This document shows positions 1 through 30,596 of a stretch of 30,596 nucleotides of DNA, in pieces. Made by a program: the position numbers and the translations under genes. Each line of letters begins with the position of its first letter. Position 1 is the stretch's first letter. This stretch comes from a candidate division WOR-3 bacterium. Lineage in GTDB: Bacteria; Hydrothermota; Tepidihabitantia; Tepidihabitantales; CAIPLT01. The stretch spans positions 7,781-38,376 of the forward strand of contig CBFGJZ010000015.1 in NCBI GenBank assembly GCA_965649215.1, given 5' to 3'. A model generated the notes under the pieces. It did no database searches. It was given only the letters and a program-made list of their open reading frames with translations, and was not told the origin of the DNA.

Positions 1-273
1 ACCAATTGCCGGCGCAGTATTTCGACCGATCGGCTCTTCAATTATATTCTTTGACAAGACGGGAATTTGTTTTCTTAAAAGTTTAATCAATGAAGTTGGA
101 ATTACATAATACTGGTTAGTAACATCAACAATTTTACGGACTCTTTGATAAGTTTGTTGAAGCAATGAATCTTTACCAAATAAAGTGATAAATTGTTTTG
201 GAAAATTACTTCGGCTTTTAGGCCAAAAACGCTCACCTTTACCACCAGCGAGAATTACTGCTACTAATCTCAT
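1..273 (-). CDS. manC: Mannose-1-phosphate guanylyltransferase, N-terminal part (runs off the window's left edge)
   Basis: Not in the ORF track. Manual translation from ATG at 273 gives MRLVAVILAGGKGERFWPKSRSNFPKQF...EEPIGRNTAPAIG, with the nucleotidyltransferase LAGGxGxRxWPxS and EPxGRNTAPA motifs. AAAGGAG Shine-Dalgarno (SD) lies upstream. Confidence 0.92.
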   Translation of the reverse strand, partial: MRLVAVILAGGKGERFWPKSRSNFPKQFITLFGKDSLLQQTYQRVRKIVDVTNQYYVIPTSLIKLLRKQIPVLSKNIIEEPIGRNTAPAIG

Positions 274-305
274 TTTTATCTCCTTTATAAAATAAATTAT
301 ACTTA

Positions 306-333
306 ATCATATCCGCATTTCTGATAATGTCAA
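306..333 (-). promoter_or_regulatory. Putative sigma70 promoter for manC
   Basis: Minus-strand TTGACA (333-328), 16-nt spacer, TATGAT (311-306). Confidence 0.5.
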
Positions 334-341
334 CAAACTGA

Positions 342-369
342 TTGACTTTTATAGATAATTTAGTATCTT
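342..369 (+). promoter_or_regulatory. Putative sigma70 promoter for the tRNA pair
   Basis: TTGACT (342-347), 16-nt spacer, TATCTT (364-369). A TATAAT also lies at 369-374. Confidence 0.45.
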
Positions 370-404
370 ATAATATTAGTTCTTTGAAAACTTGTAAAAT
401 ATAT

Positions 405-491
405 GGAGGGCTAGTCCTAACTTGGTAAGGCACCGGACTTGAAATCCGGCTCCCAGTAATGGGAATGTGGGTTCGAATCCCTCGCCCTCCG
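405..491 (+). tRNA. tRNA-Ser (anticodon TGA), long variable arm, CCA not encoded
   Basis: Acceptor stem GGAGGGC/GCCCTCC with G discriminator; anticodon arm CCGGA-CTTGAAA-TCCGG; variable hairpin TCCC/GGGA; T-loop GGTTCGAATCC. Confidence 0.95.
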
Positions 492-501
492 TTTAATTAT
501 C

Positions 502-592
502 GGAGAGGTGGCCGAGATCGGTCTAAGGCGCCCGCTTGCTAAGCGGTCGTGCGGGTAAAACCGCACCGTGGGTTCGAATCCCACCCTCTCCG
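502..592 (+). tRNA. tRNA-Ser (anticodon GCT), long variable arm, CCA not encoded
   Basis: Acceptor stem GGAGAGG/CCTCTCC with G discriminator; anticodon arm CCGC-TTGCTAA-GCGG; variable arm GTGCGG/CCGCAC; T-arm GTGGGTTCGAATCCCAC. Confidence 0.96.
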
Positions 593-629
593 TTTATTTT
601 TATAGTCTAAAAGAAACATTTATAACTTC

Positions 630-657
630 TTGATTTTATAAAATAACTTCGTATAAT
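630..657 (+). promoter_or_regulatory. Putative leaderless-type promoter for gltX
   Basis: TTGATT (630-635), 16-nt spacer, TATAAT (652-657). ATG follows 8 nt later with no SD. Confidence 0.6.
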
Positions 658-665
658 CATTATTA

Positions 666-2096
666 ATGTTAAATCAAGAAGTTCGAGTTCGCATAGCGCC
701 GAGTCCAACCGGTGCAATTCATGTTGGTCTGGTACGGTCGGCTTTATATAACTGGTTATTTGCCCGCCATCACAAGGGTAAATTTATTTTAAGAATTGAA
801 GATACTGATGTAACTCGGTCTACGCAAGAATCAGTCCAAGCCATTATCGAAGGCTTTCAATGGGTTGGTATTGATTGGGATGAAGGTCCTTATTTTCAAT
901 CCCAGCGATTTCATATTTATCGTGCTTATGCCGAAAAGTTATTGAAAGAAAATAAAGCATATTATTGTTATTGTAATCCTGATGATTTAGAAGCCGAACG
1001 GCAAGCCGCCTGGCAAAAGAAAGTTGCTTGGAAATATGATCGTCGCTGTTTAGCTCTGAGTAAGGAAACTATTGCCCAATATGAAGCTGAAAAACGACCT
1101 AAAGCAATTCGCTTCTTAATTCCAGATCAAACGGTTATCTTTGAAGATTTAATTCATGGCCAAATTATTAAAGAACCTCAAGATATTGAAGATTTTATTA
1201 TTATGCGCGCGGATGGTACACCGACTTACAATTTTTCAGTTGTAATTGATGACGCAGAAATGAAAATGACTCATATTATTCGGGCAGTTGAACATTTGGC
1301 AAACACCCCCAAACAAATTTTACTCTATCAAGCTTTAGATTTTCCAATTCCTAAATTTGCCCATCTGCCTTTAATTCTGGGCACCGATAAGAAAAAATTA
1401 TCTAAACGTCATGGTGCTTTATCTTTAATGGAATATAAGAAAGCGGGTTATTTAGCTGATGCCATTATTAACTTTCTTGCCTTGCTTGGATGGTCACCCG
1501 GTGGTGATTTAGAAATTATGGACCGCTCAAAACTTATTGAACTCTTTTCCTTAGAACGTGTTAATAAAGCCAATGCCATCTTTGATATAAAGAAACTGGA
1601 ATGGATGAACAGTATCTATATCAAAAATATGGAGAACGAAAAACTGAGTCAAGAACTTAAACCTTTCCTTGAAGAAATTAATGTTAATCCACCCCTAGAT
1701 GCTCGTTTTATGAAAATCTTGGATTTAACCAAAGTCCGAGTCCGTACTTTAATTGAACTGCGCGATATGGTTGCAAGTTTCTATGTAGAAAAATTGACCT
1801 ATGACCAGGATGCTTTAAACAAATATATTAATTCCCAAACCATTGAATATCTTAAATTATTTGCCGAACGATTAGAAAAAATAACCGATTTTTCAGCATC
1901 AAACTTAGAAAGTGAGTTAAGACAATTAGCTGAATCATTGAATCTTAAAGCTGCTGTTTTAGTGCATCCGACCCGAGTTGCTTTAACAGGTAAATCGGTC
2001 GGTCCGCCTTTATTTGATACGATTGAACTATTGGGTAAAAAGACAGTTTTAGATAGATTGCACTCAATAATTAATAAACAATCTGAAAATCAGTAA
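666..2096 (+). CDS. gltX: Glutamate--tRNA ligase
   Basis: RIAPSPTG-x2-HVG (HIGH-like), LRIEDTD, YYCYC, KLSKRHG (KMSKS-like), and a C-terminal anticodon-binding domain (RVALTG...GP). Confidence 0.97.
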   Translation: MLNQEVRVRIAPSPTGAIHVGLVRSALYNWLFARHHKGKFILRIEDTDVTRSTQESVQAIIEGFQWVGIDWDEGPYFQSQRFHIYRAYAEKLLKENKAYYCYCNPDDLEAERQAAWQKKVAWKYDRRCLALSKETIAQYEAEKRPKAIRFLIPDQTVIFEDLIHGQIIKEPQDIEDFIIMRADGTPTYNFSVVIDDAEMKMTHIIRAVEHLANTPKQILLYQALDFPIPKFAHLPLILGTDKKKLSKRHGALSLMEYKKAGYLADAIINFLALLGWSPGGDLEIMDRSKLIELFSLERVNKANAIFDIKKLEWMNSIYIKNMENEKLSQELKPFLEEINVNPPLDARFMKILDLTKVRVRTLIELRDMVASFYVEKLTYDQDALNKYINSQTIEYLKLFAERLEKITDFSASNLESELRQLAESLNLKAAVLVHPTRVALTGKSVGPPLFDTIELLGKKTVLDRLHSIINKQSENQ

Positions 2097-2361
2097 ATTC
2101 GTCTGACGCCTTTTCCCATTTTAACTTTAGGTCATCAACCCGCGCATATTTTGGTCCAACTCTGACAATTTCAATTAGTTGTTTGAGTTTATCGGTGGTT
2201 CCTTCAGCTACAATTTCAACTTGACCAGTTGGTAAATTACGTACCCAGCCAGTGATACCTAAACTTCTTGCATTCTGACGAGTAAAATCCCGGAAAAACA
2301 CGCCTTGCACTCGACCTGAAACAATAATTTGAAGTCTCTCTCTATCTTCCATTGCTGTCAT
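2071..2361 (-). CDS. acyP: Acylphosphatase
   Basis: GRVQGVFFR and GWVRN motifs. Start is uncertain (ATG 2361 or 2352); TATAAT lies 5 nt before 2361. The 3' end overlaps convergent gltX by 26 nt. Confidence 0.93.
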   Translation of the reverse strand: MTAMEDRERLQIIVSGRVQGVFFRDFTRQNARSLGITGWVRNLPTGQVEIVAEGTTDKLKQLIEIVRVGPKYARVDDLKLKWEKASDEFTDFQIVY

Positions 2362-2420
2362 CAACCATTATAAGTTACTATATTCATTTCGTTTATCTTA
2401 ATTTATAATTTATCATTCTT

Positions 2421-2626
2421 CTACCGTCGGTAAGATCGCCAGGGTTGCCTTTCGGCAACGGCGCAATGACACTTTACCCTGCGTCTTTGCGAGGAGCGAT
2501 AGCGACGAAGCAATCTTACATCCGGTAAAATAATTCTATGTCCTTTTCTGTCACTATTTCTCTGTGTTTTCTTTTCTCTTACGGTCGTTAAGATTGCCCA
2601 CGCTCATTATATTCGCTCGCAATGAC
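2421..2626. repeat. Cluster of three alternating palindromic REP/RPE-like units (2421-2470 inverse, 2483-2533 forward, 2579-2626 inverse)
   Basis: Forward unit GTCTTTGCGAGGAGCGATAGCGACGAAGCAATCTTACATCCGGTAA; inverse units TAAGAT(T/C)GCC...CGCAATGAC. Homologous units occur at 4950, 9575 and 9645. Confidence 0.85.
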
Positions 2627-2646
2627 GAACTACTAATTCTACTTAG

Positions 2647-4779
2647 CTAATCAACGAGTACTCTTTTATAAGTATATTGCTTATTAACATCGCTCAGCAA
2701 AAGAAAATAACAGCCCTTATTTAGTCTTTCGGTAAGTTTAAATATACCATTATTACTATAACTTTGATATATTCTCTTACCTGAGATATCATAAATCCTT
2801 AAATACAAAATATCGCTGTTATTATTTAGTATCTTAATTTGATTTGACGACATTAACAGGATTGGTTTATCAGTAGGATTTGATATTTCTTCTGTGACTG
2901 CACTACTTACCACATTACAACTACTTACTAAATAATCATTAACAGGATTTACATCATTAGCCAATTTGGTTGAACATTTCACGACATAACTACCGATATT
3001 AGTTGCATTCCAAACTGAATCAAAAATGAACTCATACTCTAAACCTGCATTAAGACCTACTCTTTGACTTGCTTGCCAATTACCAATTCTAAAATCAACA
3101 TCAAAATTCTCCCGCAGATTACCAAAGTTCTTAATCACAGCTCGGGGTTGAATTAACGAACCCTGGGTGATATTTCCGACTGGTGCAACAATTGAGATAA
3201 CTCCAACATCTTTAACTCTTACAAAAGTACGGCCGGTAATAGAATCATTTGACCTTCGTTGGTCATTGGGGATATATACTTTACATTTATAGTTTTGATA
3301 AGAACGACTTAATAAGGTGCACGGTGTAAAATTAATAAGCATTGAATCATTGGCATTGAGATTGACATTAACAGTTTGCAGATAAAAATCACCAACACTT
3401 AAGGTAACAGGAAAAGATTCAAAACCCGTGCCATAGTTCTTAACGATTGCCTGCGGATTAATTACCGCACCCGAGTCAACCATTGTTACAAAACCACTCA
3501 ATGAAACTACTCCAACATCATTATTAATATCGAGATAAGCGCTATAAGAAAATGGTAAAGCTCCCGTATTATATTCCCATTGACAAGCAGTTGGGATTAA
3601 AGCGAAATGGTCATGCTCACCCCAGGCAAGAGTATCACCACCATTACCATTAGTATTTAAAGGTATCTCATATACAGTGGAGAGTCCATTAGGACGATAT
3701 CCGATAATATGGCACTTCCAACGATACACACTCTGAGCATTGAAATAGACCCTTAAATCACCACCGCCATTAGTAAATTGAATATAACTTGTCCCACCTG
3801 GATTTGAAACCGCTGAATTTCCTTGGTCGCCCGTTGCTGGATAACTATTATGATTTCTTAAAATACGGACTTGTGGCCAAAGATGTCCTTCTTTATAATA
3901 ATGCAAAGTATCTGCCCGATTGCCTGTAAAATAACGCCAAACCGCATATTCTTTTAAAGCATTAACTAAATTAGAGCCATATTGATTTGTTAAAATATAT
4001 TCCATACCTGAAATTGTATTCTGACCGGCAATAGTACCTTGATAATGCCACATTTGACGAACACAGTCGTTACCAAAGCGTTCGGTTAAGTACATAGGCC
4101 AAACACAACCAGCATACTGATACACATTATTAAAAGTATTAATTGGATACTCGGGTGTTGTAAATGGCCCTGGCGAAGTTGACAGAAATCCTAAATAATC
4201 ATTATACTCATCATAAACAATCTCTTCGCTCCAAGTTGCACAATTCTCCATCCACCATGAACCTTCGTTACTGCTATAACGAAATTGAATTGCATGATGA
4301 AACTCATGGCAAGTTGTTGATTTTAAATAATTATAATCCATGTCAACACCAACTCGAAAATGCGAACAAACACCATCGGGATAGGGATTGGGATAACTAT
4401 TTTCAGCATAAGTCACGCCGGCAATACCTGATGGTAATGCTTTAATATAAACATCATAGCGATTATCACCACCTTGATTATAGTCTGGTGGGGGTGGTGC
4501 CCATCCGAGTGTATCAACTAACTTTGCCCAACTATAACGCATTGCACTTGCAACCGTTTCAGCATAAGCAACAGAAACCGCATCAGTCCCTTGGGTTGTA
4601 AAATGAACTCGAAAATTAGTATCTTCAATATATTGGACTGGACCAGATAAAGTTGGTCGGGCTCTTCTCACGCCTAATCGCCATTCTTCTAAAGCAGGGA
4701 TTGTTCCACACCAATCAGTCGCCGGTCGGCTATAAATAAAACTTATAACAATAAATAATAAAATAACAATTTTTTTCAT
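2647..4779 (-). CDS. Secreted zinc metalloprotease (MXAN_6640-like) with two Ig-like repeats and a T9SS-type CTD
   Basis: Signal peptide MKKIVILLFIVISFIYS; HEFHHAIQ zinc motif followed by WWMENCATW; two DVGV...VKN(Y/F)G Ig-like repeats; C-terminal IYDISGK...KGCYFL...KRVLVD. Confidence 0.8.
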   Translation of the reverse strand: MKKIVILLFIVISFIYSRPATDWCGTIPALEEWRLGVRRARPTLSGPVQYIEDTNFRVHFTTQGTDAVSVAYAETVASAMRYSWAKLVDTLGWAPPPPDYNQGGDNRYDVYIKALPSGIAGVTYAENSYPNPYPDGVCSHFRVGVDMDYNYLKSTTCHEFHHAIQFRYSSNEGSWWMENCATWSEEIVYDEYNDYLGFLSTSPGPFTTPEYPINTFNNVYQYAGCVWPMYLTERFGNDCVRQMWHYQGTIAGQNTISGMEYILTNQYGSNLVNALKEYAVWRYFTGNRADTLHYYKEGHLWPQVRILRNHNSYPATGDQGNSAVSNPGGTSYIQFTNGGGDLRVYFNAQSVYRWKCHIIGYRPNGLSTVYEIPLNTNGNGGDTLAWGEHDHFALIPTACQWEYNTGALPFSYSAYLDINNDVGVVSLSGFVTMVDSGAVINPQAIVKNYGTGFESFPVTLSVGDFYLQTVNVNLNANDSMLINFTPCTLLSRSYQNYKCKVYIPNDQRRSNDSITGRTFVRVKDVGVISIVAPVGNITQGSLIQPRAVIKNFGNLRENFDVDFRIGNWQASQRVGLNAGLEYEFIFDSVWNATNIGSYVVKCSTKLANDVNPVNDYLVSSCNVVSSAVTEEISNPTDKPILLMSSNQIKILNNNSDILYLRIYDISGKRIYQSYSNNGIFKLTERLNKGCYFLLLSDVNKQYTYKRVLVD

Positions 4780-4786
4780 ACCTATT

Positions 4787-4814
4787 ATTTTACAAGAAAT
4801 AGTACTAAATGCAA
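4787..4814 (-). promoter_or_regulatory. Putative leaderless-type promoter for the metalloprotease gene
   Basis: Minus-strand TTGCAT, 16-nt spacer, TAAAAT, then 7 nt to ATG 4779. Confidence 0.55.
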
Positions 4815-4872
4815 TAAAAATTTATGATTTACTTTTTTAGCATTACGAATGAGTTAAGTGATCAATATTATA

Positions 4873-5008
4873 AGATGCTGAAATAAGTTGACTTGGTTGC
4901 ACTCTGTCATCGCTTCGCGACCAGCATGACACAGGAAACATAGAATAATGTCATTGCGAGGCGATTGCGAAGCAATCCCGAAGCAATCTTACCACCGGTA
5001 AAAATAAC
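4873..5008 (+). repeat. Composite intergenic repeat, copy 1
   Basis: 4873-4949 matches 9498-9574 at 75 of 77 nt, followed by a GTCATTGCGAGG...CGAAGCAATCTTAC-CA-CCGGTAA unit. Confidence 0.9.
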
Positions 5009-5068
5009 ATTTTCTAAAAATAATTCATTACATCATTAAAAAATTCCTGCGCTATCCCTAATCATCTA

Positions 5069-5272
5069 AGTAACCTATCTGACCATTGTCAAGGTTATTT
5101 ATTAAGCGATCCGATAACTCACTTATTGAGTAATGTAATAGCTAATATAAGAGATAACCTATTTGACAATCATATAAATGAAGATTTAGGTTGCTTAACA
5201 GGTGAGCCAGGGGGCTACCTAATAGGTAACCTCCAAGATAAGCCATAAGATAACCTACCCGATTACCAACCA
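5069..5272 (+). repeat. Degenerate 12-nt periodic tandem array (about 17 units, best units G(A/G)TAACCTANNN)
   Basis: In-phase units include AGTAACCTATCT (5069), GATAACCTATTT (5153), GGCTACCTAATA (5213), GGTAACCTCCAA (5225), GATAAGCCATAA (5237), GATAACCTACCC (5249) and GATTACCAACCA (5261). Confidence 0.6.
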
Positions 5273-5381
5273 ACTTAGTCAGCGCCCTGAGATTTTCGTA
5301 AGCTCGCTACTATTTTCTTTGTAATGATAAAAGATACATAGTTCTTCAAGCAAGTAAAGTTATTAAGCAAATTCAGTAGCA

Positions 5382-5411
5382 AATAAAAAAGGGGGCGAAT
5401 TAATCGCCCCC
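5382..5411 (-). terminator. Rho-independent terminator of the 1193-aa gene
   Basis: Minus-strand GGGGGCGA-TTAAT-TCGCCCCC hairpin followed by TTTTTTATT, 18 nt after the stop codon. Confidence 0.9.
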
Positions 5412-5429
5412 GGTTAGTTTTTATATTAT

Positions 5430-8400
5430 TTACTGCACGATAATTTTCGCTTCTGCACTGTTTGTACCATCATTATACTTTAAGAAGTAGACGCCACTCG
5501 AAACTTTTGGTAACAATGTCGTATAATTACCTGCTTCAAGATACCCGTCATTTAGGGTTTGGATTAATCGACCTGAAGCATTGTAAAGTTTTATTGTAAC
5601 TTTACCCGACATCGGTACTGTATAATTAACTGTTCGTGAGAACGGATTTGCAATAAAGTTAAAGGTTAACTCGTTGGTTGTATTATTAGTAGTGGAAACA
5701 ATCGTAACTGGTTCTTTCTTGGTAAATTCAATTGGCGCAACTCCATAGTACCAGAACTCATCAAGTTTATTACCTTTAAGCAGATATACTTTGAAGTCCC
5801 AATACGCAAGTGCAGCACCGGTCTTTGGCACTGATTTTTTACCCATGGAGGTCCGTGGAATTGTGCACAAACCAGCCCAACTATTCGTAACCGGATCATA
5901 CGCCCAGAAGTCTTGTTTACCAGCGCCCTTAATCGCATATAGATATGTGCCATCATTAGTTAAAGCACCGCCATCACCTACTTTTGTCTTTTTAGGTTTA
6001 GCGATCATCGTTGTATCATATGCTTGTGGAATTGTTTCTAAGAATGCCCAACCACCACTTTCAGTATATGCTAAGAATAGATTCCATTTATCTTTTCCTT
6101 TTAATGCATAAATAACACCATTCATTGCACTCAATGCAGAACCATCACCCCACTTCTTATTATGTGGTTCATGTGGTGCTGCGGTTAATGTTGACCAAGT
6201 ACTCGTTGCAACATCATAAGCAAAGAAGTTCGGGGCATTTTGACTCTGTCCTGCGGCTAAGAGATAGACTTTACCATTATCATAAGTAATCGAAGAACCA
6301 CCTTTTAGTTTTGCAGGTGGTACAAATGAATCAGGCATCCAGGTGTCTGATGAAATATCATATTTCCAGAATTCACGAGTGCCATTACCTTTAATCGCAT
6401 AGATTGTGTTCGCACCATCCCAACATAACGAAGCACCTTTACCAGGATACTTTTTATTTTCAGAAGTAGTACCAGGTTTTACTGTAAATGGTATGCTGGC
6501 TTTATCAGTCCAAGTCGTACCATCAAAGAATTTGAATTCACCTGATTTAAAACCTTTGAACGCATAGATACCATTGTTAGTAGCAACCATCGCACCGCCG
6601 TCTTTCACATATTTAGGTGGGTCATTAGTTGGTATTGACACAGATTGATTCCAAGTTGCAGGACCAGGTGGCGGTGTACGCGTAACGACAAAATCATCAA
6701 TCAACCACCAATAAGCATCAAATGCATAATAACGGAATGCAATCTTAACATTATCACAACCACTAACCAATTCCGTAATATCATAGGTCTTATAGCCAGA
6801 ATCCACAACGACCAAATCCGAGCCACCAGCAAACATATCAACCAGAGTCCATTCGGTGCCACCATCAGTACTCAATAATACATAACCAGTGTCAGGTTCT
6901 GTAGAATATCCACGATACCAATGCCAGAAACTCAAAGTATAAGTTCCAGCACCACTGCAATTTAATCGTGGCGAAATTAACCATTCGTCTTGTAATTCGG
7001 GTGGATTATTTTCAATATCATAACGAGCAGCAGCAACACTACGGGACGGATTTGCTAAACTACCATGGAACCAATCATTAAAGTTCCATGCTGGAGTAGG
7101 TTCATTACCATAATCTTGAATTATCCAACCGCAGAATGGTGGATTATCACCAAAGGTACCCCACTGTTCGTTAAAGTCTTTTGTATATGTTGGTGTATGT
7201 CCTGCAGGAGAACAAACTGCAACTTGAATTGTTGCTGTGTCATTATTTAGATATTCATCAGTCGCTAATTTAGTATAAGCTCTGAAATTAAATAATGAGT
7301 TGACCGTATTACAATTCCATTGAGTTGTAAATTCGTATTCAACCTCTTCGCCTAATGCTAAACTCCCTGTCCAGGTTTCATTCACTTCACTACCGTGTCC
7401 AGGATAAAAAGCAACGGGAATTGAAGTTTGAGTATTTAAGCCATAGTTCTTTATCTTAACTTTAACAGTTCTTGTTTCACCAACCCAGATCGGTCGTGGT
7501 CCGGGAATTGTTATTTCTGTAATGCCGACATCATTCATATTTGCTTCCCATGATACGAAGGAACCAATAAACAATTCACCATAGGTCCATGCAGTCCATC
7601 CTTCTGCAGTTGGTGTACCATAAAAACTATGTCCATCTGGGTCGTTATCGGCACAAGAAGAAGGCATACTATCAACTCGCGGTGCCAACGCAACATAATA
7701 ACCACCACTACCAACAGTTACTGGTGGAACAACTGGATGCGTAACAATAATTTCACCCCATTGACTGGTTGGAATTACTCTAATTGTGTCAGATTCATAA
7801 AGTAATGTCGAACCATCACCAGCATAAATTTTGAATTTAAAAGTTGAATCAGTCCAAGGACGATTACCCCAAACAAACGCTGCTTTGACAGTATCAATTG
7901 TTACAGGATAGGCAACACCAAAATCAGGTGGGGTAAAATATGTTGCTCGTTCTGGACCACCCCAAGTATAATAAGCAAAATTATCCCAATCTGCATAAGT
8001 TAGCCAATTAGTAACTTCAATCGTCTTGGTAATAGTATCATTCCCAGGAATTTGATCGCCTGCTAATTCGGTCCAGACTTTTAGAGTATAAGTGCCTAAG
8101 CCATATGGTGCTTGCCAATTAGGACTAAAGACGATCGTAGTCGTATCACCTTGATTGAGTGTAACTGAAGTAACTTCGTTTAAGTCTTCATATACATATC
8201 CACCTGGACCAGTGATACGCATTTTTACAGGTAGTCCTGCAGATACTGCATTTAAACCCATATTTTGCACTATTGCGGTGATTGGATAAGTTCGGTATGG
8301 AGCAGTTGTTTTCGGAGCATCTACAAAAGCAGTTTTCATATCCCAATTAACGGGAGTAAAAGAAATATAGGCACCAAAGAAAAATTCACCATTAGTCCAA

Positions 8401-9011
8401 GGTGTCCAACTACCTGGCGAACCACTAAAACTTCTTCCGTCAGAAACACCATCTGCTAAAGTTGAAGGATGACCACTCGCATCACGCGGTCGTACTGCTA
8501 AATAAAAATTACCTGAAGTAATTACTACTGGCGGATTAACGTTTGTTGAACATGACGATGCAGTTGGATATGGTACTGCCTGTAAAGTATCAGAAACCCA
8601 TAAAAGAGTTATCCCATCATCTCCATAAATTTTAAACACATATTGGTTATCTGGCCAAGGATAATTTGGATGTTCATAAAAAGTCGCTCTAACTTTGCTA
8701 ATTGTACAAGGATAACTGATACCAAACTCAATCGGAATAAATTGAGTTGCCCGTTCCGGTCCTGCCCAAGTAAACCAGTACGGTGCATTATCACCATAAG
8801 TATACCAGTTAGAATAAAAATCTTCAACGCCTTCCATCTTTGGTAGTTCAATTCGTAATGAATTCCCATTTCCGTTTTCAGTATTATCGTAAGGTTGCGT
8901 AATCATAGGGCCTTGATTTTTCGTAATCTTACTAAAATCAGAACCTAACCAGACACCTTCTGCAAATACCATTGCGACTAATACTAACAAGGTCGGTATT
9001 ACTTTTTTCAT
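5430..9011 (-). CDS. Large secreted/surface protein: duplicated N-terminal module with Ig-like domains, cleaved-adhesin-like domain, Kelch-like propeller and T9SS-type CTD
   Basis: Signal peptide; GGAGG SD; repeated TW(A/G)GPERAT(Q/Y)FxP; DEWLISP...WWLIDD adhesin-like segment; about six GG(A/S)L...IYA(I/L)KG...FW repeats; C-terminal NPF...LYNASGR...SGVYFL...KIIVQ. Confidence 0.8.
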   Translation of the reverse strand: MKKVIPTLLVLVAMVFAEGVWLGSDFSKITKNQGPMITQPYDNTENGNGNSLRIELPKMEGVEDFYSNWYTYGDNAPYWFTWAGPERATQFIPIEFGISYPCTISKVRATFYEHPNYPWPDNQYVFKIYGDDGITLLWVSDTLQAVPYPTASSCSTNVNPPVVITSGNFYLAVRPRDASGHPSTLADGVSDGRSFSGSPGSWTPWTNGEFFFGAYISFTPVNWDMKTAFVDAPKTTAPYRTYPITAIVQNMGLNAVSAGLPVKMRITGPGGYVYEDLNEVTSVTLNQGDTTTIVFSPNWQAPYGLGTYTLKVWTELAGDQIPGNDTITKTIEVTNWLTYADWDNFAYYTWGGPERATYFTPPDFGVAYPVTIDTVKAAFVWGNRPWTDSTFKFKIYAGDGSTLLYESDTIRVIPTSQWGEIIVTHPVVPPVTVGSGGYYVALAPRVDSMPSSCADNDPDGHSFYGTPTAEGWTAWTYGELFIGSFVSWEANMNDVGITEITIPGPRPIWVGETRTVKVKIKNYGLNTQTSIPVAFYPGHGSEVNETWTGSLALGEEVEYEFTTQWNCNTVNSLFNFRAYTKLATDEYLNNDTATIQVAVCSPAGHTPTYTKDFNEQWGTFGDNPPFCGWIIQDYGNEPTPAWNFNDWFHGSLANPSRSVAAARYDIENNPPELQDEWLISPRLNCSGAGTYTLSFWHWYRGYSTEPDTGYVLLSTDGGTEWTLVDMFAGGSDLVVVDSGYKTYDITELVSGCDNVKIAFRYYAFDAYWWLIDDFVVTRTPPPGPATWNQSVSIPTNDPPKYVKDGGAMVATNNGIYAFKGFKSGEFKFFDGTTWTDKASIPFTVKPGTTSENKKYPGKGASLCWDGANTIYAIKGNGTREFWKYDISSDTWMPDSFVPPAKLKGGSSITYDNGKVYLLAAGQSQNAPNFFAYDVATSTWSTLTAAPHEPHNKKWGDGSALSAMNGVIYALKGKDKWNLFLAYTESGGWAFLETIPQAYDTTMIAKPKKTKVGDGGALTNDGTYLYAIKGAGKQDFWAYDPVTNSWAGLCTIPRTSMGKKSVPKTGAALAYWDFKVYLLKGNKLDEFWYYGVAPIEFTKKEPVTIVSTTNNTTNELTFNFIANPFSRTVNYTVPMSGKVTIKLYNASGRLIQTLNDGYLEAGNYTTLLPKVSSGVYFLKYNDGTNSAEAKIIVQ

Positions 9012-9315
9012 ATATTTACCTCCATTTTTATTATTCTTGGCAAGTCTTATGTGTCAGAGACACAAATCTAAACCGTTTGACCAATGAAGAACAAACCCGC
9101 TTGCCAATATTAGTTGTTAGTTGTTTGCTATTATTTATTATTCTACAATCTAACAACCTACAATTATAAACTAATAAAGTTTGTTCTTTCATTGACGGAT
9201 TGATATGATAGTTATATTATCTAATAAATTAACGCAATTATTTTTTCTTGCGTTAATTAATACTCTTAAAAACTGATACCGTCTATTCTCCATTTTCTTC
9301 CACCAAATTACTCAT

Positions 9316-9343
9316 ATTCTAATATAGTTCGCATAATTGTCAA
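9316..9343 (-). promoter_or_regulatory. Putative sigma70 promoter for the 1193-aa gene, implying a ~300-nt 5' leader
   Basis: Minus-strand TTGACA (9343-9338), 16-nt spacer, TAGAAT (9321-9316). Confidence 0.55.
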
Positions 9344-9497
9344 GAGCATATTTATTGTGTTCAATGAGTAACAACTTTTCTAACTCTTTATCAATCAATA
9401 AAAACAATCAAAGCTATCTTATTTTTTCTGAATATTATAAAAATCCTATTTAAGGGGGTAAAAAATTATTATTGTTTTATAAAAGGAAATAGCAATG

Positions 9498-9673
9498 AGA
9501 TGCTGAAATAAGTTGACTTGGTTGCACTCCGTCATCACTTCGCGACCAGCATGACACAGGAAACATAGAATAATATCTTTGCGAGGAGCGACAGCGACGA
9601 AGCAATCTTACAGCCGGTAAAGATAACTTTAAAAAATCTCTAGCAAGATTGCTATGTTTTTGACTGTAATGAC
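9498..9673 (+). repeat. Composite intergenic repeat, copy 2, plus a degenerate inverse arm (9645-9673)
   Basis: Direct repeat of 4873-5008. Contains TCTTTGCGAGGAGCGACAGCGACGAAGCAATCTTACAGCCGGTAA, then AAGATTGCT...GTAATGAC. Confidence 0.9.
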
Positions 9674-9744
9674 AAAAAACAATCTGTCATTAAAGTCTCT
9701 TCATTCTCTTTATACTTATAAAGATAAAACTATTAAATTTATAA

Positions 9745-9772
9745 TTGACAATCTAAAATCCCCTCTTATAAT
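9745..9772 (+). promoter_or_regulatory. Consensus sigma70 promoter for lysS, leaderless geometry
   Basis: TTGACA (9745-9750), 16-nt spacer, TATAAT (9767-9772), then 6 nt to ATG 9779; no SD. Confidence 0.75.
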
Positions 9773-9778
9773 AACTCT

Positions 9779-11245
9779 ATGTCAAATACAGATAATCTAC
9801 ATGATGAGCGGACTTTTCGTTTAGAAAAATTAAAGAAAATAAATGCAGAATGGGGTCTACCCTATCGATTTGAACGTACTCATACCAATCAAGAGATTAT
9901 TGATAATTTTGATGTGTTAAGTAATAGTAAACAGACAGTTCGAGTTGCAGGCCGTTTAATCGCTAAACGAGAACATGGTAAGACCAAATTTGGTCATCTT
10001 CAAGACCAAAGCAATAAAATCCAAATCTATTTTCGTAAAGATATTTTACTAGATCTATTTGATAAACTTGAGTTAATTGATATCGGTGATATTCTTGGAA
10101 TTGAAGGCGAAGTATTTAAAACCCATACCAATGAAATTACCATCGTTGTTAAAAACTATCAGATCTTAAATAAATCACTACATCCATTACCAGAAAAATG
10201 GCATGGCTTAAAAGATATTGAATTAAAATATCGTCAACGCTATCTTGACTTAATTGCTAACCCCCTATCTAAACAAGTTCTGCTTAGTCGTAGCCAAATC
10301 TTAAAACTCTTACGCGCTTTTTTTGATGCGCAGGGTTTTGTTGAATTCGAAACTCCAATTCTTCAACCCATTTATGGCGGCGCCGCAGCAAAACCTTTTG
10401 AAACCTATTACAATGTATTAGAAGAAAAAATGTTCTTGCGTATTTCTGATGAACTCTATCTTAAACGACTTATTATCGGAGGTATTGAAAAAGTTTACGA
10501 GATTGGTAAAGACTTTCGTAACGAAGGCTTAGATAGATTTCATAATCCTGAATTCACTCAATTAGAATGCTATGAAGCATATAAAGACTATCACGATATG
10601 ATGGATTTAGTTGAAAAACTGATGTGCTATCTAACGGAAAAGTTATATGGCACAACGAAAATAAAATTCCAACAATATGAATTAGATTTCAGCAAAAAGT
10701 GGCAACGCATAAAATTTTGCGATGTGCTCGAGTCAAAACTCAATCTTGATATCTTAACGACTGAGCATAAAATCATTGAAGAAAAAGCAATTGAATTGGG
10801 TGTCTTGGATAAGAATACCTATCCCCGTCCAACTTTAGCCAAACTCTTAGATAAGCTCTTTTCCCATCTCATCCAAAAAGAAATCATCCAACCCACTTTT
10901 GTCATTGACTATCCTAAAATTACTACGCCCTTAGCTCGTAATCATCGAGATAATCCATTATTAGTAGAACGGTTTGAACCAATTATCTGTGGTATTGAAA
11001 TTGGCAATGCTTTCTCAGAACTTAATGACCCAATTGAGCAACGCAAACGATTTGAAGAACAACTCCAACGCCAAGAAGAATTTGCCACCTTAGATGAAGA
11101 CTTTATCAAAGCATTAGAATATGGTATGCCACCAACCGCGGGTTTAGGTTTAGGCATTGACCGCATCACTATGATTTTAACTAATTCTGATTCAATTCGT
11201 GATGTCATTCCTTTTCCACAATTAAAGAAGTTAGATACTATCTAA
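9779..11245 (+). CDS. lysS: Lysine--tRNA ligase, class II
   Basis: OB-fold N-terminus; PLPEKWHGL, YRQRYLDL, FRNEG...HNPEFT, ERFE and EYGMPPTAGLGLGIDR motifs. Confidence 0.98.
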   Translation: MSNTDNLHDERTFRLEKLKKINAEWGLPYRFERTHTNQEIIDNFDVLSNSKQTVRVAGRLIAKREHGKTKFGHLQDQSNKIQIYFRKDILLDLFDKLELIDIGDILGIEGEVFKTHTNEITIVVKNYQILNKSLHPLPEKWHGLKDIELKYRQRYLDLIANPLSKQVLLSRSQILKLLRAFFDAQGFVEFETPILQPIYGGAAAKPFETYYNVLEEKMFLRISDELYLKRLIIGGIEKVYEIGKDFRNEGLDRFHNPEFTQLECYEAYKDYHDMMDLVEKLMCYLTEKLYGTTKIKFQQYELDFSKKWQRIKFCDVLESKLNLDILTTEHKIIEEKAIELGVLDKNTYPRPTLAKLLDKLFSHLIQKEIIQPTFVIDYPKITTPLARNHRDNPLLVERFEPIICGIEIGNAFSELNDPIEQRKRFEEQLQRQEEFATLDEDFIKALEYGMPPTAGLGLGIDRITMILTNSDSIRDVIPFPQLKKLDTI

Positions 11246-12454
11246 ATGTTTGAATTATTTATCGCCCGGCGTTATCTTCGCGCTAAGGGCAAACGATTTT
11301 TCTCGGCAAGCGCTTTTTCTGCAATTATGGGTATCTTTGTCGGAGTAGCCGCTATTATCATCGTGTTATCAGTAATGAATGGGTTCCATCAAGAACTAAA
11401 AGACCGTATTTTAGGACTCACCCCCCATATCATTATTACTAAATATAATTATGACAATATCAGTAATTATGATTCCTTGCTTAAGATTGTCCGTAGTTTT
11501 CCTGGTGTGATTGCGGCAGAACCATTTATTTACACTAAAACCATAATTCGTCGAGAAAATGTTTCGGATGGTATTGTCGTACGGGGTATCATTAATGACC
11601 CGAATGGCGAAATTATCGACTTACGCAAAGACATTGTTGAAGGTAGTTTTGATTTGTCTGAAAACAATATTATTTTAGGTCTTGATTTAGCTCGCAGTAT
11701 TGGAGCGCGAGTTGGTGATGCTGTTACTTTGGTTGCTCCTTTTGCGGGTGAAGCGACCCCGTTCGGTAATCTGCCCAAAATTAAAAATTTCCATGTCAGC
11801 GCCATCTTTGATGCTGGCATGTATGACTATAACACCAGTTTTGTCTATTTAAGCTTAAAAAGCCTGCAAGATTTTTTAGGCATGACTGATGTTGTTTCGG
11901 GTATTGAGTTAAAAGTAAAAAATATTAATGCCACACCGAAGATGGTAAAACAACTCCGTATCCAATTAGGCTATCCTTATCGAATTATTGATTGGATGAC
12001 GATGAACCGAAATATTTTTACTGCCTTAAGATTAGAAAAAGTTGTTACTTTTATTGTGTTAGTTTTAATAGTTTTAGTTGCGGCACTGGGAATTATTGGT
12101 CTTTTAGTGATGATGGTAATCAGAAAAACCAAAGAAATCGGTATTCTCACTGCCATGGGGACTAAAAAGAAAAGCATTATTAAAATATTCATCTTCACCG
12201 GTTTCTTGATTGGTCTGATCGGTACGATTGGTGGCGCAATTTTTGGAATTGTCGTATCTGTTTTATTAGACAAATACCGAATTATCAATCTGCCTGGCGA
12301 TGTCTATTTTATTAAAAATCTACCGGTGCAAGTTAGTCTAACTGATATTGTATTAGTAACAGTTGTCGCTTTAGCGATATCTTTTCTGTCCACTATCTAT
12401 CCCGCTTATAAAGCAGCAAACTTAACACCCGTTGAAGCAATTCGTAATGAATAA
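11246..12454 (+). CDS. lolE: Lipoprotein-releasing ABC transporter permease (LolC/E family)
   Basis: FELFIARRYL, VLSVMNGF, EIGILTAMG, YPAYKAANLTPVEAIRNE; lysS-lolC/E-lolD gene order. Assignment among LolC, LolE and LolF is not resolvable by eye. Confidence 0.9.
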   Translation: MFELFIARRYLRAKGKRFFSASAFSAIMGIFVGVAAIIIVLSVMNGFHQELKDRILGLTPHIIITKYNYDNISNYDSLLKIVRSFPGVIAAEPFIYTKTIIRRENVSDGIVVRGIINDPNGEIIDLRKDIVEGSFDLSENNIILGLDLARSIGARVGDAVTLVAPFAGEATPFGNLPKIKNFHVSAIFDAGMYDYNTSFVYLSLKSLQDFLGMTDVVSGIELKVKNINATPKMVKQLRIQLGYPYRIIDWMTMNRNIFTALRLEKVVTFIVLVLIVLVAALGIIGLLVMMVIRKTKEIGILTAMGTKKKSIIKIFIFTGFLIGLIGTIGGAIFGIVVSVLLDKYRIINLPGDVYFIKNLPVQVSLTDIVLVTVVALAISFLSTIYPAYKAANLTPVEAIRNE

Positions 12455-12488
12455 TTATATCTTTTTAGAGTTATCCAAGTCTAATATA

Positions 12489-12517
12489 TTGACGGAAATA
12501 ATGAGAAGATTTATAAT
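12489..12517 (+). promoter_or_regulatory. Putative internal promoter upstream of lolD-mcsA-mcsB
   Basis: TTGACG, 17-nt spacer, TATAAT within the 82-nt gap between lolE and lolD. Confidence 0.6.
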
Positions 12518-12536
12518 TATTGTATAGTAATTACCA

Positions 12537-13223
12537 ATGAATAATACAATATTAAAAGCAGAAAATATTAGCAAGACTTTTATTTCAGGTAATGAAACAT
12601 TGCCTGTCCTGCAAGATATTAATTTAGAAGTAAAAACATCGGATTGGGTCTGCATTTTAGGTCCCTCAGGCAGTGGTAAAAGTACTTTATTGCATATTTT
12701 GGGTGGCCTTGATTTTCCTGATCAGGGTAAGGTTACAATTAATAATACCCCATTAGAACATAAAAATTATGAAGAACTTGCAAAAATTCGTAATCAGTAT
12801 ATTGGCTTTGTCTTCCAATTTCATCATCTCTTGCCCGAATTCAATGTTTTAGAAAATGTAGCCATGCCTTTATTGATTAACGGTCTTAGTAAAGAAGCAG
12901 CTTTTGCTCAAGCTGAACAGACTCTTCAAGAAATCAATTTTTGGGAACGACGAATGGCACGTCCGACTGAGTTATCAGGTGGAGAAAAACAAAAAGTTGC
13001 CGTAGCCCGAGCCTTGGTCACTAACCCTGTCATTATCTTAGCCGACGAACCCACTGGTAATCTTGACGCTGCCAACAGCGAAGCTTTACTTACCCTTCTT
13101 AAAACACTTAATCAAACTAAACATATCACCATTTTAAGTGTTACTCATAATCAAAATGTTGTGAATTATGCAACTCGTAAATTATGGTTGAAAAATGGCA
13201 AATTAATTGAAAGCACTTTATAA
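12537..13223 (+). CDS. lolD: Lipoprotein-releasing ABC transporter ATP-binding protein
   Basis: GPSGSGKST, GFVFQFHHLLPEF (LolD motif), LSGGE, ADEPTGNLD. Confidence 0.93.
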   Translation: MNNTILKAENISKTFISGNETLPVLQDINLEVKTSDWVCILGPSGSGKSTLLHILGGLDFPDQGKVTINNTPLEHKNYEELAKIRNQYIGFVFQFHHLLPEFNVLENVAMPLLINGLSKEAAFAQAEQTLQEINFWERRMARPTELSGGEKQKVAVARALVTNPVIILADEPTGNLDAANSEALLTLLKTLNQTKHITILSVTHNQNVVNYATRKLWLKNGKLIESTL

Positions 13224-13225
13224 TT

Positions 13226-13720
13226 ATGAAACATTGTAGTCTTTGTCAAAAACCCGAAGTTACTATTATCATTACGACCATTGATAAAGATGGAAAAGTT
13301 TGTGAGCTTGCTTTGTGTAAGGAATGCGCCGAAAAAAAGGGTGTCGGTGAAATAAAAAAATCTTTTCTCCCCCCTCAAGTTATCTTATCTGAACTCCAAG
13401 AAAAAATCACTAATGATGATTATCAATTAACTTGTCCTGCTTGTGGTATCTCCTATGCTGATTTTCGTAAACATGGTCGTTTAGGTTGTGAAAATTGTTA
13501 TCTCGCATTTAGTGAAAAATTGGAAGTACTTATTAAACGATTGCACGGCACAACCAGTCATATTGGTAAATCGGTCACACCCAGTAAAAAACTAGTTGCC
13601 GATCGTTTTGAAATAAAAAAATTACAGTTGAGTCTCAAAAAAGCAATCCAAGAAGAAGATTATGAAAGAGCTGCTGCGATTCGTGATCAAATTCGTCAAA
13701 TTCGGCAAAACACAACATAA
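13226..13720 (+). CDS. mcsA: Protein-arginine kinase activator McsA
   Basis: Four CxxC pairs, GRLGCxxCY, HG...HIGK, C-terminal UVR motif EDYERAAAIRDQI; adjacent to mcsB. Confidence 0.93.
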   Translation: MKHCSLCQKPEVTIIITTIDKDGKVCELALCKECAEKKGVGEIKKSFLPPQVILSELQEKITNDDYQLTCPACGISYADFRKHGRLGCENCYLAFSEKLEVLIKRLHGTTSHIGKSVTPSKKLVADRFEIKKLQLSLKKAIQEEDYERAAAIRDQIRQIRQNTT

Positions 13721-14838
13721 TGATGCGTAACGAAGCTTTAACTCTAATAAATAAAACGGTCCCGCCTTGGCTTGACCAAGAAAGTCAAAATTCTTCGATT
13801 GTCATTTCAAGTCGTGTTCGGTATGCGCGAAATTTAGCTGGTATTCCTTTTCCCAACCGCGCATCTAACTATGAATTAAACCAAGTATATAATATGATAA
13901 GCGAAAGTATTAAAAAAGATTCTGATCTGAAAACAATTTTTCCTGTTCACAATCCTATTGCGTTAGATAGAATTACGCGACTGCAAGCAGAATTTCTCTT
14001 AGAACGACACCTTATCTCTCCTGATTTTGCTCAGAAATGTATACCCCGCAAAGATATAAAAAATAATCATCATCTCAAAGCATATGGTGTTGCCGTTAGT
14101 GAAGATGAAACTGTCAGTTTAATGATTAATGAAGAAGATCATATGCGTCTTCAAGTGATTATGAGCGGATTGAATTTTGAACAAGGTTTTAATCGTCTAA
14201 ATTATATTGATAATAAATTTGAATCTTTACTTCGCTATGCTTACTCACCTCGCTATGGTTATCTTACCGCTTGTCCAAGTAATATTGGTACTGCATTGCG
14301 GGCATCCATCTTAATACATCTCCCGGCTTTGGTGATTACCAAAGAAATTGAAAAGACCCTTCGTGCAATTTGGCAAATTAATTATATGGTTCGTGGTCTT
14401 TATGGCGAAGGCACAGAAACTAAAGGCTATCTTTTCCAAATATCCAATACTAGTAGTTTGGGACAATCTGAAGCTGATATCATAACCAATATTACCAAAA
14501 TCGCTCAGGAATTAGTTAATTATGAAGAACAATCACGTGAATATTTACTTAAAAATATGAAATTAGAAATTGAAGATAAGATTTATCGCGCTTATGGTTT
14601 ATTAACGAGTGCTCGTCTCTTAAGCAGTGAAGAAGCATTAAATCTTTTAGCAACGGTACGACTTGGCGTCGCAACCCAAATTTTAACTAATGTTTCATTA
14701 AGCACTTTAAATAAAATTATGATTCTTTTAAAACCTGCTAATTTACAATTATTCTATAATCAGAAAATGACACCTCAGGAAAGAGATGAAAAACGTGCTT
14801 CCCTTATTCGTCAAATTTTATCCGAACAAAAAAATTAA
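13720..14838 (+). CDS. mcsB: Protein-arginine kinase McsB
   Basis: SSRVRYARN, ERHLIS, MINEEDHMR, GYLTACPSNIGT, VRGLYGEG, FQISN; TAATG overlap with mcsA. Confidence 0.94.
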   Translation: MMRNEALTLINKTVPPWLDQESQNSSIVISSRVRYARNLAGIPFPNRASNYELNQVYNMISESIKKDSDLKTIFPVHNPIALDRITRLQAEFLLERHLISPDFAQKCIPRKDIKNNHHLKAYGVAVSEDETVSLMINEEDHMRLQVIMSGLNFEQGFNRLNYIDNKFESLLRYAYSPRYGYLTACPSNIGTALRASILIHLPALVITKEIEKTLRAIWQINYMVRGLYGEGTETKGYLFQISNTSSLGQSEADIITNITKIAQELVNYEEQSREYLLKNMKLEIEDKIYRAYGLLTSARLLSSEEALNLLATVRLGVATQILTNVSLSTLNKIMILLKPANLQLFYNQKMTPQERDEKRASLIRQILSEQKN

Positions 14839-14851
14839 AGTATCTTTCTTC

Positions 14852-14880
14852 TTGACAAATCTCGTTTTTTTTACTAATCT
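14852..14880 (+). promoter_or_regulatory. Putative promoter for speB
   Basis: TTGACA, 17-nt spacer, TAATCT. Confidence 0.5.
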
Positions 14881-14925
14881 AGCTAATTCGAAAATATTCG
14901 TATCCATATTAATGAATTTATAAGT

Positions 14926-15771
14926 ATGCATTTTGATTTTGCGAACGCATCTTATCAAGAAGCAGATTATATTATTGTTGGCATTCCTTATGACCGAAGT
15001 AGTTCTTTTGTCCCCGGCAACCGCTTTGGACCTGCTTTTGCTCGGATCGCTTCTATGAATGTTGAAAGTTATAGTCCTTATTTTCAAAAAGATTTAAATA
15101 GTTTAAATATCCATGATGCTGGTGATCTTAACTTACTCTTTAGCTCAACCAAACAAACCTTTACGCAAATTCAACGCTCGATTCGAAAACATTTACTCAA
15201 AAATAAACGAGTCCTCGTAGTTGGTGGAGAACATACAATTACAATACCGATCGTACACGAATTATCAAGACATTATCCGAATTTATACTTAATTCAACTT
15301 GATGCTCATTCGGATACTCGCGATGAATTATTAGGCGATAAATATTCCCATGCTACCGTTATTAAACGTATTCGCGAATTCCTGCCCGAAAAACGCATTT
15401 ATCAATTGGGTCTTCGCTCCACAACTTCTCCTCAAGAAAACCCTCAACAATATCTATTCTCGGTTCAAAAATATCTCGATAATATTCAAAAACACATTGG
15501 CCGTAATCCTTGTTATCTAACTTTAGATATCGATGTCTTAGATTGCGGTATTTTCCCCGCAGTACAAACACCAGTACCCAATGGCATAAGTTATCAAGAG
15601 CTTTTTAATTCAATTATCAAATTAAGCAAATCAAATATTATTGGTTGTGACATTGTCGAATACAACCCAATGATTTCTAACAGTCTAACTTATGCATCAG
15701 TGATTGCAGAAATCATTCGAGAATTAATTCTGATGATGTCTCAATCACAGTTTAAATATGCACCCAAATAA
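14926..15771 (+). CDS. speB: Agmatinase (ureohydrolase family)
   Basis: GIPYD...RFGP, GGEHTIT, DAHSD, DIDVLD and TPVPNG motifs. Confidence 0.88.
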   Translation: MHFDFANASYQEADYIIVGIPYDRSSSFVPGNRFGPAFARIASMNVESYSPYFQKDLNSLNIHDAGDLNLLFSSTKQTFTQIQRSIRKHLLKNKRVLVVGGEHTITIPIVHELSRHYPNLYLIQLDAHSDTRDELLGDKYSHATVIKRIREFLPEKRIYQLGLRSTTSPQENPQQYLFSVQKYLDNIQKHIGRNPCYLTLDIDVLDCGIFPAVQTPVPNGISYQELFNSIIKLSKSNIIGCDIVEYNPMISNSLTYASVIAEIIRELILMMSQSQFKYAPK

Positions 15772-15853
15772 AAACCATCTTCTTGAATCTTTATTAACTT
15801 TATTTAAGTTATATCCTCAAGAAGATAACCTATTAAGAGGAGGATTTTAAAGT

Positions 15854-16018
15854 ATGTGTTGTCGCGCTTGTTCGGGCTATGATATCTGTCAGAGTAAAGC
15901 CCAACTTAGAGATGATTGTTGCACTCAATGTAAATATTTTACTTCTTGTATGGATTTACCGGAAGAAGAACGAGAAAAACCAAAACCCAATGCGTCGAAA
16001 AAAAGATTTAATCGTTAA
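15854..16018 (+). CDS. Cys-rich microprotein A (54 aa, basic C-terminal end)
   Basis: Below the ORF-track length cutoff. GAGGAGG SD; translation MCCRACSGYDICQSKAQLRDDCCTQCKYFTSCMDLPEEEREKPKPNASKKRFNR; Cys pattern identical to the neighbouring ORF. Confidence 0.85.
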   Translation: MCCRACSGYDICQSKAQLRDDCCTQCKYFTSCMDLPEEEREKPKPNASKKRFNR

Positions 16019-16065
16019 TGATTATTCTTTATAATTTAAAAGGACTAAAGTAAAAAGGAGGGAAA

Positions 16066-16221
16066 ATGTGTTGCGAAGTATGTCCTTATTATGATGAATG
16101 TCGCGATATGGAAACGCTCAATGAAAATTGTTGTCCTGAATGTCCTGATTATGAAGAATGCCAAGCGAATGAAAAATACGACGAAGAAGATACAGATTTT
16201 ATCGCGGATGACGAATACTAA
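16066..16221 (+). CDS. Cys-rich microprotein B (51 aa, acidic)
   Basis: Below the ORF-track length cutoff. AAAGGAGG SD; translation MCCEVCPYYDECRDMETLNENCCPECPDYEECQANEKYDEEDTDFIADDEY; its stop overlaps the convergent gene's stop by 4 nt. Confidence 0.87.
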   Translation: MCCEVCPYYDECRDMETLNENCCPECPDYEECQANEKYDEEDTDFIADDEY

Positions 16222-18308
16222 TTAACCACCGCAAATTTTAAAATTAACTTCTCTTTTGGTGTTGTTACGAGCGCTAAATAAATACCCGTAGCAATATTAA
16301 TTGGTCTCCACCTTACACCGCAATAAATAGGATTGGTCAATAATTCACAAATATAATTTCCCTGTAAGTCAAATATTTTAATTTTTGCAGATTGTGGCAA
16401 ACTATCAAAAGTTATCACTGAATGAATGGTTTTACTAAACGGATTAGGATATATTCTTACCCGATTGAGAGTAGTTGTTGATGTTATCTGAAAATTATAT
16501 TGACTAATCCCTTCTTTTGTCGCAATAAGTAAAAAACCATTTTCTTCATCAACATATAACCATTGGTAAAATTTTTCGTCATTATCTTCATTCGCGATTA
16601 TGCCACAATTAGAAGCTGTATAGTGTGACCACCGATTAGAAAATATATCATAAGAAGATAGACCTTGCGGATGTAACATCCACACCCTACCCCATTTATC
16701 TGATTTAATTCGAACGACTTTATCATTGAGAATCTGTGAATTGGTAGTATTATAGGTACGAAAAGTATCTTTTTCTAAAATAACCGCTCCTTGATTTGTC
16801 GCACACCAAACTCGATTATTAAGATCAACTGTTAGCGACATAATTTCTAAATAGGAATAGATTTTTGAAACAATATCAGATAAATTATTATCATTATATT
16901 TTATTCGCAATAAACCGCCTGACCAACCTAACCAGCCTGTATTTTCTCTATCAAAAACTAATTCATACCCATGTTTTTCAGGTCTCGATAGCCCTGGTAT
17001 TGTAAATTCATAAACTGAATCGTCCGTAAGGGCGATCAAAGTATTAGCTTGGTTATGAAACCATTTAACTTGATTATTATCAATCCCTAAGGCACCAACA
17101 ACTCCTTTAAGTCCAGACCAACTTTTTACTAACCATGAGTCATTAATTGGATCATATCGAGTCAATCCTCCATTAAGTATCCAATGACCAAACCAAATAT
17201 AATTGTCATTATCTATAACTGCAATATAACTATTTGCAATCGAATCCAATAAAATTTGCCAATTGTTATTTGACTTCTTTAAACTGATTATTTGATTACC
17301 AACCGGATAGTGCATTGCATAAATATTGCCCTCGCGATCAGAAATTGCACTTGAAACAATATTCATTGCTAATCCATTATTTTTAAACTCCTGCCAACTG
17401 TTATTTTGTTGTAATTGTAGACCTCCCCCCAGATAAACATAACCACCCACTCCAAGCCAAAGTCCATTGGAAAATAAAATTGAACGAGTATCTTCGTTAA
17501 AAATAAAAGATAAATTATTACCATTGTATTGTAATAGACCATTGCGGGTTGCCACATAAAATTTATTATCATAATAAGCTAGATCAAAAATTGTATATCG
17601 CTCGGGAAATAATACTACCATCTCAAACCCCGTTCCATTAAAACGAGCAATGCCTTGTTCTGTGGCAATGTGCAAAGTATCATTGACAACAAGCATTGCT
17701 TTGACAGAATCACCAAACGGATGTAAAATGATATTGTAATTTTGGAGATTACGGTTTAACCTAATAAGTCCAGGACACGCACTAATCCAAAAATCATTAT
17801 GCACGCCTATCGCAAATACTTGGCACGAAACTTGACTTGGTAAGATTCGAGCCATGACTACATCGTCATCTATTGATGCCGTACCTCGGGTATCAATCAC
17901 AATAAGACCATTTTGAGTGCCTGCTAAAATTGTATCTCCGCTCCGTGCTAAACAATTAATTGTATTCTGTTCTATTGAACCTAAATCGCGATAACAGTTT
18001 ATTTGTTTTGTGGTGGGGTCAAAGATTGCAATACCACGATTTGTCCCGAGCCACAATTTTTGATTGCTATCAAATAACAGACAATTTATCCGATTTGAAG
18101 GTATGCCATCAACATTAGTATAAACTCGTATAAAACTACTTTCACTTTTGGAAAAAACTGTGAAACCACCGCGTGTTGCGCAGTAGAGATAATCATTGTC
18201 TGCAGTTATATCGTTAATAAAATTAGTATTCGTATATGTCTTCCATGCGTTGCCGATTGCAACATTGATGAGGATAACAGTTGTAAAAAATATCTGTTTT
18301 ATTGTAAT
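16218..18308 (-). CDS. PorZ-like / two-component-regulator-type beta-propeller protein with CTD (about 696 aa; start extended to ATT 18308)
   Basis: The frame is open 84 codons upstream of the track's TTG start, adding a signal peptide and WKTYTNTNFINDI...YCATRGG...YTNVDGIPSN propeller blades. C-terminus IYPNPF...IFDLQG...TGIYLA...KFAVVN. Confidence 0.75.
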   Translation of the reverse strand: MTIKQIFFTTVILINVAIGNAWKTYTNTNFINDITADNDYLYCATRGGFTVFSKSESSFIRVYTNVDGIPSNRINCLLFDSNQKLWLGTNRGIAIFDPTTKQINCYRDLGSIEQNTINCLARSGDTILAGTQNGLIVIDTRGTASIDDDVVMARILPSQVSCQVFAIGVHNDFWISACPGLIRLNRNLQNYNIILHPFGDSVKAMLVVNDTLHIATEQGIARFNGTGFEMVVLFPERYTIFDLAYYDNKFYVATRNGLLQYNGNNLSFIFNEDTRSILFSNGLWLGVGGYVYLGGGLQLQQNNSWQEFKNNGLAMNIVSSAISDREGNIYAMHYPVGNQIISLKKSNNNWQILLDSIANSYIAVIDNDNYIWFGHWILNGGLTRYDPINDSWLVKSWSGLKGVVGALGIDNNQVKWFHNQANTLIALTDDSVYEFTIPGLSRPEKHGYELVFDRENTGWLGWSGGLLRIKYNDNNLSDIVSKIYSYLEIMSLTVDLNNRVWCATNQGAVILEKDTFRTYNTTNSQILNDKVVRIKSDKWGRVWMLHPQGLSSYDIFSNRWSHYTASNCGIIANEDNDEKFYQWLYVDEENGFLLIATKEGISQYNFQITSTTTLNRVRIYPNPFSKTIHSVITFDSLPQSAKIKIFDLQGNYICELLTNPIYCGVRWRPINIATGIYLALVTTPKEKLILKFAVVN

Positions 18309-19693
18309 TAGTATGCTCCTTGGCTATTAAATAAAACTTTTATTGTTTTTATCATAATCACTGCATCTAACCAAATTGTCCAATTCTTAACATAATACTC
18401 ATCAAGACGCATGCGTTCTTCAAAGGTTAACTGACTTCGACCAGAAACTTGCCATAAACCAGTAATACCAGGCCGCACTTTCGTAATAAGACTTATTTCC
18501 TTTCGTCTATTTTCAACTTCGTTTGGCAAATAAGGACGAGGTCCGACTAAACTCATCTCGCCTTTTATAACATTAAATAATTGTGGTAGTTCATCAAGAC
18601 TGCTTCTTCTTAAGAATTTACCAATCTTTGTAACCCGTGGGTCATTGGTTATTTTTAAATATCTTTCCCATTCAACTTTTGTATGGGGGTTTTGCTCAAA
18701 CAATTTTTCTAATCGTCGCTGCGCATCTAAATACATAGTTCGAAATTTATAACATCTAAATAATTTATTATCTTTGCCGACACGTTGTTGGATATGGAAA
18801 ATCGGTCCGGAACTTGATAATTTAATTAAAATTGAAATTATGATAAACAATGGAATACAAATTAGGATCATCAAAAAAGCAATCAATAAATCAAAGACTC
18901 TTTTACTAATTCTACTTTCTGTGCGTAACAAATTATAATGATATTTCATGAGCAAGATATCTTCTAATTGTTCAATCTCAACTCCGCTGATTTGTAATTG
19001 AGATAAAGCCGGAATCACAAAAAAATCTTCCACTTTGCCTTCTGCTTTTTCGTACACTTCTTTCAAAAGATTCTCCGTCATAACTTCAGCATCTACAATA
19101 ATACCGTTTATCTTATTGTTAACCAAAATATCGTTTAATTTTTCTTGATGCTTTATTAATGTTTGACTATCAAGATAAGCTACAACTTGATATCCTAAAT
19201 TAATCTGTTTACGAAAACGATGGGCAATTTTCTCTCTAATTTTCTCTGTGCCAATCACTAAAATATTCTTTTGCCAAATCTTTGTTTTATATAAAACACT
19301 TTTAGTTATTTTGCGTTGAATTGGCAATAATAGTAAATTTAACATAAAAGCTAAAATAACAATTGCTCGCGAAACGATAAAACTCTGAGTCATATAAAGA
19401 ATAATCATAATCAGCGCCGTTGCAACGAAATTACTTTTCCAAATCAGACGCATCTCTTCCCAAAACTCATATCGTTTATGATATAGACCTTCGTAACCGA
19501 TAATTAAAATGAAGACAAATACAATATAAAATCTTGAAATAAATATTTGGAATGGTAACGATTCAATAATTTCAGAAAAAAATAGCGAGAGAACTGGTTT
19601 TCGGATAAAATAAGCAACGAGATAAGAAATTGTGACGGTTATTGCATCTGCTAATACTAAGACAATCAATGATATTATTTTTTTATAATTCAT
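18308..19693 (-). CDS. Undecaprenyl-phosphate hexose-1-phosphate transferase (WbaP/WcaJ family)
   Basis: Four N-terminal TM segments, LVIG domain, KRVFD, KFRTM, DPRVTKIG, LDELPQ, MSLVGPRP, PGITGLWQVSGRS. Sugar specificity cannot be determined from sequence. Confidence 0.93.
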   Translation of the reverse strand: MNYKKIISLIVLVLADAITVTISYLVAYFIRKPVLSLFFSEIIESLPFQIFISRFYIVFVFILIIGYEGLYHKRYEFWEEMRLIWKSNFVATALIMIILYMTQSFIVSRAIVILAFMLNLLLLPIQRKITKSVLYKTKIWQKNILVIGTEKIREKIAHRFRKQINLGYQVVAYLDSQTLIKHQEKLNDILVNNKINGIIVDAEVMTENLLKEVYEKAEGKVEDFFVIPALSQLQISGVEIEQLEDILLMKYHYNLLRTESRISKRVFDLLIAFLMILICIPLFIIISILIKLSSSGPIFHIQQRVGKDNKLFRCYKFRTMYLDAQRRLEKLFEQNPHTKVEWERYLKITNDPRVTKIGKFLRRSSLDELPQLFNVIKGEMSLVGPRPYLPNEVENRRKEISLITKVRPGITGLWQVSGRSQLTFEERMRLDEYYVKNWTIWLDAVIMIKTIKVLFNSQGAY

Positions 19694-19730
19694 AACTAAC
19701 CTTGAATAAAATCCAAGGGTTACTTTATTA

Positions 19731-21206
19731 CTAACTTGTGATTGTCTTAATCAACTTTTTTTGGTGATTGAAGATATCGATCGTTAATTTGAGCGTGCCT
19801 AAACTATGTGAAGCACATCCAAAACATGGGTCATAAGCTCTGAAAAACATCTCCACCATATTCAAGACACCTTCATCCCATTGTGTCTTGTTTTGATTTG
19901 GTCTTATTAATTCTTTAGCAGCATTACGAATTGACATATTTATAACCCCATTGTTATTGGTTGTGGCAACAATCATATTTACTTTTTTAATTAATCGATC
20001 ATCAGTTAATTCATAATGATGGAACAAGGTACCCCGCGCCGCTTCAACAACGCCAATGCCGCTCTCTTGAAAATGAAAATCTAAATTCCGAATCTTAGTG
20101 CCGGTAATTTCTGAATCCGTAATTAATTCAATAGCTCGTTCAGTTGCATATAATAACTCAATCAATCGTGCCCAGTGAAATGCTAAAGTACTAGTCACGG
20201 GTTTGGTATGAAAAGTCTCATACATTATTTTGTATTCTTCGTTGGCTTTTGGTGTTGCCATACCGTCAGCCGCATTCAAACGACCTAAAGGACCAACTCG
20301 ATATAATCCTGAATCAGAACCTTCAGTTAATCCCTTGAAACCAATATCTTTTAAGTATGGTATTTTTACATAAGACCATTCAACAACTGCTTCACCTAAA
20401 TATTTTAGGTAATCTTGGGCTTGAAATTTTATGAATTCTTTTCCGTTTGGGTCAGTAACACGAATTAAACCATCATAAAAATTAACATTATTATTTTTAT
20501 CAACCATACCCATATTATAAACATTTAAACCTAATGCTGGATTAGTTATTAAACTCATATACTGGGGATTTTCAAGCACGATCTTATGGAATAAGTTTAA
20601 TGTTTTAAGGGCAAAATCATAACACGAACGAGCCATTTTTTCAATTTCAGCTCGTTCTTCTGCATTAAGACCTTTGCTAACACCGCCGGGTAGACCGCAA
20701 ACTGGATGCGTTGCTTTGCCACCTAATATCTCGGTAATTTTTTGTCCATATGCGCGATGTTTAATAACCTCACCAGCCAGTTCTAAACCGACTTTTTCAA
20801 TAACCCCTAATATATTTCTTTTCTCCTTCGGAGCAGTAGGACCAACTATAAAATCAGGTCCAGCTAAAAAATAAAAATGTAAGATATGATCGTAAATAAT
20901 ATAACCACAATAAGTCAATTCTCTTAACTCTTTAGCTAAAGTTGGCACTTCCACTCCAAATGCCATATCTAAAGCTTTCGTTGCTGCAAAATGATGTGCT
21001 ACTGGACAGACACCACAAATGCGTGATGTCAATTGCGGCATATCTTCAGCTTTACGACCTTCACAAAACTTTTCAAAACCTCTCAATTCGGGAACTTGTA
21101 GATAGCTTTCCTTTACTTCTCCTTTTTCATCTAAGAAAATCTCGATTTTACCATGTCCTTCTAATCTTGTAATTGGATCAATAGTAATTCTTTTTATATT
21201 TGACAT
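19731..21206 (-). CDS. mvhA: [NiFe] hydrogenase large subunit, group 3 (MvhA-like)
   Basis: TRLEGHG, RGFE, L1 motif [22 protein letters not shown]2 motif [12 protein letters not shown], followed by a 24-aa C-terminal extension. Confidence 0.85.
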
Positions 21207-21210
21207 ATGC

Positions 21211-22200
21211 TTATCTCTTTTTCTTATTAATAATTGCGGCAGCTAAGCCATACATGTAAAAAGTCCCAACTGGGTCTTTAATCTTAGCCGTTAATTTTAA
21301 AACATCTTCTTCACTTAATTTCTTTTCTTCATCAATCTTAAGAATCGAACCGATAGCGCTAATCATCTTTGCGCCTTGATCTAATACTTCAGGAATCGGT
21401 CCTAGGCAACCTGTACAAGGCCAATTGCCATTAATACAACGGGTTTGACAGCCACTTCTAGTTGCAGGTCCCATACAGATAATGCCTTGTTCTAAAAAAC
21501 ATTTTTTATTGTCGGCTTCGATTTCATATATTCGTTTTATATCCGGCATTCTTTTATGTTCACTGGTATTACGAACACACTCATCACAAAGTGCTTTAAT
21601 CGGAGCTAATACCGTTCCTTTCTCGGGCAATTTATTATTAGCAATCACGTCAATTGCATTAGTTATCAATTGTACTGGAGGTGGACACCCTGGCAAGTAA
21701 TAATCAACATCAACAACTCGATTCAAGGGTCGCACTTCATCATAAAATTCCGGAATTGTCAATTCACCTTCTATAACTTGTGATTTCACTTTCGGCATTT
21801 TATTATCAGTATTAACTGTGGAAGCTGTATCTTGATAAACAGTTTTTAAGATTGCTTCTTTACTATGTAAATTAGCCAAACCGGGAATACAACCATGATG
21901 CGCACACGAACCAAATGCAATTAAAACTTTTGCTTTTTTACGCAGTAATTTAGCTAAATGTTCTTGTTCAGAATTACGTACCGAGCCGTTAAAAAAGCAC
22001 ACATCCATATAATTGTCAGGAAAATTTTCCACATCGTTGTATTTTACATCCATTGCCACAGGCCAGAAAACAATATCAGCAAGATTTATCACATCCAAGA
22101 TTTTTTCGTTTAAATCAAGGACTGCGATCTCGCAACCTCCACAAGATGCTGCCCAATAAAAACCAAATTTTAATTTATTATTTGATTGTTTACTCGTCAT
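21211..22200 (-). CDS. mvhG: [NiFe] hydrogenase small subunit (MvhG-like)
   Basis: SCGGCE, GSC, PGCPP proximal cluster ligands; CDEC...KCF...ICMGP...C...C...PCTGC medial and distal ligands; no Tat signal. Confidence 0.85.
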   Translation of the reverse strand: MTSKQSNNKLKFGFYWAASCGGCEIAVLDLNEKILDVINLADIVFWPVAMDVKYNDVENFPDNYMDVCFFNGSVRNSEQEHLAKLLRKKAKVLIAFGSCAHHGCIPGLANLHSKEAILKTVYQDTASTVNTDNKMPKVKSQVIEGELTIPEFYDEVRPLNRVVDVDYYLPGCPPPVQLITNAIDVIANNKLPEKGTVLAPIKALCDECVRNTSEHKRMPDIKRIYEIEADNKKCFLEQGIICMGPATRSGCQTRCINGNWPCTGCLGPIPEVLDQGAKMISAIGSILKIDEEKKLSEEDVLKLTAKIKDPVGTFYMYGLAAAIINKKKR

Positions 22201-22209
22201 AAGATTAAA

Positions 22210-22238
22210 ATATTATCAGAAATATCTAAAAGTGTCAA
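22210..22238 (-). promoter_or_regulatory. Putative near-leaderless promoter for the hydrogenase genes
   Basis: Minus-strand TTGACA, 17-nt spacer, TAATAT, then 9 nt to ATG 22200; no SD. Confidence 0.6.
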
Positions 22239-22628
22239 TATGACTTAATTACCTAATTTTTTCTTAAGTAAGATGAATCCCTATCTCCTTTAAAGTTCTA
22301 ACCCAAATATCTCTTTGCTCGTGCTCTCCTATTTGACATTGTAATTCTATACTCATAAGCTTAAACTTTATCTGCCCACTTAGCAAATTAACTCTCTTCT
22401 AATTTTCTATCCGATTAAAATTGATAATTAACTATCTTCATTTGAATTATAGAATGAAACATAGAAGTTTCAGAACTGAAAAACCTATAAGGTGGAGGGG
22501 ATACCTCCCCTTAGAAGCAAATTTATAAATACAGTTTCGTAATTAACCGTTGATAATCAAAGACTTATTTTCTAAATCAAAATAATATTCAACTTCAAAA
22601 TTTTGTTACAAGGTTGTAACATTTTAGC

Positions 22629-23258
22629 TTATTTGATAATACCCAACCAATCTCTTAATAAGAATGTTAAACGTCCAATGAGTAAGGAAATACGTGCCAT
22701 TACCGTATAGCCAAACGAAGCACCAAATCCGAGCATAATGAAAATTATACCTGTATAAGACAATGGTTTAAAAATACCTTTACGCTCTTTTGAGAAGAAG
22801 AAATAACTAATGGTTGCAATTACACCTATTAATATTACTACCGCCCAGATTCCGTTATAGAGATAAAGAAAACTTCCCCTGGTCACAATTGTTGCTCGTA
22901 CTTGTTCAACGATTGAAGCGTCAATCGCTCGAGGAATTGAAGCACCTGCTCCATAACCCATTACAACTGCAATCGGAATTCGAACCAGCCAGGAAATTTT
23001 TGGAATAAAACGAGTAAAATACAAAGCGCCAATAATCGCAATTGCAATCAACCACAAACGTTGTCCATGGGCAATCGGATCAATCAAAGCTGGAACTAAA
23101 ACCCGATGCCACACAAAAGTAATTGAATAGCCGTTAGAGATACCGACGAATAAATGTTCGCAAATCCGATAGAATGGATTTTCTTTATATAAGAATGAAA
23201 AAATTCCTAAAGTTAAAATCGCACTTATCCAAATCCAAGGGTTAGTTGAAACGGTCAT
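22629..23258 (-). CDS. Uncharacterised polytopic membrane protein (4th gene of the DUF6754-like module)
   Basis: About six hydrophobic segments; SFLYKENPFYRICEHLFVG and FGASFGYTVMARISLL; GGAGG SD and ATGA overlap with the upstream gene. Confidence 0.85.
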   Translation of the reverse strand: MTVSTNPWIWISAILTLGIFSFLYKENPFYRICEHLFVGISNGYSITFVWHRVLVPALIDPIAHGQRLWLIAIAIIGALYFTRFIPKISWLVRIPIAVVMGYGAGASIPRAIDASIVEQVRATIVTRGSFLYLYNGIWAVVILIGVIATISYFFFSKERKGIFKPLSYTGIIFIMLGFGASFGYTVMARISLLIGRLTFLLRDWLGIIK

Positions 23259-24148
23259 TTTTTCCTCCTGCGCATAACAAAATAACCAATATTACCAATA
23301 ATAATTGTCACCATAATCCAGATATGAGCAGCAGTTTGAGATGACATTGCATCCGTTGCCTTTCTCCGACCATAGACATGACAACGCTCTTCCACCAATT
23401 GTTCATATTCGGCACCGCCTTTCATTCCCGACATCATTCCTGTCACTTGTCCGGAATTAAGATACGGATAAAAATCTGCAGCTTGCACAGCTGTAGAACC
23501 AGCCCCAATTTTTACACCAAACGAAGTTTGAGCATAAGTAATATAATAAAATGGAATTGCACTTCCCGCAATTGAAACTAAAATTGCGACATCATTATAA
23601 TTCTTAATCGTCTTCATCACAGGCAAAGTATCGGTTTTATTGCCATAGTAATCAACTGGAAAAACTTTAGCGATATTTTCACCCATCCCCATAATAGGCA
23701 CTAAAACCGGTGTCTGCCAACCCCAGAACACATAATCACGACCATAAATGATACTATCTTCATAGGTTAAGGCTCGGCTATTAAACTCGTTAGTCACCGT
23801 CGTAATCGCATCTTGTGCTAATCCCAACCCCAGTAAAGAAATACATAAAATCCCCACTTTCACCCGTCGCGCAAACGCATGCCTTAGTAAAGCAATCGAC
23901 ATCGGATGCAATTCAGGCTCTGTATCTGGTGTGTAATCAACAGAAATCACTAAACACTTATCATCAGGAATCGTATCAATATAGTTAAACAATTTTTCTA
24001 CGGGGGGCATTGCTTTGGGTCTTAACTTAAATGGAAAAATCAACGGAATCACCACCACTAACAATAAAAGTAAATAAATGACCCTTCGATCTATTTTCGC
24101 TAATCGTTCCCAACCAGTCATTTTTATATTTTTATCGTTATCCGTCAT
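23255..24148 (-). CDS. Uncharacterised membrane protein, TM-alpha/beta-TM (3rd gene of the module, about 297 aa)
   Basis: Start moved to ATG 24148 because of AGGAGG SD and ATGA overlap with the upstream stop. Motif YPYLNSGQVTGMMSGMKGGAEYE; C-terminal RRRKK. Confidence 0.85.
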   Translation of the reverse strand: MTDNDKNIKMTGWERLAKIDRRVIYLLLLLVVVIPLIFPFKLRPKAMPPVEKLFNYIDTIPDDKCLVISVDYTPDTEPELHPMSIALLRHAFARRVKVGILCISLLGLGLAQDAITTVTNEFNSRALTYEDSIIYGRDYVFWGWQTPVLVPIMGMGENIAKVFPVDYYGNKTDTLPVMKTIKNYNDVAILVSIAGSAIPFYYITYAQTSFGVKIGAGSTAVQAADFYPYLNSGQVTGMMSGMKGGAEYEQLVEERCHVYGRRKATDAMSSQTAAHIWIMVTIIIGNIGYFVMRRRKK

Positions 24149-24804
24149 TTTGTCCCTCCTAACCAACCACGTTCAATACCCAGAATAATCTTGAGCGAAG
24201 TCGCTAACGAACCAAGCGCAATACCAAATCCCATTCCCCGTTTAGCTGCGGTGTTGGGTACCGTTAAAATCCATTCTGCAAATCCTGGTAATTTTGGTAA
24301 AAGATAACTACTTAAAGGCACGGAACCCAACATCATAATAAACGCTGCAACTAAAAGCAAAGTTGCTTCAAAGTTGCGAGCTCGAAATGCTCGATATGCT
24401 GCTGAAGCCATAAAAAATGATAGCATTGCAAACATTGTTGCACCCAACGGAATTGCCATATACATATAGATGGTCTGAATATCAAAATGAAAATTACCGA
24501 TTCTTGTTGGTAACCGGCCGGTTCCTTCAATGCCTCCAAATAAGCCAATTATTGAAGTAGCAACTAAACTAATTAAAAGAATCCAACTATACTCCCAATT
24601 TTCCCGCTTATGCTGGATTTTATACAGATGATGACGAATGATACTACCAACACCTAATACCAATGAAAATGCCGCAATAATTCGTAATACTGAATTCCGA
24701 AACTCATTATCAAAATTTTGAGCAATACTATGAGGAATAATAAAAGGTAAAGCGCCTAAAATACCCGTAACTAAAACTAAAAAAAGTGGTAATCTAATCT
24801 TCAT
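24145..24804 (-). CDS. Uncharacterised polytopic membrane protein (2nd gene of the module)
   Basis: About six hydrophobic segments; FFMASAAYRAFRAR and PNTAAKRG...ILGIER; AAGGAG SD. Confidence 0.85.
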   Translation of the reverse strand: MKIRLPLFLVLVTGILGALPFIIPHSIAQNFDNEFRNSVLRIIAAFSLVLGVGSIIRHHLYKIQHKRENWEYSWILLISLVATSIIGLFGGIEGTGRLPTRIGNFHFDIQTIYMYMAIPLGATMFAMLSFFMASAAYRAFRARNFEATLLLVAAFIMMLGSVPLSSYLLPKLPGFAEWILTVPNTAAKRGMGFGIALGSLATSLKIILGIERGWLGGTK

Positions 24805-24816
24805 ATAACTCCTTAA

Positions 24817-26271
24817 TTAAAAGATATTTAAAACTTGTAAATTTGTTAATAAGCCGATTAAAGTCGCAATAATTAAAATACCCACGATAATTGCTTTTCC
24901 CCAATCCTGACCGATTAAACCCCCTAATAATAATGGTTCTCGGGATAGATAAGCTGATGCTGCATATAACTCTTCACCCATTAAAGTATAATCGCAAGCT
25001 ACAATGAAAAATGGCAATTGCATCACGGAATCGGTTCCGGCAATTTGTACTGCACCCGTTGATGCGCCGGTTTCTGCCAAAATTAATGCTTCAGCATAGA
25101 AATAACCCATAAAGAAATTAGTGGCTGGTCGTTCGCGCGTCATTATACCATCAACTGCTGCTGCATATGCAAATTGACTATCGGTCACAAAATAGACAGA
25201 ATCCGCTTTAAATGCATCAGGACGACCTGCTTGAGTATATGCTTCTTTAACAACTTCTTGAGCTACGGTATAAACAATTGGATCAGTATTGGGCACAATT
25301 AACTGCGAATCATAAGTAGCAATTTTTTTGGCAACTTCACCTAAAATATTCATCGCTGCTATTGTTGCAACATCACTAATACCTGTCAAACCTGGCACAT
25401 AAAGAATTGGTTTTCCCATTTCAGTTGCACGACCAACTGCTTCATCAACGGCTAAAAGACCCGCGATTTTCCGTACAAAAAGATTTGCACCTTTTTTTGC
25501 GCGATTAATGTAATATATAATAAGAAAAGTAAATATCAGCGTGAATATTACGACATTAAATCTTTCTGTATGAAACCACTGTTGTTTTGAAGATACGAAG
25601 TCTGACCATTCTGATGCTGCTGATTCTAAATCCTGCACTGCTAATATCTGATAAGCATATTTTACACCGTCAATCGTGTTTTCATCAATAAATTGATTAC
25701 GACCAGAACCAATAAACCCGACCTGAGTTATGCTTGAAGTGATAATTTTTAATACAACTCGACGATTTCGCCAATATTCTAAAGAATCTTGTGTTACTAA
25801 ATTTTTCTCACCATAACTAATAATACTTATATTAGATGTATCTAATCCTGCGCGTTTAAAATAATTTTGAACTGATTTTGCACGCTTTAGACCAAGAGCA
25901 ACATTATAATCTGAATTACCAATTGGGCAGGTATATCCTTCTAGTAGACATTTATAGTCTTCAGTAATTTTTAAATCTTGTATAATAGCACTAAGCATAT
26001 TTACATCAGATGGTTGAATATCAAAACTATTAAAATCAAAATATATCGTTTTCGATATTACTGAAGAAGAATCTTTTACTTTTCTTAGTATTTTATAACC
26101 TTCTAAAAATTGATCGGATACGGATAACTGCCAGTTAATGATTATTTTACCACCTGCATCATTTGGTGCATCTTTAGCAATTACTTTTGTCGGTGGTTCA
26201 ATATTGTTAGCAAATATCGGTATTACATTTATCAATATGAATATAACGAATAGTGATATTTTAAACTTCAT
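24817..26271 (-). CDS. Signal peptide + FN3 domain with inserted OmpA/Pal-like domain + DUF6754-like membrane domain (1st gene of the module)
   Basis: IYFDFNS...EGYT...YNVALGLKRA...SYGE...NRRV is OmpA-C-like; WQLS...GYKILR and FID...YAYQI are FN3 strands; GRATEMGKP...AEALILAETG...GEELYAASAYLS is recalled as DUF6754 and needs HMM confirmation. Confidence 0.8.
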   Translation of the reverse strand: MKFKISLFVIFILINVIPIFANNIEPPTKVIAKDAPNDAGGKIIINWQLSVSDQFLEGYKILRKVKDSSSVISKTIYFDFNSFDIQPSDVNMLSAIIQDLKITEDYKCLLEGYTCPIGNSDYNVALGLKRAKSVQNYFKRAGLDTSNISIISYGEKNLVTQDSLEYWRNRRVVLKIITSSITQVGFIGSGRNQFIDENTIDGVKYAYQILAVQDLESAASEWSDFVSSKQQWFHTERFNVVIFTLIFTFLIIYYINRAKKGANLFVRKIAGLLAVDEAVGRATEMGKPILYVPGLTGISDVATIAAMNILGEVAKKIATYDSQLIVPNTDPIVYTVAQEVVKEAYTQAGRPDAFKADSVYFVTDSQFAYAAAVDGIMTRERPATNFFMGYFYAEALILAETGASTGAVQIAGTDSVMQLPFFIVACDYTLMGEELYAASAYLSREPLLLGGLIGQDWGKAIIVGILIIATLIGLLTNLQVLNIF

Positions 26272-26286
26272 AAATATTTCCTTTCG

Positions 26287-27723
26287 TTACCTATTTCCTT
26301 TATACTTAATTCGTTCTTTTTCTAATTTTATAATTTCGTTCTTTTTAAGACCCGTTGGATATTCACCAGTAAAGCAGGCGGTGCAAAACTTTTGCCCTTT
26401 TTTATTTCCTGCTATTGCTTGACACATATCTTCTAACGACTGATAAATTAACGCATCCGCACCAATCATCTTTTTTATTTGAGCGATGGAACAATTTTTG
26501 GCGATAAATTCTCCTCTGGTCATCATATCAATGCCATAAACACATGGATATCGCAAAGGTGGACAAGTTACCGCATAATAAACTGCTTTTGCTCCTGCTT
26601 TACGCACCAAAGCCACGATCTCTTTAGCGGTTGTCCCACGCACAATACTATCATCAACTAACAGTACTCTTTTATCTTTAATAACACTTTTAACTGGATT
26701 CAGTTTCTGCCGCACTGAATTTTTCCTTAATCGTTGGTTGGCCATAATAAAAGTACGACCAATATAATAATTTTTAATCAAACCCTCCTTTTGTTCCACT
26801 TTCAAAATTTTAGCAATCGCTGTTGCTGCTCCCCTTCCTGAATCAGGAATCGGAATTATCACATCAGGTTTGATTTTAGCTTTTAGACACGCTCGTCCCA
26901 GCCTTTCTCCTAATCTTAATCTAGCTTCGTAAACCTCAATATCATCTAAAACAGAATCTGGTCGAGCAAAATAAACATATTCAAAAATGCACGGGTGAGC
27001 TGGTTTGCAATCGATAACTTTGGTGTGTAGTTTTCGTTTTGTATCGATATAGACAACTTCGCCAGCTTTAATATCACGAACAAAATTATAATCCAAAAGA
27101 TCCAACACCACACTTTCAGATGCAACAATATAGTTATTACCTTTTTTACCTAAACATAAAGGTTTAATACCATAACGATCACGAAATGCAAAAAGCCCAT
27201 AATTTGCAATCATTCCGACAACTGAATAACTACCTTCAACTCGTTCAAAGACACCCGCCACTGCTTTTATCAAAGTGTCAAACGAAAAATTGTGTAACGA
27301 TTGTAATGATAACTCATCAGCAAAAACATTGAGAATTACTTCTACATCAGAATAAGAAATCAATTGTCGGAAACACTTTTTTGTTAATTCTTCTCGTAAT
27401 TCAGCATAGTTTGTAATATTCCCATTATGAGCCATCGCGATTCCAAACGGAGCATTAATAATAAAGGGTTGCGCATCTTCAAGTTGTCCGGGACCAACTG
27501 TTGGATAACGAGTATGGCCAATTCCTATATGTCCCCGCAAACGGGCAAGATTTTTCTCGTTAAAAACTTTATTAACCAAACCATTGCCCTTTTTTAAATG
27601 AAAGGTATTATTATAAGTGACAATTCCCGCTGAATCTTGACCCCGATGTTGAAGAGCAATTAATCCTGCATAAAGTTCTTGCACCACATTTTTGTTTGCA
27701 TAAATACCAATAATTCCGCACAT
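26287..27723 (-). CDS. purF: Amidophosphoribosyltransferase (Fe-S type, no propeptide)
   Basis: MCGI nucleophile, LQHRGQDSAG, GHTRY, HNGN, CIFEYVYFARPDS, VDDSIVRGTT, CTACFTGEYP. Confidence 0.97.
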   Translation of the reverse strand: MCGIIGIYANKNVVQELYAGLIALQHRGQDSAGIVTYNNTFHLKKGNGLVNKVFNEKNLARLRGHIGIGHTRYPTVGPGQLEDAQPFIINAPFGIAMAHNGNITNYAELREELTKKCFRQLISYSDVEVILNVFADELSLQSLHNFSFDTLIKAVAGVFERVEGSYSVVGMIANYGLFAFRDRYGIKPLCLGKKGNNYIVASESVVLDLLDYNFVRDIKAGEVVYIDTKRKLHTKVIDCKPAHPCIFEYVYFARPDSVLDDIEVYEARLRLGERLGRACLKAKIKPDVIIPIPDSGRGAATAIAKILKVEQKEGLIKNYYIGRTFIMANQRLRKNSVRQKLNPVKSVIKDKRVLLVDDSIVRGTTAKEIVALVRKAGAKAVYYAVTCPPLRYPCVYGIDMMTRGEFIAKNCSIAQIKKMIGADALIYQSLEDMCQAIAGNKKGQKFCTACFTGEYPTGLKKNEIIKLEKERIKYKGNR

Positions 27724-27734
27724 AATAAAAAATT

Positions 27735-27762
27735 ATTTTACAAAAAATTAAACTATTTTCAA
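27735..27762 (-). promoter_or_regulatory. Putative very-short-leader promoter for purF
   Basis: Minus-strand TTGAAA, 16-nt spacer, TAAAAT, then 11 nt to ATG; no SD. Confidence 0.5.
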
Positions 27763-27799
27763 GAATAAATTTTGTCTTACCACAAATATCGGTTGGCGT

Positions 27800-28099
27800 T
27801 TATGGTGAGATTGTTTCCGCCGGTATCATTTGATAATTATCTTGCAGATATTTTTTAAGATATCGCTCATCTTTACTTTTGTTAATTTTTGCTTGAATAA
27901 GTTCAGCTTTAATTTTTAACTGTTCAATATCTTTGTGTAGACACTGTTTTTGATAGTATTTATAAATAACTCTCGCTAAACCATTAGGGCCAGGAATGAA
28001 AAAAGCAACGACTAAAAAAAATATCGACAGATAAATAATTAATTTCTTCTTTCTGTCTTTCGGTCTTTCCCCGATTCGTTTATATGGATATTTATACAT
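27800..28099 (-). CDS. ftsB: Septum formation initiator (FtsB/DivIC-like), divergent
   Basis: Basic N-terminus, single TM, GPNG, coiled coil; lies immediately after eno, matching the conserved eno-ftsB order. Confidence 0.7.
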   Translation of the reverse strand: MYKYPYKRIGERPKDRKKKLIIYLSIFFLVVAFFIPGPNGLARVIYKYYQKQCLHKDIEQLKIKAELIQAKINKSKDERYLKKYLQDNYQMIPAETISP

Positions 28100-29356
28100 T
28101 TAACAATTCAGTTCTTGCTCGATTCTTAACAATCTATTATATTTACCGATTCGTTCACCTCGACACGGTGCACCTGTTTTTATTTGACCCGCATTTGTTG
28201 CAACAGCCAAATCAGCAATAAAAGTATCCTCGGTTTCACCAGAGCGATGAGAAATCACTACTTTATACCCATTAGTTTTAGCTAATTCAATACAAGCCAA
28301 TGTTTCACTCACCGTACCAATTTGATTTAATTTAATTAGAATTGCATTACCAATTCCATCCTCAATGCCTTTTTTAAATCGTTTGACATTGGTAACAAAA
28401 ATATCATCTCCGACTATTTGAATTTTATCACCTAAAACTCGGGTAAAATTTTGCCAACCCTGCCAATCATCTTGTGCCAATCCATCTTCAATTGAGATGA
28501 TCGGGTAATTTTCAATCCATTGTTGATACTTATCAATTAACTCTTCGCTGTTCATAGTGTAATTATCTAATTGCCAATAATACTTACCATTATTAAAAAA
28601 TTCACTTGCTGCTGGATCTAATGCTAAAAATATATCTTTGCCTGCTTCGAAACCAGCTTGTTCAATACTTTCTAGAATGATTTGGAGCGGTTCCTCATTG
28701 GAACTAAAATCTGCTGCAAATCCCCCTTCATCACCAACGGCTGTGCTATATCCCTTTGAACTTAAATACTTCTTTAGTGATTGATAAACTTCACTGCCAA
28801 TACGTAACATTTCTGCAAAGGCATATTTGTTCGATGGTACAATCATATATTCTTGAATATCTAAATTATTCGGAGCGTGGACTCCGCCATTAATAACATT
28901 AAACATTGGGGTTGGTAGTACTTTCCCATTAACACCACCTAAATAATGATATAAAGGAAGTCGCAAATAGTTTGCACCTGCTCGTGCCACTGCCATCGAA
29001 ACTCCAAGTAACGCATTGGCACCTAACTTTGCTTTATTTTCTGTTCCATCGAGTTCAATCAAAAGCTTATCAATCTGCTGTTGATGTAGTGCTTCTTTAC
29101 CAATTAATGCTAAATTGAGAGTTTCATTAACATTTTTAAGTGCTTTGAGGACTCCTTTTCCATTAAAGCGCTTTTTATCACCGTCTCGTAACTCTAAAGC
29201 TTCATAAATACCTGTTGATGCACCAGAAGGCACTGCTGCTCTACCGACAATTCCATTTTCTAAAATACAATCAACTTCAAGGGTTGGATTACCGCGTGAG
29301 TCTAAAATTTCTCGAGCCACCAACTGCTTTATCTTACTGCTACTGTAATGAATCAT
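28100..29356 (-). CDS. eno: Enolase
   Basis: [40 protein letters not shown]. Start ATG 29356 chosen because GGAG lies 8 nt upstream; overlaps the glyA 3' end by 17 nt. Confidence 0.98.
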
Positions 29357-30596
29357 AAATTTTTCTCCGTTCATGGTATAATGGAAAGGTTTCAGTTAAT
29401 TCTTTAACCTCAGCTTTAACTTCGCTATATACTTTTGAGTCATTTATATTGGTTAATACTTTATCGATTAAACGAGCAATCTTTTTCATTTCTAACTCTT
29501 TCATACCTCGCGTTGTCAGTGCTGGTGTTCCTAATCTAATACCTGAAGTGATAAACGGTTTTTGCGGGTCAAACGGAATTGTATTTCGATTAACTGTAAT
29601 ATCTGCTTTTCCGAGCGCATTTTCAGCATCGCGGCCCGTAATATTTTTATTCCGCAAATCAACTAAAATTAAATGAGTATCTGTTCCGCCTGCTACTAAT
29701 CGATAACCAAGTACTGATAATTCCTCAGCTAATGCTTTTGCATTACGAATAACTTGTTTCTGATAATTTTTAAACTCATCTGATAAAGCCTCTTTAAACG
29801 CCACTGCTTTGGCCGCAATAACATGTTCCAATGGTCCGCCTTGCATTCCTGGAAAAGTTGTCTTATCAATTAACTCCGCATATTTTGCTTTACACATAAT
29901 AATTGCCCCACGGGGACCTCGTAATGTCTTATGAGTTGTCGTTGTCACAACATCTGCATAAGGAATAGGTGTTGGATGAAGACCAGCGGCAATTAAACCT
30001 GCGGTGTGCGCAATATCTGCGACTTGATATGCTCCTACTTCCTCACATATCTCTTGAATCTTATCAAAATAGATAAAACGGGGATGTGCTGAAGCACCAC
30101 TGACAATAATTTTGGGTTTATGTTCTAATGCCAATTTATGTAATGCGTCATAGTCAATAACTTCAGTTTCGGGATGTACACCATAATGATATACTTGAAA
30201 ATATTTACCTGAAAAATTAATGGGATGCCCATGAGAGAGATGACCACCATGAGCCAAGTTCAATCCTAAAATAATATCGCCAGGATTTGCTAAAGCGAAA
30301 TAAGCTGTCATATTAGCTTGTGTGCCGGAATGCGGTTGTACATTCGCATGTTCCGCGCCAAAAAGAGTTTTAGCTCGTTCAATTGCTAAAGTCTCACCAA
30401 TATCAACGAATTCACATCCGCCATAATATCGTTTTTTGGGTAGTCCTTCAGCATACTTATTGGTTAAAACTGAACCCAAAGCAGATAAGACTGCTTCAGA
30501 ACAAAAATTTTCTGAGGCAATCAATTCCAAAGTAGAATGTTCACGATTCGTTTCATTTTTAATAACTTCAAAAATTTCTGGGTCTCTTTGTTTTAA
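29340..30596 (-). CDS. glyA: Serine hydroxymethyltransferase (true start lies beyond the window's right edge)
   Basis: [33 protein letters not shown]. The frame stays open to the edge ([30 protein letters not shown]). Confidence 0.98.

Follow-up and report, generated by a model that had tools for sequence, protein, structure and literature searches.

Small, cysteine-rich proteins that bind metal are already known. Clostridial-type 2x[4Fe-4S] ferredoxins, of about 55 residues, carry eight cysteines, are internally duplicated and are acidic. Metallothioneins are usually free of aromatic residues and variable in sequence, and the CHCH proteins are disulfide-stabilized, eukaryotic and located in the intermembrane space. 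[4Fe-4S] sites of the CX2CX5C type are also found in FNR and WhiB-like proteins.

According to the cited reports, CX2CX5C is the three-cysteine unit of a [4Fe-4S] site at the N-terminus of NUBP1/Nbp35 (PMC8007109), is likewise the unit of RseC/RnfF, a protein with an O2-sensitive Fe–S cluster (PMC11729352), is included in the SPASM domain motif as CX2CX5CX3C (PMC5715301) and is shared as a triad by Dna2 and AddB (PMC3439918); in each case, the same sources assign to the triad three of the four cluster ligands. A [4Fe4S] cluster can be held by peptides of just 16 residues (PMC10946529). Among zinc-finger proteins, the Haloferax reports describe 43–49 proteins shorter than 70 aa with C(P)XCG pairs (PMC10716476, PMC11241148), and those on H. 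volcanii give their roles as mostly regulatory or unknown (PMC10716476, PMC11241148, PMC6562870).

The window analysed here, a stretch of 30,596 nucleotides from a candidate division WOR-3 bacterium, carries two adjacent genes, A and B, whose shared module has no curated match: a tandem CC followed by x2-C-x5-C, in which one aromatic position is fixed. The module is present twice from residue 2 onwards and is followed by a charged tail. With a probability of roughly 0.55, we consider A and B to be cytoplasmic metal–thiolate microproteins, Fe–S being the favoured ligand, with a charged docking tail, and to be neither accessories of the neighbouring agmatinase nor dependent on each other.

The A and B genes and their cysteine modules

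The earlier note on this DNA had reported two small open reading frames, each with a strong Shine–Dalgarno sequence. Both are present, their translations are identical to those quoted there and an AGGAGG core precedes each ATG (table 1). The description of the pair as unannotated holds for the list of reading frames used at the time, but not for public protein collections, which contain both exact sequences (NCBI source) and in which a close homologue is labelled 'hypothetical protein'. The upstream gene codes for an agmatinase (NCBIfam equivalog TIGR01230, 238.1 bits against a cut-off of 174.3; Pfam PF00491, E = 4.9e-63). On the other side, the stop codon of the convergent PorZ-like gene (16218–16220) overlaps the last sense codon and the stop (16219–16221) of B. 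The product of this gene matches NCBIfam Por_Secre_tail (29.6 bits, cut-off 23) and reaches 88.6 bits for PorZ, under the cut-off of 260; the gene is context and lies outside the A/B system. An Rfam E-value scan of positions 15600–16400 returned a single chance-level row only, and the promoter and terminator scan gave signals no better than shuffle level.

Table 1. Positions of the two microprotein genes, their parts and the flanking genes, numbered from the first letter of the window.
Feature	Position	Strand	Remarks
Microprotein A	15854..16018	+	54 aa ORF
A, 8-Cys core	codons 2-32, 15857-15949	+	
A, tail	15950-16015	+	acidic patch, then basic end
Shine–Dalgarno core AGGAGG of A	15838..15843	+	10 nt 5' of ATG, from sequence
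Microprotein B	16066..16221	+	51 aa ORF, net charge -17
B, 8-Cys core	codons 2-32, 16069-16161	+	
B, tail	16162-16218	+	acidic, Tyr at end
Shine–Dalgarno core AGGAGG of B	16056..16061	+	4 nt 5' of ATG, from sequence
Agmatinase, speB-type, arginase family	14926..15771	+	upstream neighbour of A
T9SS-sorted PorZ-like protein, convergent	16218..18056	-	ORF and NCBIfam matches

The translations confirm that A and B have their cysteines at the same positions (2, 3, 6, 12, 22, 23, 26 and 32), as had been claimed. Each protein is composed of two CCx2Cx2[Y/F]x2C modules, the first of which begins right after the initiator methionine, and cysteine constitutes 25 per cent of the core. The pattern of the family was derived from 141 unique members, chosen by a regular expression that includes the CX2CX5C spacing (found in both modules of A, of B and, by this selection, of all 141), and from 65 unselected profile matches. 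Of the 65 unselected matches, 62 have both modules intact, and in 62 the first residue of the motif is residue 2. Exactly eight cysteines are present in 133 of the 141 members; module offset 7 is occupied by Y, F or H in all 141 first modules and by Y or F in 138 second modules, and a proline follows the third cysteine in 81 first and 76 second modules. The linker between the modules is 9 aa long in 130 members, 6 aa in seven, 10 aa in three and 15 aa in one. The internal duplication proposed earlier is thus confirmed for the module, which occurs twice in each protein, whereas its 20-residue period is usual but not universal. The only invariant columns of a 48-sequence alignment (A1) are M1 and the eight cysteines, and on these sequence grounds the cysteine pattern is conserved far beyond chance. 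There is no apolar run of at least nine residues in any of the 141 members and therefore no signal peptide or membrane segment, the absence of a signal peptide having been noted earlier for the pair. The tails of these members are acidic in 85 cases (net charge -3 or lower), basic in 48 (+1 or higher) and of other composition in eight.

A and B are real genes under purifying selection. Their frames are open, with the full cysteine pattern, in 53 of 61 related genomes; orthologues of A are found across the order (E from 1e-12 to 1e-31) and those of B in families f1, f4, f5, f10, f11 and f12. The search for the pattern and its homologues, suggested in the earlier note together with dN/dS, thus revealed conservation of both pattern and frame, with median dN/dS (NG86 on the 33-codon core) of about 0.11–0.13: A has a median of 0.108 (153 pairs, 32 of them usable) and B one of 0.129 (91 pairs, 20 usable). 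These medians rise to 0.194 and 0.225 once the Cys and Met columns are left out. TGT and TGC are both used in every invariant cysteine column, the residue being constant. Shine–Dalgarno-like cores were seen in 33 of the 41 unique upstream regions of A-types and in 35 of the 38 of B-types. Chance open reading frames were rejected as an explanation; so was a leader peptide or attenuator, since the genes come after that for agmatinase, are opposed by a convergent gene and show selection at the protein level.

The family is unnamed, and the searches turned up no curated family, solved structure or paper that corresponds to its module. Scans of A and B against Pfam, NCBIfam, PADLOC and PHROGs gave no match, in line with the absence of a recognized family in the earlier note, and no Pfam-A family appeared at E up to 10. 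The only rows of a PDB sequence-profile search were CHCH subunits, at non-significant E-values of 1.8 and 2.5. Foldseek found no PDB match for either model at E up to 10, and a wide VIA-align search with the B model found none among 48,161 chains at Z of at least 2, a result that says little when the core depends on metal and is about 35 residues long. The ESM Atlas returned unnamed clusters only, all scoring below 0.9. Among the literature matches listed, a prokaryotic family of this kind is not described; the CCX2CX5C-like motifs reported there come from synthetic libraries, from GASA/snakin peptides of plants and from other sources. The literature search on agmatinase with cysteine-rich small proteins gave nothing relevant, and that on agmatinase of Latescibacterota gave nothing. 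The family is small: 1.84 billion representatives yield 65 clusters, with lengths of 39–91 aa throughout and no fusion to a larger protein. It is confined to uncultured lineages and has therefore escaped study.

Paralogy and loss of A and B

The A-types, which are the basic-tailed members, constitute a single clade (48 rows, SH-aLRT 99), and most members of the family are acidic and B-like. The well-supported A clade indicates that A and B, described as paralogous in the earlier note, are old paralogues, and their duplication would predate this bacterial order. The ancestral tail may have been B-like, acidic and often ending in F or Y, and the basic A tail derived; as the tree has 35 columns only and no outgroup root, we infer this direction of change rather than read it from the branching.

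Families f1, f4, f5, f10 and f11 have A and B as a tandem pair, with 3 to about 250 nt between them. There is A without B in families f2 and f3, and B without A in genus g2 and in family f12; only one form, an acidic one, is found in distant lineages, and some lineages have neither gene. Each paralogue has been lost independently.

An electrostatic pairing of A with B had been suggested. The existence of A-only, B-only and single acidic forms means that such pairing cannot be obligatory, which weakens the suggestion. The net charge of A is +2 to +8 where B is present and 0 to +3 in the A-only family f2, a difference confounded by phylogeny and GC content. The predicted co-folding of A and B with four Zn scored 0.00, which speaks neither for nor against binding.

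Gene neighbourhood and rival explanations

The conserved neighbour of the pair is agmatinase, which is absent from the earlier note; the link proposed there to the mcsA/mcsB stress genes is not supported. McsB lies 5' of agmatinase in the two f1 loci at which that reading frame was scanned (L001 and L028), and its place is taken elsewhere by GMP synthase (L015) or LpxB (L014). An arginase-family reading frame is directly upstream and on the same strand at all 31 loci of the order, with varying outer neighbours, and sister families f10, f11 and f12 have the same arrangement. Reg_prop/T9SS-tail proteins are the convergent neighbours at most f1, f2 and f4 loci. The f5 A-types have no Shine–Dalgarno sequence and start a few nucleotides past the agmatinase stop, an arrangement that suggests translational coupling of A to agmatinase. 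In the window, A and B occupy an operon-like position behind agmatinase and are probably co-transcribed with it.

The linkage is positional and not a dependency. Agmatinase is present in 216 of the 272 genomes of the phylum versus 59 for the microprotein; of the f2 genomes that lack the microprotein, 9 of 11 retain agmatinase, and in all six informative cases the microprotein gene is cleanly missing 3' of it. None of 10 scanned loci of the distant acidic singletons has an arginase-family neighbour, and NCBIfam gave no match for the unassigned neighbours of these singletons. The strict linkage across the order could still reflect a lineage-specific functional tie to agmatinase. These distributions argue against A and B as accessories of agmatinase or polyamine metabolism (a metallochaperone, a regulator of agmatinase or, for B, an acidic polyamine buffer), a role put forward by analogy with the Ni-dependent guanidine hydrolase of the arginase family, whose gene adjoins those of metallochaperones. 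Such a role would fit the invariant upstream position, also in f10, f11 and f12, the equivalog-level match of the window gene and the putative coupling in f5; the agmatinase metal is Mn2+, for which thiolate ligands are unsuitable, and we judge the accessory role improbable. The neighbourhood also bears on precursors of cysteine-rich RiPPs or bacteriocins, with the charged tail as follower peptide. A and B are short, cysteine-rich and tandemly duplicated, and their core comes first in the chain, as it does in follower-type precursors; however, no radical-SAM, cyclodehydratase, lanthionine-enzyme, protease or exporter family was found among the neighbours scanned, agmatinase, the conserved neighbour, has a housekeeping function, the core is modelled as folded and NCBIfam returned no precursor family. 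This explanation is hardly credible, and the SCIFF/ranthipeptide and sactipeptide classes were rejected on the absence of a Radical_SAM neighbour and of NCBIfam matches and on the motif start at residue 2.

The two other rivals concern the metal itself. A role as buffers of thiophilic metals (Zn, Cu, Cd) would fit the small size and cytoplasmic nature of A and B, their strong Shine–Dalgarno sequences and the cysteine content of the core, and the earlier note had considered a metallothionein-like pair. Like SmtA/BmtA, A and B are small, cysteine-rich and devoid of a signal peptide. The label nevertheless suits them badly, as each module has a conserved aromatic residue and the core is modelled as structured; the cysteine register is invariant, the charged tails are conserved, and SmtA/BmtA (Pfam Metallothio_Pro) was rejected as no Pfam family was matched at E up to 10. 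We regard metal buffering as very improbable. Structural zinc-finger microproteins, with Zn(Cys)4 in each module or in a cross-braced pair, are a more serious but still doubtful alternative. The A tail would bind nucleic acid or the ribosome, and B would be an acidic mimic or antagonist; the pairing model of the earlier note is incorporated here, B binding the A tail or competing for its target. The predicted succession of a cysteine knuckle and a helix, repeated twice, is consistent with this, prokaryotes commonly have small Cys4 zinc-finger microproteins, and the tandem arrangement and the more basic A beside B (with the confounding given above) point the same way. Against it, the modules are neither C(P)XCG nor CxxC...CxxC, four cysteines within 11 residues including a tandem CC are unusual for one Zn site, no nucleic-acid-binding family was matched in the Pfam and NCBIfam scans, and the A-only, B-only and single acidic forms mean that pairing is not obligatory.

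Predicted metal site and comparison with described systems

AF2 gives the same core for both proteins, a knuckle and a helix followed by a second knuckle and helix (residues 9–15 and 29–39 for the helices of B). The pLDDT is 77–83 in the core and 52–62 in the tail of A, and 79–84 and 53–63 in those of B; the core is modelled as folded at about 80 without any cofactor, which counts against the metal–thiolate reading. The folded part would comprise residues 1–33 only, the eight invariant thiolates would hold metal, and the C-terminal 20 residues may form a disordered charged arm used for docking.

A putative cytoplasmic metal or Fe–S role is the most reasonable reading of A and B. One or two Fe–S clusters may be bound, the CX2CX5C triad and a fourth cysteine from the tandem CC ligating [4Fe-4S] in the manner of a minimal ferredoxin. 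Fe–S is predicted as the ligand only tentatively, at somewhat under even odds, and structural zinc is only slightly less likely. Knuckle-then-helix is also the classic zinc-finger geometry, and the computed evidence, models included, does not separate Fe–S from Zn. The core spans only 31 residues, so two cubane clusters would be poorly shielded, and the fourth cysteine of known CX2CX5C sites is distant rather than adjacent; both points speak against Fe–S. The lean to Fe–S takes account of the CX2CX5C sites and 16-residue peptides described above, of the proline after the third cysteine and of the NiFe hydrogenase of the host, which is encoded within the window.

A stronger version of the Fe–S reading, which we consider unlikely, is that the family is a duplicated 'mini-ferredoxin' of 32 residues with one cubane per module. 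Removal of the methionine would expose the N-terminal cysteine, each CCx2Cx5C would ligate a cubane cluster, and neither the fold nor the arrangement of the cysteines would be related to those of the classical CxxCxxCxxxCP ferredoxins. The two tails, acidic in B and basic in A, would send a shared redox core to separate partners or, alternatively, form a charge-matched A/B heterodimer that couples redox state to arginine and polyamine metabolism in this lineage.

At about 50 aa, the putative metal–thiolate microproteins are within reach of chemical synthesis or simple anaerobic expression, so that quick spectroscopy could distinguish a new minimal Fe–S scaffold from a new zinc knuckle. The old duplication, in which the charge of the tail was reversed and the core frozen, makes the pair a natural experiment on the retargeting of a microprotein by a disordered tail.

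Among described systems, the CHCH proteins, which include the complex I subunit NDUFS5/NIPM, have a twin-Cx9C spacing that recurs in A and B as C2-x9-C12 and C22-x9-C32. Unlike these eukaryotic proteins, A and B are cytoplasmic and come from anaerobes, and AF2 does not put their Cx9C pairs on a helical hairpin. The C(P)XCG proteins of Haloferax volcanii (for example HVO_0758) are likewise described as stand-alone, shorter than 70 aa and with little beyond the Cys4 metal site; A and B have eight cysteines where these have four, their host is a bacterium, and no homology between the two groups was detected. The C(P)XCG class was rejected, as A and B have no CPxCG or CxxCG and their knuckles are CxxC[S/P]. 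Rubredoxin and desulforedoxin were also rejected (no Pfam matches); a desulforedoxin-like CxxC-x15-CC can be read in the window proteins as C3xxC6-x15-C22C23, but this spacing is not conserved, since 11 of the 141 members have linkers of 6, 10 or 15 aa.

The clostridial-type ferredoxins resemble A and B in size, eight cysteines in two quartets, internal repeat and anaerobic host, in the acidic character of the putative ancestral form and in the proline after a ligand cysteine, present in about half of the members. In contrast to CxxCxxCxxxCP, the motif of A and B is CCx2Cx5C, the core has 31 residues instead of about 38–45 and the charged tail is long; the Fer4 clan was rejected on the motif and on the absence of Pfam (E up to 10) and NCBIfam matches. 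The [4Fe-4S] sites of NUBP1/Nbp35, RseC/RnfF, the SPASM auxiliary cluster and Dna2/AddB have the same spacing as each A/B module. Pfam, NCBIfam and the PDB profile search detected no homology to these proteins; A and B have the spacing and a fourth cysteine, which would place them in a functional class defined by its ligand set and not in a homology family. The known CX2CX5C proteins are large and their fourth cysteine is distant, whereas in A and B the triad is preceded by an adjacent cysteine, the proposed fourth ligand, and, once duplicated, makes up nearly the whole protein.

Reading frames, conservation and selection

The two microproteins, A and B, lie in tandem, and the earlier note's description of their reading frames, cysteine positions and tails was correct in every detail checked. 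Both proteins have cysteines at positions 2, 3, 6, 12, 22, 23, 26 and 32 and carry the module CC-x2-C-x2-[Y/F]-x2-C twice, with nine residues between the copies. The tail of A is acidic and then basic (net charge of the protein +3); that of B is acidic and ends in tyrosine (net charge −17). A genome search found A and B as the only copies in the 1.64-Mb genome of the host. The stop codon of B overlaps that of a convergent PorZ-like T9SS gene, leaving no intergenic space, and a terminator scan found no terminator-like site between the two genes.

Positions of the microproteins and of other features in the window and in two related loci (L074 and L075)
Feature	Position	Strand	Remark
710-aa ORF	2647-4779	-	no Pfam family at E <=1e-5
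McsA-like activator and McsB	13226-14838	+	directly upstream of agmatinase
AGGAGG core before A	15838-15843	+	read from sequence
Microprotein A	15854-16018	+	54-aa ORF
AGGAGG core before B	16056-16061	+	read from sequence
Microprotein B	16066-16221	+	51-aa ORF
Stop codon of B	16219-16221	+	
Stop codon of PorZ-like T9SS gene	16218-16220	-	
NiFe hydrogenase large (PF00374) and small (PF01058) subunits	19731-22200	-	3.5 kb downstream
Consecutive ORFs of 209, 303 and 219 aa	22629-24804	-	no Pfam family at E <=1e-5
Next gene after these ORFs, combining OmpA with DUF6754	24817-26271		
Trio after acidic singleton	L074:3703-6459		
Trio after acidic singleton	L075:879-3636		

In 61 related genomes, covering all five families of the order (f1 to f5), A is matched in 53 and B in 53 with open frames. 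The 41 loci retrieved represent 31 distinct places and yield 29 unique A-type and 19 unique B-type proteins, in whose joint alignment only M1 and the eight cysteines are invariant; TGT and TGC are both used at each invariant cysteine column. The ungapped 33-codon core gives a median dN/dS (Nei–Gojobori) of 0.108 in A and 0.129 in B. Of 153 A pairs 32 were usable, and of 91 B pairs 20, the remaining pairs being saturated at synonymous sites; without the Cys and Met columns the values are 0.194 and 0.225, respectively. A Shine–Dalgarno-like core precedes the start in 33 of 41 unique A-types and 35 of 38 unique B-types. The A-types without it belong mostly to family f5, whose A-types start a few bases past the agmatinase stop, which suggests that these may be translationally coupled to agmatinase. 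Judged from these sequence comparisons, A and B are genes under protein-level purifying selection and are presumably translated.

Anatomy and breadth of the family

Among 141 unique members, pooled from loci and profile matches, 133 have exactly eight cysteines. The linker between the modules is nine residues long in 130 members, 10 in three, 15 in one and six in seven, these last being A-types of family f5. With a linker three residues shorter, the f5 A-types have cysteines at 2, 3, 6, 12, 19, 20, 23 and 29; loci of this type comprise L036-L040, L062, L067, L070 and L071, from family f5 and matching metagenome contigs. The aromatic position of the module (offset 7) is occupied in the first copy by Y (120), F (20) or H (1), and in the second by Y or F in 138 members. 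Proline follows the third cysteine in 81 first and 76 second modules. Tails are acidic (net −3 or lower) in 85 members, 35 of which end in F or Y, basic (net +1 or higher) in 48 and of another kind in eight. In no member does an apolar stretch reach nine residues.

AlphaFold2, run with deep alignments, gives A and B a common core consisting of a cysteine knuckle, a short helix (residues 9–15), a turn and then a second knuckle with a helix starting at residue 29. Mean pLDDT is 69.6 for A and 71.7 for B, with 77–84 in the core and 52–63 in the tails. Each protein is a tiny module, predicted to be structured and cytoplasmic, followed by a probably disordered charged tail. Foldseek and VIA-align found no structural neighbours, a result of little informative value for so small a metal-dependent core.

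That the family is new, as the earlier note proposed, is borne out by the searches. A and B have no match in Pfam, NCBIfam, PADLOC or PHROGs at permissive thresholds; a PDB sequence-profile search gave nothing beyond two CHCH-type complex I subunits at non-significant E-values of 1.8 and 2.5; the ESM Atlas returned only unnamed clusters, all below 0.9; and no description of the family was found in the literature on the motif and genomic context, supplementary files aside. A HMMER search with a profile of 48 sequences over 1.84 billion representative proteins matched just 65 clusters at E <=1e-3, 11 of them at E <=1e-10. All 65 are 39–91 aa long, nearly all aligned from residue 1, and none has the module inside a larger protein; 62 retain both modules intact and three have lost one or two cysteines. 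The 10 clusters sampled are all unnamed or 'hypothetical protein'. A close homologue is entered as 'hypothetical protein', from a MAG labelled by its depositors as Candidatus Latescibacteria/Latescibacterota; the sequences of A and B are themselves already in the public protein collection. The family is real, conserved, previously undescribed and outside all named families.

Agmatinase linkage and paralogue distribution

The gene preceding A scores above the cut-off of the curated agmatinase equivalog, and all 31 loci of the order have a PF00491 ORF of about 275–295 aa directly before the microprotein genes in the same orientation. Other A/B loci, from genomes and metagenome contigs, have a matching arrangement by ORF size and position, confirmed by Pfam in all five extra loci scanned (L050, L053, L057, L058 and L062). 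The outer neighbours of this unit vary. Upstream of agmatinase stand McsB in two f1 loci (L001 and L028), GMP synthase in L015 and LpxB in L014; the association with mcsA/mcsB put forward in the earlier note was observed in f1 loci alone. In the window, McsB (protein arginine kinase, NF002194) exceeds its cut-off of 385 with 391.1 bits, and the McsA-like activator, with a UVR motif, stays below the cut-off of 210 for NCBIfam McsA with 103.5 bits; an arginine-phosphorylation system thus lies beside an arginine-derived polyamine enzyme. Downstream of the microproteins, most loci of f1, f2 and f4 have a Reg_prop/T9SS protein and those of f3 have PTPS; in f5 the place is taken by PPIase and SurA-like genes, which share the strand of the microproteins, rather than by a convergent T9SS protein.

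Of 272 genomes of the phylum, 216 have agmatinase and 59 the microprotein. Nine of the 11 f2 genomes without microprotein keep agmatinase, and in six of six informative cases the next gene begins 17–155 nt past it, without a Cys-rich ORF in between (a seventh contig ends too soon past agmatinase to be counted). No microprotein was found in three outgroup genomes (f6, f13 and f14). None of the 10 distant acidic singletons whose loci were scanned has an arginase-family neighbour; they lie beside PmbA/TldD, GH65, ApbE, or a GT1 glycosyltransferase accompanied by unassigned ORFs and a dual-specificity phosphatase. Since agmatinase occurs without the microprotein and singletons without an arginase-family gene, the linkage is not a dependency.

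Behind one group of these singletons (L074 and L075) lies a conserved trio, whose first and third members are ORFs of 410 and 366 aa with no match in Pfam or NCBIfam and whose second is a dual-specificity phosphatase (DSPc). The acidic singletons L065, L066, L068 and L069 are preceded by a PmbA/TldD metallopeptidase pair and followed by a TPR protein and GpsA; in the tree they group, at low resolution, with B-types of the window's class.

The maximum-likelihood tree of 137 unique cores has only 35 columns, most forks unresolved and no outgroup root. All 48 true basic-tailed A-types form one clade with a long stem (SH-aLRT 99), and acidic forms fill the remainder; five rows labelled 'A' by charge are near-neutral distant singletons outside the clade. 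The basic form probably derives from an acidic ancestor, which fits the acidic or neutral kind of all members outside the window's bacterial class. Both paralogues occur in f1 (except its genus g2), f4, f5 and the sister families f10 and f11, A only in f2 and f3, B only in g2 and family f12, and neither in 11 of 44 f2 genomes. This scatter argues that the duplication predates the order and that each paralogue was lost independently. The A-only and B-only lineages exclude an obligate A–B heterodimer; a facultative one may exist. Within the family, A and B form an old charge-reversed paralogue pair placed behind agmatinase.

Putative metal site and charged tails

The fixed features of the module are its eight thiols, its two aromatic residues and its start at Met-Cys-Cys, a pattern for which metal ligation is, to our knowledge, the only common reason. 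On sequence grounds these are small Cys-rich proteins with a putative metal-binding role, in which the eight thiols would be the ligands. The NiFe hydrogenase genes suggest that the host is anaerobic or metabolises hydrogen, and in the cytoplasm of a hydrogenase-bearing organism disulfides would not be expected. The motif begins invariably at residue 2, a sign that the N-terminus may sit at the metal site or close to it; methionine before cysteine is expected to be removed by methionine aminopeptidase, so the mature N-terminus would be cysteine.

C-x2-C-x5-C is a [4Fe-4S] ligand unit in FNR and WhiB-like proteins. It is described as a three-ligand [4Fe-4S] unit at the NUBP1/Nbp35 N-terminus (PMC8007109), in the SPASM domain (PMC5715301) and in Dna2/AddB (PMC3439918), and as a three-ligand Fe–S unit in RseC/RnfF (PMC11729352); peptides as short as 16 residues are described as holding a cubane cluster (PMC10946529). 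These precedents, with the ferredoxin parallel below, incline us tentatively to iron–sulfur (probability about 0.4). Zinc is only slightly less favoured. Against the iron–sulfur reading, a knuckle followed by a helix is zinc-finger geometry too, AlphaFold2 folds the core without a cofactor, and a span of 31 residues would give two clusters little shielding. The charged tails may act as docking arms, and the basic A tail could bind nucleic acid, ribosomes or B. The acidic B-like tail, ending in F or Y, resembles other acidic C-terminal interaction tails, and the proteins are like clostridial ferredoxin in having eight cysteines in two repeated quartets in an acidic protein of ~50 aa from an anaerobe.
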